From an uncultured Planctomycetota bacterium (GTDB lineage Bacteria > Planctomycetota > Planctomycetia > Isosphaerales > Isosphaeraceae), in the NCBI GenBank assembly GCA_963845755.1, contig CAWJTV010000027.1:32001-96000 (forward strand): DNA of 64,000 bases, given 5' to 3'. This document shows, piece after piece, positions 1 through 64,000 of this stretch. The position numbers were made by a program, and so were the translations under genes. The notes beneath the pieces were generated by a model. That model saw nothing but the letters and a program-made list of their open reading frames with translations. It made no database searches and had not been told where the DNA came from. Positions within the stretch are counted from its first letter, which is position 1. Each line of letters starts with the position of its first letter.

Positions 1-809
1 AGTTCCCGGTTCTGGCGGTCGGAAGTCACATCCGCGTGGTCCTGGTCCGGCGTGGCGTCGGAAGACAGGACCGTCGCCGCGTCGGAACCGGCCACGCGGT
101 CGCCCCCCACGACCGGCGCGTGGAACCGATCGATCGCCTCCCTGAGGCTGCCCCCCTTGATGAACCGCATCGCGTAGTACGGCCGACCCCCGTCGTAGGT
201 CCCCAGCCCGTAGACGGGGACGATCCCCGGATGCTCCAGCCCGCCGGTGATCTCGGCTTCGGCCAGGAACCGCCTGCGACTCACCGGGTCGGCGGCGTAG
301 TGGTCCTGCATCTGCTTGAGGGCCACCTCGCGATTCAGCTCGGCATCGAGCGCCACGAAGACTTCGCCGATGCCGCCCCTGGCGTGGCGCCGCAGGACGC
401 GGAATCGCGGCCCGTCCTGGCAGGAGGCGGTGTTATCGCCGCCATCAAGGCCTCCCTCGCCAGGGACGGTCGATCCGATCGTAACGACCGAAGCGAAGGC
501 GTCGGTCACTTCGGGGTCGCCGAGCCGATCGATCCGCTCACGGGCCGTGGGGGTCTCGATCAGCATGGCCAGGCACTTCTCGGCGTCGCCGCCGTGCCGG
601 TTGATGTACTCGCCGGAAAGCGACTCGACCAGCTCGCGCTGCGCGGCGGTCAGGGCACCTTGAGCGACGAGGTGTTGGGCCAGGGTTCGGCCCGGTTCGC
701 GGGCCTGGGCCCGCAGCGCGGCGGGGATGACCGTCGGCGCGACCAGGTCGTTGTGGAGGGCGATCAGGCCGAAGAGCAAGTCGGTGGGGGCATCGCCGAG
801 TCGATTCAT
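1..809 (-). CDS. Ser/Thr protein kinase, N-terminal part (runs off window start)
   Basis: Manual minus-strand translation from ATG at 809: MNRLGDAPTDLLFGLIALHND...RFRVLRRHARGGIGEVFVALDAELNREVALKQ...RFLAEAEITGGLEHPGIVPVY; Hanks kinase subdomains I-V with a planctomycete-type N-terminus. Confidence 0.9.
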   Translation of the reverse strand, partial: MNRLGDAPTDLLFGLIALHNDLVAPTVIPAALRAQAREPGRTLAQHLVAQGALTAAQRELVESLSGEYINRHGGDAEKCLAMLIETPTARERIDRLGDPEVTDAFASVVTIGSTVPGEGGLDGGDNTASCQDGPRFRVLRRHARGGIGEVFVALDAELNREVALKQMQDHYAADPVSRRRFLAEAEITGGLEHPGIVPVYGLGTYDGGRPYYAMRFIKGGSLREAIDRFHAPVVGGDRVAGSDAATVLSSDATPDQDHADVTSDRQNRE

Positions 810-861
810 GGTCTCTCCCGATCCGGTCCCGACGCGCGGCCGCCGGGCGCCCGGGCGACAT

Positions 862-999
862 TCAAGGCCCGTCGAGTCGCTTGATCTCTTCGCGAACGAA
901 TTCCAGGACGCGGCTCTTGGCCTTGAAGACGGTCGCACGGCTCATCCCGAGCCGCTCCGCCACGACATCCCCGGAGAGCCCCTCGTCGGCCGTCAGCAT
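862..999 (-). pseudogene. Remnant of ECF sigma factor (region 4 only)
   Basis: Translates MLTADEGLSGDVVAERLGMSRATVFKAKSRVLEFVREEIKRLDGP*, resembling the sigma-70 region 4 HTH of planctomycete ECFs that precede kinases; no region 2 recognisable upstream. Confidence 0.7.
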
Positions 1000-1246
1000 A
1001 CCGTGGTAGAAGGATCGTCTCCGCCTTCCATGATAATCAGGATCCCTCGGTCACGGCTACGACCTCGTTGTACGAGCACGCATGGACTCCGGTCGGCCGT
1101 GGAGCGACGGCCCGAGGGGATCCGCCCTCGGCCGTGAAATCCCCATAGTTAATCTGCTTGACTTGACTCCCTCCGAAAAATTTTCCGAAGGTCGAGTCAG
1201 ATCTGCCTTCCGGGACCCGTAGCATCTGATGAGCCGAGCGGCTCGG

Positions 1247-1306
1247 GGATGAGCAAGTTTCAGGACCACACATTGTGGATGAGCAAGTTTCAGGACCACA
1301 CATTGT
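1247..1306. repeat. Perfect 30-bp tandem duplication
   Basis: GGATGAGCAAGTTTCAGGACCACACATTGT occurs twice head to tail (1247-1276, 1277-1306). Confidence 0.95.
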
Positions 1307-1566
1307 GAAGGATCGGATCATGACACGCCATTGGACCGCCGCCGTGTCGCGTACCCTCGGGATGATTCGCTCCGGACCGGCCCGCCGCCGCCGCACGAGC
1401 CCCTGCATCGAGAACCGGGAACATCGACTGTCAATGTCATCCTACTCGGCGGGCGGATTGGTCGTTGCGGATCTCGACCCGCAGCCCCTACCGCCCCGTG
1501 CCCCCGTTGATCATTGAGAGGCCGAGGGCGGCCGAAAGGATGTGCACGAGGCGCAGTGGCGTGCGC

Positions 1567-2833
1567 TCAGTCGCGCCCGCCACGCTCGGCGATCATCCGC
1601 ATCGCCGGCGGGCTCACGAACCGCTTGTCATGGAACCGCTCGCCCCAGGAAAGCGGGGTGACGTCGCGATACTCGTGCATCGCGTCCGCTCCGTATCCCG
1701 GGTGCAGTTGCTTACGGAGCGAGGCCCGCGCATTCGGATCGGCGCCGTGGTCCAGCAACATCTGGGCAAACGGTGCCACCTGCGGCTTTCCACCATGGTT
1801 CATCCAGAAGTTTGGCTGTGACACCACGGTTGAAAAGAGCGCGGTATGGCCGCCGAAGCCGTCCGGGGCGACGGCGGCCTTCGCGTTAACTTCCATCCCG
1901 CGATCGAGCAGCCAGCGCGCGATCTCCATCTCATCGTAATCGACGCACATGTGCAGGAGCGTGGCCCCGGCCAGCGGCGTCCCATGGGTCGCGAGGATCT
2001 CGTCGTGGCAGCCCAGCTCCGGTGGGTAGATCTCCTCGTGCGAAAACGTCCGCCGGAGGAGTCCCGGATCGCGCCTCAGATGGTCCTCGAGCCGGTCGAT
2101 GCGCCCCCGGTGGAGGGCCATCGGCGGCGTATCCGGCAGCACGAGACCGTGCTGGACATACAGCTCGAGGATCCGGTGCTTCGCCGAGGGATTGCGGCTA
2201 TCGGTCTCGAGCACCACGTCCGCCGGCGCCCGGCACACGCCATCGGCGTCACGGAGCTGCACCCCGAGCTCGAACAGGAGCTCCGTCCCGGCGACGCTGA
2301 GGGTGTAAGCGGGGTTGTTCAAGGCGTCGAGGGTGGGCGCGGGCGCCCATCATGGCGTGCAGCATCCGGGCGGTGCCGATCTGGCTCTGGAGCGTCGCCC
2401 GGTCGAGTGCCGACGCGAGATCGCGGGCACCGAGTTCGTGCAGGGCCAGGATGATCCGATCACGACCGAGGTTGGCCGCGTACGTCATCGGCGGGCCCCA
2501 GTTGGAATGTTCCGTCCCGCGCGCCGTCTCGTGGAGCAGCCGGGGATGCTTCAACACCAGCGCGCGGAGCGCGTCCAGATCATCGCGCCAGATCGCATCG
2601 GTCACCCGGCAGGCGAGCACGAGTCGCGGCCAGCTCGCGACGCTGTAGCTCCGGGCGAGGACGAGCTGCGCGTCGGCGAGCCGGGCATCGCGGGGCTCGA
2701 CGCTTTTGGGATGGTGTTTGCTCAGCTCCGCGATCGCGGCCAGATCGCCGCGCCGGATCTGGCGCAACAGGTCCTTCGCCTGATGCCTGAGCTGATCGAG
2801 GTCGGGGCGGACGGGGAGATGGCGGTCGGCCAT
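1567..2833 (-). CDS. Ankyrin-repeat domain protein (frameshift near 2320-2345)
   Basis: ORFs 2249..2839 and 1567..2322 join; N-terminal LPVRPDLDQLRHQAKDLL...LADAQLVLARSYSVASW motif; ankyrin motifs GATLLHMCV...LLDRGMEVN and LLDHGADPNAR; AGGAGG RBS. Confidence 0.8.
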
Positions 2834-2838
2834 GGACA

Positions 2839-2960
2839 AACCTCCTACAGAATGGCCCGTTGTCCGCTGCGTCGGGCGAGAAGGAGGTTCGTGAGAACCG
2901 TGTTCTTGTGCAAGTCAGACAGGTGGACTCGGTCCTGCCCGCGGACGGGGTGCGTCCTGT
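2839..2960 (-). promoter_or_regulatory. Candidate structured 5' leader RNA sequestering the RBS
   Basis: Complementary pairs 2839-2846/2882-2889 (covers AGGAGG), 2855-2859/2873-2877, and 2862-2867/2941-2946. Confidence 0.45.
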
Positions 2961-3161
2961 CACGCAGGGCGAAGGATACCTTGTGGTCGCGCACGCGTCA
3001 ACGTCGCGCGGCAGCGGGCCGGTCCCGAGGCCACGGAGGGTCTGTTCGAACGATCCGCAATCACTTCGCTCAGGAGTACAGACCTGAGTGGGTCACTCCC
3101 GATCGCTCCGGCATCATCGTCGTTAACACGCTCAGGTCTTATACCGACGATTCCATTCATG

Positions 3162-3614
3162 TCATGAAGAATTTTTGGACCCACGCAGCTCCTCGCGCAC
3201 TCTCATGAGGATCTTGCCCAGCCTGTTCTTGCCGCGGCCGTCGCCGCCGTCGCCCCAGTAGTCGTCGTTCTCGGTGTGCTCGACGATCTCGGCATCGCCC
3301 GTGCCCAGGAGGATCTCTCGCAGATCGTCGTGCTGCGTGAACTTGGCCAGGACGGCCTCGTGCATGATCGCGTCCTTGGCCGACTCCCAATCCTTGCGGA
3401 GCGGGCGCTTCCGGCTGCGGCCCATCCGCGCGGCAATCATCGGCGACCTGGCCTGGCGCACCGCTTCCTCATCGGCCGTCCCGGCGAACTTCTGGGCCTG
3501 GAAGTAATGCTCGCTCGTCGGCCAGGTCTTGCCCTTGAGCCGGATCGGGTGCGGCGAGAAGTTCGAGAAGCCCCCGTACGCGCCGCTGACGCTGTAAAAA
3601 TGGATGACGTCCAT
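3162..3614 (-). CDS. NADAR (YbiA-like) family protein
   Basis: FSNFSPHPI...WPTSEHYFQAQKF...AKFTQH..L...LL.TGDAEIVEHTENDDYWGDGGDGRGKNRLGKILMRVRE. Confidence 0.93.
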   Translation of the reverse strand: MDVIHFYSVSGAYGGFSNFSPHPIRLKGKTWPTSEHYFQAQKFAGTADEEAVRQARSPMIAARMGRSRKRPLRKDWESAKDAIMHEAVLAKFTQHDDLREILLGTGDAEIVEHTENDDYWGDGGDGRGKNRLGKILMRVREELRGSKNSS

Positions 3615-3648
3615 GACTCTTCCGCCTTTCGGTCTCATGATCGGCCGC

Positions 3649-6252
3649 TCACAACCGCGGATCCACCGGCTCGCTCTCGAGCGCCAGCACGCCGAAGACG
3701 CACTCGTGGACCCGCCGCAACGGCTCCCTTCGGACGAACCGCTCCAGGCCCTCGACGCCGAGCGCGAACTCGCCCAGGGCCAGCGAACGCTTCCGGCCCA
3801 GTCCTCGCGAGCGCAGCCGTTCGAGGTTCGCCTCCGTGGTGTACTCGGGCCCGTAGATGATCCGCAGATATTCTCGACCGCGGCATTTCACTGCGGGCTG
3901 GGACAGGCCGCGGCCGCCCCGATGGATGAAGTCCCAGGGCTTGACGACCATCCCTTCACCGCCCCGGCCGGTCAACTCGGTCCACCACGCGATTCCGTCG
4001 GACTGGCTGGCGGAGTCGGTCACCTCCACGACCTTGTACGGAGTGGCCAGCATGACTTCCGGATCGGCCCGGCAGAGTTCGGCCAGCGCGTCCATGTGCC
4101 AGGCGTGGTCCTGGTCGACGTGGACGCGTCCCTCCGAGGCCAGCAGGTGGAACGGGGCCAGTTTCCAATCGGTGAGGGCGGCCACCGGCCAGCAGTATCG
4201 GCGATAGGCCGCGACGAACCGGGCGACGTCCTGCTCCCGGCGCCGGTATTCGGCTTCGACCTGAAGGACCTGGTCTCGCTCGGAGCCCTCCAGCCGCGCA
4301 GCGGACCGCTCGAGGGACGCGACGACCCGGGGCAACGCCGCCAGGCCCGCGGACCCGACCGCCGCGTACTGGGTCTTCAACAGCTCCTGCGCCTTGGCCG
4401 ACCACGGCATCAATTCGCAGTCGAGGCAGACCCAGGTTGTCTCCAGCCGTGCCCAGAGGTCAACCCGGGTAATCGCCGCACGCACCCGATCGAGGAACTG
4501 TCGTTCCAGCTCGGGGTCGTTGATGAACCGGCGGCCGGTGCGGGTGTAGACGATGCCGATTTCACCCGTGGTAACGCCGAACCACTCCCGCGCCGCGGCC
4601 TCGTCGCGACAGATGATCGCGACGGCCCGCGATCCCATGTGCTTCTCCTCGCAGACGACCCGAGAGACACCCTCGTTGCGATAGTAGGCGAACGCCTCGG
4701 CTGGATGCTCCAGCAATCCCGGCTGGCCCGAGGTCGCGCACGGCGACATCGTCGGTGGCAGATAGATCAGCCACCGAGGATCGGCCGCGAACCGGCTCAT
4801 GACTTCCAGGGCCGCCGCGGCGTTCTCCTCCCGGATCGTCACATTCCCGCGCAAACGTGTGGGGATGATTCGCTTGCCCAGCACGTCCTCGGTGTCGAGC
4901 AATTCGTCGTGGACCTGCTGCGCCGTGAGGGATGTTCCCTGTCTCTCTTCGGGGAGGAACGGCCGCGCCGGCTTGCTGTAGGTCCGCGCGGCGGGCACCG
5001 AGACGAACTCCTTCTCGGGGTAGCGCATGGCCGTGAGCTTGCCGCCGAATACGCAGCCGGTGTCGATGTTGACCGTCCGGTTGAGCCAGTCCGGCTCGGG
5101 GACGGGCGTGTGGCCGTAGACGACCATCGCCGGACCGCGATACTCGGCCGCCCAGTTGAAGCGGACGGGCAGACCGAACTCATCGGTCTCGCCGGTAGTC
5201 TCGCCATAGAGGGCGAATTCCCGCACGCCGCCCGATCCACGCCCCTGCATCTCTTGCTTCATCCCGGCGTGGGCGACGACCAGCCGGCCATCGTCGAGGA
5301 CGTAGTGGCTGACCAGGCCGTCGAGGAAGTCGATCAGCTCGCCCTGAAAGAGGGTCTTCTCCATGCTCGGCAGGGCGTCGAACTCGGCCATCGTCTCCGC
5401 CAACCCGTGCGTCCTCTGGACATTCTTGCCCCTCAGCGCCTTCAAGAACTTCATGTCGTGGTTGCCGGGGACGCAGAGGGCCGAACCGAGGTAGGCCATG
5501 TTCCGCACCAGCCGCACCGTGTCGAGGCTGCGCGGGCCGCGGTCGACCAGGTCGCCGAGGAAGACGGCCTTGCGGCCGTCGGGGTGGACGAATGCCCGAT
5601 TGCCCCACTGGGGATCGTCGTAGTCCAGCGAGGACTCGACATAGCCGAGGCGCCCGAGCAGTTCCTCCAGCTCGCCGCAACAGCCGTGAACATCGCCGAT
5701 GATGTCGAACGGGCCATGCTCGGCGCGCTTATCGGTCCAGAGGGGGATGCGCTCGACGGTGGCGGCCTCGGCCTCCTCGGGCGTCTCGATCGTGAAGATA
5801 TGCCGGAAGCCTTCCTTGCGGAGCGCCCCGAGCGATCGGCGCAGTTGCGACTTCTGGTTGCGGACGACGTGCGGTCCGAAGTTCCGATCGCTCCGAAGAC
5901 CGTTTCGCTCCAGGCAGACCGACTCGGGCAGGTCGAGCACGATTGCCACCGGCAGGCAGTGGTACTGCCGGGCCAGTTCGACGTACGGCTTGCGGGCCTC
6001 GGGCTGGACGTTGGTGGCGTCAACGACCGTCAGCCGGCCCAGTGCCAGCCGCTTGCCGGCGATGAAACGGAGTACCTCGAACGCGTCCTTGGTGACGGCC
6101 TGGTCGTTCTGGTCGTCGCTCACCATGGCGCGGCAGGCGTCCGATGAGAGGATCTCGGTAGGGCGAAAGTGCCTGCGCGCGAACGTGCTCTTGCCCGAGC
6201 CGCTGGGGCCGATCAGGACGACGAGGCTGAGGTTGGGGATCTTGATGTTCAT
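3649..6252 (-). CDS. pnkp: Bacterial polynucleotide kinase-phosphatase-ligase Pnkp
   Basis: P-loop GPSGSGKST and VVDATN; metallophosphoesterase GDVHGC, GDLVDRGP, GNHD; ligase motifs EEKHMGSR and EGMVVKP; C-terminal ESEPVDPRL. Confidence 0.96.
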   Translation of the reverse strand: MNIKIPNLSLVVLIGPSGSGKSTFARRHFRPTEILSSDACRAMVSDDQNDQAVTKDAFEVLRFIAGKRLALGRLTVVDATNVQPEARKPYVELARQYHCLPVAIVLDLPESVCLERNGLRSDRNFGPHVVRNQKSQLRRSLGALRKEGFRHIFTIETPEEAEAATVERIPLWTDKRAEHGPFDIIGDVHGCCGELEELLGRLGYVESSLDYDDPQWGNRAFVHPDGRKAVFLGDLVDRGPRSLDTVRLVRNMAYLGSALCVPGNHDMKFLKALRGKNVQRTHGLAETMAEFDALPSMEKTLFQGELIDFLDGLVSHYVLDDGRLVVAHAGMKQEMQGRGSGGVREFALYGETTGETDEFGLPVRFNWAAEYRGPAMVVYGHTPVPEPDWLNRTVNIDTGCVFGGKLTAMRYPEKEFVSVPAARTYSKPARPFLPEERQGTSLTAQQVHDELLDTEDVLGKRIIPTRLRGNVTIREENAAAALEVMSRFAADPRWLIYLPPTMSPCATSGQPGLLEHPAEAFAYYRNEGVSRVVCEEKHMGSRAVAIICRDEAAAREWFGVTTGEIGIVYTRTGRRFINDPELERQFLDRVRAAITRVDLWARLETTWVCLDCELMPWSAKAQELLKTQYAAVGSAGLAALPRVVASLERSAARLEGSERDQVLQVEAEYRRREQDVARFVAAYRRYCWPVAALTDWKLAPFHLLASEGRVHVDQDHAWHMDALAELCRADPEVMLATPYKVVEVTDSASQSDGIAWWTELTGRGGEGMVVKPWDFIHRGGRGLSQPAVKCRGREYLRIIYGPEYTTEANLERLRSRGLGRKRSLALGEFALGVEGLERFVRREPLRRVHECVFGVLALESEPVDPRL

Positions 6253-6275
6253 GCTCGTGGAAACGGTAGAGAGAT

Positions 6276-7331
6276 TCACAGCGGCCAATCGGTCTGGAAC
6301 CGATGTTGCAGGACCGGATTCGAGAGACTCACCCTCTCGATCGCGATCTCGAACAGGGACGTGACGAGTTTCCGGTCGGGTACGCGCTTTCCTTCCATGG
6401 CTCCCGATTGTCCCTGTCGTCGCAGGTAGAGCACGGCATACCGATTGTGGTGGCCTTCCTCCGACGCAGACGCCGACGCAGAGAGGGCTTGCAGGACATC
6501 CGGAAAATCGAAGGTCCCGGCGGGTAGTTCGGTATTCTCGGAGCTCTCTCCCTTCGGATACTGGACGCGGGCCGAACCGTCCGATCGAATATCCAGCTCC
6601 CATGGTTGAAAGATCATCAGACGGATTCTCAAATGGATTTCCAGGACAGGCCCTTGGTTGACCGTCAGGAACTCGACGCCCTCGGGGTGGTTCGCGGCAA
6701 AGTAGTAACCCCAGATCTCCGCGACAATAACGTCTTCCCAGAGATCGTAGTTTTGGACGCTGTCATCGACGTAGGGGCCGTCAGTCCAGACAGGAATCGC
6801 CCGATCTCGCTCCGACTCGAAGCGCACGTTCAATCCTTCATCGCGGAGGCAAAAGCGAGAGCCGAACGTAAGCTCTTGCAAGACGAAGGTCACCAGAAAC
6901 CGGGAGAGCGAGTCGCAAACGCGCATCTCGCCCATGCCCCCTTGCTCATCTTCACCCGGCAATTCGCCGTAACACCAGACCGGCGGGTCGTCGCCCTCGG
7001 GGAGAGTCCGGCAGCTCCAATTTCCCTGGTTCTCCCAGAGGAACACGATCTTGCCGTCGTCTTCGGATTTCAGGTCCTCCATCGCCACCAAACCATCCTG
7101 ATGTGAAAAAGCCGGCATGGCCGACTCGGAATTCCCCCAGTGTGGCCACCGCCCGGCGAACTCGTAGAGCCGCTTCAATGGCATGGGCAAAGATCGCTCG
7201 CTCAACGCCTGGGCCGACTCGCCGTATGACGCCTGGCGTGGCCCGAGCCAGAACTCGATGAACGTGCACAGGGCATTCATTCGATCGCTAGCGGTCACGG
7301 CTTCCATCAGCTTCGGTCGGTACGTGCCCAT
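6276..7331 (-). CDS. Hypothetical protein with SMI1/KNR4 (SUKH)-like N-terminal domain
   Basis: LPMPLKRLYEFAGRW...QDGL...KIVFLWENQGNWSC...DDPPVW resembles SUKH immunity proteins; this is the C-terminal part of track ORF 6276..9260. Confidence 0.55.
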   Translation of the reverse strand: MGTYRPKLMEAVTASDRMNALCTFIEFWLGPRQASYGESAQALSERSLPMPLKRLYEFAGRWPHWGNSESAMPAFSHQDGLVAMEDLKSEDDGKIVFLWENQGNWSCRTLPEGDDPPVWCYGELPGEDEQGGMGEMRVCDSLSRFLVTFVLQELTFGSRFCLRDEGLNVRFESERDRAIPVWTDGPYVDDSVQNYDLWEDVIVAEIWGYYFAANHPEGVEFLTVNQGPVLEIHLRIRLMIFQPWELDIRSDGSARVQYPKGESSENTELPAGTFDFPDVLQALSASASASEEGHHNRYAVLYLRRQGQSGAMEGKRVPDRKLVTSLFEIAIERVSLSNPVLQHRFQTDWPL

Positions 7332-7347
7332 CCCGTTCCCTGCCTTT

Positions 7348-8759
7348 TCAGACGGACTGGTGATCGACCCGTTCAAAGATCCCCATCTGTGTCGGCGGCC
7401 CGAGGACCGCATCTTCCGGCCCGACCGGGAGGAATCGGACGTCATAACCGAACCGATCGGCGACGCCCCGTGCCCAATCCTGGAACTCCGGGCGCGTCCA
7501 TTCGAAGCGATGATCGGGATGGCGGAACCGCTCCGAGCCCACTGCCTCCCAGCACACGTTATATTCGCGGTTCGGCGTCGTGAGAGCGATCGATCTCGGG
7601 CGAGCACACCCGAACAAGACCCTCTCAAACGCCGACAGCCGGGGCGGGTCGAGATGCTCGACCACCTCGACAACCGCCGCGGCGTCGAAGCCCTCGAGCC
7701 GCTTGTCCCGATAGGTGAGCGACCCGTGCAGCAGCCGGATGCGCCAGCCTGCTTCTCGGGCAGCCGGTCGAGCTTGAGCCGTTCACGGGCTGTTTCGAGC
7801 GAGCGAATGGATACGTCCAGGCCGACGATTTCCTCGAATTGCGGGTCCTCGAGCAGCGCGCGGAGCAGCTTCCCCTCGCCGCAGCCCAGGTCGAGCACAC
7901 GTCTGGCCCCGCTCGACCGGAGTGCCGCCACGACCGCGCCGAGTCGCTGCTCGTGCAAGCTCAGGGGTGTTTCCAGGAGGCTCTCGGCCACGTCAGCCGG
8001 CCGCTCATCCCTCTCCGCATCGACCGGCTGTTCCTCGGAGACCAGCCGGGCGAGCGCCTCTCGGTACAGGCTCGGGCGGAACTTCAGATAACGTCGGGTG
8101 ATCTCCTCCTTCTCGGGGTGACCGGCCAGCCAGCCACTCCCCTTGGCCAGCAGCTTCTCCAGTTCCTCCGGGCCCACGAAATAGTGTTTCTGATTGTCGA
8201 AGACCGGGATGAGGACGTAGAGATGCGTTAAAAGGTCCGCGAGTCGCGTCGTTTTCGAGACCGTGACGGACCAGTACGGACTCTCACCCCACTCGGGGAA
8301 CCGATCGTCGAGGGGGTGCCGCTCGGCCGCAACGGCGTATCCCAGCGGCTCGAACACGGCACGGAGGAACCGCTCGCCACCGCGAACGGGGAGGACATCG
8401 ATCCGGGCCGACAGCGGCATGGTGAGCGTCGTCAGCTCGGGACGGTCCCGGCAACGTCCCTGGAGGGCCGAGCCATAAACCTGCGCGATCGCCACGCTGA
8501 GAAACGACGAGGCCGCGTATGGCCGGTCGTTTACGTACTGCGCCAGCAGCCCCTCGCCCGACCCTCGGCCCCGGACGATCCCTACCGGATCGATGTCGAG
8601 CAGCAGGCAGGCGGTGCAGCGCTCGTCGGACACCTCGGGATAGAAGACGTGCACCCGGCCGAAGCTGAGGTCGTAGCCCTGGCAGCGTCCCGGATGCTTG
8701 TGCAGCAAAAAGCCGAGCTCACCCGCCGGCCGGTGCGTCGTCGTGATGGTCAGCAGCAT
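7348..8759 (-). CDS. hen1: 3'-terminal RNA ribose 2'-O-methyltransferase Hen1 (frameshift near 7745)
   Basis: MLLTITTTHRPAGELGFLLHKHP, YVNDRPYAASS, VLDLGCGEG; C-terminus EHLDPPRL...TTPNREYN...FRHPDHRFEWTR in ORF 7348..7665. Confidence 0.95.
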
Positions 8760-9389
8760 CCGCCTGAGTTCCTCATCCACACGGATCAACGGACAGCGGC
8801 CGGGACCCGGCACCATGCGCAAAAGCCCCACGGTCAACACCGTACCGCTGCAGTCAGTTCGCATGCCAGACTTGAGGCGTGGTCTTGTCTTCTCCCTCGC
8901 CCCGCCCGGACGAATACCGAATCGGCCGCCGCCGGTGTTCGAGCGCCTCACACGTGCGTGGCACGCGCCCCGCGCTGCGGAACGGACTCCCGACCTGGCC
9001 ACCCGGCCGACCGCAGGTCTTCTCCGGGACTCACCGACCGATGCGGGTGTCATCACGTGGCACAATGGGACATCTTTTTCCCAGGTCGCTATCCCCGATC
9101 CCTTTGGCTGATATCCGGTTGCGACGACAACCTGGACCGGGAGGCGCGGTCCAGGCGCCCGTCTCGAGAGTGATCGCACGTGGGCCATACTCTCAGGATG
9201 CCGCAACTTTGGGAAACCGTTAATGCACCTAGTGGGGATTTCGGCCGAGAGCCGCCCCAACTCTCAGCCCCAGCAGCAGATAAAAAATCCGAAATAATTT
9301 TCAGCCTGTGGTTTAGCGGGGGGTCTTCGCGTCGCCCTGGGGGATGCGCGACACCGCGGTTAAGCGCTCTAAACTCGGCCGCTCCTCTC

Positions 9390-9419
9390 TTGACGATCCT
9401 TTGACAATTGTCGTATAGT
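9390..9419 (+). promoter_or_regulatory. Putative sigma-70 promoter with internal palindrome
   Basis: TTGACG-N18-TATAGT; palindrome GACAATTGTC (9403-9412) in the spacer. Confidence 0.4.
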
Positions 9420-9482
9420 CCAGCAGGTGGCAGTCCCACGAAACCGGCGTGCGCCGCGTCCCCTGGCACGGGTTCCCTTTCG

Positions 9483-10217
9483 ATGTCGGCCCCGACCCGT
9501 TGGATCCTTCTGGGATTGGTGCTGATCCTGATGCTGGCCCATCCCGGCATCGTCGCGGCCGGGATGGCCTCGCCGACTCTGGCCGATGTGAAGCGAGCCC
9601 TTGGGCTCTCGGACATGTCCCGGATGCGGCTGGAGGTGATCTCCGCCGCGCTGCTGGTGATCCTGCTCGGTGCCGGGGCGATCCAGTGGATCTGGAACGC
9701 CTTGCGCCGGGACTTCCCGCGGCTGCCCCGGCTCAGCTATGGGAAGGCGATGGGGATCGTCGTCCTGTGGGGGCTGCTCTTCGTCCTGGTGCTCACGATG
9801 ATCTCGGGCGCGCGGGAGCTGATGACGCCGGGGGCCTGGAAGAAGAAGGGGTTGACCTACCAGCTCGCCGCGGAGCCGCCCCCGGACGCGGAGCGCCTGA
9901 TCGCCGCCCGGGTCCAGGCGATCGAACGCCTGGGCGGCGCATTCCGCGACTATGCCAAGACCCACGGCCGCAACATCCCCACGGCTGAGGACGCGACCGC
10001 CCCGATCCCGGAGATCCTCTGGCAGGTCCCGGGTTTCCCCGGAGCGCGTTATGTCTATGTCGGCGACCGGATGGTCTCGGCAATGTTCTTGGGGACGCTG
10101 CTGGCCTACGAGCCCGACGCGGTCGGCCCCGACCGGCTGGTCATCGGGGCCAGCGGAGTGGCCATCTGGCTGCCCGCCGCCGAGATCGAACGCCTCTTGA
10201 GCCAGGGGGGGCGGTGA
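9483..10217 (+). CDS. Hypothetical membrane protein
   Basis: Three hydrophobic segments; VLTMISGARELMTPGAW motif; overlaps start of next gene. Confidence 0.7.
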   Translation: MSAPTRWILLGLVLILMLAHPGIVAAGMASPTLADVKRALGLSDMSRMRLEVISAALLVILLGAGAIQWIWNALRRDFPRLPRLSYGKAMGIVVLWGLLFVLVLTMISGARELMTPGAWKKKGLTYQLAAEPPPDAERLIAARVQAIERLGGAFRDYAKTHGRNIPTAEDATAPIPEILWQVPGFPGARYVYVGDRMVSAMFLGTLLAYEPDAVGPDRLVIGASGVAIWLPAAEIERLLSQGGR

Positions 10218-11284
10218 TGCGGAAGTACATCCTGGATCTCGTCCTGCTCGTGGCCGTGGTCGCGCTGATCGCCCAGTTCGGGGGTGTTGTCCGCGAAACC
10301 CTGCTGTATCTCGTGTTCGGCTGGTGGTGGTACGCGGAGCGGGTCATCCCCAAGGTGACCGTCTCGCGCGATGGCCTTAGCATGGGCATCGTCTGCCTGG
10401 TCCTGTTCGCGATCGGCTTTCACGCCTTGCTCCGCGGGTTCTACCGGGAGATCCAGCAGCCGGGCGAGCGTCCGGACACCGGCGCCCGCCGCTGGTCGTC
10501 GCGGTGGACGACCTCCATTATCGCGATCGTCCTCCTGATGTTCGTGATCGGACTCGCGGCCAGCGCGCTGGTGCATCAGGCCGGCTGGCTCATGAGATCC
10601 CCGGAACCGCTAATGGTTTCGAAGCCGGTGGTCCTTGGGAGTTCGCTCTGGAACCTCCGGCTCATCGGCGATGCAGCATTAGGATTTGAGACGTTACCCG
10701 CGGTCCGGGCCGATTCTCAGGAACCTGGATACCGGGCTCGTCTGGCGCCAACTCCAAAAGAGACGTTACCCGCGGCCCGGGTCGATTCTCAGGGACGGCT
10801 GCTGCATAGCTGGCAGACGGAGATCCTGTCGGGCCTGTGGATGCCCTTCTACGGCCAGTTCGACCCGGCCCGGCCCTGGAACGATCCGGTGAACTCCGCC
10901 TATTTCCGGGGAATCGTCCCCGTGTATCTCAACCCGGAGATCGGGGTCATCCGCAGCCCGGAAGGCTATGCGCTGAGCCACTATGCCGGCAACGTGAACG
11001 TCCTGGGGCGGGCCAAGCCCCTGGCGCTCAAGGAGATCGAGGGAAGCCTGGCCCAGACCGTCCTGGCGGGCGAGGTCTCGGTCAAGTTCAAGCCCTGGGG
11101 CGACCCGACCAACCTGCGCGACCCAATTCTTGGCATCAACACGATGCCCGATGCGTTCGGCAGCACGTCGCCGGGCGGAGCCCACTTCCTCTTCCTCGAC
11201 GGCTCCGTCCGGTTCGTGCGAGAGACCGCCGACCCGGCCGTCCTGCGGGCGATGAGCCGCACGAGTCCGCCAGCCGGCCACTGA
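10214..11284 (+). CDS. Membrane-anchored DUF1559 / H-X9-DG domain protein
   Basis: HSWQTEIL, FDPARPWNDPVN, GGAHFLFLDGSVRF; N-terminal TM helices. Confidence 0.8.
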   Translation: MMRKYILDLVLLVAVVALIAQFGGVVRETLLYLVFGWWWYAERVIPKVTVSRDGLSMGIVCLVLFAIGFHALLRGFYREIQQPGERPDTGARRWSSRWTTSIIAIVLLMFVIGLAASALVHQAGWLMRSPEPLMVSKPVVLGSSLWNLRLIGDAALGFETLPAVRADSQEPGYRARLAPTPKETLPAARVDSQGRLLHSWQTEILSGLWMPFYGQFDPARPWNDPVNSAYFRGIVPVYLNPEIGVIRSPEGYALSHYAGNVNVLGRAKPLALKEIEGSLAQTVLAGEVSVKFKPWGDPTNLRDPILGINTMPDAFGSTSPGGAHFLFLDGSVRFVRETADPAVLRAMSRTSPPAGH

Positions 11285-11350
11285 TCGTCTTCGTGGACCT
11301 CACGAACCTCACCTCGATATCCGGCCGGTCCGTTTGTTACGCTGGACAAC

Positions 11351-11408
11351 GTAGGTCAGGCGTTCCAGCCTGACAGGACCGGACGTCAGGCTGGAACGCC
11401 TGACCTAC
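11351..11408. repeat. GTAG-type REP doublet (24-bp perfect inverted repeat)
   Basis: GTAGGTCAGGCGTTCCAGCCTGAC-N10-GTCAGGCTGGAACGCCTGACCTAC. Confidence 0.85.
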
Positions 11409-11427
11409 CCCCTTGCCGGCGTATTCC

Positions 11428-13228
<1,801 letters not shown>

Positions 13229-13300
13229 ATCGGACGTTCGCTGTGCTCGCGGAGTATTTGGTGTCAATCGCCCTTGGCCGTTGTCGTGGGCTCGCGGCGA

Positions 13301-14317
13301 TCAAGACGGCTTCCCTTTCTTCGACCGGCGTTTCCGTGTCCAGACCCGGCGCAGATCATCCGGGCTGGCCGCTGTCTCGATCGCATTGAGAAGCTTACGA
13401 AGCAACTTGTGGTCTTGAATCTCACGGAGATCCGGCATCAAATCCAGACCCTCGGCGCCGAACTTCATTCTCAGGCATGTCTCAATGCCTTGGAGAATAC
13501 CTTCAAGCAAACCCTCCTCCTTAGCCATCCGCTCCGTAATCGTGATAAATGGCATAGACTTCTCCTGCTGATAAACGCGGAGTTCTTGCCCAAACCGCTG
13601 TTCCAGTTCCGCCGGTAGCTCCATGATCCAGTCGATGAACCGATAGAGCTGTCGGATATCTTCCGCATCCATCCCCCGCTCGTACAGCCCCTTGACCAAC
13701 CGCAGCTTCCAGGCATGCCGATCGTCTGGCGACCGACGGGTCTCCAGGGTCTTGAGGTGCGCCAACACCACCATGGCGAACGGATTCGGATCGGCCTCCA
13801 ACTCCTGAACACGAGGCGCGTAGTCCAGCAGCTTGACAAAAGGAAACTCCGTGCCGGTGCGGAAGCCCCAGCGGCTGTATCCGAACTGGCTGGGCCGCCA
13901 GTCAGGATCGTCGTCGGCCAGGATCGCCAGGCTAATCACCTCACGATCATAACGGTCGAAGATCCGATGGTTGTAGACGTACATCCGCTTGGGAAAGTCG
14001 CGCTCCTTCCCGGCCTGCACCTCGACATGGATCAGGATCCACCGCTCTTCGCCGCTCTTGAGCCACACCTTGACCAACTTGTCCACGTAACGCCGGCCCC
14101 GTTTGGCCTGGCGGACGATCGGTTGCAGCTCTTTGTCCAGCATCTCATATCCGCGCGCCCAGTCGATCTCGGCATAAGCCTGCGGGAAGAAGAAGGCCAG
14201 GCAATGCTGGAAATAACGATCCAGCGCCTCTTTCCACGGACTATCATAGTCGATCCTGGGTCGTCTCGGCGCGCTTCGCCCGCCGGTCTTTCCCGACATC
14301 GATTTCCGTTTCGCCAT
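13301..14317 (-). CDS. Rpn/YhgA-like PD-(D/E)XK nuclease (putative transposase) family protein
   Basis: DYDSPWKEALDRYF...YVDKLVKVW...ILIHVEVQ...FPKRMYVYNHRIFDRY. Confidence 0.8.
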   Translation of the reverse strand: MAKRKSMSGKTGGRSAPRRPRIDYDSPWKEALDRYFQHCLAFFFPQAYAEIDWARGYEMLDKELQPIVRQAKRGRRYVDKLVKVWLKSGEERWILIHVEVQAGKERDFPKRMYVYNHRIFDRYDREVISLAILADDDPDWRPSQFGYSRWGFRTGTEFPFVKLLDYAPRVQELEADPNPFAMVVLAHLKTLETRRSPDDRHAWKLRLVKGLYERGMDAEDIRQLYRFIDWIMELPAELEQRFGQELRVYQQEKSMPFITITERMAKEEGLLEGILQGIETCLRMKFGAEGLDLMPDLREIQDHKLLRKLLNAIETAASPDDLRRVWTRKRRSKKGKPS

Positions 14318-14379
14318 GGCGCGTGTCCGAAGATCTTTTCCATTTCACGTCCGGCGTCGGCGCAGACCCGCTTCTTGGC

Positions 14380-14570
14380 GGCCTGGACATCACGGCCACT
14401 CTCGGGGTCCGGTCCGGCCGGGGCGCGGCGCCGGGCACGCTCCGGCCCCGTCCGGTTGGGCTCCGCCCTGCGGCTCCGCCGCACCACCGCCCAGGCCTCC
14501 GCGAGCCCGGCGTCGTTTCCCTCGCTTGAGCTCAGCGACCAGACTCTTCTAGGGCCACGCGGAACCCCAG
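14380..14570. repeat. Conserved 3' end and flank of TIR-FGE gene (copy 1), with two GGA-triloop hairpins
   Basis: Closely similar to ~17788-17977; hairpins at 14458-14468 and 14469-14483. Confidence 0.9.
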
Positions 14571-15899
14571 GTAGCTGCCCCGGTTCCCCGGCACGTTCCT
14601 GATGCGGTACGCCGACCGGGCGAAGCGGGGGTTGTTGATCCAGCTCCCGCCGCGGACGACCCGGCACGCGGCCTGCGTGGCACCCGGCGGATCGTCCACC
14701 GGCGACTCCTTGTAATAATCGGCCGCATACCCATCCGAACACCACTCGTAGACATTTCCGTGCATGTCAAACAGGCCCCATTTGTTCGACTTGTAGCGGC
14801 CTACCGGGGCCGTGTAGACGTAGCCGTCCCGCGCCGCGATCGTCGCCCACTGCCAGTTCGGATACTTCTCCTTCAACGTCCCATCGGCAATGTTCCCGAA
14901 CGCCGCCATGCCCTCGGGGTCGTCGCCGAAGACGTAGCGGGTCGTCGTCCCCGCTCGGCAGGCATATTCCCATTCCGCCTCCGTCGGCAGCCGGTAGGTC
15001 TTCCCCTCCTTCCGGCTCAGCCAGGCAACGAATGCCTGCGCGTCGTTCCAGCTCACGTTGACCACCGGATGGTCGTCGGTCTGCTCGAATCCTGCGTTTT
15101 GCCAGGTAAACTTCGGATCCTGCTCGAACTGCTTCGTCGCCTCATTCCAACCATACCCCCCCTTGCTATCTTTCTTCTCCGCCTCGGTCTGGTAGCCGGC
15201 CTCGTCCACGAACCGGCGGAACTGGCCGCGGGTCACCTCGGTCACGCCCAGGTAGAACGGCCGGGTGATCCGCACCCGATGCTTCTGCATCTTGCCGGCG
15301 GCCTTGTCTACAAACTCATCGTCGTACGCGTCTGGGTCGCTTTCATCCGAGCCCATCAGGAACTCACCGGCCGGGATCAAGGCCAGCTTCATCCCGATCG
15401 AGTTCGTCCACTCCTTCGGCTGTGGCGCACGTGGCTGGTGTGGCTGGAACAGGCGCTCAATCCCTTTGATGAGCCGGTTGATGTTGTTATCGAAGTCCCG
15501 TCCCGGATCCAGATTGAGTGCGTTGCGGTAGGCTAGCCCGGCCAGCGAGGGCGGCAGCTCCGCCTCGCCCGGCATCCGGGCGTGGTCGATCAGGATCGGC
15601 ACCACGGGCAGGTTCCGTTCCAGCGCCGATTCGATCTCGATCCGGACGAAGTCGCGCGGATCGTCGATCCGACGGGCAGCACCGGCCTCGCCGGCCCAGT
15701 GGCGGCCGATCACGGCCAGCAGGATGCCGCACTCGTCGACCGCCGCCTTGATGTGCTCGCGAAAGTCGACACCGAAGGGAATGGCATCGATGTCCATGAA
15801 GATGGCGTCGGGGCCGAAATGAGCGCGCAGGCGATCGTAGAGGAATTGGGCCACGTAGGCCGAATCCTGGCGCCGGTAGGAGAGGAAGATCCTGGCCAT
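14532..15899 (-). CDS. TIR domain + FGE-sulfatase (SUMF1/CLec fold) protein, probable DGR target
   Basis: TIR: IFLSYRRQD, FMDIDAIPFGVDF, DFVRIEIESAL; FGE: NSIGMKLALIPAGEFLMGS, YRLPTEAEWEYACRAG, GLFDMHGNVYEWC, RGGSW...GFRVA. Confidence 0.92.
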   Translation of the reverse strand: MARIFLSYRRQDSAYVAQFLYDRLRAHFGPDAIFMDIDAIPFGVDFREHIKAAVDECGILLAVIGRHWAGEAGAARRIDDPRDFVRIEIESALERNLPVVPILIDHARMPGEAELPPSLAGLAYRNALNLDPGRDFDNNINRLIKGIERLFQPHQPRAPQPKEWTNSIGMKLALIPAGEFLMGSDESDPDAYDDEFVDKAAGKMQKHRVRITRPFYLGVTEVTRGQFRRFVDEAGYQTEAEKKDSKGGYGWNEATKQFEQDPKFTWQNAGFEQTDDHPVVNVSWNDAQAFVAWLSRKEGKTYRLPTEAEWEYACRAGTTTRYVFGDDPEGMAAFGNIADGTLKEKYPNWQWATIAARDGYVYTAPVGRYKSNKWGLFDMHGNVYEWCSDGYAADYYKESPVDDPPGATQAACRVVRGGSWINNPRFARSAYRIRNVPGNRGSYLGFRVALEESGR

Positions 15900-16026
15900 C
15901 GATCCCTCACCGCATCGTTTCTTCGGTCTTCACTCCCTGATGGATGATACGCGACGACGTCTCGGGGCGTCCAGCACCTGGGGAAGTTGTTCGATTGTCC
16001 ATATTGGCTCGACCCGATCGCATCGC

Positions 16027-16832
16027 TCAGCCCTGTGCTGCGGCCACGATCGTCTCGGCCCAGGCGGCCTGATCGGGTCGGAGCGGAGGGATCATGGCGT
16101 CCTCGCCGTAACGGATCTCGCGCGCGTACGGTCCGGCATCGTAGCAGCGGTCGAAGACGGACTGGAGGTCGAGCGTCACCGAAGGGTCGCCGGGCAAGAG
16201 TGGGATCTCGACCGCCGGCAGGCGATCCTCCAGTCGGATCGGGTAGACGAAGACCGTTTCGAGGTCGTCGAAAGGCCGGACGGAAATGTGATAATCGAAC
16301 GGGCCGCACGCCTCGCGTGCCGCGTCGAGCGGGACGGCCGTCGTGTGCTCGCCGCTGCGCAGGAAGTCGAACTCGATCAGGTGGACCTGGCTCGCGAGGA
16401 TCTCGTTCTGCTTGCGCTTGTAGAGGTCGCGCCCCTGTTCGCCGGGCGTCTTGTTCGAGAGGCTGAGGACCTCGATGGAGGTGACCAGTCGCTTGCCTTC
16501 GCCGCTCCGCGTAGATCTCGACGAAGGGCTCGCGGATCTCGTCGTGAGCGACCTTGATCGCGACAGGCTGGGCCGCGGGTGCATTGGCGACGGCCACCGA
16601 CCGACGACCTCCGGCTTGCGATGTGGTGGACCGCGCGCACCGCACCTCCACGTCGGGGCCAATCGAGCGCCTGAGAGCTCGATCCAGATCCGACGGCCCA
16701 GCGCCGCGAAGTAGGGGCTGGTAGACTCGCCTGAATCGCTTCCCGCAAGTAGGTGATGAAACTGTCGTGGAAGTCCGGAAAGATCTCCGGGTTCTCCAGG
16801 TAGGGGTCCATGCCTGGGAAGGGCGAGGGCAT
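16027..16832 (-). CDS. DUF4058 family protein (PD-(D/E)XK-like; several frameshifts)
   Basis: MPSPFPGMDPYLE...FHDSFITYLREAI; VTSIEVLSLSNK...GRDLYKRKQ...VHLIEFDFLRSG...LDLQSVFDRCYD. Confidence 0.85.
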
Positions 16833-16899
16833 CGCAATCCTCGAAGTGAACCGGGGCACCGATTAAGGAACGCCCCGAGCGTTCGCCAAGTGAACGGAC

Positions 16900-17798
16900 T
16901 CAGCCCTTGAGCGAACCCAGCAGGTCGGCCCAGGTCGAGACATCCTCGATGCGGTCCTGGAGGTCATGCAGGGTCCCGAGATCGGCGATGGACGCGATCT
17001 GGGCCTGGACCCCTTCTTCAGGGGGACCCAGCTTCCGGCGGCCCTGACGCAAAAGAGTCGCTCTCGCCTCCTCGGCAAGGCCCTCAGCGCAACCCTTGGC
17101 CTCGCCCTTGCGGAGGATACCCTGATAGACCGACGATTCCTCGATCCCTTCAATTCCGAACAACATGGCGGACATCCCCTCGATGATCGCGTCGACCTGC
17201 TTTTCCTCGTAGCGCAAGCCCATCAGGATCTTGGTCGCGTTCCACAACGTCGCCGCCTGCTCCCGGTTGGTTTCCCGCGCCATCCGATCCGACATGGCCA
17301 GGAGTACGCTGGGAACTCGCTCGACCGCGACATTCGACACCGGCGCCAGCGGCAAGACCGGCAAGCCCGCCACCAGGACCTCCTCCACCGGCTGCTGCCA
17401 GACCCTCACGACATTGTAGCGGAATGTGTCGTAAATGTCCCCGTGGCGATCTTGCTGCTCGAAGACCCCCGTCAACTCCGGACCATCGACCACGGGTCGC
17501 AACAAAATGACCGACGAATGCACGGGGACCTGGAAACTGTGTCGGATGATGGTGCTGTACCAGTGCACGCCCTCCGGCAAGTCGGGGTTGCGGCCTGCCT
17601 GGAGCTCGAGGTGCTCGATCCAGGGCTGGGGATCGTCCACCCAGAGGACCTTGTCGGCCTCGGCGGTAACGGTCGAGAGGTTCGAGTCGATCACCTTGAC
17701 CGCGCGGGATCAGCAACCGGGATGTGCAGAAAGCGAAGCCACGCCGCCGGCTCCATCTCGATCAGCTTCCGCAGCGTCGCGTCAAATGGCCTGGACAT
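16900..17798 (-). CDS. Rpn-like / DUF4351-type protein (frameshift near 17700)
   Basis: MSRPFDATLRKLIEMEPAAWL + VIDSNLSTVTAEADKVL..HLELQAG...EESSVYQGILRKGEAKG..EEARATLLRQGRRKLG. Confidence 0.75.
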
Positions 17799-17977
17799 CA
17801 CCACCCCTATCTGGACCCGGTCCGGCTCGGGCGCGACATCGGGCACGCTCCGGCCCCGGCCGGTTGGGCTCCGCCCTGCGGCTCCGCCGCACCACCGGCC
17901 AGGCCTCCGCGAGCCCGCCGGCGTTTCCTCGCTTGAGCTCAGCGGCCAGACTCCTCTAGGGCCACGCGGAACCCCAG
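17788..17977. repeat. Conserved 3' end and flank of TIR-FGE gene (copy 2), with two GGA-triloop hairpins
   Basis: Matches 14380-14570; hairpins at 17866-17876 and 17877-17891. Confidence 0.9.
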
Positions 17978-19206
17978 GTCGTTGAACCGGTTCACCGGCA
18001 CGTGCCCGCAGCGGTTCGCCGACCGGGCGCGGCGGGGGCGTAGAACCAGCTCCCGCCGCGGATCACCCGGAGCGCGGCCTGCGCGGCGCCCGGCGGATCG
18101 TCCACCGGCGACTGTTTGTAATAATCGGCCGTATACCCGTCCCAACACCACTCCCAAACGTTCCCCAACATGTCGTAGAGTCCCCACTCGTTTCGTTTCT
18201 TCTGACCGACCGGGTGGGTCTTACTATCGGAGTTCTTTTCGTACCACGCGTACTCTCCCAGCCCGTTCTCATCGTCACCGGAGGGATACCGCGTCGAGCG
18301 GCCGGCTCGGCAGGCATATTCCCATTCCGCCTCGGTGGGCAGACGGTAACCGTTGCCACCAGCAATGGTGACCGTGTCGCCCGCGATTCGATAGTAAGGT
18401 TTCCGACCTTCCCGCTCGCTCAGCTTGTTGCAGAACTTGACCGCGTCCAGCCAGGAGACCTTTTCAACCGGCAGGTCATCCGACCCCTTGAATGTGCTCG
18501 GGTTCTCGCCCATCACGGCCTGGTATTGGCCCTGAGTCACCTCGGTCACGCCCAGGTAGAACGGCCGGCTGATCCGCACCCGATGCTTCTGCTTCTTGCC
18601 GGCGGCCTTGTCCAGAAATTCATTGTCGAACGCATCCGGATCGCTTTCATCCGAGCCCATCAGGAACTCGCCGGACAGGATCAGCGTCAGCGTCATCCCG
18701 ATCGAGTTGGTCAACTCCTTCTGCGGCTGTGACGGAGGCGGCTGAGCTGGCTGGATCAGGCGTTCGATCCCTTGGATGAGCCGGTTGACGTTGTGGTCGA
18801 AGTCCCGTCCCGGATCCAGATCGAGCGCGTTGCGGTAGGCCAGCCGGGCCAGCGAGGGCGGCAGGTCCACCTCGCCCGGCATCCGGGCGTGGTCGATCAG
18901 GATCGGCACCACGGGGAGGTTCCGCTCCAGCGCGGATTCGATCTCGATCCGAACGAAGTCGCGCGGATCGTCGATCCGACGGGCAGCACCGGCCTCGCCC
19001 GCCCAGTGGCGGCCGATCACGGCCAGCAGGATGCCGCACTCGTCGACCGCCGCCTTGATGTGCTCGCGAAAGTCGACACCGAAGGGAATGGCATCGATGT
19101 CCATGAAGATGGCGTCGGGGCCGAAATGAGCGCGAAGCCGATCGTAGAGGAATTGGGCCACGTAGGCCGCGTCCTGGCGCCGGTAGGAGAGGAAGATCTT
19201 GGCCAT
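17939..19206 (-). CDS. TIR domain + FGE-sulfatase protein paralog 2, probable DGR target (1-nt loss in G-run near 18035)
   Basis: TIR nearly identical to copy 1; FGE motifs; the true C-terminus ...DLGFRVALEESGR lies in ORF 17939..18187. Confidence 0.9.
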
Positions 19207-19441
19207 CGATCCCTCGCCGCGTCGGTCGGTTCTTCGGTCTTCACTCCCTGATGGATGAGATGATACGCGACGAGGTCACGGGCCGTCCATCCTCTGGGGG
19301 TGCCATCGATTTCGGAAGATGGGTCAATCGAGGCCCGAATTCCCTCTTCAGGTCACCGTGGCTGACGGTCTCTCCCTGTTCGACCAGTCGGCGTGCTGGC
19401 TACAGTGAGAGTCCCTGGCCGATCGAGCGTCCGAGCGACCC

Positions 19442-20035
19442 TCAAGCCGGTCTCTCTCGCTTCGAACGGCGGCTTTCGCGTCCAGACCCGGCGCAGATCG
19501 TCCGGGCTGGCCGCTGTCTCAATCGCATTCAGAATCCGACTCAGCAATTCATGGTCGTGAAGCTCACGAAGGTCTGGCATCAGCTCTAGACCTTCCTCGC
19601 CAAATTTCATTCGTAGGCATGCCTCGATGCCTTCAAGCAGGCCCTTCTCCATGCCGACCCGCTCAAAAATTGTGATGAATGGCATGTGCTTCTCCTGCTG
19701 ATAAGCGGTGAGCTCTTGCTGGAAACGCTGTTCCAGTTCCTGGGGCAGATCCATGATCCAGTCAATGAATCGTAACAACTGCCGCACGTCCTCCGCATCC
19801 ATCCCGCGCTCGTAGAGCCCCTTGACTAGCCGCAGTTTCCAGGACTTCCGGTCAGCTGGCGACCGAGTCTCAGGGTCGTCCACGTGGATCAGGAGCCACC
19901 GCTCTTCACCGCCCTTGAGCCAGACCTTGACCAGCTTGTCGAACGTAACGCCGGCCCTGCTTGGCCTGGCGGACGATCGGCTGGAGCTCCTTGTCCAGCA
20001 TGTCCTAGCCGCGCGTCCAGTCGATCTCGGCGTGG
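19442..20035 (-). pseudogene. Degenerate Rpn-like gene: 5' truncated, central deletion, C-terminal part retained
   Basis: DKLVKVWLKGGEERWLLIHV is joined almost directly to ETRSPADRKSWKLRLVKGLYERG; homologous to 13301..14317. Confidence 0.8.
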
Positions 20036-20155
20036 GCGCGCGGAAAGAAGCGGGCTTGACGGCTCGCCTGAACTGGACTGGCGTGAAAGATTCCGGATAG
20101 GATGAGCAGGGCGTCAAGAGGTGTGAGACGAGATGCCAGAGGTGGACGCGTTCCC

Positions 20156-20400
20156 ATGATTCGTGCCATCGTTCAAAATGGGCTCCTGCACCGCTCGATC
20201 CCTTGCCACGCGACTGGGCCGAGGGTCGCATCGTCGTCGTCGAAGACGCCGAGTCTGCCATTTCCGATGATCTCGACGAGTGGTATGAGGAACTCAATCG
20301 CCTGGGACCGGCTCAATATGAGCCGGGTGAGCGCGAACAGATTCGGGCCATCTTGGCGGAAGCCGATGCACTCGTCCGTCGCGAGATGGGATCTCTGTGA
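20156..20400 (+). CDS. Putative antitoxin (frameshift near 20190)
   Basis: MIRAIVQNG...DPLPRDWAEGRIVVVE; stop overlaps the ATG of a PIN gene fragment. Confidence 0.5.
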
Positions 20401-20504
20401 TGGCCCGATACCTCTTCGACACCAACCATCTCAGCGCCGCTATGGACGATGAAGCCGGTTTCCGCGAACACATCTTCCCGTTGCGTCGGGCTGACGATCG
20501 ATAG
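20400..20504 (+). pseudogene. Truncated VapC/PIN toxin
   Basis: MARYLFDTNHLSAAM... PIN N-terminal DTN motif, stop after 34 residues. Confidence 0.6.
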
Positions 20505-20519
20505 ACGACTCAGGGTGTG

Positions 20520-20756
20520 TCAACCGCTCAGCCTCCGCTCGAGCTCTTCGCGACTGATGGTTTTCTGTCGTCGGCGTTCCTCCATCAGCTTCCAGAATTC
20601 GGGGTCGCTGGAGAGGCGAATTTGCTCTTCATCCATCCCATCGACGCTCACAACCAGCGCGATGGGATGGCCACCGCGCGTGAGGATCACCCGCTCTTGC
20701 TGCGCCTCGGTGACACAGCGATCAAGCGTGGCATCTTCCATGGCAACCGTTTTCAT
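20520..20756 (-). CDS. Antitoxin, Phd/YefM-like
   Basis: ERVILTRGGHPIALVVSV motif; 4-nt overlap with upstream toxin gene. Confidence 0.75.
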   Translation of the reverse strand: MKTVAMEDATLDRCVTEAQQERVILTRGGHPIALVVSVDGMDEEQIRLSSDPEFWKLMEERRRQKTISREELERRLSG

Positions 20757-21052
20757 AGGATCTCCTCCGTCGTCTTGTGCGGCGGTTTGTGCCGGATTGC
20801 CCGAACCACCACGCGCTGTTCCTCTTCATCCACCGCGTAGAACACTCGAAATTCGCCAATACGAAGTTCCCAAACAGGTCCCGCATGCTCCCAAGGAGGA
20901 TCCAATCCGACGAGTTCTTTCTTGTTTCGAGTCTCCGCCGTGGGCTGATGGATAAGCTGCTGGTCAATCTGATCCAGAATCCGCTTGCGATCGAAAGCAC
21001 GGAGATCCGCCAAGTCCTCAGCGACCGCTTCGCTAAACTCAATAGTGAACAT
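20753..21052 (-). CDS. RelE/ParE family toxin
   Basis: MFTIEFSEAVAEDL...WELRIGEFRVFYAVDEEEQRVVVRAIRHK. Confidence 0.88.
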   Translation of the reverse strand: MFTIEFSEAVAEDLADLRAFDRKRILDQIDQQLIHQPTAETRNKKELVGLDPPWEHAGPVWELRIGEFRVFYAVDEEEQRVVVRAIRHKPPHKTTEEIL

Positions 21053-21141
21053 GTCTCGCATTTTCGATTCCGGCTGCCTATTCCGGTCAGTCTATCCTCT
21101 CCGCTATTGTAACCGAATCACGCACCGGAACATCCCTCCGG

Positions 21142-21183
21142 AAAACAAAACCGCCCCGGGTCGAGGATCTCGACCCGGGGCGG
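21142..21183 (-). terminator. Rho-independent terminator of rRNA operon
   Basis: 15-bp stem 21151-21165/21169-21183 followed by TTTTGTTTT on the minus strand, just after 5S. Confidence 0.85.
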
Positions 21184-21196
21184 CTCTGTGAGATGA

Positions 21197-21306
21197 TTCC
21201 GGCGATAACCGACTTTCGCGCCAAAGGCACTATCATGGGCCTGGCGGGCTTAACGGCCGTGTTCGGAATGGGAACGGGTGTGACCCCGCCAGTATAGTCG
21301 CCGGAA
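21197..21306 (-). rRNA. rrf: 5S rRNA (short planctomycete type)
   Basis: Contains CCCGTTCCCATTCCGAACACGGCCGTTAAG on minus strand; terminal helix TTCCGGCGA/TCGCCGGAA. Confidence 0.95.
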
Positions 21307-21462
21307 AAGCGGCCGGCCGGCGATCAAGCCAGGCCGGACGCATTTTCGGTGAGTCAGCCACACACTGCAATCACGGTGGCAATCTTCCGCTACAGTTCAA
21401 AACAAATCTTACGCAATCACTGTCCGATCGCCCGTGCCTTGGAGGCAGCGAGCCGATCGGGG

Positions 21463-24264
<2,802 letters not shown>

Positions 24265-24676
24265 GCCGATCGGGCCGCCGCGAAAATCCCGCAAAGGACC
24301 ATCGGACTGCACGAGCGACGGGTTGCCGGAAGCTCGATCCCCGTTGCGGCGTCTCGCGACGCGGCGCCGGATGGGCTTCCGCATAGATTGTGATCCGTAA
24401 GGGTTCGTTTTTCCTCAGTTGCAAGTCACAGATCGCAAGTGGCAAGGGAAGAAACGTGAATTCCTTCGCACTTGCAGCTCACAACCCGAAACCTGCACCT
24501 TGAAACTGTATGTGGCCTGTGCCATGTGGATTGTGCCGAGTGAATTGCTTCACCGAGCACTGGCCACCTGTCACGAGCCACTGTGAAGAGTGCCACTCAC
24601 CTCTCGCGAGATCGTGCGGCCTTGCGGCCACGGATCGCACGAAGGTGTGTGATATTCGTGTGTGACTAACCACCAA

Positions 24677-24690
24677 ATTGACAAAGAACT
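24677..24690 (-). promoter_or_regulatory. boxA-like antitermination element in ITS
   Basis: GTTCTTTGTCAAT on minus strand; counterpart in leader at 27167-27180. Confidence 0.55.
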
Positions 24691-24899
24691 CGAACTGCTG
24701 GGCGGTCCGCGATGAAGCGGCCCGACGAAACAGTCGTTCCCTGGACTGGCCAGGGGGCGAGGCCGTGAAAAACACGGCCCCGTCCCGCGGCCAGCGCTGG
24801 GCGGTTGATGGCACTAGGCGAAGCCATTCGCACTGATTGACGAGTCTTTACTCTTTTCCCCGTCGGTGGCAGGGTGCCAGGGATAGTGTTGATCGATTC

Positions 24900-25141
24900 C
24901 GCAGTCGTACAGAGGATACAGACCAAGTTGGTCCCGCATTCCAGGAAACCGACGAGCAACAATCGGTCAGAGTTTGAATGGCCAACGAGAATTTCACAAA
25001 CCTCGTCTTACGAGTGTTCGTGATCGACAAAGATCGTGGCGAGCGGGTCGCTGAAACGGTGCTCGCCTCATCGAAACTGACTCGATGTTTCTTGAGATTC
25101 GCCCTGGCTTTGTCTTCATCCTCATCGAATGAGACAGCCAG
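24900..25141 (-). pseudogene. BrnT-family toxin pseudogene in 16S-23S spacer
   Basis: FDEDEDKARANLKKHRVSFDEASTV(fs)SDPLATIFVDHEHS*DEVCEILVGHSNSDRLLLVGFLE; matches BrnT pattern WDxxKxxxNxxKHxVSFxEA...HSxxExR...GxS. Confidence 0.8.
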
Positions 25142-25276
25142 GGACGAGATGTCGCGTCTGTTAAACCCCCGGGGGAAGCCGGCGTGGAAGTCTCGAACAG
25201 AACAGGGGGATGGTGCCGACGCGGCCTTATTGACGTTTTTGAGGCGTCTCAGGCCGGGTTTTCCAAGGAAATCCTT

Positions 25277-26797
<1,521 letters not shown>

Positions 26798-27166
26798 ATG
26801 AGTCGGTCTCCGGTTGGACTGGTCGGCCCGATTTCTCGGGCCTGGTCCATCCGTTGGCCGGTCCCCACCCCAAGGGTTGAGGAAAAAAACTGGTCGCACT
26901 TCGCTCCTCGTAACGGTGGCCAGGCCGACGACCTATCACCGGGCCGCTCGCGAGAGCCATCCCGATTCCTAGCCATCCACCTCGCCGCCAACGAAGAACG
27001 TGTGCCGGTCCTTGCGAGCCATCCCGACGCCTGCTAACCTGGGGACCACCCAGGCCGGGCGTTTCCGGACGAGTCCTCGCACGCCGGCTTCCCTCAAGGG
27101 TTCATGACGCGACGAATTCTTATCTTCGTCTCGTTCTCTTTTGGCTGACTAAATGCCATCAACCGA

Positions 27167-27180
27167 ATTGTCAAAGAATC
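27167..27180 (-). promoter_or_regulatory. boxA-like element in rRNA leader
   Basis: GATTCTTTGACAAT on minus strand. Confidence 0.55.
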
Positions 27181-27361
27181 GAATCGAACGATCGGTCTGC
27201 TGATAGACGTCCGACCTCGTGAAAAGGTTCGAAGGTCTCTTCAACTGCGATCGTCTTGCCTCATCAACTTCCACCGACGCCATCGGCCGGTGCAAGGTTG
27301 CTTTTGAGCAACCCACCCCGGCCGTCGTTCGACCTACGGTTTTGGTCGTGAGGCAAGAGCA

Positions 27362-27389
27362 ATACTACCTCAAGAATCGCGGCAGTCAA
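27362..27389 (-). promoter_or_regulatory. Putative rRNA operon promoter
   Basis: TTGACT-N16-TAGTAT on minus strand; a 16-bp spacer is typical of rrn promoters. Confidence 0.65.
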
Positions 27390-27719
27390 CTCCCTGCCCC
27401 GAAGAATTAGCGAAAATCGGGACGCCGGCCGATGGGCCTGCGGATTTTGTCGGTCTGAACTGATGGTATGACAAGGATTTCCGCCACCTTCCCTTTGCAT
27501 GAAGTTCGTGCCATCAAACGTCGATGAAATCGGGAAAAGGGCATTAGGTCGGCCAATCCCAGCCACGGTGAGACCCGGTCCCGCCCCGACGAAGACCCGA
27601 CCGAACCGGATTGGTGGATGTTCGGGTCGCGAGGCATTCGGGCCTCGGCGGGCCAGCGCCCGTTCCTGAACTGGGATTCCCTCTCGTCCCCAAGGCACCT
27701 CCTGGGAGTGCACCCCAAT

Positions 27720-28022
27720 ATGACCGCCACCCTCCCAAAAACCATGCAGAACGATTGGGTCAAGACGGTCCTTTTCGACCGGGGCTATCTGGCTCGAATC
27801 CGTGGCGAGGCCATCAAGGTCTATCTGGCCATCATCGAGGCGTGCGGCGGCCTCCCCGACCAGAGCGTATCGATCAGCCTCAACGGCCTCATGCGGCGCA
27901 CCCAGTTGTCCTGCCCGACCATCATCGACTCGCTGGCTCGACTCGAGGACCTCGGCCTGGTCGTCTCGACCACTCATCAGCCCGGCAAGGTGAAGACCTA
28001 TTACCTTCCCAGTAGGCAGTAG
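27720..28022 (+). CDS. Small winged-helix (HTH_36-like) DNA-binding protein
   Basis: EAIKVYLAII...SISLNGLMRRTQLSCPTIIDSLARLEDLGLV...KVKTYYL. Confidence 0.7.
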   Translation: MTATLPKTMQNDWVKTVLFDRGYLARIRGEAIKVYLAIIEACGGLPDQSVSISLNGLMRRTQLSCPTIIDSLARLEDLGLVVSTTHQPGKVKTYYLPSRQ

Positions 28023-28155
28023 GCAGCGATGACAGTGAACCCCCATTCGTTCGTGCGGACATCGAAGGCGAACAAGCACAGAGGGTCGGCAACCGTCAAC
28101 AGTGGTCCGTGGCCAGTGCTCTTCACTGCCCACGGCCTACTGCCTACTGCCTACT
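28011..28155. repeat. Inverted heptamer tandem repeats
   Basis: AGTAGGCAGTAGGCAG (28011-28026) is the reverse complement of CTGCCTACTGCCTACT (28140-28155). Confidence 0.8.
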
Positions 28156-28161
28156 AAAGCA

Positions 28162-29193
28162 ATGAACTACTTCTTCCGAGTCGAGCACGACTTGCTTCGC
28201 TCCGAGGCGTTCAAGACGTTGGGGGGCTCGGCGATCAAGGTCTACCTGGTGATCGGGCTGTATTCCGACTTCGGGACCGACTGGGCTTATCCCAGCATCC
28301 GGACGATCGCCCGGCAGGCCGGCCTGAGCCGGCAGACGGTGCTGGCAGCCATCGAGCACCTGACCGGTGTGGGGCTGCTGGCCACCAGCAAGGCGAAGGG
28401 TCGGTCAACTGCATACAAGATCCTCCGTGGCGAGGCGCCCCAACGCCCCACACGCTCCAAGTCGCCGCCGGCCGAACCGAGGTCTGAAAAACAGGCGGGC
28501 ACTGGTCCAAAGATTTTAGACCTACCCCCAGAAACTGTCCCAAAATCTTTAGAGGTGTTCCCTTCAAGTGGTCCAGAATCTGGACCAGTCGCGGCCCAAT
28601 CGCTCGGCCCCGCAGGCCCCACGAGTAGGCCCGAACAAGACTTTCTATCAAAAGAGAGCCAGACAGCATCGATCCCGATTCCGGGAACTCCGTTCCGGCT
28701 GACCGCCGAGGGTCGTCTTCTTGTTGCTGTAGATCTGCAAGAACTGCTGACGAACCAGGGAATCCCCGGCCAGTTGGCGCAGCGGCTTGTCGCCCAGAAA
28801 GATCCGGAGGCCGTGGCCAAGGTGCTGCTGAACGCGTTGTATCTTCAAAGTCAGGGCAAACTTCAGAACGGGCCCGGCTACATCCGAACGGGCATCGAGG
28901 ACGGATACGACCTCTTGCCTCAGGTCGCCAGCCGGCTGGAAAACCGCCGGCGTGAGCTGGAAGTTCAGCTCCAGAAGGTCTCCAACCGGGAGCAACAATC
29001 CCGCGAGGCGGCCGAACAAGCTGCCGAGGAAGCCGCCATCTCCTACATGATCGAGCAACTCACCTCCGCGCAGGTCGACGATCTGGTCGAGCGAGCCGTC
29101 CGACTGCTCCCCGAACCGCTCGTCCGGCGCAACCCCACACTCTCCAATCCCTTTGTGCGCGCCAAGGTCTATGAGTTGGCCTGTGGCCCTTGA
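28162..29193 (+). CDS. HTH_36 winged-helix protein, replication-initiator-like architecture
   Basis: SAIKVYLVIGLYSDFGTDWAYPSIRTIARQAGLSRQTVLAAIEHL; low-complexity linker; helical C-terminal domain with LQNGPGYIRTGIEDGY. Confidence 0.7.
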   Translation: MNYFFRVEHDLLRSEAFKTLGGSAIKVYLVIGLYSDFGTDWAYPSIRTIARQAGLSRQTVLAAIEHLTGVGLLATSKAKGRSTAYKILRGEAPQRPTRSKSPPAEPRSEKQAGTGPKILDLPPETVPKSLEVFPSSGPESGPVAAQSLGPAGPTSRPEQDFLSKESQTASIPIPGTPFRLTAEGRLLVAVDLQELLTNQGIPGQLAQRLVAQKDPEAVAKVLLNALYLQSQGKLQNGPGYIRTGIEDGYDLLPQVASRLENRRRELEVQLQKVSNREQQSREAAEQAAEEAAISYMIEQLTSAQVDDLVERAVRLLPEPLVRRNPTLSNPFVRAKVYELACGP

Positions 29194-29248
29194 GTTCTTG
29201 GAACGGGCCGAGACCGGCATCGGGGCGTTGTAAGAGTCGGTTCCAAAA

Positions 29249-29390
29249 GCCTCAGAGGGGCGACCGGACGTAGCCAGGGGCCTAAGCCCCTGGACGATCT
29301 GTCGCCCCTCCGGGGCTTCCCGGATCGGAGGACCTTCCCTCGTCCAGGGGCTCACGCCCCTGGCTACGTACTTCCGCCCCATCCGGGGCT
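29249..29390. repeat. REP-like composite palindrome between convergent genes
   Basis: GTAGCCAGGGG...CCCCTGGAC / GTCCAGGGG...CCCCTGGCTAC with GGGGCGA/TCGCCCC arms. Confidence 0.7.
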
Positions 29391-29718
29391 CAGGAGGGGA
29401 CTTATGGAACAAACTCTAAGGTTGGGCGAAAACCGGCGTGGTTCAGATCGCTCGGCTCCAGGGTAACACTTTTTGCGAAGTGTGGCCGGGTTTGCGCACT
29501 ACAAGCCATTTCAGAGCAGGCTTTTACGGCGAGAGGCCTGCGGCCTTTGCGCCGCCAAGTGTTACCCAGGTTTGAACCAGGCCCGAAAACCCACCGGGAC
29601 CAGCCGGTCCTTGGTGGGTTTCACCGACTCTACCGGGTCATTGGGCAATGGGTTCGACGGCCAGCGCCAAAATGGCAGATGTCAATATGGCAGCCTCTGG
29701 CAAGGCTCAAGGCGCGAT

Positions 29719-31207
29719 TCATCCCGGATACGCAATATCGAACGGGGCGATTTCCCCCGACAACCAGGCCGCCCCAAGGTTAACATCCCTTATGCGGGAT
29801 GGTTTGCGCATGATGAGCAGGTCGCGGACCTGGCCGAGCAACCGTCCTTCGCTCCGGGCTCGGCGGACATGCTGGGGGAGATAGGCACCGTCCATCGGGC
29901 AACTGATCCGCCGCTCCGGGAGAAAACCGGCCCGGGTCGCCGCAGTGTAGCCAAAAAAGGCGTGATCGAGGTAGCCGAAGCCGGCGGGGAGGTCCTTCTC
30001 GGTCTGGGGTGCGAGGAGGAGCGCGAGGTAGCCGCCGGGTTGGAGGGCGGTGAAGGCATGGCGGGCCAGGTCATGGAGGAAGGCCATCCAATCGGAGAGG
30101 GGGGCGGTGGCGATGCCGTCGCGGGGGTATTGTCGGGCGAGCATGGTGTGGTAGGGGGGGTCGCAGAAGATGAGGTTGCAGCCGGTCGCCTCGGGAGGCA
30201 GGCCGCGGCGGACGTCGTGGGGGTGGATTTCGGGTCGGGTTGGATGGAGGTCATAAGCCAGGCAGCGTCGGCCCATCGATGCGCAGACATCGAGCGTGGT
30301 TCCACCGCCGGCCATCGGGTCGACGACCAGGGCGCCGGGGGACGTGTAGTAGTGGAGCGTGTGCGCCACAAGGGCCGGCGGGATCGAGCCGGGATGGGGG
30401 ATGCCGAAGGCCCGGTCGTGGCGGAACGACCAGACGTCGTACGGCGTGGGTCGGAAATCGGCGCTGAAGCGGTCGCGGCGGCGTAAGTCCTTGTGCGCGG
30501 CGTGAATCGTCTTGGTCCCGGCGTCGAGCTGGGCGACGCCGCTCCGGGCCCGGGCGTCGCCCGTGCGGGCCAGCCGCCAGATGGCTCGGGCCTGCCGGTA
30601 GAGGTCCTTTCCTCCCATCCCGAGGTGGCGCGCGATCGCCACATCGGTCCGCCCCCGGCCGACGCCGCGGGTTGGCCCGTCGCGATCGGCCGTGTCAACG
30701 GCATCGCGATCGTCGGAATTCCGACATTCGGCGCTGTCGGACGAGTCGGTGGATTCGACCGGACGGCTGCGCAGGTTCGCCAGACGTCGGGCACCGGCCT
30801 CCGAGCCCCAGAGGTCCTCGAGGGCGTCCGCTTCGCGCATCAATTGACTGAAGGTCTTGCGGCGCTGTCGGTTGTATTCCAGGATCGCGCATCGTCGCGC
30901 ATCACCTCGCGACAGCCGACGGACCTCGCAAGGGACTGCGGTCAGAGCCAGGGCCCGCGCAAGGCCAGTCGCCGGTGTCCGGAAAGGACCTCCCAGGCGC
31001 AGGCTTCGGGCCGGGCGCCACGACCAGCGGGACGAGGATTCCGTGCTCGCGGATGCTCGGCAGCAGGTCGTCGATCTCGGCGGACGGGTCGCCGTAGAGC
31101 GAAAGGCTGAACGGATTGGGATTGAGACGGCTCGGGTCGAGCGGAAGGATTTGGGTTGGCTTCCCGATTGCGCTCGGGCGATTTGCGGTGGCGGGCATGG
31201 CGAGCAT
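29719..31207 (-). CDS. ParB/Srx N-terminal domain fused to amino-DNA methyltransferase (frameshifts near 30960-31010)
   Basis: LLPSIREHGILVPLVV, EVLSGHRRL, EYNRQRRK; HPGSIPPALV, VVDPMAGGGTT, IFCDPPY. Confidence 0.8.
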
Positions 31208-31590
31208 CCTTGAGGTGACGCGCGGCTTGCGGGCGGGGCATGGCCGGTGATGGCTGGCCGACGCACACGCGGAGGGTTTCCCTTTCCCACTCCGCGCCGT
31301 GGCCCACCCCCGGAGCCGGCTCCGTCCGGCGATCTCCGGCCCATCGAGGAACGGCTCTAGCACAGACGTCGGGGATTGTCCAGAACGATTTCGATGTCGC
31401 GAGAGAGCAAGCGATCGTGCAAACAGCGATTCCCCGTCGAACGGAACGATTTTGGGATGGACGGCGCCGGCGATCCGGGGAGAATGCTCGTTCCATTTCT
31501 CTGTTCGCGAACGCCATTATGGAGACCCTCGGTCGGCGGACCGGCAGGGTCGAGAGACCCGCGCGAACCTGCGCGGCAAGGAGGCCGGGC

Positions 31591-32556
31591 ATGTCCACGC
31601 TGCGCTACGACCCGGCCCACCAGCGAGGACCCATGGGTCAGGGTCATGCGATTCGGGCGGGGTCGGGAGCCGAATCGGATCGGGTCGAGGCCGCCTGGGA
31701 GATCGCGCGGGCAGGTCCGGAGACCGCGCCGTCGTTCCTGACGGTCGTGGTGCCGGCGAAGAACGAGGCGGCGAGCCTGCCGCAACTGGTCAAGGAGATC
31801 GCCCGGGCACTGCGGTGCTCGGGCGAGGGTCCACATGGGTTGGCCGGGTTCGAGATCATCATCGTCAACGACGCGTCAACCGACCGGACTCCGGAGGTCT
31901 TGAGGGCCCTGGCTCTCGATTATCGCGAGCTGAGGGTTCTGGTGCTGGCGGACGGAGTCGGCCAGTCCTCGGCGACATTCGCCGGGATTCGGGCGGCGCG
32001 GGGCGACTGGATCGCGACGCTCGACGCCGACTTGCAGAACGACCCGGCCGACCTGGTGCGGCTCTGGGAGGCCCTGCCCGGCCACGACGCCGTTCTGGGC
32101 TGGCGGGTGAAGCGCCATGATGTCTGGTCCAGGCGGATGATCAGCCGATGGGCGAACCGGGTGCGCAACGGATTGTTGGGCCAGTCGATCCGCGACACGG
32201 GCTGTTCGGTCCGGATCTTCCCCCGTGCGGTGGCGTTGCGGCTGCCGGGGTTCCGGGGCGTCCATCGGTTCTTCGGTCCGCTGTTGTTGCGGGAGGGATG
32301 CCGGCTGGTCCAGGTGCCGGTCGGCCACCGGTCCCGTCCGCACGGCCGGTCGCACTACAACCTGTGGAACCGGTCGATCCAGGTGGTCGTGGACTTGCTC
32401 GGGGTCGTCTGGCTGTTGCGCCGGCCATTGCGGTATCAGGTGGTCCAGGCATGGGATGCCCATAAGGCGGATGCCACCCCGACAGAAGAGGGACAGGCAC
32501 CTCCAAGACGCGGAGGCAGTCCCCCTTTTGTCGGGGCCTGTTACCCGGAGGACTGA
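31591..32556 (+). CDS. Glycosyltransferase family 2 (polyprenol-phosphate sugar transferase / ArnC-like)
   Basis: VVVPAKNEA, IIVNDASTD, LDADLQNDPAD, DTGCS; AGGAGG RBS. Confidence 0.9.
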   Translation: MSTLRYDPAHQRGPMGQGHAIRAGSGAESDRVEAAWEIARAGPETAPSFLTVVVPAKNEAASLPQLVKEIARALRCSGEGPHGLAGFEIIIVNDASTDRTPEVLRALALDYRELRVLVLADGVGQSSATFAGIRAARGDWIATLDADLQNDPADLVRLWEALPGHDAVLGWRVKRHDVWSRRMISRWANRVRNGLLGQSIRDTGCSVRIFPRAVALRLPGFRGVHRFFGPLLLREGCRLVQVPVGHRSRPHGRSHYNLWNRSIQVVVDLLGVVWLLRRPLRYQVVQAWDAHKADATPTEEGQAPPRRGGSPPFVGACYPED

Positions 32557-32559
32557 CAC

Positions 32560-32844
32560 GTGTCGTATCCGGCGTTCTGGCTGACGATCGGCTTTCTGGG
32601 TCAGGGTTTTTTCACGGCGCGGTTCCTGGTCCAGTGGATCGTCTCAGAGAAACAGCGCGATGCGGTGGTGCCCGTGGCGTTCTGGTGGCTGAGCCTGCTG
32701 GGCGGCGCGGCACTGTTGTCCTACGCGATCTCCCGACGCGACCCGGTGATCATCGTCGGTCAGTCGATGGGGATGTTCATCTACGTGCGGAACTTGATGC
32801 TGATCGACAAGGCGCGGCGTCGGGAGACGGCTAATGGCGCGTAA
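32560..32844 (+). CDS. Lipid-A-disaccharide synthase N-terminal (LAB_N) domain membrane protein
   Basis: GFLGQGFFTARFLVQWIVSEK...VPVAFWWLSLLGG...DPVIIVGQ...IYVRNL. Confidence 0.88.
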   Translation: MSYPAFWLTIGFLGQGFFTARFLVQWIVSEKQRDAVVPVAFWWLSLLGGAALLSYAISRRDPVIIVGQSMGMFIYVRNLMLIDKARRRETANGA

Positions 32845-33836
32845 ACGGAGTCGCGGAACGGCCGGCCGGGCGAGAGTGCCAGGGGAACGCGCGACCGATT
32901 ATGATAGCCCATGGAAGGAGGCGCTGGATCGATACTTCGAGCAGTGCATGGCCTTCTTCTTTCCGCAGGCCCACGCCGAGATCGACTGGACTCGCGGATA
33001 CGAGATGCTGGACAAGGAGCTGCAACCGATCGTGCGCCAGTCGAAACAGGGCCGGCGCTGACGTCGACAAGCTGGTCAAGGTGTGGCTCAGGAGTGGAGA
33101 GGAACGGTGGTTGCTGATCCATGTGGAGGTGCAGACCTGGAAGGAGGGCGACTTTCCCAGGCGGATGCACGTCTACAACCACCGCATCTTCGACCGTTAT
33201 GATCGCGAGGTGATCAGTCTGGCGATCCTGGCCGACGATGATCCCGACTGGCGGCCGAACCAGTTCGGGTACAGCCGCTGGGGCTTCCGCACCGGCACGG
33301 AGTTTCCGATTGTCAAGCTCCTGGACTACGCGCCTCGCTGGCAGGTGCTGGAGGCCGATCCGAACCCGTTCGCGATGGTGGTGCTGGCCCACCTCAAGAC
33401 CCTCGAGACGCGGCGGTCAACAGCCGACCGACATGCCTGGAAACTGCGGCTGGTCAAGGGGCTGTACGAGCGCGGGATGAATCCGGAGGACGTGCGGCAG
33501 GTGTTCCGATTCATCGACTGGATCATGGATCTGCCCGAGGGTCGGGAACAGAATTTTTGGCAAGAATTCACTGCGTACCAACTGGAGAAGCAGATGCCGT
33601 TCATTACAATTGCGGACCGCGTCGCCATGGAGCACTGTCTGCTTAGAGGCATTGAAGTCTGCTTGCAAATGAAGTTCGGTGACGAAGGTCTGAACCTGAT
33701 GCCAGAGCTCCGTGACCTCCGCGACCACGAACTCCTTGATGTCGTTCTTGAGGCGATTCCGGGTGCGGCCAGCCCGGACGACCTGCGCCGGATGTGGACG
33801 CGGAAGCGCCGGTCGAGGAGAAAGGGGCAGGCGTGA
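32834..33836 (+). CDS. Rpn/YhgA-like protein, paralog of 13301..14317 (frameshift near 33058)
   Basis: ORFs 32834..33061 and 32901..33836 together match copy 1 along its length. Confidence 0.82.
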
Positions 33837-34107
33837 TCACGACGGACGCGTCCTCGATGACCAGGGCCTATCGAACGCGGCGGTCCGGATGCGGTTCCGG
33901 GTAACGATCGGCATTCCGGTTCAGGAGCCGTTCACAGCGTGGCTCCTGGTTCCGTGGATGATCTCCGTGAAGTCCGGAACGTCGTGTCCACCCGATGGAA
34001 CCTCGCATCGGCTCCGAATAAAATCGGTGAAAGGCTGCGGATGCTGCGTGGATAACCCTCTCGGGAGGGCGGTGTCGTGGAGGAGCAGCTCGAGAGGCGA
34101 CCGTGGC

Positions 34108-34819
34108 ATGACGCACCTGCTCGACCTCAAGCTGCGCGGGGCCCGGGTCGAGGAGCTGACCCCGATCGCTCATCTGACCGGCCTGAGTAACCTGGAGCTC
34201 CAGGGCACCCGGATCACGGATGCCGGACTGGCTCCGGTCGCCGGGTTCACCGGGCTGAAGAGTTTGAACCTCGGGCACACGCCGATCACGGATGCCGGCC
34301 TGAAACATCTTCGGAACCTGACGCGATTGAATCACCTCGACCTGGAAGGAACGCACATCACCGATGCCGGGCTATCCAGGCTGGCCGGCGTAACATCGTT
34401 GATGGTCCTCTACCTCAAATAACACGGGGGTCACGGATCGCGGCCTGGCGCACCTGGATGGCCTCGTCTCGTTGACAAGGCTCGGCCTGGCCTCCACGAA
34501 GGTCACGGACGCGGGCCTGGTAGACCTCGCCAAGACCCCGTCGCTGGCCCACGTGAACCTCTACAAGACAGATGTGACCGATACCGGCCTGAAACATCTC
34601 GCTGGCCTCCGGTCCCTGGCGACGTTGAACATCGCCGAGACGCGGGTCACCGACGCCGGCTTGCGGCAACTGGTCCAGATGAAACACCTGACCGGGCTGG
34701 TCATCGATGGGAACCAGGCGACGACGCCCGCAATCAGAGCGCTGCGGAAATCCCGGCCTCAGTTGCAAATTCATCTCTTGCAAGATGGCGAGCCGGAGTG
34801 GCTCCGGCTCCATCCTTGA
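34108..34819 (+). CDS. Leucine-rich repeat protein (frameshifted, possibly 5' truncated)
   Basis: Repeated 24-aa units LxxLxLxxTxITDAGLxxL. Confidence 0.8.
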
Positions 34820-34865
34820 GCCGCGACAACGCAGATCGTCCCGCGCGTACAGGGTGGCCAGGGCA

Positions 34866-35660
34866 TCAAGGAACCAACCCCAGCAGCCGCTCGACAGCCA
34901 GCCCGATGTCGGCTGAGCGCATCAAGGTCTCGCCGACGAGGATGGCCGAGATGCCGGCGGCTTCGAGGCGCTCGACGTCGGCCCGCGTGCGGATGCCGCT
35001 CTCGCTGACCAGGACGACCTCGGGCGGGATCCGGTCGCGGAGCCGCAGGGTGTGGTCCAGGTCGGTGGCAAACGACTTCAAGTCGCGGTTGTTGATCCCG
35101 ACCAGGTCGGCGCCGGAGGCCAGGACGCGGGGCAGGTTGGCCGGGTCGTGGAATTCGACCAGGGCCGCCATCCCCAGGCGCCGGGCCTGTTCCCGCAAGC
35201 GAACCAGTTGCGCGTCGTCGAGGATTTCGGCGATCAGGAGGATGGCGTCGGCGCCGGCCAGCCGCGCCTCGACCACCTGGTAATCGTCGATCATGAAATC
35301 CTTGCGCAAGAGCGGGATCGCGACCGAGGCCCGGACCCGCGCCAGGTGCGCCAGATGTCCCTGGAAATACGGCGCGTCGGTCAGTATGCTTATGCACGCG
35401 GCGCCGCGCTCCTGGTAGATCCGCGCGATGGCCACCGGGTCGAAATCGGCCCGGATGACCTGGGCCGAGGGACTGGCCTTCTTCACCTCGGCAATCAATT
35501 GGATCGGGCCGGGACCCTCCAGCGCCGCGCGGAAGTCACGGACCGGTGGGGCCGTTGCGGCTTGCGCCTCGAGCTCCTCCAGCGGGAATCGCCGTCGCGC
35601 CGTGGCCACTTCCTGACGCTTGGACGCCACGATTTCATCCAGGATGGACTTCATCATCAC
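34866..35660 (-). CDS. trpC: Indole-3-glycerol phosphate synthase
   Basis: LIAEVKKASPS, ISILTD..YFQG, PLLRKDF, GADAILLI, GINNRDL, VSESGI, LVGE. Confidence 0.96.
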   Translation of the reverse strand: MMMKSILDEIVASKRQEVATARRRFPLEELEAQAATAPPVRDFRAALEGPGPIQLIAEVKKASPSAQVIRADFDPVAIARIYQERGAACISILTDAPYFQGHLAHLARVRASVAIPLLRKDFMIDDYQVVEARLAGADAILLIAEILDDAQLVRLREQARRLGMAALVEFHDPANLPRVLASGADLVGINNRDLKSFATDLDHTLRLRDRIPPEVVLVSESGIRTRADVERLEAAGISAILVGETLMRSADIGLAVERLLGLVP

Positions 35661-36188
35661 GTGTCTCGATCAATCCAACCAGTCGGCCGTCGGCCGCCCC
35701 CGAAGACGGACACCACCATCGGGGAACTCGCCCAATCCCACGGGACTACTCTATCAGGTCCGGCACGCCGGGCGGAGAGGGTTGCCCGGCGTGCCGATCG
35801 TGCGACGGGCGTGTCCTGGGTAGGTTCGGGAAATCGATGGGGAGGCGCGCGTTGTGCGGGCGTGGGCGCCGTCCGTCCCCGATTTTCCGGCACAAATGGA
35901 TTTGCGTATGACGGACGATACGTTATAGCAATACCATTGTCGATAAACTTGCGCACGCGCGGAATGGCTGTGTTACTCCATCCATCGCATCTTCTGCGAG
36001 GACAATTAGCGGCGAGCGGGACGAAGAGCGGAGCGACTCTTGCGCGGGTCGGCTCTCGCGTTGGATCGTAACAGGAAGGCTCGACGGTTGGCGTATGGCA
36101 TTGACATGGTGAACGCGGAAGGGCTGATGAGGCCCCGCATGGCATTGAGGCCCGGCGGAATCGGCGACAAGGAGGAAGGGGGCTCCCG

Positions 36189-37586
36189 ATGGCGACAACT
36201 ACACGATGTCCCAACACGTCCTGCGGCTGCGTCTCGCAACTCGTCGACGATCCGCTGGGCCGGATTTTCCGATGTCCTCGCTGCCTGACGAAACTGCCGA
36301 CCGCACCCGCGGCCGCGGCGGACTCGGGCTGGACGGCGATCATCCGGCCGTCGTTGCGTCCCGGCGCCGGCTCGCGGGATGGCAACTTCCGGACGAGCCG
36401 GGCCATCGCCCGGGGCCGGATGATCCCGGCCGCAGTGGGGGCCGGCTTCGGCGGCTGGGACGACGATCGCTCGGGGTTGGAGAGTGATGAGATACGGATC
36501 GGCGCGCTCGGCCTCGAGGAGGAGAGCGCGTATGGACTCGGGTCCGATCCCGATCTCGGGTTCGACGAGAGCGGTGAGGTGGTCGTGGAGCCGTTCTCGC
36601 GCTCCGGGAGCCTGGTCTCGGCGTGGAGCGGCGCATCGCGGGTCCTTCGGTCCTCGAGAGGCTCGACGATTTTCGGTTCCGGCTCTGCGTCGGCGGCGAG
36701 TGCGTCGGGGGGGATCGGATCGGACGAGGGGCAGCAGTTCGGGCGGTTCCGGGTCCTGGGCGTCCTGGGCGAGGGCCAGCACGCCACGGTCTACCGCGCC
36801 TACGACGCGATCCTCGACCGGGACGTGGCGCTGAAGGTGCCGCGCCAGGGGGTGCTCAGGACGGCCAAGTCGCTCGAGCGGTTCCTGGGCGAGGCCCGGG
36901 CCCAGGCGCGGCTGAGGCATCCCCGGATCGTGCCGGTCTACGAGGCGGGCCGGGCCGGCGATCGGCACTACATCGCCATGGCCCTGATCGAGGGCCAAAG
37001 CCTGTCCGAGCGCCTGGCGGAAGATTCGTTGCCGTTCCGTCGCGCGGCGGAGATCGTCGTCGAATTGGCCGAGGCGCTGGCCTATGCCCACGCCCAGGGG
37101 ATCGTGCATCGGGATGTCAAGCCGGCCAACGTCCGTCTCGACGCCAGCGGTGACGTCTACCTGATGGATTTCGGCATCGCCTATCGCCCCGACTCCGACG
37201 AGGTCCCGGTCCCGCCGGGCACCATCCTCGGCACCCCCGCCTACATCGCCCCCGAGCAGGCGCAAGCGGGGCGTGTCGATGTCCTGCCGGCGAGCGATCA
37301 GTACAGCCTCGGTGTCGTCTTCTATGAGCTGATCTGCGGCCGGCCGCCCTTCGTCGGTCCCCCGTCGTATGTCCTGTTCCACGCGATCCATCACGACCCG
37401 CCCTCACCCCGCTCCGTCGCCCCCAAGATCCCGCGAACCCTGGCCGCCATCTGCGTGAAGGCCCTGGCCAAGCGACCCGACCGCCGCTACTCCGATTGTC
37501 AGCAGTTCGCCGACGATCTCAAGCGATGGCTCCGCCGGGAGACCCCCCTGGTCTGCCGACGAAGCTGGTCGCGGATCGGGCGATGA
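36189..37586 (+). CDS. Ser/Thr protein kinase with N-terminal zinc ribbon
   Basis: CPNTSC...CPRC; LGEGQHATVY, VALKVP, HRDVKPAN, DFG, GTPAYIAPE. Confidence 0.92.
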   Translation: MATTTRCPNTSCGCVSQLVDDPLGRIFRCPRCLTKLPTAPAAAADSGWTAIIRPSLRPGAGSRDGNFRTSRAIARGRMIPAAVGAGFGGWDDDRSGLESDEIRIGALGLEEESAYGLGSDPDLGFDESGEVVVEPFSRSGSLVSAWSGASRVLRSSRGSTIFGSGSASAASASGGIGSDEGQQFGRFRVLGVLGEGQHATVYRAYDAILDRDVALKVPRQGVLRTAKSLERFLGEARAQARLRHPRIVPVYEAGRAGDRHYIAMALIEGQSLSERLAEDSLPFRRAAEIVVELAEALAYAHAQGIVHRDVKPANVRLDASGDVYLMDFGIAYRPDSDEVPVPPGTILGTPAYIAPEQAQAGRVDVLPASDQYSLGVVFYELICGRPPFVGPPSYVLFHAIHHDPPSPRSVAPKIPRTLAAICVKALAKRPDRRYSDCQQFADDLKRWLRRETPLVCRRSWSRIGR

Positions 37587-37655
37587 GTCGAACGGTGGAG
37601 GGACGCCGCCGGCCGGACTTCGAGGTCTCCGCGTGCCCTGCCGAGTACGGTGCGA

Positions 37656-38898
37656 TCAGGGTCTCGCCCGGATGTTCCGCGGGATCGTGTGGAGCGTGAT
37701 CGCCGTGTGGGCGATATCCGCAGCCTGCCCTTGGGGCATGTGGCAGGCGGTGCAGTCGTCGTCGGGCCGCCGGGCCAGTCGCTGGGCGCGGGGCAAGGTG
37801 CAGCCGTGCTCGGCGTGACACTCCAGGCATCGGCCTCGATAATAGGCGACGCGTTCCCCGGCATCCGGAAGCCGGTGCGGGTCGTGGCAGGAGATGCACC
37901 CCAGCTCGCCCCCGCTCTCTCGGTAGCAACGGCTCAGGTGCATCTGCTTGACGTGCCCGACCGCCTGACGCGAGGGAATCGGATCGCCCCGCGCCTCGGG
38001 TACCCGCACGAACCGGTCGAACGGGAGCCCAGGGCGGTAGTCGAATGCGGTTTGGCCGGGCTGGTCCTGTCGCTTCGTCCCCTGCAAATGGCATTGCTCG
38101 CAGACCGACTCGCGCAGGGAGCGCGGCTCCAGATCGGCGGGATTGACGATCGTCCAGTCTCGGCCCTGAACCACCTCCGGCCGACGGGCGTGTAACTCGC
38201 CCGGCCCGTGGCAACGCTCGCAGCCGATCGACAGGCCATGGAACACCGGCGGCCGTCCCTCGTTCATGTCGAATCGATTGGCGTGGCAGAAGAGGCAGCC
38301 CGCGATGATCGGCCGGTCGAAATGGACGTTCATGATCTCATAACGAGGCGAAAGCGCCCAGCGTCGTTCCTGGGCGTACCAGGAGATCGGCGATTGGTAG
38401 AGGCCATCCTTTTTTCCAACCAGGAAGGCCAGCCCGCGTCGTCCCGAGCCGAGTACGTAACGGACTTCCTCCTGGCTCGCGGCGATCGTCCGCCCCTTGT
38501 CATCGTGCTTCTCCTCCCGATGGAACATGTGCCCATCCCGCCGCAGGACGGAATAGACCAGGTCGGCGACCTGGAAGACCACCCCATTGGCCGCGACCTT
38601 GGACTCGGCCGGGGACGACATCGACTGCCCCATCGGGTGCTGGCGATAAGTCCGCGCGATCTCGCCATGACAGCGCGCAAACCTCGTCACCGACATAGGC
38701 CACGCCCGGGATCGTATTCCGATAGGGACTGGAAAGGGGGAGATCCCCGGGCGGCATCTCAGTCGCGCCCGGCTTCGGGGCCATCCACCGCGCCGCCATG
38801 TCCCAGAGGCAGGCCCCGGCCATGACGACGGCCAGGGCTGTCAGTATCCATCGCCGCGGACCCGTAGGCCGGTTGTCCGGGGCACGCTCGTCATCCAT
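37656..38898 (-). CDS. Multiheme c-type cytochrome, about 7 CxxCH (frameshift near 38680)
   Basis: CLFCH, CERCH, CEQCH, CISCH, CLECH, CTACH plus CARCH across the frameshift; N-terminal TM anchor. Confidence 0.85.
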
Positions 38899-38935
38899 TT
38901 CACCCTCTCCGTCATCCGGGAATCCCGACGACCTG

Positions 38936-40027
38936 TCAGAATGATCGGGCCGAGGCGGGGACGGTCCAGATCGGGGGTTTCCCGTCGAGGTGAGGATGAG
39001 GGCCCGACAGGACGGGGGACCGGATTCCCGGCAGGAGCTGGATGTCGAAGATCTCCTCGACACCGGTGTGGAACTCCAGGAGGGCCATCTGGCGGCCGGA
39101 GTTGAGGTCGACGACGGCGACCCCGCACTTGAGCGACTCGCGGTTCTCGGCGATGGGCAGGCCGCCGAAGGTCGAGGTCTCGCGGATCCGCGACAGGCCG
39201 ACGAACGCGAAGGTGGAGAGCATCGCCAGGCCGCGGGTATAGCCGGGGAGCTCGGTGACGGTCGTAACCCGGCCTTGGGCGAGGTCGGCGACGACCAGTT
39301 GGCCGCGGCCGGAATTGAGCAGCCAGGTCCGACCCGCGTGGATGCGGGGCGAGTGCGGCATGGCCAGCCCGCGGACCAAGGTCTCGCCGCTCTCCACGTC
39401 GATCAGGCACCCCGACGTCGCCTTGGACTGCCGCCAGCCCCCCGCATCATTGGTCTCGCCGAGGGCCGTGACCAGCTTGGCGCGCCCCTCGGCGCACGCC
39501 AGGCCATTCAAGTGGCAGCGATCCTCGGCGGCGAGCGCCGAGATGAACTTCGGCTTCCAGCGAGGCACGAAGCTGTGCCGATCATCGAGCGTGGCCAGGC
39601 ACGAGAAGCCCGTGTTGACCACCCAGAGCTCGTCCCCCAACCACGCTAGCTCGTGCGCCTGGATGTCCCCAGTGAAATGCGCCGATTGCGCCAGGAAACA
39701 CGCCTCGTGCTGGCCGGCCGGCTCGATCCGCCGCGCGATCTCGGGGTCGTCCCTCAAGAACCAGATGGCCGCTCGGGCTCCCACCGCCACCCGCCCGGCG
39801 CGCACCGCCATCCCCATGGCCCTCTCGAAGTTGTGGTAGGACAACTCCAATCCATCCGGGCCGACCCCCACGGCAACCACCTTGCCCGCCTGGTACGTCG
39901 AGACCAGCAGCGAGGCACCCAGGTGCTCCAGGATCCGGGGCCAGTTCTGCGTGTACTCATGACGGACTTCGCGCGTGAGAGCGCTCTCCGGCTTGATCCC
40001 ACTCTCCGCCGTTTCGGATCGCTCCAA
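38936..40027 (-). CDS. TIGR03032 (DUF4915) family protein
   Basis: SLLVSTYQAGK, VVNTGFSCL, EDRCHLNG, MPHSPR, LPGYTRGL, FVGLSRIRE. Confidence 0.9.
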   Translation of the reverse strand: MERSETAESGIKPESALTREVRHEYTQNWPRILEHLGASLLVSTYQAGKVVAVGVGPDGLELSYHNFERAMGMAVRAGRVAVGARAAIWFLRDDPEIARRIEPAGQHEACFLAQSAHFTGDIQAHELAWLGDELWVVNTGFSCLATLDDRHSFVPRWKPKFISALAAEDRCHLNGLACAEGRAKLVTALGETNDAGGWRQSKATSGCLIDVESGETLVRGLAMPHSPRIHAGRTWLLNSGRGQLVVADLAQGRVTTVTELPGYTRGLAMLSTFAFVGLSRIRETSTFGGLPIAENRESLKCGVAVVDLNSGRQMALLEFHTGVEEIFDIQLLPGIRSPVLSGPHPHLDGKPPIWTVPASARSF

Positions 40028-40269
40028 GACTGTGCCCTCTCGTTATCGGGTGATTCCAGTCGAACGCATCAAGTCGCTTCGCGATGTCGTGCCCTTGAGC
40101 ATCGTAACATCCCGGAGCGGCGAAGACACAAGCAAAATCAGTATCTTGATGAGTCGCGCGAGGTGCAGTACGCTCGTGTCAGCGGCGGCATTGAAGAGGG
40201 TCGCCGTGAGCCACGATCGACCGCACCGCACTGAGTCCCATGAAAACCGATCGGCGGCCGGCCTATTAT

Positions 40270-40720
40270 TCTTCCTTCGCCGGTGCTCATCACACCTGTG
40301 GGTACAATAACACTTTGGCGAGTGCTGCCCACATGGAAACAGGCACTGGATGCCCCAGGTGCGGTCCAGATGGGGATCCTCCGGAAGGTCTTCGAGGCGC
40401 GTCCGAAGTGGTGGCACCTGGTGCCGGACCAGAGCATTCTCGCCGGCGGCGGCGAGACCCATGGAACCGTGCTGCATCTGGCCGCGCGGCACAAGGATGG
40501 AAGATGGCTCTTGGTCTATCTGGGCGACAAGGCCACCTTCGCCATCGACCGGAGCAAGTTCACCGGAGGAAGCCACGCCGGCGCATCCTGGATCAACCCA
40601 CGGACGGGTGAATCCCTGCCCATTGGCGAGATTCCGAACACCGGCGTGCAGCGGTTCACGACACCGGAGGCTGGGAAGATGCCCTATTGATCCTGGAGCC
40701 GCCCGGCGCGAGGGCACGCG
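40270..40720 (+). pseudogene. C-terminal remnant of DUF4038/GH140 (apiosidase-like) protein with collagen-binding-like domain
   Basis: WKQALDAPGAVQMG...WWHLVPDQSIL...WLLVYL...WINPRTGE; no N-terminal catalytic domain. Confidence 0.55.
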
Positions 40721-41693
40721 TCTCGTCCAGGTCGTAGACGACCGAGACCACAAATCAATCCATCCGAACTTCAGTTTAGGGGTACGTCGGTTAATTCCTT
40801 GAACGCCCTTGATCCTTGAGTTGCGGATCGTCGTGAGATGCGAGCAACCACCTCATCTTGCGAAACATGAGCCGGGGGTCCACTGTGTACAATCTCGCCC
40901 TTCGAGCCGTTAGAATGTCGTGGGGCGTCACATCTCGCTAGTTGAACGCAGCCCGGGACCGCCTTACCACGCCCCGGTACGAGGCGGAGGAATCCGGGCC
41001 AAAACCTGCAAAGGAGTTGGTCATGAATCACGTCTTGCATCCAGGGAAGTCGCTCGATCTACAGCAGGGCGACAAGGACGAGGTCCAGAATCATTTCGAA
41101 ACACGAAGGGGACTACACGATCGCGTTTCACACCCACCCCTTGGTCGTGAAACACACGCTCAAGGCCGGTCACCACGTTGCGATTGTCGTCCCGGACGGC
41201 GGCGTCACGATCGCGAACGACGGGAAGGTCGAACTGACGATCACCACCCCCAAGTGATCGCCGTTCGCCGATCTGGAGAGGCGACGCGAGCCACGACCGG
41301 CTGGCCGCGGTGGTGCGGCTGCGTATCGTCGCCGAGTCGTAATTCTTTCAGAATTGCACATGCCGATGGACGACCGGCGTGGTGATGCGGGTGAACCGGC
41401 GGCCGATCGGGGGATTCCTCCCGATCACGAACGCGCGCGACCCCGCCGGTTCGTCGCGAGAGCCGGGACCAGTCCGGAGCATCCGGCCGGCCCTTTTTCC
41501 ATGTCGGCTGCGACGTTGGGGCCGGGAGGAAGACACGGCGGATCGTCCCCAGCGATGGAAGCGATCCGCCGTTTTTCTCGGATCCGTCGATCCGATGATG
41601 AACGGTTGAATTCGGCCCGCAAGATAAGGTTTATCCGTCTCGTTCCCTCGGCCTGTTTGCGTTTGGTTACCTGAGCCCGACATTGGATCTCCC

Positions 41694-42689
41694 ATGGCGG
41701 ACACCCTGCAAACGGTTCAATGGTCCCTCGGTGCCGATGGTCATCGCGGTGGCGGCCTCTGGCTCCCACCGGGGTATCAGCCCATCGAGGACGTCCTCTG
41801 GGAATCGATCCGCGGTTTGGGCCTCGAGCAACGGATGCGGGCCACGTTCGAGATCACCGAACCCCTCTGGTATGGCCTCTGGATCGGCAGCCCCCTGACT
41901 GCCAACCAGTGCTCGCTCCTGCAAGCGGTGTTGACGGAGACGGCTCGGTTGGAGCCGGGCTACGCGAAACATATCCAGGACTTCGTCCGTGCGCTGGCCG
42001 ACTCCGTCGAGACCGGCGAACCGCTCGGCGTGGAACTGGCACCACCCGGGCACATCGATTTCGGCTGGATCACGACGTTCGTCCACTGCCCGCGCTGCAA
42101 GGCCGAGGGTCCCGTGAAACGATGGCAGGAGACCTATTCCCAGGATGTCCTGGAATGTCCCGTCTGCCGTTACTCGTATTCTCCCGCCGCGACGTATTCC
42201 ACCGAACGCGAGCTCTTCGCCGAGACCGTGCAGTGTCCGTCATGCCAGGCCGTGCATCGCGTCCGGGACTTCTCCGATGATGAGATCCAAATCCTGGAAG
42301 ATCGCCATGCGTTCGAAGCCTCCCGCGACGAGTTGAGCTGGCTTCGACGTGTCGAGGAGTTCTATCGGCGCCATCCGGGACTTGAAGGCGAGATCAAGCC
42401 GCATTTCTTGATGGTTCTTGAGTCGCATGAGCCGGGGGTCCGAGAATTGATGATGGCCGGCATCCCGTTCGACGAGATCGAGCTTCCCTCAGATGAAGCG
42501 GGTCGCCTCGATCGTTCACGTGCCTGGTCCGAGGATGATCGGGAAATCATCGATTACTTGCGTCATCATCACTGGTTTTCGCTTCCGGATCGGATGAAGT
42601 ACGTCGAGCAATCGATCGAGGAGTTGGCTTGGCGGCTCTTTCAAGGGTCCGCGGTGAGGTGTTCCCGATGTGGTGGAGAACTCGGCTGA
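41694..42689 (+). CDS. Hypothetical protein with four CxxC pairs
   Basis: 331-aa ORF with CPRC, CPVC, CPSC, CSRC. Confidence 0.65.
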   Translation: MADTLQTVQWSLGADGHRGGGLWLPPGYQPIEDVLWESIRGLGLEQRMRATFEITEPLWYGLWIGSPLTANQCSLLQAVLTETARLEPGYAKHIQDFVRALADSVETGEPLGVELAPPGHIDFGWITTFVHCPRCKAEGPVKRWQETYSQDVLECPVCRYSYSPAATYSTERELFAETVQCPSCQAVHRVRDFSDDEIQILEDRHAFEASRDELSWLRRVEEFYRRHPGLEGEIKPHFLMVLESHEPGVRELMMAGIPFDEIELPSDEAGRLDRSRAWSEDDREIIDYLRHHHWFSLPDRMKYVEQSIEELAWRLFQGSAVRCSRCGGELG

Positions 42690-42715
42690 CCTCGAAATGG
42701 TCGATACGGGCGCGT

Positions 42716-43609
42716 CTACGAACTGACCTGCTCGCGCGTGAGCTCTCCGAACAGCTCCGGCCGGCGCGTTCGCAGCATGTAGTTGGCCAGGGCCCGTTCG
42801 CGGGCGATCGAGGCGGCGTCGAGCGTCGCCACGATCATCTCCTCGCGGATGCGCTCCTCCTGCGTGCTGGCGATCAACTCGCCGTCGGGGCCCCAGATCA
42901 GGGCGGCGCCGGCATGGTGGGGTTGATTCTCGCTGCCCCGCGGCCAGAGGTCGACATATCCCGCGCGGCCGACCTGGTCGGCCAGCATCGCGAAGCACGC
43001 ATTCTCGCGCGCTCTTAGGGCATATTTCTTGAGGAAATGATGCGAGTAGCGGCGCGCCGCGGCCTCGCTTTCGGGCGTGTCGTCCCAGAGCTTGAACCGG
43101 CCGGCGTGCGGCATCAGGATCAGCTCGGCGCCGCGCAGGGCCAGCACGCGGGCGACCTCGGGGAACTGGTTGTCGTAGCAGATGACGATCCCGACCTGGC
43201 ATGGGCCGACGTCGAAGACGGGGATCTCGCGGCCCCCCTTGTAATAGAACACCTCGTCGCGCGAGAGGTGCAGCTTCCTCTGCTTGCCGATGTAGCCCCG
43301 CGGGCCGACCAGGACCTGCGTATTGAAGACGATGTCGCGTTCCTTCTCGCTCATCCCGGCGCAGACCACCAGGCGATGCCGGCTGGCGATCTCGATCAGC
43401 CGGCGGACGCTCGGCCCTTCCGGGACGGGCTCGGCCAGCTCCCAGGTATTCGGCGTGCAGTGGCCGTGGATGACCAGCTCGGGGAACAGGACCAGGTCCG
43501 CCCCTTCCGCCACGGCTTTCGCACACCAGGCGTCGATGGCCTGGAGGACCCGTTCGGGTTCACCGAGGAATCCGTTCATGCTCACCGCGGCCACTCGTGT
43601 CGTTCGCAT
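42716..43609 (-). CDS. Carbon-nitrogen hydrolase (nitrilase family)
   Basis: Catalytic triad contexts LFPEL, QRKLHL, ICYDNQFPE. Confidence 0.92.
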   Translation of the reverse strand: MRTTRVAAVSMNGFLGEPERVLQAIDAWCAKAVAEGADLVLFPELVIHGHCTPNTWELAEPVPEGPSVRRLIEIASRHRLVVCAGMSEKERDIVFNTQVLVGPRGYIGKQRKLHLSRDEVFYYKGGREIPVFDVGPCQVGIVICYDNQFPEVARVLALRGAELILMPHAGRFKLWDDTPESEAAARRYSHHFLKKYALRARENACFAMLADQVGRAGYVDLWPRGSENQPHHAGAALIWGPDGELIASTQEERIREEMIVATLDAASIARERALANYMLRTRRPELFGELTREQVSS

Positions 43610-43694
43610 ATCGTGTCTCTCCGGTAAGGACCCACTCTATTGTGCGTGGTCTTCCTCTCGATCACAATCTTGGAGCAGTCAGCGACTGGCCGTT

Positions 43695-43754
43695 GTAGGG
43701 TGGGTGAAACCCACCAATCTCAGGCCGCGTCTCGGTGGGTTTCACCCACCCTAC
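43695..43754. repeat. GTAG-type REP doublet
   Basis: GTAGGGTGGGTGAAACCCACC...GGTGGGTTTCACCCACCCTAC. Confidence 0.85.
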
Positions 43755-43767
43755 AGAGGAGGATCGC

Positions 43768-45426
43768 ATGCCAGGTTCCCTGATCCCGATCGCGGCGCTA
43801 CTGGCCGCCCTCCTGCCCGGCGCCGAGCCGACCGCGCCCCGGAACGATTCGATCTGCCAGCGCGACCTGAAGGCCGACCTCTTCTTCCTGGCCGGCGACC
43901 GGTTCCGCGGCCGGTTGACCGCGACCCCCGAAAACGACCTGGCCGCCGAGTTCATCGCCTCGCGGTTCCAGCGGCTGGGGCTCAAACGCATCGGGGACGA
44001 CGGGTCTTATTATCATCGGTTCAACCTGACGACGGCGAGTCTCGGCCCGGCCAACAGTTTGACATACTTCACTGGGGAGAACGTGTACGTACAGCTCTCC
44101 TTGGGCCAGGAGTTCATTCCCCTGTATTTCTGCCCCGGTGCAACGCTGGCTACGAGGAGTGGTTCTGTCATGTTCGCCGGCTTCGGCCTCCATGCTGCTG
44201 ACAAGGGCCACGACGATTACCAAGGTCTGGATGTGAGGAAAAAAATCGTTCTGGTCTTCGATCACGAGCCGGGCGAGAATGACCCCAAGAGCCCGTTTGA
44301 TGGCGTCGTCATGAGTGAAGTTGCGACGCAATGGCGGAAGGTCATCACCGCACAGGAGAGAGGGGCCGCGGGCATCCTCTTTGTGGCCGATCTCCACAAC
44401 CACACGGGATCGGAGAACTTCGAAGCCATCGTCCACTCCGCCTGGCCCGAAAAACCGCCGCGAATCCCGCGCTACATGCTTCAGGATTGGGCCGATCAAG
44501 TCCACATCCCCGCAGCCCAGATCTCGATCGCGCTGGCCCGGACGCTGTTGCGCGAAACGAAGAGATCGCTTGAGGATCTGGCACGTTCGGCGGAGGAACC
44601 GAACGTGAGATGGGACGAAATCTATAACCACCAGATCGATCTCAAGACCGACGTCCGCCATCACATCGTCCCCGACCGCAACGTCCTGGCCGCGCTCGAG
44701 GGGAGCGACCCGAAGCTCAAGGACGAGTGGGTCGTCATCTCCTGCCACCATGACCACAACGGCGCCGACGAGAACCAGGTCTTCAACGGCGCCGACGACA
44801 ACGGCTCCGGCGTCGTGGGCCTGCTCGAGATCGCCGAGGCTTACGCCCTCGCCGCCCAGGAGGGCCATCGACCGAAGCGATCGATCCTGTTCATCTCGTT
44901 CGATTCCGAGGAACGCGGATTGCTCGGCTCCTGGGCGTTCGTCGAGCGCCCGCCGGTGCCGCTGGATCACATCGTCGCCGTGCTCAACATGGACATGGTC
45001 GGCCGCGACGAGGAGGTCCCGGAGGGGGGCGGTCCTCGGTTCCGGGGCTTGCCGGTCCAATCCGCCGAGTCGAACCACAACGCCTTCAACCTGCTGGGCC
45101 ACAGCCGCAGCGCCGGGCTCACCCAGGTCATCGACCAGGCGAACGCCCCGTTCGGCCTGACGATCAAGAAGGTCCTGGATGACAACAGCTCGCAACTCTT
45201 GAGACGCAGCGACCAGTGGCCGTTCCTCCAGAGCGGCGTCCCGGCCGTGTTTATCCACACCGGGCTGCACCCCGACTACCACACACCCGGCGACCGGCCC
45301 GAGCGGATCAACTACCCGAAGATGGAGCGAATCGTCCGCCTGGTGCACCAGGCGAGCTGGGACCTGGCCCAGCAGCCGGGGCGTCCCCGGCTCGATGCAA
45401 AGGCACCGGGGACGACCAAGCATTGA
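43768..45426 (+). CDS. M28 family peptidase with PA domain, secreted
   Basis: Signal peptide; HHDH, NGADDNGSG, SEERGLLGS, NMDMVGR, RSDQWPF, DYHTPGD. Confidence 0.92.
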   Translation: MPGSLIPIAALLAALLPGAEPTAPRNDSICQRDLKADLFFLAGDRFRGRLTATPENDLAAEFIASRFQRLGLKRIGDDGSYYHRFNLTTASLGPANSLTYFTGENVYVQLSLGQEFIPLYFCPGATLATRSGSVMFAGFGLHAADKGHDDYQGLDVRKKIVLVFDHEPGENDPKSPFDGVVMSEVATQWRKVITAQERGAAGILFVADLHNHTGSENFEAIVHSAWPEKPPRIPRYMLQDWADQVHIPAAQISIALARTLLRETKRSLEDLARSAEEPNVRWDEIYNHQIDLKTDVRHHIVPDRNVLAALEGSDPKLKDEWVVISCHHDHNGADENQVFNGADDNGSGVVGLLEIAEAYALAAQEGHRPKRSILFISFDSEERGLLGSWAFVERPPVPLDHIVAVLNMDMVGRDEEVPEGGGPRFRGLPVQSAESNHNAFNLLGHSRSAGLTQVIDQANAPFGLTIKKVLDDNSSQLLRRSDQWPFLQSGVPAVFIHTGLHPDYHTPGDRPERINYPKMERIVRLVHQASWDLAQQPGRPRLDAKAPGTTKH

Positions 45427-45485
45427 GCCGCGATCCGACCCATTTCACTCCCGCCGGGGTGACGGCCCGCCAGATGGAGTCCTGC

Positions 45486-46478
45486 TCAGGCCAGCGGCAT
45501 CCCGTAGACGTCCTTCCACTCGCGGGTCCCGGCGAGCTCGAGTCCGATCCGGGCGATCTCCAGGTTCTCCTCGGGCGTGAGGGGCTGGGCCCGGGCGACG
45601 ACGGCGGCGGCCTTCTCGAGCTCGGCGATGTTCTCCAGGCCGATCACCGCGACGGCGATCCCCGGGATCGACAGGGCGTAGCGGATCGCCTTCTCGTAGT
45701 GTTTCTCGTCCACCTTGAAGCCGGCTTCCGGCCGCACCGCGCCCCCGAGCACTTTCATGGCGACCAGGCCCACGTTCATGTGTTGGGCCCGGCTCCAGAC
45801 CTTGTGCTCGAAGTCATACGTGTGCTGGACGACGAAGTTAACCGCGTTCATCAGCACGTCGATCTCGCCGCCGTCGAGCGCCTGGTGGAAGCGGGTCGGG
45901 TGGAGATGGCCGCTGGCGCCGATGAACCGGATGACGCCCTGCTTTTTCGCCTCGCGCAGCGCGCCCATGGCCCCGCGGTCGCCGAAGACGAGCTTCTGGT
46001 CGCCCCAGACATTCGCATCGCCGAAATTGTGCAGGTGGACCAGATCGATCCGGTCGGTCCGCATCCGCTTGAGGCTCTGCCTGAGCAGCTTCCAGGTCCC
46101 CTCGTAGGTGGGCTCCTCGGTCTTGGTGACGAGGAAGACCTTGTCGCGGATCTCGGCGATCGCCGGGCCCATCTTCTCCTCGGCGAAGCCGGTCTCGGGA
46201 TTGCCGTAGGTGGGCGCCGTGTCCAGGTAGTTGACCCCCAACTCTACGGCGCGGTGGAGCGTGGCGCGGACGTCGTCGGGCGTGACCGGCTTCCGCTGGA
46301 AGTAGGCGCAGCCGATGCCGAGCCGGGACACCCGAGCACCCGTGCGGCCCAGCACGGCATCGGGCACCTTTTTCGGCGGCTCGTCCGCAACCGCTCCGGC
46401 CGCGGCCAGCCCGCCGAGCAGGACGCCACTCCCCTTGACGAAGTCGCGACGGGAAAACGCATGTTCCTGTTGAGGCAT
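45486..46478 (-). CDS. Aldo/keto reductase with Tat signal
   Basis: SRRDFVK; GVNYLDTAPTYG, FLVTK, SLKRMRTDRIDLVHLH. Confidence 0.9.
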   Translation of the reverse strand: MPQQEHAFSRRDFVKGSGVLLGGLAAAGAVADEPPKKVPDAVLGRTGARVSRLGIGCAYFQRKPVTPDDVRATLHRAVELGVNYLDTAPTYGNPETGFAEEKMGPAIAEIRDKVFLVTKTEEPTYEGTWKLLRQSLKRMRTDRIDLVHLHNFGDANVWGDQKLVFGDRGAMGALREAKKQGVIRFIGASGHLHPTRFHQALDGGEIDVLMNAVNFVVQHTYDFEHKVWSRAQHMNVGLVAMKVLGGAVRPEAGFKVDEKHYEKAIRYALSIPGIAVAVIGLENIAELEKAAAVVARAQPLTPEENLEIARIGLELAGTREWKDVYGMPLA

Positions 46479-46789
46479 GGTCGTCTCTCCCTGTTGGCTT
46501 GAGGATCGGGGCTCCTCCTTTCGACTTTACCAGACAGCGACGGCCAAATGCAGGTCCGAGGCACGCATCCGAGGCCCTGATCGAGGAGCGAAGCCGAGGC
46601 GAGTCGGGCGCCGGACAATTCCACGGCCACCAAGAAAGCAAGAGATTCGGATCCGAAACCAAGGCCCCCGCGACACCAGGGCCCTCAGACTGCTCCCGGT
46701 TTCTGCTCCTATAAGTGCGATAGCGAAGGTCAACCACGTCGTGGTACGCTCGATTGGTTCTACGACTCGAGTTCCGGGCGGAGATCCCG

Positions 46790-47077
46790 ATGACCCTCAC
46801 CGTTCACCTGCCGGACGACCTTGAGAGGCGGCTCCGAGATCGCGCGTCTCGCGACGGGCGGGCGGTCGAGGAATACGTCCTCCGGCTCATCGAGCAGGAT
46901 GCGGCCGGGCCGGGGAGCGACCAGGTCGTTGAGGTTTCCGGCCTCCACCCGGGCCAGCCTCCCGAGATCTCCGACGGCGAATTCGAACACCTCCTCGACG
47001 AGCTGGCGTCCGGGCCCGGGTTGCCGCATCTGCCCGCCGACTTCTCGCGGGCGGACATCTACGCCGACCACGACTGA
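46790..47077 (+). CDS. Putative antitoxin (ribbon-helix-helix-like)
   Basis: MTLTVHLPDDLERRLRDRA...FSRADIYADHD; stop overlaps PIN gene. Confidence 0.7.
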   Translation: MTLTVHLPDDLERRLRDRASRDGRAVEEYVLRLIEQDAAGPGSDQVVEVSGLHPGQPPEISDGEFEHLLDELASGPGLPHLPADFSRADIYADHD

Positions 47078-47540
47078 TACTCGTACTCGTCAACTCCGGC
47101 ATCCTGCTCCGGCTCCTGAAGCCCAGCGACCCGCAGCACGCGGCGATCCGTGGTGTGGTGCGTGCCCTCCGAAGGCGCGGCGATACCCTCGTCACGGCCG
47201 CCCAGAACGTGGCCGAATTCGGGAATGTCTGCACGCGTCCGGTCTCGGCTCGCGGGGATACGGCCTCTCGATCGCCGAGGCCGATCGGCGCCTGCGCGTC
47301 ATCGAGCGACTCTTCCAGGTCCTCCCCGACAGCCCGGCCGCCTACCAGGCCTGGCGAAGGCTGATCGTCACCCACGTAGTCCAGGGCGTCCAGGTGCACG
47401 ACGCCCGGCTCGTCGCGCTCATGCAGGTTAACGGAATCGCTCACATCTTGACGCTCAACGGCAGCGACTTCACCCGCTACCCGGGCATCCTGCCAATCGC
47501 CCCGACGAGCCTTCCGCCCCCGTCGCAAGCAACACCGTGA
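47077..47540 (+). pseudogene. VapC/PIN toxin, probably inactivated
   Basis: ILVLVNSGILLR...QNVAEFGNVCTRP...VHDARLVALM...HILTLNGSDF; ATA at expected start, N at the first catalytic D position, frameshift near 47255. Confidence 0.7.
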
Positions 47541-47841
47541 GGTTTGGTCCTCCGTTGAAAGACGCGGTCTAAGGAGAGGCAGGCACATCAATATTCGTTA
47601 CGCCCCCTTTTCCGCGCCCCCCCTTTTTCGCGCCAATGAGAAGTTTCCGGACGTGTAGCATTTTTGGTATTCGTCCTCTACCCCCTGGACGATAGGGTAT
47701 CTAACCTGCGAATCTTTTGCGTATACGCCTGACGCTTGCAGTTGACAGTTTACTCAAGTTTTGTGAATATACGGCCGTTCAGAATTTCGCGTATTCCGCG
47801 GCTCGCCTCCAAGGCGTGATAATCGGTCGAGGGTTCTCGGT

Positions 47842-48555
47842 ATGCGTTCCCGACTTCCTACGATGTTCTTGGAGAGAGCGGCCGTCTATGCCGCCCCTTT
47901 GGATAGTCCTGCTTATCAGAATGCAGACAGTTGCTCCCCGCGTGGACGCGTGAAGGTTAACCCCAAGCGTCGCTCGGACCATTTACCGCGGCGCAGGTTC
48001 CAACGTCATCTAAAGGCGCGAAGGTGGGCGAATCGCTTGCGGATTCTCCACGACGTATTGGTCGTCGGCAACTGGCTTTACGACGCCGTACACATCATAG
48101 AGCATAATTGGCGTACGGAAGTAATCGAGGGTAAGACTCCGTACGACGCGAGCGAGGAAACTGCGATCATGGAGTTCTATCGACTTTGGGGCCAACCTTG
48201 CCAAAGGGTTATTAGTGAGATCCATAAACTTCGATCAAAGGGCCATGAGGTTCGTGGTGGCGAAGTGTTTGAGGCGAACTTCGAGAAGGCGAGCGCCATC
48301 CTTGCAGGCGAGAATCCGTTCTACGACGACGTAGATAGGGCCGGCCTGTGGGCAGCCCGGACTGCTCGATTCCGGCAATCCCCTCGGCCTGTACGGATCG
48401 ATGAAGCCGGCAGGATTTTTGAGCTGTCTGGTGAACGCTTCGTAATGCCAGGCCTTTCGCCAGACGACATCTTACAAGCGATGGATGACGAGCGAGCCGG
48501 TCGGAAGCGTTCGCTCAAGGATGTGCTTGCCTCAAGAATCTCGCATGGCCTTTGA
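47842..48555 (+). CDS. Hypothetical protein, antitoxin-like C-terminus (start uncertain)
   Basis: Lower-GC ORF ending DDILQAMDDERAGRKRSLKDVL; overlaps next gene. Confidence 0.55.
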   Translation: MRSRLPTMFLERAAVYAAPLDSPAYQNADSCSPRGRVKVNPKRRSDHLPRRRFQRHLKARRWANRLRILHDVLVVGNWLYDAVHIIEHNWRTEVIEGKTPYDASEETAIMEFYRLWGQPCQRVISEIHKLRSKGHEVRGGEVFEANFEKASAILAGENPFYDDVDRAGLWAARTARFRQSPRPVRIDEAGRIFELSGERFVMPGLSPDDILQAMDDERAGRKRSLKDVLASRISHGL

Positions 48556-48838
48556 GATCGAACTTCTAGATAAAGCGGCCGGCCACCTCATCGCCTTGCC
48601 GGATTTCCTCCAAGAGCGGGTGCAATCCCATCTAGTTGATCTGGCGAACTCGCCATCCCAGATGAGCCGGCCGACCGTTTCTCCGCCTTATCCTCCTGGG
48701 GGAATGATGTCAGAGTTCGATGTTGGGCCGTTTGGCAATGTGCTACACCATGTCGCAGTGTTCTTCTATTATGGCCAAGACGAAGAGACACTTGTTGTAT
48801 TCGCTATCGGGTATACTGCTCTGCGCAACCCTGATTGA
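48545..48838 (+). CDS. Small protein, possible divergent RelE/ParE-fold toxin
   Basis: MAFEIELLDKAAGHLIALP...VQSHLVDLANSP...VFFYYGQDEETLVVFAIG. Confidence 0.5.
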   Translation: MAFEIELLDKAAGHLIALPDFLQERVQSHLVDLANSPSQMSRPTVSPPYPPGGMMSEFDVGPFGNVLHHVAVFFYYGQDEETLVVFAIGYTALRNPD

Positions 48839-49470
48839 CCCTCATCGCTCAGGCAGTGGCCACGCCTCATCCTCAACCCGCCCATCCGGATACCGGATGA
48901 TCAGACCCCAATGATCGGCTGTTATGCCCCGAGCGGTCAGGCCCGGGGCGGGCTCGAGTTCAACATCGGCTGGCCGTCCGGTCAGTCCAACCACCGATCC
49001 GCCAGGATCTTCCTCCAATCCTTGACGGGGATCGTCGGGACGACCGGCTGGGGAACGGGATCGGTGGCCGGCTTCCGCGGGCTCTTCTCCTCGGTGCGCG
49101 TCGCCGTCCGGGATCGCTTCTCTCGAGGGGCGTCGGCCAAAGCGGGATCCATCCCAAGCTCCGCCAGGAGCTCCTCCCGTCCTTCTCTTTTCAGGCGGTC
49201 GCACTCTTCCGGCGAATCGCAGTTTTGGCCGGAAGGCTCGATCGAGAACTGAAGGGCGACCACGTGGCGGCTCAAGATGCCCCAGAAGCCCGAACAGACG
49301 GACCACTCCCTATCATGGAACCGGGGATCCCGGGCCCACTGCTTTTTGGTGACGATGACAGCACGCACCTTGACCTCGTGCGGCTTGGGCCCGAAGTATG
49401 CGAATTGAAAAGTGGCTTCCACGTGGCTGAACCTGCTGCCCGATCCCTCGTCTACTGAATCAACGAACAG

Positions 49471-50061
49471 GTGATTCCCATTATCACTGGACCAAGAAAT
49501 GGGGAGCAGGCCAGATGGCAACGCCCGTCGGCCGACTGGGTGAACACGTGGCGGCGCGAGGCCGAGCTGGAGGGCAAGCTCTCCAAGGTCCTCTCCGGTA
49601 TGGACCGGCCGGCCAACGCTGCCGAGACGGCCAACCTGGGGTCGATCGCTGCTCGCAAAAAGCTCCCCGCCGCCGCCGCGCATCTCTACGCCGATGCCTT
49701 CGCGCAGCGACCATCGCTGAAGGATGACTCGGCGGCCATCAATCGTTACAATGCCGCGTGTTCTGCGGCGCTCGCCGGTTGCGGGAAAGGTCGGGACGAG
49801 CCCGCGCCCGGCCCGGTCGATCGGACACGGCTCCGCGCCCGAGCGCTCGGCTGGCTCAAGGCCGACCTTGCAGCGACGGCCCGGCGCTTCGAGGTCAGTC
49901 CCGCCCCGGACCGCGCAAGGCTCGTGGAACGGCTCCGCCGCTGGCGGAATGACCCCGATCTCGCGAGCGTTCGTGACGCGAAAGAGCTCGCCAAGCTCCC
50001 TGACTCGGAGCGTCCCGAGTGGCAGGCTTTCTGGGGGCTCGGTCAATGCGGAATTGCGTAG
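49471..50061 (+). pseudogene. Orphan C-terminal TPR-like fragment of planctomycete Ser/Thr kinase
   Basis: RYNAACSAALAGCG...RARALGWLKADL...WRNDPDLASVRD...LAKLPDSERPEWQAFW; no kinase domain upstream. Confidence 0.65.
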
Positions 50062-50265
50062 GACGGAGCAATGGGCCTCACGATCGCCCGGTCCGCCCGC
50101 GGGGGAACTGCCGGCCGATCCGTTCGCGCGATGACCGCCCCACACCGCCGCGAACGCCCGAGGACCCCAGGGCGGTTCACCGGGAGCAGGCATACCCCCG
50201 AACCTGGCACTCCTGCGGAGAGCGATCTCGTGATCGCTCCTCCTTTCTCGAGAGGATCACCTTCC

Positions 50266-51509
50266 ATGCGTATCTCAACCGCGGTTCCCTTCATCGCACT
50301 TCTTTGCGGGACTTCATCGGTCGGCGCAGAAAGTCCGGCGGCGATGACGGAGCGATTCCTGGTCGAGGGCAAGCTCGGCGCGGGTGAAACCGCCCTGGCC
50401 GATGTCCTGAAAGCCGATCCCGATAACGCCGAGGCCCGGTTCGGACTCGGGACGATCCAGTTCGTCCGCGCCGTCGAGCGGGCCGTCCAGTCGTTCCATC
50501 GCTATGGCTTGAGGGCCGGGCTGATGGGGAACCTCATCCCGTTCGCGCGCCTGCCGATCCCCCCGAACAACGCGCCCGAGCCGATCCGTTACACCGATCT
50601 CCGAGCCATCATGCAGACCTGGACCGACGATCTGGCGAAGGCTGAGGCCACACTCGGGCGGATCGGTGAGAAGGAGGTCAAGTTGCCGCTCCATTTCGGC
50701 CAGATCCGGCTCGACCTGGACGGCGACGGCAACGCCGGCCCGGACGAGACCCTCTGGAAGCTCTACGGCCAGCTCAACGCCGCCGCGGGCAACCAGGTCA
50801 CCGCCGAAGCGTCCAGGGAGTTCCTGGTCACGTTCGATCGGAGCGACGTCGCCTGGCTGCGCGGTTATTGTCACCTCTTGATGGGAATGGCGGAATGCTA
50901 CCTGGCCTACGACGGCCAGGAGCTGTTCAACCACTCGGCCGGGTTGTTCTATCCGAAGCCCGAGATACCGTTCCCCTTCCTCCGCCGATGCAGGCCCCGA
51001 ACCCCCAGGCGGAGGACTATGGCGACATCCTTGATGCCGTTGCCATGATCCACATGCTGCACCTGCCCCTAACCGAGCCGGCGCGGAAGAAGACGGCCCT
51101 GGCGCACCTCGAGTCCATGATCGCGCTAAGCCACGAGTCCTGGAAGTTCATCCTGGCCGAGACCGACGACGACCACGAATGGGTGCCCAATACGAAGCAA
51201 CACACCGTCATGCCCGGGGGCGCCGTCACCATCGAGATGGTCAAAGGCTGGCTGGAATTCCTCGACGAGGCGAAGGCGCTCTTGAAGGGTGAGAAGCTCA
51301 TCCCGTTCTGGCGAAAGGGCGAGGATCTGGGAATCAACCTGCGGCGCGTCTTCACCGAGCCGAGGACGTTCGACCTCGTCCTCTGGGTTCAAGGCACCGC
51401 CGCGGCTCCCTATCTGGAGAAGGGCACGCTCACCAAGCCCGAGACCTGGCAACGCTTCCAGAACATCTTCCGCGGCCAGTTCATCGGCTTCGCACTCTGG
51501 TTCAACTGA
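50266..51509 (+). CDS. Conserved hypothetical secreted protein (frameshift near 50985)
   Basis: Signal peptide, TPR-like DPDNAEARFGLG, DLDGDG, ETDDDHEWVPN, C-terminal GFALWFN. Confidence 0.7.
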
Positions 51510-51916
51510 CGGTCAGAACCGGAGACTCTGGAAACCCCGAATCCTTGACCTCAAGGCTCTGGTGATGCAGAATCGGATGTTCGCACGGCCGGGGTCGAGC
51601 GTCGATAAACCGCGAGGGCCTGGGGATTCCTGTTCCCGGCTGATGCCGATTCGGCCGTGATCCTCGGCTCCGGGTCGCTCGGGCAATTTTGCAGGGCTTC
51701 GCACGGAACGTCAGCAAAGACATCGCGATCGTGGGAATGCAGGGCAGGGGGGGGACCACGACGATCCCGGTTCTGTATGCGCGCGCCGACGATCCTTCGT
51801 GCGGAGCCGGTGTGACACCGAAAGCCCGCGGTGCGATGATCGGTCGCCAGTACCGGACGGTCCGCATCCGGGATCCCAGGGCGGGAATCCGGTCTCTCCT
51901 CGGGAGTCCTTACGTC

Positions 51917-53080
51917 ATGAGTGCCGAGCCGCAACCTGCCGCGACCGAACCGGCCGCGGAACCCGCCAGCCAGCCGCCATCGCCTCCCTCGTTGCGGGCG
52001 GTGCACACGCCGAATTTCCCGGCCTTGCTGCGGGGGCTCGGGGCCTCGTTGCTGGTCACCACCTACCAGGCGGGCAAGCTGGTGATGGTCCGCGACGAAG
52101 GCGACCACCTCAACACCCACTTCCGGACGTTCCAGGCCCCGATGGGTCTGGCACTGCGGGGCGATCGCCTGGCCATCGGCACGTCGGTGCAGGTCTGGGA
52201 GTACGTCGACGTGCCGGCCGTCACCTCCAAGCTCGAGCCGCCGGGCCGCCACGACGCCTGCTTCCTGCCCCGAAGCTGCCACGTGACCGGCAACATCCAG
52301 ATCCACGAGATGGCCTGGGGTACCGGCGAGGAGCTGTGGGTGGTCAACACCCGGTTCTCCTGCCTGTGCACGCTCGATCCGACGGCCAGCTTCACGCCGC
52401 GGTGGCGGCCGCCATTCGTCACGGCGCTGGAGCCGACGGACCGCTGCCACCTCAACGGTCTGGGTATAGTCGACGGCCGCCCTCGCTACGTGACGGCGCT
52501 GGGCCAGACCGACGCGCCGGCCGGCTGGCGGCCGGAGAAGGCCCGGGGCGGGATCGTGATGGACGTCGCCAGCGGCGTGGTGCTGGCCCAGGGGCTGTCG
52601 ATGCCGCACTCGCCCCGATGGTACGCCGGGCGGCTGTGGGTCTGCGAGTCGGGCACCGGGACGCTCGGCTACCTCGACGCGCGGACCGGCCAGTACCAGG
52701 CGATCGCGTCGACCCCAGGTTTCACCCGCGGGCTGGACTTCGCCGGGAACCTGGCCTTCGTCGGGCTTTCCCAGGTGCGGGAGACGGCCGTCTTCAGCGG
52801 CATCCCGATCACCGAGCGGCTCAAGCCGGAAGAGCGGACCTGCGGCGTCTGCGTCGTCGACCTGGCCCGCGGGGAACCGGTCGCCCTCTTGCGGTTCGAA
52901 GAGGGCGTGCAGGAGGTCTTCGCCGTCCAGGTGCTGCCCGGCAGGCGGTACCCGGAACTGGTCAACGACGACTCGAAACTGCTGGAGAACTCGTTCGTCG
53001 TTCCGGACGCGGCCCTGGTGGACGTACCCGCGGCCCTGCGGGGCTCGCCGGATCGTGCGACAACCGGCCCGGCGGCCTGA
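51917..53080 (+). CDS. TIGR03032 (DUF4915) family protein, second paralog
   Basis: SLLVTTYQAGK, VVNTRFSCL, DRCHLNG, MPHSPRW, PGFTRGL. Confidence 0.9.
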   Translation: MSAEPQPAATEPAAEPASQPPSPPSLRAVHTPNFPALLRGLGASLLVTTYQAGKLVMVRDEGDHLNTHFRTFQAPMGLALRGDRLAIGTSVQVWEYVDVPAVTSKLEPPGRHDACFLPRSCHVTGNIQIHEMAWGTGEELWVVNTRFSCLCTLDPTASFTPRWRPPFVTALEPTDRCHLNGLGIVDGRPRYVTALGQTDAPAGWRPEKARGGIVMDVASGVVLAQGLSMPHSPRWYAGRLWVCESGTGTLGYLDARTGQYQAIASTPGFTRGLDFAGNLAFVGLSQVRETAVFSGIPITERLKPEERTCGVCVVDLARGEPVALLRFEEGVQEVFAVQVLPGRRYPELVNDDSKLLENSFVVPDAALVDVPAALRGSPDRATTGPAA

Positions 53081-53212
53081 ACTGACCGAGGCGATGGAAT
53101 TCGACATGATTCGACGACTGTTCATCCCTTTGAGACGAATGGGGTCGATCGTGAAACCGACGCGATCAGCCGGGGCACGCTGAGGCAACCGCAATCGCGA
53201 GTGCCGGCCCGG

Positions 53213-54512
53213 TCACAAGATCCCCAGGATCGCGGCGGTGAGAAGGACCAGGCCGCCGATGAGCAAGGGGGCGACCAACTGGCGGATCAGATGGCTGGGT
53301 TGGGCGTCGGACAATCGCGCCGAAACCATGACGACGGCCGCGGCGGGACTCATGGTGCGGCCGAAGTGGGCGCCCAGGGCCGCCAAGGTTCCCAGGCGGG
53401 TGGGGTCCAGCCCCATGGACGCGGCCGCGGGGACGAAGAACTCCATGACGGCGACGGCCGGCGCAATCCCCGTCCCCGAGATCACGGCCAGGCCGCAGGG
53501 CGCCGCCCAGGCGACGACCATCGCGATCGTGGGCCACGGACGGATCGCTCGGATGACCAGCTCGATCAGGCCGCTGAGCCGGACCCCTTCGGCGAATGTG
53601 GAGGCCGGCACGATCAGCGAGATCACGTGATAATATCCATAGCCCATACCCTCGAAGAATGCCGGCGCGAGTCCGACGAACGACTTCGGGGTGGTCAGGC
53701 CGGCGGCCACGACCCCGATCAGCATGGCCGCAAGGATCCTGGGTGGTCCCTCGATCGCGCGGAGCGGCGCATGTGCCGCCGAGCATCGGGTCGACAAACA
53801 GGATCAGGAGGGGCAAGAGCGGCACCAGGGCCTTGACCGGGTTGACGCGAAACGGCGCCTCCTTCTCCGCGTCGGCGGGCTGATCCCCGGACGCGGCAAC
53901 GTTCGGTCCCCGCGTGCGACGGACCGCCAAGAACCAGAAGGCCGCCAGCGCCGCGGTGCAGGCCGCGAGGTTCAAGCCGGACGACCGCGCGACGAGCAGG
54001 CCGCCGGGGAGGCCCGTTAGCTGGGCGAGCTTGCGCATCTCGACCGCCCCGGGATTGAAGAGCTCACCGCCCATCGAGGCGCCCAGGAGCAGGACGGCCC
54101 CGGCCTGTGCCGGTCCGAGACCGGCGGCCCGGAGCAGCGGAATCAGGATCGGACCGAGGACCGACGCCGTCCCCGCCTGGCTCACGATCGTGGTGTTGAT
54201 CAGATAGCCGGAAGCGATCCCTCCCGGGATCAACAGGACCCGGACCCGTCGCAACGGCTGCACCAGGAGCTGAACGAGGTGCTGGTCGCACTTCGTCATG
54301 CGGAGCACGAAGGCGAATCCCATGGCCGAACCGATCGGCACCACCGTCAGAGGATTGGCCATCTCGGCGACCATCTTGACGAGCATCGCGGGCAACCCGC
54401 CCCTGGCCAGGAAGAGCGGGATCGCGCCGAGCAAGAGCACCAGGCGGACGTCGAGTCCGCGCGCGACCAGGCCCGTCACCAGGATGAGGTCAACGATCGC
54501 AATCGCAATCAC
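53213..54512 (-). CDS. DcuC-like C4-dicarboxylate transporter (frameshift near 53780)
   Basis: Many TM helices; MGFAFVLRMTKCDQHLV, GGELFNPGA, HFGRTMSPAAAV. Confidence 0.75.
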
Positions 54513-54888
54513 GGCCCGCGATCCCGACGCCGTGTCTCCCGAACCGGCCGTCCCGGTGGGCTGGCGCCGAAGGCCGCCGACCCGGCCAGTACCACCGCCA
54601 GCACCAGAACCCCGGCCACCATCCCGGACCGCGGGCTCCCGAGAATGCGCCATCTCACGGACAACCCCGGATCAAAGAGAATCTCGCATCGCTCCGGTCC
54701 CATTGTACGAGACTCCCGCCGATTTGACAGAAACTTCGTCCGGGTTCAGACCAATCCTATTGACCGGCCATCCGCGAGGCTGCTTGGTTGCGTGACGACC
54801 CAAAGCGTTCGATATCATTTGATTGATCGCCTCGTTGGCCTTAAGCTGTCTTGCACGGTCTCGACCGCCCTCACTCTTTCGAGCCGAG

Positions 54889-57800
54889 ATGAGAAAGGTC
54901 TGCGAAGGTTCTTCCCAGGAGTTTGACTTGCAAAACGGTGATCAACCCAATCCCCGGGTCAACCTGACGGACCAACGACTCGGGGCCGAAGATGAGGCCA
55001 CCGAGCCGGGGACCCTCCGGGCCAACCGGGATCAGCCGGCACCGGTAGCCGGTTCGGCGAGCGAAGGTCGGCCCGCCACGGCGCGGTTGAACATCCCGGG
55101 TTATGAGGTCTTGCGAGAACTGGGACACGGGGGGATGGGCGTTGTTTACGAAGCCATCGATCGGGCACGCAACGCGCGTGTGGCGCTCAAGACCGTCCGC
55201 CAGAAAGACGCGGCGGCGATCTATCGTTTCAAGCAGGAGTTCCGCGCGCTCGCGGACCTGTCCCACCCCAACTTGATCCCGCTCTACGAGCTTTCCGTGA
55301 CGGGCGATGAGTGGTTTCTCACCATGCCGCTCATCGACGGTGTCGACTTCCTGTCGTATGTCCGACCGGAGCCCGGCCGGCGGATCGTGGAATGGGGGCC
55401 CAGCAGCCCGGGCGTCGCGACGACGGGTCAGGCCCAAACCACCCAGCAGACGGCCGGCTCCGAGGGCGGAGCCACGGCCGATCGCGCGAGCGGGCTCGAA
55501 CCCAAGACGCAGCCTGAGCCGGCGCCCGGCGCTCGCGCCGAAACGGCGACCACGGAGCTGGGCGGGGACCTGGAGACACGCGGTCGCGAGACCCGCGAAC
55601 CCAAGACGGACCCTTTCTATGAAGGCACGACCTTCGACATATCTCGATCTGCCCAGGCGAAGCCGCTGAAACCGGGACGGATCGGTTTTCGAAGGCGACG
55701 GTCGGATAACCCCCTGGATCTCGGCCGCTTGCGCCGGGCACTTCCCCAGTTGGCCCGAGGCGTGCTCGCCCTGCATGGCGCCGGCAAACTCCACCGCGAC
55801 ATCAAGCCGTCCAATGTCCTGGTCCGCGACGACGGCACGGTCCTGCTCCTGGATTTTGGCCTGGTGGCCGAGCGCGTGGCGATGCCGGGCAGTCCGGAGA
55901 GCTCCGAATCCGGGCCGCTTTATGAGTATGAGTCGGAGAACAGCCTCGCGGGCACGGCGGCCTACATGGCCCCCGAGCAGGCCGCCGGCGAACCCCTGAG
56001 TCCCGCCAGCGATTGGTACGCCGTGGGCGTGATGCTCTTCGAATCGCTGACGGGCTGGCTCCCGTTTCAAGGTCGGGTCCGCGAGGTCCTGCTGGCGAAG
56101 CGGAAGGCGGAGGCGGTCTCGCCCATCAGCCTGGATCCTTCCGTACCGGCCGATCTGAATCAACTCTGTATCGACCTGCTGCGCCGCAATCCGGCCGAGC
56201 GCGTGAGCGGGCCCGAAATCCTGGCCCGGTTGGGTGAGGACGTGTCGGGGGAGACGACGACCGAGGGCGAGGTCGCGGCTCCCGCGATCCCCCTGGTGGG
56301 GCGGCGGAAGGAGCTGGATTTCCTGGACGCGTCGTTCGCCGAGGTGCTGGCCGGCAAGGCCACGACCGTGGAAGTCCAGGGCCGATCGGGGGCCGGCAAG
56401 ACGTCGCTGGTCCAGCACTTCCTGGAGACGCTGGCGGCGCGGCGGGATGTGGTCGTGCTCACCGGCCGATGCTTCGAACAGGAGTCCATACCCTACAAGG
56501 GGGTGGACCAGTTGGTTGACGCCCTCACGCGATACCTGGGCCGGCTCCGGCCGCCCGAGGCGCAGGCCCTGTTGCCCCGCGAGATCGGGGCGCTGGCGCG
56601 GATCTTTCCGGTGCTGGGCCGCGTGGAGGCCGTGGCGGCGACCGGGCCGAAAGCCGTGGATTATCCGGATCTGCAAGAACTGCGAAACCGCGCGTTTCGG
56701 CGCCTGCGCGAGCTGCTGGCTCGCCTTGCCGGCGACCACCCCTTGGTCCTCTGCATCGACGACATCCAGTGGGGCGACACCGACAGCGCCGCGCTCCTCA
56801 CCGAGATCCTCAGGCCGCCGGACCCGCCGCGCCTGCTGTTGCTGGCCTGTTACCGCAGCGAATACCTCGAGACGAGCGCGTGCCTGAAGGCCTTGAAGGC
56901 CGCGCTGCACGCGGACGATCCGGTGACCCTCCACCGCGAGCTGCGGATCGAGCCACTGCCGCCGGAGGCCGCGGCGAGCTGGCACTCCTGCTGCTGCCAG
57001 CCCACGGGCCCGACCCGGCCGCGCGTGCCGAACACATCGGCGCGAGTCGGGCGGGAACCCGTATTTCGTCTATGAGCTGGCTCGACACGTGATGGAAGGT
57101 GTGGATCTGCCCTCCCACCGACACGGGATCAATCTCGATGACGTGTTGTGGACGCGGATCGAGCGGCTGCCCGAGGAGTCGCGGCGGTTCCTGGAAACGC
57201 TGGCGGTGGCCGGCCAGCCGATCAAGGTGGGCCTGGCTTATGCGGCGAGCGACCTGATGACGGCGCAGCATCAGGTCGTCGCCCTGTTGCGGTCCGGCCG
57301 CCTGGTGCGCGGGACCGGCCCGCATCTGGACGACGACATCGAGACCTACCACGATCGCATCCGCGAGGTCGTCATCGCTCGGCTCGAGCCGGGCGCCGGG
57401 CCCACCATCACGGCCGGCTGGCCGTCACGCTGGAGGCCGCCAGTGCCGCCGATCCTGAGACGCTCGCGGTCCACTTCGAGGGCGCCGAGCGCGTCATCGA
57501 GGCGGGCCGATATTATGCCGAAGCGGCCGACCTGGCCGCCCGCGCCCTGGCCTTCGACCGGGCCGCCAAACTCTATCGGAAGTCGATCGAGCTGCGACCC
57601 CTCCCCGGCGACGACGGCCGTCGGCTGCGCGTTCGCCTGGCCGAGGCGCTGGCGAACGCGGGCTGCTGTGCCGAGGCGGCCGACGAGTACCTGCTCGCCG
57701 CGGAGACGGCCGAGACCGCGGAACGCATCGAGCTCGAGCGCCGGGCGGCGTTCCAGTACTGCGCGGGCGGTCAGATGGATGCCGGGCGCACGCGCGTTGC

Positions 57801-59105
57801 GCACGGTCCTCGGCCGGGTCGGCATGAGGCTCCCCGACAGCAAGCGGCATGCGATTCCCATGCTGCTGTGGAACCGGCTCCGACTCTCCCTCCGCGGCCT
57901 GGCCTTTCGCGAGCGCGAGGCCGCCATGATCCCCGCCGACGAGCTGACCCGGATCGACCTGGCCTGGTCGGTCGGCACGGGTCTGGCCTCGAAGAACACC
58001 CTGATCGGCCCTGCATTTCAATCGCTGAACCTGCTCCTGGCCCTGCGCCGGCGAGCCTCATCGCATCGCGCGGGCCCTGTGCTGGGAGGCCACCCAGGTC
58101 TCGATCGACGGCATGTCGGCGTACCGGCGCACGGCCGATCTCCTGGAAGCCGCCGAAACGCTCGGCCGGCGCCTCGACCAGCCCTACGTCTACGGCATGA
58201 TCGCGATGGCCAAGGGGTACCGCGACTTCTGTCTCGGCCGGTGGCGGAGCGGCCGGCTCTGCCTGGAAGAGGCCATCGGCATCTTTCGCGAGCGATGCAC
58301 CGGGGCCGCCTGCGAGCACGGACAGGCGAACACCTATTATCTCTGGTGCACCTCCTACGAAGGGGACTGGCCCGAGGTGCGCCGGCGCTCTGCGCGGTTG
58401 CTCAAGGAGGCCCAGGAGAAAGGCGACCTCTTCACCCAGGTCAACCTGGGCACGTTCATGGAGCCGCTCTCCCGCCTTGCGGCAGATCGGCCCGACGAGG
58501 CCCGCGAGGTCATCGCCGACTCGATCCGCCGCTGGTCGCGCGAAGAGTTCAATGTTCAGAACATGACTGCGCTTATGGGATCGACCTACGTGGACCTGTA
58601 TTGCGGCGATCCCCGGGCGACTTACGACCGGCACTGCAACCAATGGCCTGCCCTCCAAGGTTCGTTCCTGATGCATTCGCAGATCTGCCGGCTCCTGGTC
58701 GCCGAGCTGCGCGCGCCCGGTCCGCCCTCGGCGTGGCCGACTCGAGCCGGAACCCGGCCCCGCTGCTGCGCGAAGTCGATCGGCGGGCTCGGCGGATCGA
58801 GCGGGAAAACATGCCTTATGGAAATGCCCTGGCCCTGCTCTTGCGCGGGCGCGGCCGTCATCCGGCGCGACCAGGCCCAGGCGGAGCGTTGTTTATCCGA
58901 GGCGGCTCGCGCGTTCGACAGCGTCCCGATGCACCTCTTCGCCGCCGTGGCGCGCCGCCGGCTGGGGGAGCTGCGCGGCGGCTCGGAAGGGCGGGAACTC
59001 ATCGCCGCCAGCACCCAGTGGATGCGCGACCATGAGATCCAGAATCCCGACCGGATGACGGCGGCCATCACGCCCTGGACGCCACGCTTCCGCAGTGGTC
59101 CGTGA
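54889..59105 (+). CDS. Ser/Thr kinase - AAA ATPase - helical repeat protein (multiple frameshifts)
   Basis: LGHGGMGVVY, HRDIKPSN, DFG, GTAAYMAPE; LVGRRKEL, GRSGAGKT, IDDIQWGD; fragments continue in ORFs 57089, 57148 and 58113. Confidence 0.85.
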
Positions 59106-59135
59106 ATACCAATTGGCTTCGTCTTTACGGCCTCG

Positions 59136-60518
59136 TCAGGGCATGGGGATGTCGTTGAATTCGAAGGGGACATTGATCGCGGCGCGCGTCAGGGTGTGAT
59201 ATCGCAGCTCCTTGAGCGAAGTGGACGTGGGCAGGTTGGCCAGCGTGAGGGTCGCACGGGACGTCTCGGAATTGACCGTGGAAAGGAACCAGGGAATCAC
59301 GCGGCCCTGGGAATCGAAGATCTCCAGTTGGAGGCGCTGGGTCTCGGGGCGGTAGACAGCATTGAAGGCGTCGGGCTCGGCGATTTCCGCGGTCGTCGCG
59401 CGTTCCTTGGGCTTGACGGACAGCTCGATGAGCGTCTGGCGAGCCGCGGGAATGGGCCGGATCTCATGGATGGTCAGCTCGACATCGGCGTTCTCGAACC
59501 GTTTGTCGGTGCCCTGGTTGAGGGGCACGACCAGGGGGTCGGGGTGGCGGGACGAGACGGTCAACGGGATGAAACCGCGGAGTTTCTTGATCTTGGTCCC
59601 GGCCCCGTCGGGCCGATGGAGCGGCGCCTGGAGCTGCATGACCGATCCGTTGAGCACGCCGAAGTAGTTGACGACCGGACTGCCGTCGTCCGAGGGGAGC
59701 AACGAGTGACCCCGGTCGTCTTCCGCTTCGACCACATGAAGCGTGCCGTTCTGGCTCAGGGATAACCGCGGTTCGGCCGTCACGACCAGGTGGGCCGTGA
59801 ACTGGACGCGCGTCTCCGGCTTCGGCCGGGCCGACGCAGCGCCTTGCGGCCGACGGCCCGCGGCGTTCAGTCTATTGCCCAACGGCGGTCGCAAGCCCGC
59901 GCCTACCACCGCATAGTTGAGGTGTCGCTCGTAGTCGAGGCTCAGAAGACTGACGCGGAACGGGCCGTCATCCGAGCTCGGCATGATCGGCCGCATCGCG
60001 CCGTCGGTCAGGGGAAAGGTCGCCTCACGGGGGCTCAGCGCGCCGTGGATCGATGGATTGTGCTGGAGCTGAGCGGCCTCGCAGAGTTGATCGATGGCTT
60101 TCCAGAAGGGGACCGGATCGGCCTGACGGAGCGTCACCCGCTGATATTTCCACTTGGCGAGGTTTTCGGGATAGAGGGCAACCTTGAAGCCGGTCTGCTG
60201 GCTGAGGGACCGGACAACCTGGGTCAGCGGGGCGTTATCGAAGTCGAGCCGGACCCGGCTGGGCTGGGTCAAGAGGGAGCCCTCGATCTTCTGGATGAGG
60301 TGGGACGCACGGGTCCGGATCTCCGGATCGTGCGCATCCCGGACGGCGCGGAGGACGGTCAGCGCGGGTCGTCCGAGTTGTTCCAGAGCCTTGCCGGCGG
60401 CTTCCCGTTCCGCATAGCGACCCGCGCCGAGCTGGCCCACCAGGTCGGCGAGGTCGGCCTGTGCCCGCGGCGCCTGCCCGATCAACACCAGCAGCCAGAG
60501 CTTTGCAACGAGCATCAC
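59136..60518 (-). CDS. Planctomycete-type hypothetical secreted protein
   Basis: Signal peptide; LVGQLGAGRYAEREAA...DPEIRTRA HEAT-like start; ends PFEFNDIPMP. Confidence 0.75.
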   Translation of the reverse strand: MMLVAKLWLLVLIGQAPRAQADLADLVGQLGAGRYAEREAAGKALEQLGRPALTVLRAVRDAHDPEIRTRASHLIQKIEGSLLTQPSRVRLDFDNAPLTQVVRSLSQQTGFKVALYPENLAKWKYQRVTLRQADPVPFWKAIDQLCEAAQLQHNPSIHGALSPREATFPLTDGAMRPIMPSSDDGPFRVSLLSLDYERHLNYAVVGAGLRPPLGNRLNAAGRRPQGAASARPKPETRVQFTAHLVVTAEPRLSLSQNGTLHVVEAEDDRGHSLLPSDDGSPVVNYFGVLNGSVMQLQAPLHRPDGAGTKIKKLRGFIPLTVSSRHPDPLVVPLNQGTDKRFENADVELTIHEIRPIPAARQTLIELSVKPKERATTAEIAEPDAFNAVYRPETQRLQLEIFDSQGRVIPWFLSTVNSETSRATLTLANLPTSTSLKELRYHTLTRAAINVPFEFNDIPMP

Positions 60519-60664
60519 GTGTTCCCTTCCCCGTTCTTGGAAGGCTGAAGGATGAGTTAAGGCCGGTCTGGTTCTGACTCAGCCTTCATCCCTCAGCCTT
60601 TCCCCGAAGCCCTCAACCTTTCCAACGATTCTCACTCATCCTTCATCCTTCATCGTTCCCAGGA

Positions 60665-63065
60665 TCAGTCGTTCAGCTCCTCATCGAGCTCCGAGGTGTT
60701 GCTGAGCAAGGTGAAGTTCTCGAAATTGGCGGTGAAGGGCTGGGCCGAGATGTTCGACGCGCTGAGGCCGACCTTGACCCTGGAGGGCAGGCTGAAGGCG
60801 AAGTCGCGGAAGGTGAAGATCTGATTGGTCCCTTTCGGCTCGAACAGGCATTTGATCCGGTTCTTACGCCTCTGGAGGATCAGGACCAGGTCGGTCTCGG
60901 GCAGATTCAGGTAGATGGGGTCCATCGCCTGCTTCCCATCCTTGACGGCTTCGATGACGAGGCGATGGACGGGCGTCAGCGAGCGGGTGACGATGCTCGC
61001 GGCCCGTTCGAGCCGGAAGAAGTTATTCTTGTCCTGGTAGACGATCAACCCCGCGCTCTGGAACGTGAACCCCAGCCCGCGGACCTGCCGCTCCCGGGGT
61101 GGAGTCGAGCCCGGATTCATCTCGCCGCTGACCTGGACGACGCTCACGAAGTCCCCCTCCACGTCGGTCAGGGTCATCGGGGCGTTGTTGATCGGCCGAT
61201 TCGAGTTGTCGGTGAGTTTCGGCGAGAGGGTATGCAACTTCCCCGGGATATCGATCGTGATCTTGTAATGCTGGTCGTCCTTGAACAACCGACAGTCCTT
61301 GGCCGGGTCGATCAGGGGCCCGAGTTTCTTGATGCTCGGGGCCCGGGCGAGATTGAAGATGCGTTCCACCCCGCCCGCGGGCCGGATCCGGCCGGGCTTC
61401 TCGGGGAGGGTGACCTCCTTGGGCTTGGAGTAGTGCAATCGGCCCCGGAGATCGCGATGGGCCGTCTGGACCAGGATTTTCCGGGCGCCGAGGCCCGCGC
61501 CGCTCGAGCGCGACCTGGACCTGGCCGGTAGCGGTCGGCGTCCGGGCGTCGCGCTGGAGCTCGAACGCCTTGGTCTTGGGCAAGGCCGGCCAGTTGCCGT
61601 GGCTATCGGGGTTGAGCGTGCCGACGGCGGAGGCGGGCGCGGCGTGAACGACCACGCCGCCGACCTGGATATGCGGGTTAACCAGCAGCGCCTTGACCTG
61701 GAGGCTGGCCATCCCCTGCTGGCTGGACGGCTCGAGGGTCAGCTCTACCGAGCCGACCCGGCCGTCGAGCGCCCGCCGCACTTCCTCGGCCGTAACGGCG
61801 AATCCGATCGTATCCACCGACCCCACCTTGGCCACGGCCACGCCGAAGAGCTTACCGGTCTTCTCGTCGATGATCGGGCCGCCGCTGTTGCCCGGCTGGA
61901 GCGAACCGTCTACTTGGAGCAGGTCGATATGCCCGTAAGGGTCCCGCTGGAGCCGCGAGATCAGCCCGCCGGTAATCGTGACCTCGGGGTTGCCCTTGCT
62001 CTCGGTGACCTTGCTGAGCATCCCGCCCAGCGGGAAGCCGGCCCCGATATACGTCATTCCCGAGGACGGTTCCAGCCGGTGGCTGGGATCGATCGGCGCC
62101 GGCGGCTGATTCAACCCCTTGATCAGCAAGAACGCCAGGTCCGTCTTCATCTCGTTGGAGAGATCGGCGGAGACGATCTCGGCCGGGAGGGCCTGCTCCT
62201 CCGGGAGTCCGCTCCGGAAGACGGCTTCGATCGTCGGCACGCTCCCCTCGGGAAAGAGGCCGTGGGGCAGCTCGGAGAGGTCGGGCACGGCGACGTGCCG
62301 GTTGGTCGCCACGAGCACCCGATCGCCGTTGACCTCGATCACGAATCCGCTCCCCGACGAGACAGTCTTCCCGGAGATCTTGTTCTTGATGTAGACCGAA
62401 GCATCCTTGAGCTGACGGAGGATCTCCTGGTGATCGGGAGGCGAGGCCGCCGCGGAGATCGAGGCCGAAGGCGCGGGCGTGGTCACGGTGAGCGAGGGAG
62501 TTGGCGTCGGAGCCACCGCGGCCCGGTTCTCGCCCGAGACGGCCGTCAGCGCCGTCGGGGTGATCCCCGGGGCGGAGGGTGCCGGGGCCGGTGCCTGCGA
62601 GACCGACGGTGCCTCCGGTTGAGCCGCGAACTCGGCCTTGGCAATCGGCGCGGGCTGTCCTCCCCCACCGCCGCCGCGCGACAGCACCAGGGTCAGGATC
62701 ACACCCAGCAAGACGATCACCAGCCCGCTGACCCCCAGCAGTGCATACAGGAGAACGTGGTTCCCGGCCGCGGCTGGGGCACCGGCCGGCGCAGGAGCTG
62801 ACCGCCGACGGCCGGCGGGACCGAGGGCTCCCGACGGTGCGCCACGGACGACGTCGCCCTCATCATGACGCGCCGGACCGGATGCGTTCGATGGCGACCC
62901 GGCCGGCCGACGTGCCCCCGGGGCCGGTGCGGAACCCGACTGGCCGGCGTCCGCGCCGACGTCGAAGACCACGCCGCACTTGGGGCAGCGGATCCGCGCG
63001 ACCTTTGCATCGTCCGGGACGGCCCCCTTCGACTGGCATGATGGGCAGGTTACCACCCGGGCCAT
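60665..63065 (-). CDS. Zinc-ribbon, TM, trypsin-like serine protease with C-terminal ConA-like (DUF1349-like) domain (frameshift near 61490)
   Basis: CPSC...CPKC; SGSGFVI, ATNRHV, TDLAFL, PGNSGGP; C-terminal QSAGLIVYQDKNNFFRLE. Confidence 0.85.
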
Positions 63066-64000
63066 GGCGCCCTCCTGTCGGGTTGTCCGCCTGAGCTGGG
63101 AAACGGAGAGAAACGACCGAAATGCCCGCAATCTGCCGTGGGGTCCCGGCGTCCCCTGCGTTTTCCGGAGAGGCCGACGGGATCTTAGGACTCCCGGAAA
63201 CGACTCCCTTCGCGTTCGCGAGTCGTTCATTATTCGAACGACTCGGACCGCCCATTGCAAGCAAGAAACCCCGGGACCATGGGTTTTTGCGTGGGCACCT
63301 TGAGAATCCTTGGAAGACACATCACGTTTTCGTGATCGCCGGGACACCGGGATCGTCGTCGGTGTTCGTCGCGACGGACACGCTCCCGTGCCATGCCCTG
63401 GGACGCCGGGGGTCGCATGGCCCCATCGGCGATCGCGACGCGGGTTTTCCGGCCTTGAGGACGTGATCGGGGCGTGGCACAAACTGTCACTCGTGGGCAG
63501 CATTTTGACGAGGCCCCCTCGTCCCACTCGCCGTTTTCCGCCCGGGAACCGGGCCGGCCGGCGTGCCCTCGGGGGGCGAGGAAGTGAGCAGGATCGACCA
63601 AGGGGATTCCGACTGTGAGGACGGACGACTTGGGCACGCCGGCACGATGCCGTGGCGCCGAACTTCGACAGCGGATGGCGTCACGCACCATCCCGATACT
63701 ATCAGGATGCCTCAAGTTTGAAATTTCGTTAATGCACCTACGGCGAAATCGGGCGTTCCTCGCGGTGGAACTCCTGGCGCTACCACGAGATGAAGAAATC
63801 GAAAAAAATTTTGAGCCTGTAGACTGCGCCACCGGACCGGGTGCTCGGCCCGTGGTCACCGCCGACTCCAGGTCTGACCCGCCGATTCCCGTGCGCATTC
63901 CAAATCGTGAGCCGCGCGAGCCGGCCGGAATCCTTGAGGATGGCCCGCGGCCTACGAGCCGTTGCGGCTGAGGGCGATGGCCGTCGAGCCGCCGTAATCA

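Follow-up and report, generated by a model that had tools for sequence, protein, structure and literature searches.

The window, a stretch of 64,000 nucleotides from an uncultured planctomycete of the Isosphaeraceae (assembly GCA_963845755.1, contig CAWJTV010000027.1, positions 32,001 to 96,000), carries two variable-protein genes on its minus strand, each joining a TIR_2 domain to an FGE-sulfatase domain of the CLec fold and each followed by a flank that is predicted to fold. The features are as follows.

14532..15899, minus strand: variable-protein gene copy 1 (TIR_2 + FGE-sulfatase, CLec fold), 455 aa, intact; ORF and Pfam
14549..14674, minus strand: VR of copy 1; homology to the template repeats (TRs) of relatives
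14424..14518, minus strand: flank element copy 1; CM R1, 78.2 bits
14501-14515 pairing with 14426-14440, minus strand: helix P1 of copy 1; MFE fold and CM
14486-14497 pairing with 14444-14456, minus strand: helix P2 of copy 1; MFE fold and CM
14469..14483, minus strand: hairpin P3 of copy 1; 6-bp stem, GGA triloop
14458..14468, minus strand: hairpin P4 of copy 1; 4-bp stem, GGA triloop
17939..19206, minus strand: variable-protein gene copy 2 (TIR_2 + FGE-sulfatase); ORFs and Pfam
17956..18080, minus strand: VR of copy 2; sequence comparison
17832..17926, minus strand: flank element copy 2; CM R1, 82.2 bits
17877-17891, minus strand: hairpin P3 of copy 2, within the four-helix element
17866-17876, minus strand: hairpin P4 of copy 2, within the four-helix element

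Copy 1 matched TIR_2 at 2.8e-12 and FGE-sulfatase at 3e-61 in Pfam. Copy 2 is split into two frames (ORFs 17992-19206 and 17939-18187) by a 1-nt deletion inside the VR, the gap lying opposite position 14633 of copy 1. Both genes end in an in-frame TGA, at 14534-14532 in copy 1 and at 17941-17939 in copy 2, where the stop is reached only past this deletion. Between the two genes, identity is 92-100% over the TIR part and about 85-90% at the 3' end, with a middle part that could not be aligned. TR-only matches in relatives span positions 7/8 to 128/132 of the query (window:14400-14680:-), and the variable positions within the VR of copy 1 lie at 14573-14639. Comparing the two VRs, differences were observed at 16 of 25 TR-A columns and at none of the 78 other columns, which bears out the preliminary description of these genes as DGR-type targets with true VR ends. 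Because the differences occur only at TR-A columns, whereas the flank and the remainder of the gene have drifted apart, both VRs appear to have been rewritten from one TR after the duplication.

The preliminary description had also reported identical GGA-triloop hairpins about 50 nt after both stop codons, and their sequence and coordinates were confirmed on the minus strand. Both copies read TGCGGC-GGA-GCCGCA followed by GGGC-GGA-GCCC (14483-14458 and 17891-17866), the 26-nt pair starting 48 nt past the stop codon in copy 1 and 47 nt past it in copy 2. The exact 26-mer was found twice in the window against 0.00 expected from 100 shuffles; the 14.3-Mb genome contains no third exact site, and with up to 4 substitutions allowed only one extra site was detected on all 49 contigs (C7:49600). 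That the hairpins stayed identical while their neighbours drifted is literally true, as they lie inside a 38-nt identical run among 152 flank columns with 17 differences between the copies. Within this genome, however, the identity is not significant, since 2030 of 20000 shuffles of the same 17 differences gave an equally long run, and the argument for a presumed selection on the element rests on other genomes. A search of 185,579 species genomes returned 9 non-planctomycete exact matches to the hairpin pair, all lacking the rest of the element and none (0/9) with an FGE tail upstream. A dispersed repeat of the REP or MITE kind was ruled out, as the CM search of the genome gave 4 matches in 14.3 Mb, all 3' of FGE VR genes. 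Two of the six copies in this genome are degenerate, scoring 21.9 and 19 bits.

Comparison between genomes indicates that the hairpins P3 and P4 are the tips of a conserved element of about 95 nt with four predicted helices, not two free hairpins. The pair had been taken as a functional unit by itself; we replace it with this four-helix fold, which encloses both hairpins. P1, the outer stem of 10-14 bp, and P2, of about 12 bp with a bulge, both enclose a three-way junction with P3 and P4 as two of its arms, short G+C stems with a C-G closing pair around a GGA triloop. Of 35 distinct elements, 30 have GGA as the P3 loop and 31 as the P4 loop. The element starts about 13 nt past the stop codon and about 30 nt past the end of the TR/VR homology. 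In the MFE fold of copy 1 the four helices were alike under DNA and RNA parameters (z -2.1 and -2.5), and the DNA fold of copy 2 (z -2.67) gave helices as in copy 1.

To check the stems for covariation, 36 element copies from 19 genomes were aligned; alignments with the 3' partners slid served as controls, together with 500 shuffles. In the true alignment 86.4% of cells were paired versus 27-40% in the slid ones, compensatory changes occurred in 19 of the 36 pairs, and 82 compensatory cells were counted versus 14-26 in the slid controls. None of the 500 shuffles reached the observed pairing or compensation, and RNAalifold, unaided, recovered the same helices. The second stem pair of P3 changes from G-C to A-T in 9 of 36 copies, and P4 is paired in 97.9% of cells with compensatory change in two pairs. 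A further set of 24 metagenome matches (22 distinct) from outside model building was 91.6% paired with 8 compensatory pairs, so that the covariation check proposed at the outset yielded compensatory changes in the family copies and again in the distinct metagenome copies. Among non-Watson-Crick cells on the sense strand G.T outnumbered A.C by 50 to 24, a difference too weak and too non-independent for deciding between RNA and DNA.

When 121 family genomes were searched with the CM, 41 copies were found in 21 genomes, and the element is retained in 12 of 53 genera. Of these copies, 39 directly follow the end of an FGE-type gene, one lies 150 nt after such an end, and one is an exception; in metagenomes a CLec tail was upstream in all 22 assessable copies. 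The expectation that the hairpins lie only downstream of FGE/CLec variable regions thus held in 40 of 41 family copies and in every assessable metagenome copy, and the motif also proved usable as a probe for further targets. The distance from stop codon to element was 5-37 nt in 10 of 13 relatives' copies examined and 7-19 nt in 21 of 22 metagenome copies. The element is shared across N-terminal architectures (TIR, kinase, caspase) and different VR families, and DNA searches gave flank-only matches where the adjoining VR was unmatched. Many matches in different genomes share a 3' end at query position 252, which is window position 14429, and the DNA beyond the element differs between copies. 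One genome, G011, contains a partial second element 0.7 kb downstream of the full one, beyond an unrelated ORF. The ORFs adjoining elements matched no Pfam family. An Rpn-family name for neighbouring ORFs was rejected, as it came from a single sub-threshold NCBIfam match (E 0.0085, 15.9 bits against a cut-off of 52.1).

Relatives of the window's genome contain complete DGRs with target, element, HRDC gene, RT and TR. In G029, for instance, the order is a TIR-kinase-FGE target, the element, an HRDC ORF, an RVT_1 ORF and an A-rich TR. The HRDC-domain ORF between target and RT showed RecQ C-terminal matches. In three of four cognate VR/TR pairs mismatches occurred only at TR adenines (17/25 vs 0/78, 12/25 vs 0/78 and 17/25 vs 0/78 at other columns); the fourth pair was mismatched at 21 of 25 TR-A columns and at 4 of 78 others. 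The proposed tie between flank and VR ends was upheld, the CM placing the element 3' of the cognate VR in 4/4 cases and 3' of the TR in 0/4 (TRs of G029, G039, G062 and G046); a partial look-alike 150 nt past the TR of G039 fell under the CM threshold. Both a DGR RT and the element were present in 13 of the 121 genomes, the element only in 8, the RT only in 11 and neither in 89, corresponding to an odds ratio of 13 in which related genomes are not independent. Because 11 genomes have the RT without the element, and because the VR flank of at least one of them (G001) is only loosely like it, the element is not obligatory for this type of DGR. Pairing of the TR-flank RNA with the conserved CCGGAGCG loop of the element was considered and rejected: by eye, a 9-nt complement is present in G039 and G029 and absent in G046 and G062, and this stretch is more easily read as one strand of a stem within the TR flank.

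In the window's own genome, searches for a TR by pattern, by blastn, with an nhmmer profile of six VRs and with three TR+spacer queries from relatives returned only paralogous gene ends. With the relatives' sequences as queries, no homologue of the RT or HRDC gene of this DGR type was found in the assembly, which is 87.9% complete; the missing 12% or so could hold the core. RVT_1 gave 42 matches in the genome, none of them on the window's contig and none like the relatives' DGR RT, and a search for Avd gave five 23S_rRNA_IVP matches, none adjoining an RT or a VR. Four sequencing runs were compared, as contigs, and gave no cover of the element or VR, the best DNA run sharing 0.21 of words; no RNA run was listed. 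The window targets are orphans or else depend on a core that lies in the missing part of the genome.

The complete DGRs of relatives, the placement after VRs and not TRs, and the TR-A signature make a homing signal that marks recipients the best explanation of the element. We consider it probable that the element is a cis-acting mark of the DGR recipient site, an address for targeted hypermutation; its position and its conservation across sequences suggest such a role in homing. Lying 3' of VRs and not of TRs, it would mark recipient genes, dispersed "remote" copies among them, and an HRDC-type DGR would use its RT and TR RNA to direct adenine-mutagenised cDNA into the genes so marked. The structure would presumably be required for homing. 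It may form in DNA, by analogy with the hyperstable DNA mini-hairpins made by GNA triloops with a C-G closing pair; the 40-90 nt spanned by pairing in P1 and P2 are easier to reconcile with a single-stranded molecule, RNA or ssDNA, than with extrusion of a cruciform from duplex DNA. As a tentative extension, the element could be, instead of a simple cruciform, a single-stranded three-way junction of the sense strand, a portable address for the HRDC-type DGR machinery to read. A single RT/TR core, which might lie on an unassembled replicon or mobile element, could then rewrite many dispersed sensor genes, and such a core may have rewritten the window VRs after duplication. Against current use of the window copies stand the absence of the core from the assembly, the frameshift in copy 2 and the truncated or degenerate state of other copies.

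The flank might instead be kept because the variable-protein genes share it, without any need for homing: it would fold as sense-strand RNA in the 3' UTR of their mRNA and act there as a terminator that needs no U tract, as protection of the 3' end or as a regulatory site. Covarying long-range helices like P1 and P2 are typical of RNA folds, the RNA fold is stable (-60.3 kcal/mol, z -2.5), the element is close to the stop codon, and the mild sense-strand G.T bias is equally expected of an mRNA structure. However, a terminator scan at both elements found nothing terminator-like and no T run 3' of the stem-loop, and an Rfam cmscan of 13000-20500 at E<=1 assigned no family to the element, returning only a chance lncRNA match elsewhere. 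Restriction to DGR-type CLec ends and absence after TRs are not obviously expected of a general mRNA element, which in G029 would moreover fall inside the presumed target-HRDC-RT-TR operon. We regard an mRNA role of this kind as unlikely.

Alternatively, the element could mark the edge of a portable 3' cassette, made up of the CLec end and the flank, or be its recombination site, the cassette being shuffled among genes. This would explain the sharp 3' edge shared by matches in many genomes, the mosaic make-up of the window genes, the differing sequence past the element and the partial second copy in G011. The compensatory changes nevertheless point to a selected fold and not just a junction sequence, and no recombinase consistently adjoins the element, its neighbours being the ORFs without a Pfam family described above; such a cassette boundary seems quite improbable. 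That the flank simply hitch-hikes without function, copied along with duplicated gene ends, is very improbable: the covarying helices, the nearly invariant loops, the retention across genera and the flank matches beside unmatched VRs all speak against it, even if the non-significant 38-nt run and the two degenerate copies in this genome speak for it.

Little is firmly established about how a cellular DGR with many remote targets selects its recipient sites, and the sole tested rule, which derives from a phage element, would miss the window genes. The element offers a sharply bounded, covarying marker of VRs and not TRs, a concrete object for homing assays. As a probe it finds remote or orphan targets even where RT and TR are unassembled, as with the TIR-CLec genes of this genome, whose DGR signature is fresh although no core is visible, and it is a candidate part for retargeting DGR mutagenesis.

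In BPP-1 and other phage DGRs there is one hairpin, 4-34 bp from the VR, whose stem measures 7-10 bp and whose 4-nt loop follows the consensus GRNA (PMC3240598); the hairpin of this class forms in supercoiled DNA (Guo et al. 2011). Efficient homing requires inverted repeats 3' of the VR, which are missing after the TR (PMC3240598, PMC5758913). Like the hairpin described there, the element contains G+C-rich inverted repeats on the downstream side of the VR/IMH, does not follow the TR, and has stems free in sequence with pairing kept and a conserved sense-strand loop with first base G and last base A (PMC3240598). Where the phage DGRs have a single hairpin (PMC3240598), the element has a tandem pair with stems of 6 and 4 bp, enclosed by two more covarying stems, and its loops are GGA of 3 nt instead of 4-nt GRNA. 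The base of P1 lies about 30 nt and the triloop hairpins about 65 nt past the end of the TR homology. The element thus departs from the published hairpin rule in both stem and loop, a point against the homing reading, and the hairpin rule of MyDGR, as given in PMC6602519, would miss the element. Synthetic mini-hairpins resemble the tips, both of which are C-GGA-G, a GNA loop with C-G closing: in studies of synthetic oligonucleotides, d(GNA) triloops with this closing pair are unusually stable in DNA (PMC13037366, PMC3201870).

The relatives resemble HRDC-type multi-target DGRs (architecture C, PMC5758913; Treponema DGR) in the HRDC ORF between target and RT and in having several dispersed CLec targets per genome; unlike architecture C as described there, the window's own assembly shows targets only and no core. 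Our literature searches turned up no previous account of a structured flank common to HRDC-type DGRs; the supplements of PMC5758913 and PMC7517822 and the figures of PMC3240598 may list such hairpins. The cyanobacterial remote variable proteins (PMC7517822) are alike in that signalling domains (TIR, kinase, caspase-like) bear CLec ends and that remote targets lie far from the RT. According to the authors, activation of remote targets may depend on cis features close to the 3' end; no such element is named there, and the four-helix flank provides a concrete candidate in another phylum.

Both variable genes of the window lie on the minus strand and are paralogues:

Copy 1, 14532-15899, minus strand: TIR_2 then FGE-sulfatase (CLec fold); intact, 455 aa; stop TGA at 14534-14532.
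Copy 2, 17939-19206, minus strand: TIR_2 then FGE-sulfatase (CLec fold); stop TGA at 17941-17939.

In copy 2, a 1-nt deletion within the variable region (VR), opposite position 14633 of copy 1, breaks the gene into two ORFs (17992-19206 and 17939-18187). The genes are mosaic (window 14750-15250 versus 18150-18560), with a TIR part 92-100% identical, an essentially unalignable middle and a 3' end at about 85-90%. Elsewhere in the genome, the copy on contig C26 is a 69-aa remnant and that on C8 an open frame of 253 aa containing an internal duplication. The ORFs downstream of copy 1 (13301-14317) and upstream of copy 2 (19353-20297) are also paralogues, lying as direct repeats that are 78-89% identical; no Pfam family matches either of them, and one gives a sub-threshold match to the NCBIfam Rpn family.

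The hairpin pair reported in the preliminary description was recovered after both genes, as an exact 26-nt string at 14483-14458 and 17891-17866 (minus), 48 and 47 nt past the stops. The string occurs twice in the window versus 0.00 times in shuffles, and a scan of the whole genome (49 contigs, 14.27 Mb) that allowed up to four substitutions added one further site (C7:49600). It was also claimed that the hairpins stayed identical while their flank drifted. The identity stands, as the hairpins sit in a 38-nt stretch free of differences, in a flank whose 152 columns hold 17; however, a run of that length was reached in 2030 of 20000 shuffles of the flank differences, and the window by itself is therefore no proof of selection.

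In an alignment of 47 flank copies, conservation extended over about 95 nt. Eleven truncated or degenerate copies were left out (a look-alike on the template-repeat side in genome G039, C7b and C8 of the window's genome, and loci L026, L027, L029, L037, L045 second copy, L061, L074 and L075), and the remaining 36 copies from 19 genomes formed alignment A1. Unaided, RNAalifold predicted four helices in A1, and in this model the hairpin pair is part of a larger four-helix element. Pairing was counted for a written-out four-helix structure.

Pairing in the helices of the element (alignment A1, 36 copies)
P1, outer stem: 75.9% of cells paired
P2, stem with one bulge: 90.6% of cells paired
P3, first hairpin: 94.1% of cells paired
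P4, second hairpin: 97.9% of cells paired

Over the whole structure 86.4% of cells were paired, versus 26.7-40.0% with the 3' partners slid by 1-3 columns. The stems covary, a check named at the outset: both-sided changes occurred in 19 of 36 pairs and in 82 cells, versus 14-26 in the slid controls. None of 500 shuffles reached any observed measure; as the copies are related, the comparison with slid partners is the safer one. At the three outermost positions of P1, 20-23 of 36 copies lack a pair, which leaves P1 with about 10 bp in most copies. The second pair of P3 changed from G-C to A-T in nine copies, and in P4 G-C became C-G once and U-A once. Folded singly, both window copies again formed these four helices, whichever strand was used and under DNA as well as RNA parameters (z -2.1 to -2.8). 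The loop is GGA in 30 of 35 distinct elements for P3 and in 31 of 35 for P4. Natural variants exist with one hairpin (L077, L078 and L041, from G036, G030 and G026) and with none, only P1 and P2 (L037, from G006).

A covariance model of the element, R1, was run on the window's own genome, the family and public collections. In the own genome, where 150 of about 32,000 first-look candidates were scored and the four-substitution scan of the 49 contigs served as a complement, at least four matches had E ≤ 1, each of them 3' of an FGE VR gene (the window copies C27b, 82.2 bits, and C27a, 78.2; C26, 64.5; C7a, 46.7), in agreement with the proposed association with FGE/CLec ends. Two further paralogous ends, C8 and C7b, carry a degenerate element (21.9 and 19 bits). 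The family search, with stricter filters and 35 candidates scored per genome, identified the element at E ≤ 0.001 in 21 of the 121 genomes (12 of 53 genera), with 41 matches in all; 39 lie directly 3' of an FGE/CLec-type gene end, assigned by VR homology or translated tail. Among 13 copies checked by translation, an FGE/CLec-type tail ended 5-37 nt upstream in ten. The match G062:C154 lies 150 nt past a VR-like match, and the partial copy G011:C86:214130 follows an unrelated ORF, with a full copy 0.7 kb upstream of it. An extra degenerate copy found by BLAST only, G062:C27, follows a non-FGE ORF.

The exact 22-nt hairpin-pair pattern had 24 matches in 185,579 species, one genome each. Fifteen, all in Planctomycetota/Isosphaeraceae records, are full elements (63-98 bits); the other nine reach no more than 22 bits or obtain no score, lie in coding DNA, tandem repeats or other unrelated DNA, and none of these nine non-Planctomycetota matches has an FGE tail upstream. 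Metagenome contigs gave 31 matches, 24 of them elements; a CLec tail precedes all 22 that have upstream sequence, with the stop 7-19 nt before the element in 21. The motif thus serves as a probe for other targets, as had been suggested. In metagenome copies outside model building, 91.6% of cells were paired versus 22-44% when slid, with eight compensatory pairs, in an alignment that leans towards the model because it was fitted to R1. Five metagenome loci (L115, L122, L123, L125, L139) hold the 22-mer inside a different element, an imperfect inverted repeat about 200 nt long after a TTGACA-like box on A+T-rich contigs, adjoining no CLec gene.

An ORF start (MSRPFDATLRKL...) lies 3' of the element in copy 2 (17690-17790, minus) and likewise in the C26 copy; the window ORF runs for 34 codons before it meets a stop. 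In G062 the template repeat, too, is followed by a similar start (loci listed: C26, L054, L086). In G011 an ORF separates the full element from the partial one.

A DNA search with window 14400-14680 (minus) matched 41 of 121 same-family genomes, either over VR and flank, many with a sharp end at query position 252 (window 14429), over the VR length alone (positions 7/8 to 128/132), or over the flank alone; 45 matches, counted from the match table, extend into the hairpin region (query position ≥200). Several VR-length matches are true template repeats (TRs). In G029 one strand carries, in order, a TIR-kinase-FGE target, a flank with hairpins, an HRDC-domain ORF, an RVT_1 ORF and a TR, the last a repeat that has AAC codons and 24% A; like TRs are present in G039, G062 and G046, the latter of the window genome's genus. 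In three of four cognate VR/TR pairs mismatches are confined to TR adenines (17/25 vs 0/78, 12/25 vs 0/78, 17/25 vs 0/78), and in the fourth they affect 21/25 TR-A versus 4/78 other columns. When the window VRs are compared with each other, differences fall on 16 of the 25 columns that are A in the relatives' TRs and on 0/78 other core columns, while the rest of gene and flank has diverged, which indicates that both were written from one TR after gene duplication. Gene conversion was rejected as the source, as it cannot yield differences at TR-A columns only.

In the window's assembly, a six-VR profile matched paralogous gene ends only, the relatives' TR and spacer sequences matched VRs only, and their RT and HRDC proteins had no DGR-type homologue; a DGR RT query gave no match at E ≤ 1e-20, versus matches in 24 of 121 family genomes. 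The genome holds targets with a fresh DGR signature and no visible core; being 87.9% complete, it may have the core unassembled, lost or on another replicon. Genome-wide there are 42 RVT_1 matches, none on the window's contig; several lie in frames of 643 and 701 aa that occur in multiple identical copies; these are probably group II introns. A further VR-like FGE gene end (C20:603225-603560), as similar to the relatives' TRs as copy 2, has behind it just the 5' half of the element. CLec tails of a second family (...GFR.AR.TY-type; C11:834200-834340, C25:58270-58410, C11:649880-650010), one of them AAC-rich with 21% A, have no RT nearby and may belong to another DGR family.

Recipients and donors differ in the element: R1 matched after 0/4 TRs versus after 4/4 cognate VRs, and in G046 the TR begins about 20 nt past the element of a neighbouring target. 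Element and DGR RT are both present in 13 of the 121 genomes, the element only in 8, the RT only in 11 and neither in 89 (odds ratio 13, one-sided Fisher 2e-6, values inflated by related and incomplete genomes). As RT-only genomes exist, and the VR flank of one of them, G001, resembles the element only loosely, through a short CGGAGC-like motif that is repeated in both, the element is not universal for HRDC-type DGRs. Past the TR, about 150 nt show conservation in four relatives (L050:6890-7130, L051:9456-9600, L054:2990-3160 minus, L064:640-790), contain stems, e.g., CCGCCCGG...CCGGGCGG, and may be a structured spacer RNA of these DGRs. A dispersed G+C-rich repeat of about 50 nt (GGGGAGAGGGTGCCCGAAGGGCGGGTGAGGGG-like) is present in G039 after the TR and after one target (L051:9670-9735) and recurs at >20 sites on many contigs of the window's genome.

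We consider it probable that the fold marks recipient sites for an HRDC-type DGR; its action would parallel that of the phage BPP-1 hairpin, but through a junction-shaped structure. The preliminary proposal of a homing signal is largely right in kind, with a function that is putative, but its two hairpins were an incomplete anatomy of the four helices. The main rival, an mRNA 3'-UTR structure, agrees with the long-range helices and with the excess of G.T over A.C cells (50:24) on the sense strand; we nevertheless hold it to be unlikely, since a T run is absent at the element, which is confined to the ends of DGR-type genes that vary both in their N-terminal parts and in their VR family. A cassette boundary or recombination site fits the covariation poorly and is more doubtful still, and neutral hitch-hiking, with the same poor fit, is very improbable.

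No description of the element was found in the literature searched, supplements and figures lying outside that search. According to Guo et al. 2011 (PMC3240598), a hairpin/cruciform just 3' of the BPP-1 VR is required for efficient homing, its stem working via structure and its loop via sequence, and phage DGRs share G+C stems of 7-10 bp with 4-nt GRNA loops, at a distance of 4-34 bp from the VR, a rule taken literally by MyDGR (PMC6602519). Wu et al. (PMC5758913) state that no inverted repeat follows the TR and place HRDC-containing cassettes in architecture C, and a cyanobacterial survey (PMC7517822) only suggests cis features activating remote targets. As far as these texts go, the element shares with the known systems its position and the donor/recipient asymmetry (PMC3240598, PMC5758913), and with the Guo hairpin also stems conserved in structure rather than sequence and a conserved G...A loop; in contrast, it departs from that hairpin in stem length and loop size and, for its triloop hairpins at about 65 nt past the end of TR homology (the base of P1 lies at about 30 nt), in distance, and has two extra enclosing helices (PMC3240598). 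Both tips read C-GGA-G, a d(GNA) triloop closed by a C-G pair, which is described as unusually stable in DNA (PMC13037366, PMC3201870), an analogy that would favour a DNA-level structure.

Follow-up and report, generated by a model that had tools for sequence, protein, structure and literature searches.

DGR-type variable regions, possibly orphaned, in two TIR-lectin genes of a planctomycete-like genome

The window analysed here, a 64,000-nucleotide stretch of DNA from an uncultured Planctomycetota bacterium, carries two paralogous genes, A and B, each combining an N-terminal TIR domain with a C-terminal FGE-type, C-type-lectin-like domain. Near its 3' end each holds a short variable region (VR) resembling those written by diversity-generating retroelements (DGRs), in which a reverse transcriptase (RT) copies a template repeat (TR) and mutates its adenines.

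Genes A and B and their domains

The features of the two genes are as follows.

14532-15899, minus strand: gene A, an intact 455-aa protein with TIR_2 and FGE-sulfatase domains (ORF list and Pfam)
15471-15890, minus strand: TIR domain of A (Pfam TIR_2, E=2.8e-12, aa 4-143)
14553-15380, minus strand: FGE-sulfatase (C-type-lectin-like) domain of A (Pfam, E=3e-61, aa 174-449)
14571-14639, minus strand: VR of A, 23 codons, between GGSW and LGFRVA
14425-14537, minus strand: conserved 3' element of A, past the stop codon (nhmmer profile)
17939-19206, minus strand: gene B, a TIR_2 and FGE-sulfatase paralogue of A, out of frame
17978-18045, minus strand: VR of B, 68 nt, one base short at about 18038-18040, within an AAC-type codon
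17832-17944, minus strand: conserved 3' element of B, past the stop codon (nhmmer profile and consensus fold)

The Pfam matches bear out the original prediction of a TIR and an FGE domain in both proteins. The VR of A spans residues 421-443 of 455, inside the FGE-sulfatase match and at the 3' end of the gene. A 1-nt deletion within the VR breaks the frame of B, which reads as a main ORF (17992-19206) that stops within the VR and a tail ORF (17939-18187) that holds the LGFRVALEESGR tail in a different frame. The odd codon, 'G(C)C', was listed in the original prediction, although its out-of-frame effect on B went unmentioned there. Compared along their length, A and B are mosaics, with TIR parts 90.6% identical, 3' ends 85% identical and a middle that is unalignable. 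The two-domain layout is minimal, and the adjoining ORFs contain no NTPase, vWA or MoxR partner. A DUF1559 gene close to A and B points to a planctomycete-like host, the genome of which measures 14 Mb. Pfam places TIR and kinase versions of the lectin-fold proteins in this one genome, and the paralogues are numerous and scattered amid mobile-looking genes.

Residues 4-126 of A align to the SARM1 TIR domain, with DFVRIEIESAL opposite DWVHKEIVTAL, and a profile of 26 TIR-FGE homologues matches the same domain at E ~6e-7. The putative catalytic residue of A is Glu88 (15636-15638), opposite the glutamate of the SARM1 KEI motif, which we take to be catalytic; the earlier claim that this residue is kept therefore stands, and both Glu88 and Glu90 are invariant in 26 of 26 homologues. 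The TIR part of the AF2 model reaches pLDDT values of about 75-90, and Thoeris ThcB4 gave a weak match, below the cut-off. On these alignments the TIR domain is probably an NAD-cleaving effector. The lectin-like domain of A, in a PDB profile search, matches FGEs at E ~1e-52 and the Treponema DGR target TvpA (2y3c) at E=2.6e-32. The segment LCHDSYC of S. coelicolor-type FGE, of which the two cysteines are presumably catalytic, aligns to INNPRFA in A, where both cysteines are missing, right at the VR. A working FGE was accordingly rejected as an identity for A, and FGE chemistry is not expected of this domain from its sequence.

Variable regions and templates of related genomes

Realignment of the minus-strand VRs reproduces the coordinates and the list of 12 codons in the original prediction. 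Between RGGSW and LGFRVA, 12 of 23 codons differ and 11 are identical, the differences amounting to 15 substitutions plus the 1-nt deletion in B. As had been claimed, the substitutions are confined to codon positions 1 (9-10) and 2 (5-6), a split that varies with the placement of the 1-nt gap, and none falls at position 3. The 45 codons directly upstream differ 8, 5 and 13 times at positions 1, 2 and 3, which sets third-position differences at 13 of 45 flank codons versus 0 of 23 VR codons (Fisher p=0.0029). Every variable codon in both VRs is still NNC, and A equals B at all non-variable VR positions and all third positions while the flanks are 14-15% diverged. The substitution pattern is non-random.

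Six sites of the genome carry this scaffold, variable at the same codons and trailed by a conserved 3' element of about 110 nt: A, B, C26:46219-46556, C8:31994-32249, C7:49362-49659 and C7:55880-56140. An nhmmer profile of the 3' element finds six copies in the genome (E<=6.3e-17), each directly behind a VR scaffold, and the next match has E=0.3. The element is intact at both A and B and also follows both TR-matched VRs of the congener described below. It is GC-rich and predicted to form nested hairpins (at ~14448-14494 in A); its consensus fold holds 22 pairs, just 1 of them covarying. DGR targeting needs an IMH where the VR ends on its 3' side and, further downstream, a hairpin or cruciform; the element may take part in writing. 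Such a hairpin is mentioned in one of the reports on DGR-diversified conflict systems cited below.

A genome of the same genus (G001, the congener; the present 14.27-Mb assembly of 49 contigs is G000) provides the templates for comparison. Its contig C12 carries a full DGR, comprising a kinase-FGE target, an HRDC gene, an RT (LPIGSLTSQ...YVRYMDD) and a TR. At about 848.9 kb of its contig C2 lies a second TR (TR_C2), in the order VR, 3' element, TR; this VR departs from the adjoining TR_C2 at 18 places, every one a TR adenine, as far as the 3' homology boundary. The positional homologue of B is a TIR-TM-FGE gene on the same contig (~232.3-233.8 kb), with TIR DNA 87% identical to that of B and located 615 kb from TR_C2, which makes it a remote target. 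Its VR and TR_C2 are set apart by 12 substitutions and 1 deletion, each falling on a TR adenine, and otherwise by 1 insertion alone. With TR_C2 as proxy for the template of A and B, 13 of the 15 columns in which these two differ coincide with TR adenines (13/13 vs 2/76 in the 2x2 table, p=6.7e-8). Among the six paralogues, columns with three or more bases make up 20 of 27 TR-adenine positions and 7 of 78 others (p=2.8e-10). At 12 non-adenine positions B does not match TR_C2; A and B were therefore written from another type of TR. The template deduced earlier, with AAC at each variable codon, is close to real TRs, both TR_C2 and, closest of all, one at G015:C511 in another genus of the family.

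These comparisons leave the DGR origin of both VRs well supported by sequence, as originally predicted. An account without any retroelement, in which diversifying selection on binding residues and gene conversion among FGE paralogues produced the pattern, appears highly improbable. The mosaic structure of the genes implies that paralogues do recombine, and the hypervariable positions recur over the 26 homologues, both of which such an account would accommodate. It leaves unexplained, however, the coincidence of 13 of 15 columns with adenines in the non-coding template of a relative, the constant C at position 3 of the variable codons, the VR-specific 3' element at all six copies and the match of the B homologue to its TR at every non-adenine base.

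The missing writer

The original prediction that a DGR acts here in trans on the two genes is not supported: no TR, TR-linked spacer or DGR RT was found in the assembly. Searches of the 49 contigs for a TR by blastn (word size 7) and with three nhmmer profiles (VR, VR+UTR, TR+spacer) returned coding VR copies only. Neither method yielded a genomic sequence carrying A where A and B vary, and a profile of the TR-linked spacer found no spacer in the whole assembly (best E=0.65). DGR-clade RTs carry the motif I/LGxxxSQ. A regular expression for it gave 0 strict and 4 loose matches in this genome, none of the 4 RT-like, and recovered 6 DGR RTs in relatives as a control. PF00078 has 42 matches in the genome; none is DGR-type among those inspected, which included group-II-intron-like and retron/Abi-like RTs, a 527-aa ORF at C19 and an 'RVADD' RT at C7. 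The RT of the congener reached at best 28% identity in tblastn against this genome, and 0 of 32 candidates fell in the DGR RT clade at E<=1e-15. The genome contains five PF05635 four-helix-bundle (Avd) matches, none close to an RT match or VR, and HRDC is matched only by the C-terminal end of a RecQ-like ORF.

Rewriting by another RT, for instance the 'RVADD' enzyme (C7:26.2-27.7 kb), with the VR of another paralogue as template, could draw on the 42 RT-domain matches, on the position of this unusual RT, which lies 22 kb away from two VR copies, and on an AAC-rich sequence in VR position at C11:834242-834306. Many non-adenine bases of the latter disagree with A and B, no genome sequence has A at their variable positions, and nothing direct ties these RTs to the VRs. 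To our knowledge there is no precedent for VR rewriting by a non-DGR RT from such a template, and this account is scarcely credible.

Two loci where parts of the congener's DGRs would be expected are preserved without them. At C20:603554-603718, inside a 787-kb contig, 164 nt replace a 975-nt segment of the congener comprising the second half of the 3' element, TR_C2 and a small ORF. The flank of the C12 DGR maps within C38 of this genome, where no DGR adjoins. Since the A/B-type TR is unlike TR_C2, the C20 deletion removes a different TR, and loss of the A/B-type TR is not directly seen. Refutation of the original prediction was to follow from a lack of template repeat and RT in this genome or close relatives; neither was found here, which counts against it, and both are present in the close relative G001. 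Its idea of remote targets likewise fits the congener, in which the B homologue lies 615 kb from its TR, and finds no support for A and B here.

With no writer found in the genome, a frozen, orphan repertoire is the most likely state of A and B, and the balance tips, if modestly, towards DGR-written VRs left orphaned, most probably after loss of the machinery. A and B would then be cytosolic sensor-effectors, each with an N-terminal TIR and a catalytically dead FGE/C-type-lectin-fold domain whose 23-codon ligand-binding tip was written by a DGR. The RT would have copied a TR carrying AAC at the variable codons and misread its adenines, and the mutagenised cDNA would have taken the place of the VR, probably targeted via the conserved VR end and the hairpin-forming element past the stop codon. 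The lineage would subsequently have lost its DGR, while the congener retains one. The deletion in B, at an AAC-type codon, looks like the outcome of a last, faulty round of writing that no later round replaced; VR indels beside AAC codons are put down to RT slippage in one report (Wu et al. 2018, PMC5758913). Several VRs of the congener, which has a DGR, also carry 1-nt indels, and the frameshift in B is therefore no proof of inactivity. The invariant non-variable VR positions amid diverged flanks argue for recent writing, so that a loss would have to be recent.

An alternative, tenable but rather less probable, treats both genes as live targets, rewritten remotely by a DGR (RT and A/B-type TR) that acts in trans, as originally predicted, from unassembled DNA such as a gap, plasmid or phage. 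The pristine VRs, with NNC kept and no third-position differences, would fit such a state, as would the undamaged 3' element at both genes, the trans-acting TR of the congener, trans-acting TRs in the literature as far as described (PMC10907252, PMC5758913) and the A/B-like TR of another genus at G015:C511. The assembly of 49 contigs is not closed, which speaks against loss. Its completeness score of 88% does not necessarily imply that 12% is absent, as the score understates this family: another genome, G024, is a single 8.0-Mb contig yet scores 58%. Speaking against live targets, five independent probe types for TR, spacer or DGR RT found nothing in all 14.27 Mb. A 2-kb cassette with 120-nt repeats at ~80% identity is not difficult to assemble, and near-identical 2.4-kb group II intron copies did assemble, with 0 indels in ~9.7 kb. 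The two loci syntenic with the congener's DGR parts are contiguous and lack those parts. VR scaffolds without an RT of the same DGR clade (E<=1e-15) are also common among the relatives searched, VR-like matches of this kind occurring in five genomes (G002, G014, G015, G017 and G018). We infer DGR loss rather than an assembly gap.

In its broader form, which we hold doubtful to the same degree, the live-target account has the genus keep an immune-receptor-like repertoire from a few trans-acting DGRs. Its sensors would be cytosolic TIR-lectin, membrane-spanning TIR-TM-lectin (of Toll-like topology) and kinase-lectin proteins; in the present genome the writer would sit on unassembled DNA, A and B would be live hypervariable receptors, and the VR indels would be by-products of ongoing error-prone writing, not decay.

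Relation to known systems

Published remote DGR targets include the TvpA family of Treponema denticola and the trans-diversified targets of Thiohalocapsa PB-PSB1 (Wu et al. 2018, PMC5758913; Dore et al. 2024, PMC10907252). As far as these accounts describe them, they resemble A and B in that an FGE/CLec-fold gene carries the VR at its 3' end, variation is limited to positions 1 and 2 of AAC-type codons, and no RT or TR adjoins the gene. The homologue in the congener likewise matches its distant TR at all non-adenine bases. In the published cases so described TR and RT lie elsewhere in the same genome, whereas none was found for A and B.

The domain architecture has precedent as well. DGR-diversified 'antigen sensor' conflict systems join TIR, CHAT, kinase or STAND domains to CLec domains (Dore et al. 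2024, PMC10907252; Kaur, Burroughs, Iyer and Aravind 2020, PMC7159879; Vallota-Eastman et al. 2020, PMC7517822). These resemble A and B in their N-terminal signalling or effector domain and C-terminal hypervariable FGE/CLec domain, and in the co-occurrence of TIR and kinase versions in one genome with many scattered paralogues. A and B differ in having two domains only, with no NTPase, vWA or MoxR partner adjoining, and in their planctomycete-like host with a 14-Mb genome, where the diversifier was not found. Any novelty of fusion sensors falls away, as TIR/kinase/CHAT/STAND-CLec/FGE DGR targets and trans-acting DGRs already appear in published reports (PMC10907252, PMC7159879, PMC7517822, PMC5758913). 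TIR-CLec DGR targets being known from print, A and B are not a new kind of discovery.

With FGE itself (SUMF1/FGE; PDB 6muj, 2q17) A shares the fold and has strong sequence similarity (E=1.6e-36), but at the location of the VR the LCHDSYC of the enzyme is replaced by INNPRFA. With TIR NAD+ hydrolases (SARM1 TIR; Thoeris-type) A shares TIR_2 and the aligned glutamate; unlike them its TIR, known from sequence, is fused directly to a lectin-fold sensor, with no SAM/ARM and no separate ThsA-type partner. A and B may possess NADase activity and an immune function, and they offer a simple system in which to ask if ligand binding at the variable tip switches on the TIR NADase. Within the genus, the congener combines RT and TRs with a TIR gene as remote target, and the present genome has the same target family with no detectable writer; this pair could show whether a hypervariable repertoire is kept or decays after diversification stops. 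To the DGR-diversified lectin-fold sensors with TIR, kinase or STAND effectors that have been proposed as bacterial antigen receptors, A and B add a minimal version, made up of a TIR and a lectin domain only, from a planctomycete-like genome of very large size.

Variable regions of two TIR-FGE paralogues

Two minus-strand paralogues in the window (C27:32001-96000 of the source genome), A and B, join a TIR_2 domain (Pfam, residues 4-144, E ~1e-11 to 1e-12) to an FGE-sulfatase domain (E=3e-61 in A and 6.5e-47 in B). Their DNA is a mosaic in blastn alignments, in which the TIR parts are 90.6% identical over 773 nt and the 3' ends 85% identical across 407 nt, with a middle that is unalignable.

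Genes A and B and their neighbors in the window
10214-11284: DUF1559 gene, near A and B, indicative of a planctomycete-like host
13301-14317: gene for a 338-aa protein, with a member of the same family also just upstream of B, at 19353-20297
14532-15899, minus strand: gene A, intact ORF of 455 aa
17992-19206, minus strand: main ORF of gene B, 404 aa, whose stop falls inside the variable region
17939-18187, minus strand: ORF with the tail of gene B, its last 17 codons (...LGFRVALEESGR) in another frame

The 23 codons between GGSW and LGFRVA form a variable region (VR; 14571-14639 in A, 17978-18045 in B), and the coordinates and codon list of the original prediction proved correct, with 12 of the 23 codons differing between the two genes. 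The 15 substitutions are confined to codon positions 1 and 2, with none at position 3, and VR B is missing one base at ~18038-18040. The 45 codons directly upstream display the usual drift pattern, A and B differing there 8, 5 and 13 times at positions 1, 2 and 3; third-position differences thus number 13/45 in the flank versus 0/23 in the VR (Fisher p=0.0029).

Genes with this conserved frame, or scaffold, which the original prediction had proposed to count, occupy six sites in the source genome with the identical set of variable codons in all.

Sites of the VR scaffold in the source genome (contig:positions)
A, in the window
B, in the window
C26:46219-46556
C8:31994-32249
C7:49362-49659
C7:55880-56140

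Divergent forms of the scaffold close further FGE genes, among them those at C20:603.3 kb (kinase-FGE), C48:3.1 kb (TIR-TM-FGE) and C36:530 kb, and an nhmmer VR profile yielded 13 matches at E<0.01 across the genome. All six close copies are followed, 3' of the stop codon, by a GC-rich element of ~110 nt, whose own nhmmer profile retrieves exactly these six copies from the genome (E<=6.3e-17; next match E=0.3). RNAalifold folds the element into a 9-bp outer stem enclosing two short hairpins (22 pairs, 1 covarying), and we infer that it has a role in the VR system.

Other neighbors of A and B deserve brief description. An ABC-F (Uup-like) gene at 11413-13230 on the plus strand runs open for 573 aa, and another frame encodes the conserved C-terminal domain (...KERQELEALPGRIEVLE...AAYQRWETLE); the frameshift, placed in the linker, is either genuine or an assembly artifact. 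The DUF4058 gene between A and B (16027-16859, minus strand) is split by an apparent frameshift into two overlapping ORFs, 16377-16859 covering profile positions 1-38 and 16027-16662 covering positions 112-253. Directly downstream of the 3' element of B lies a 264-aa gene (16900-17694, minus strand) that lacks a Pfam or NCBIfam match and has 8 tblastn matches of at least 150 aa within the genome; a homologue likewise lies downstream of the 3' element at the C26 paralogue (C26:45299-46126). Small ORFs abound in the stretch after gene B, and a 102-aa ORF (20753-21061, minus strand) resembles RelE/StbE toxins weakly, short of the cut-off (E=7e-4).

Template repeats and remote targets in relatives

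The most telling evidence on the origin of the VRs lies in a genome of the same genus, the congener G001, which carries a canonical cassette of a diversity-generating retroelement (DGR).

DGR cassette on contig C12 of the congener
Kinase-FGE target
HRDC-domain ORF
330-aa reverse transcriptase (RT)
Template repeat (TR)

The RT carries LPIGSLTSQHFANFYL...YVRYMDD, and the non-coding TR immediately after it has AAC at the variable codons. A second set, at ~848.6-849.0 kb of contig C2, runs in the order VR, 3' element and TR (TR_C2), and all 18 differences between this VR and TR_C2 fall at TR adenines, as far as homology extends on the 3' side. TR_C2 was used as an outside predictor of the variable columns in the source genome. 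Of the 15 columns that differ between A and B, 13 lie on its adenines (table 13/13 versus 2/76, p=6.7e-8), and across the six paralogues at least three bases occur in 20/27 adenine columns versus 7/78 other columns (p=2.8e-10); the congener's other TR gave the same outcome, more weakly (p=1.5e-5). This coincidence and the substitution pattern bear out the original assignment of the VRs to the DGR type, and a DGR-type origin of the variable regions of A and B is well supported. Even the template that had been deduced from the two genes has a counterpart, closer still than the TRs of the congener, in a TR-like sequence of another genus (G015:C511), which reads TGG AAC AAC AAC CCG CGC AAC ... AAC CGC AAC AGG AAC ... 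AAC CGG AAC AAC AAC.

On their 3' side, three TRs from two genera (excised loci L040 1776-2150, L090 7240-7620 and L032, reverse strand, 1510-1890) have in common a conserved region, in which a variable hairpin precedes GAACCGAyCGCyCTCC.GTyCCG and CGGrCAAA, and which probably represents the spacer of the DGR RNA. At G015:C511 (L032), a homologue of the window's 264-aa gene lies immediately downstream of the TR-spacer. Immediately 3' of TR_C2 there is a small ORF (L045 ~1870-2281, or G001:C2:849.3-849.7 kb) with an HAE...PCPDC motif, reminiscent of the zinc site of cytidine/nucleotide deaminases; it has no family match except a spurious one from the TR part, and no tblastn match in the source genome.

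By mapping, the region of B corresponds to G001:C2:230.5-234.1 kb, where the TIR DNA is 87% identical, the window's 338-aa gene has an adjacent homologue and the counterpart of B encodes TIR-TM-FGE. Apart from a 1-nt insertion, the VR of this gene, from which TR_C2 lies 615 kb away, departs from that TR solely at TR adenines (12 substitutions, 1 deletion). Because it matches so distant a TR, the prediction that TIR-FGE genes are remote DGR targets is demonstrably true in the congener, but its extension to action in trans within the source genome is unsupported. Among 78 GTDB loci outside the family that encode relatives of A, a TR/VR pair lies within the 4-kb flanks in four and a DGR RT within the flanks in two; two of the four pairs belong to Chlorobiaceae, at loci that match A from the TIR part onward (residues 32-450 and 4-450).

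Probable loss of the retroelement, or a gap in the assembly

No TR, spacer or DGR-type RT was found in the 49 contigs (14.27 Mb) of the source genome, leaving a DGR that acts on A and B in trans unsupported there. Searches for a TR with both VR regions (blastn, word size 7) and with nhmmer profiles of the VR, the UTR and the two combined returned coding VR copies only. A profile of the TR-linked spacer from three relatives' TRs reached E 0.65 at best, and one of TR plus spacer matched solely the known VRs. PF00078 has 42 matches in the genome, and those inspected include no DGR-type RT: they are group-II-intron-like (TPQGG...SP...YADD), retron/Abi-like (C36, C3, C11), a 527-aa ORF (C19) and an 'RVADD' RT (C7). 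A six-frame regular expression for the DGR motif, which recovers DGR RTs at six loci from relatives, gave 0 strict and 4 loose matches in the genome, none of them an RT; C29:432261-433271 and C29:447005-448216, flagged in loose motif scans, were dropped, since neither reads as a reverse transcriptase. The congener's RT finds at best 28% identity by tblastn, and 0/32 candidates reach E<=1e-15; DGR-type RT homologues at 39-100% identity occur in G001, G040, G005 and G012. Avd and HRDC were discarded as markers, since none of the five Avd-like four-helix-bundle genes, which lie scattered, is linked to an RT or a VR, and the sole HRDC match is part of a RecQ-like ORF.

The C7 RT, a 520-aa ORF at C7:26182-27744 (L018 904-2466) with QGSSLSPLL...IRVADD, has V instead of the usual Y/F ahead of ADD, and it shares its 76-kb contig with two of the VR paralogues and a copy of a group II intron. 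A different VR-like scaffold (LLRGG.F...GFRLAR) terminates a second family of FGE genes, for which likewise no TR was found.

Loci of the second FGE family in the source genome
C11:829975-834326
C25:57059-58399
C11:649892-653506

The copy at C11:834 kb, frameshifted by +1 and exceptionally rich in AAC (SANRYRNAPANRNINIGFR), closes a run of ORFs, the first of which (829975..) has a TIR-like N-terminus. Its segment C11:834242-834306, TR-like in its AAC content, was rejected as a TR: it occupies the VR position of the frameshifted FGE gene and has many non-adenine differences from both A and B as well as from members of its own family.

Four observations count for loss of the retroelement. On C20, the ortholog of the congener's kinase-FGE target is collinear with it up to ...GCGCAGGCATGG and then diverges: inside a 787-kb contig, 164 nt take the place of 975 nt, which in the congener encompass the remaining 3' element, the TR and the small ORF. 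The flank of the C12 cassette maps inside C38 at ~29.4 kb, with unrelated sequence at the cassette position, though this evidence is weaker because synteny is rearranged there. The completeness score of 88% is no measure of missing DNA in this family, because a single-contig 8.0-Mb relative scores 58%. Orphan scaffolds also seem common among relatives, because five of the eight genomes with VR-like matches among 40 (G002, G014, G015, G017 and G018, several of them fragmented MAGs) lack an RT of this clade at E<=1e-15. The main alternative places the DGR on unassembled DNA, and several observations count against loss. Both VRs in the window are pristine, with every variable codon NNC and identical non-variable positions between flanks that are 14-15% diverged, so their writing came after the two genes had separated; third-position decay (AAT, TTT, CTT, GCT) at the C26, C8 and both C7 copies is weighed on the same side. 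B also has 12 non-adenine mismatches to TR_C2, so A and B were written from a TR of another type, which the C20 deletion does not directly remove. No public sequencing run contains the window (best share of sampled words 0.13, in soil-metagenome contigs), and four runs at 80% likeness contain short, low-depth pieces of related FGE genes, with 0 contigs spanning a VR with this strain's flanks; the runs therefore have no bearing on VR heterogeneity or an unassembled TR. On balance, A and B are likeliest an orphan repertoire, DGR-written but left without a writer and possibly recently frozen.

The 1-nt deletion in B falls in an AAC-type codon. Single-nucleotide indels also occur inside the VRs at C20 and C11:834 kb of the source genome and in the cis (C12) and remote (C2:233.8 kb) VRs of the congener, and the upstream long frame is open in all four genes traced (B, C20, G001:C12 and G001:C2:233.8 kb). 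Length differences between TR and VR were described in 25/372 DGRs, mostly next to AAC, and attributed to RT slippage (Wu et al. 2018, PMC5758913). The likeliest reading of B's deletion is thus a by-product of a writing event rather than random decay, and the frameshift was set aside as proof of a pseudogene, the same indels being a described DGR by-product and occurring in the DGR-bearing congener. It may instead be an assembly error: five group II intron copies contain 0 indels in ~9.7 kb, yet the neighboring ABC-F gene is apparently frameshifted.

Predicted function and known systems

The TIR part of A aligns with the SARM1 TIR over residues 4-126, placing DFVRIEIESAL opposite DWVHKEIVTAL. 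As predicted, the putative catalytic glutamate is kept: Glu88 is invariant in 26 homologues and aligns with the SARM1 glutamate that we take to be catalytic. The FGE part bears a strong resemblance to FGEs (E=1.6e-36) without their cysteine pair (LCHDSYC aligns with INNPRFA), and the VR covers exactly the loop where this pair is missing; judged from its sequence, it is a predicted binding domain and not an enzyme. An AlphaFold2 model of A from the 26-sequence alignment has a mean pLDDT of 64, and residues 363-444, including the VR, score below 35. With a short linker and lacking any hydrophobic segment, both proteins are probably cytosolic. Ligand binding at the variable tip would cluster the TIR domains and lead to NAD+ cleavage.

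In three related genes (C7:47901-49553, C48:1756-3258 and, in the congener, C2:232303-233838, L031), the sequence has ~20 hydrophobic residues preceded by RR between TIR and FGE, which suggests an outward-facing variable lectin with a cytoplasmic TIR, the topology of Toll-like receptors.

The TIR_2-FGE architecture is common in metagenomes, with both domains in many of the best 120 matches listed, and comparable systems have been described. Dore et al. (2024, PMC10907252) report DGR targets that combine N-terminal TIR, CHAT, kinase or STAND domains with C-terminal CLec/FGE sensors, propose them as antigen sensors and describe trans-acting TRs and incomplete loci. FGS/FGE effectors in conflict systems, planctomycete examples included, were described by Kaur et al. 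(2020, PMC7159879), cyanobacterial TIR-like domains grafted to CLec together with 76 remote targets by Vallota-Eastman et al. (2020, PMC7517822), and remote targets >100 kb away as well as HRDC-type cassettes by Wu et al. (2018, PMC5758913). The main ideas on A and B, namely TIR-CLec DGR targets, trans TRs and remote targets, are thus already in print, and the value of the present case comes mainly from the contrast, inside one genus, between a genome with a DGR and one without.
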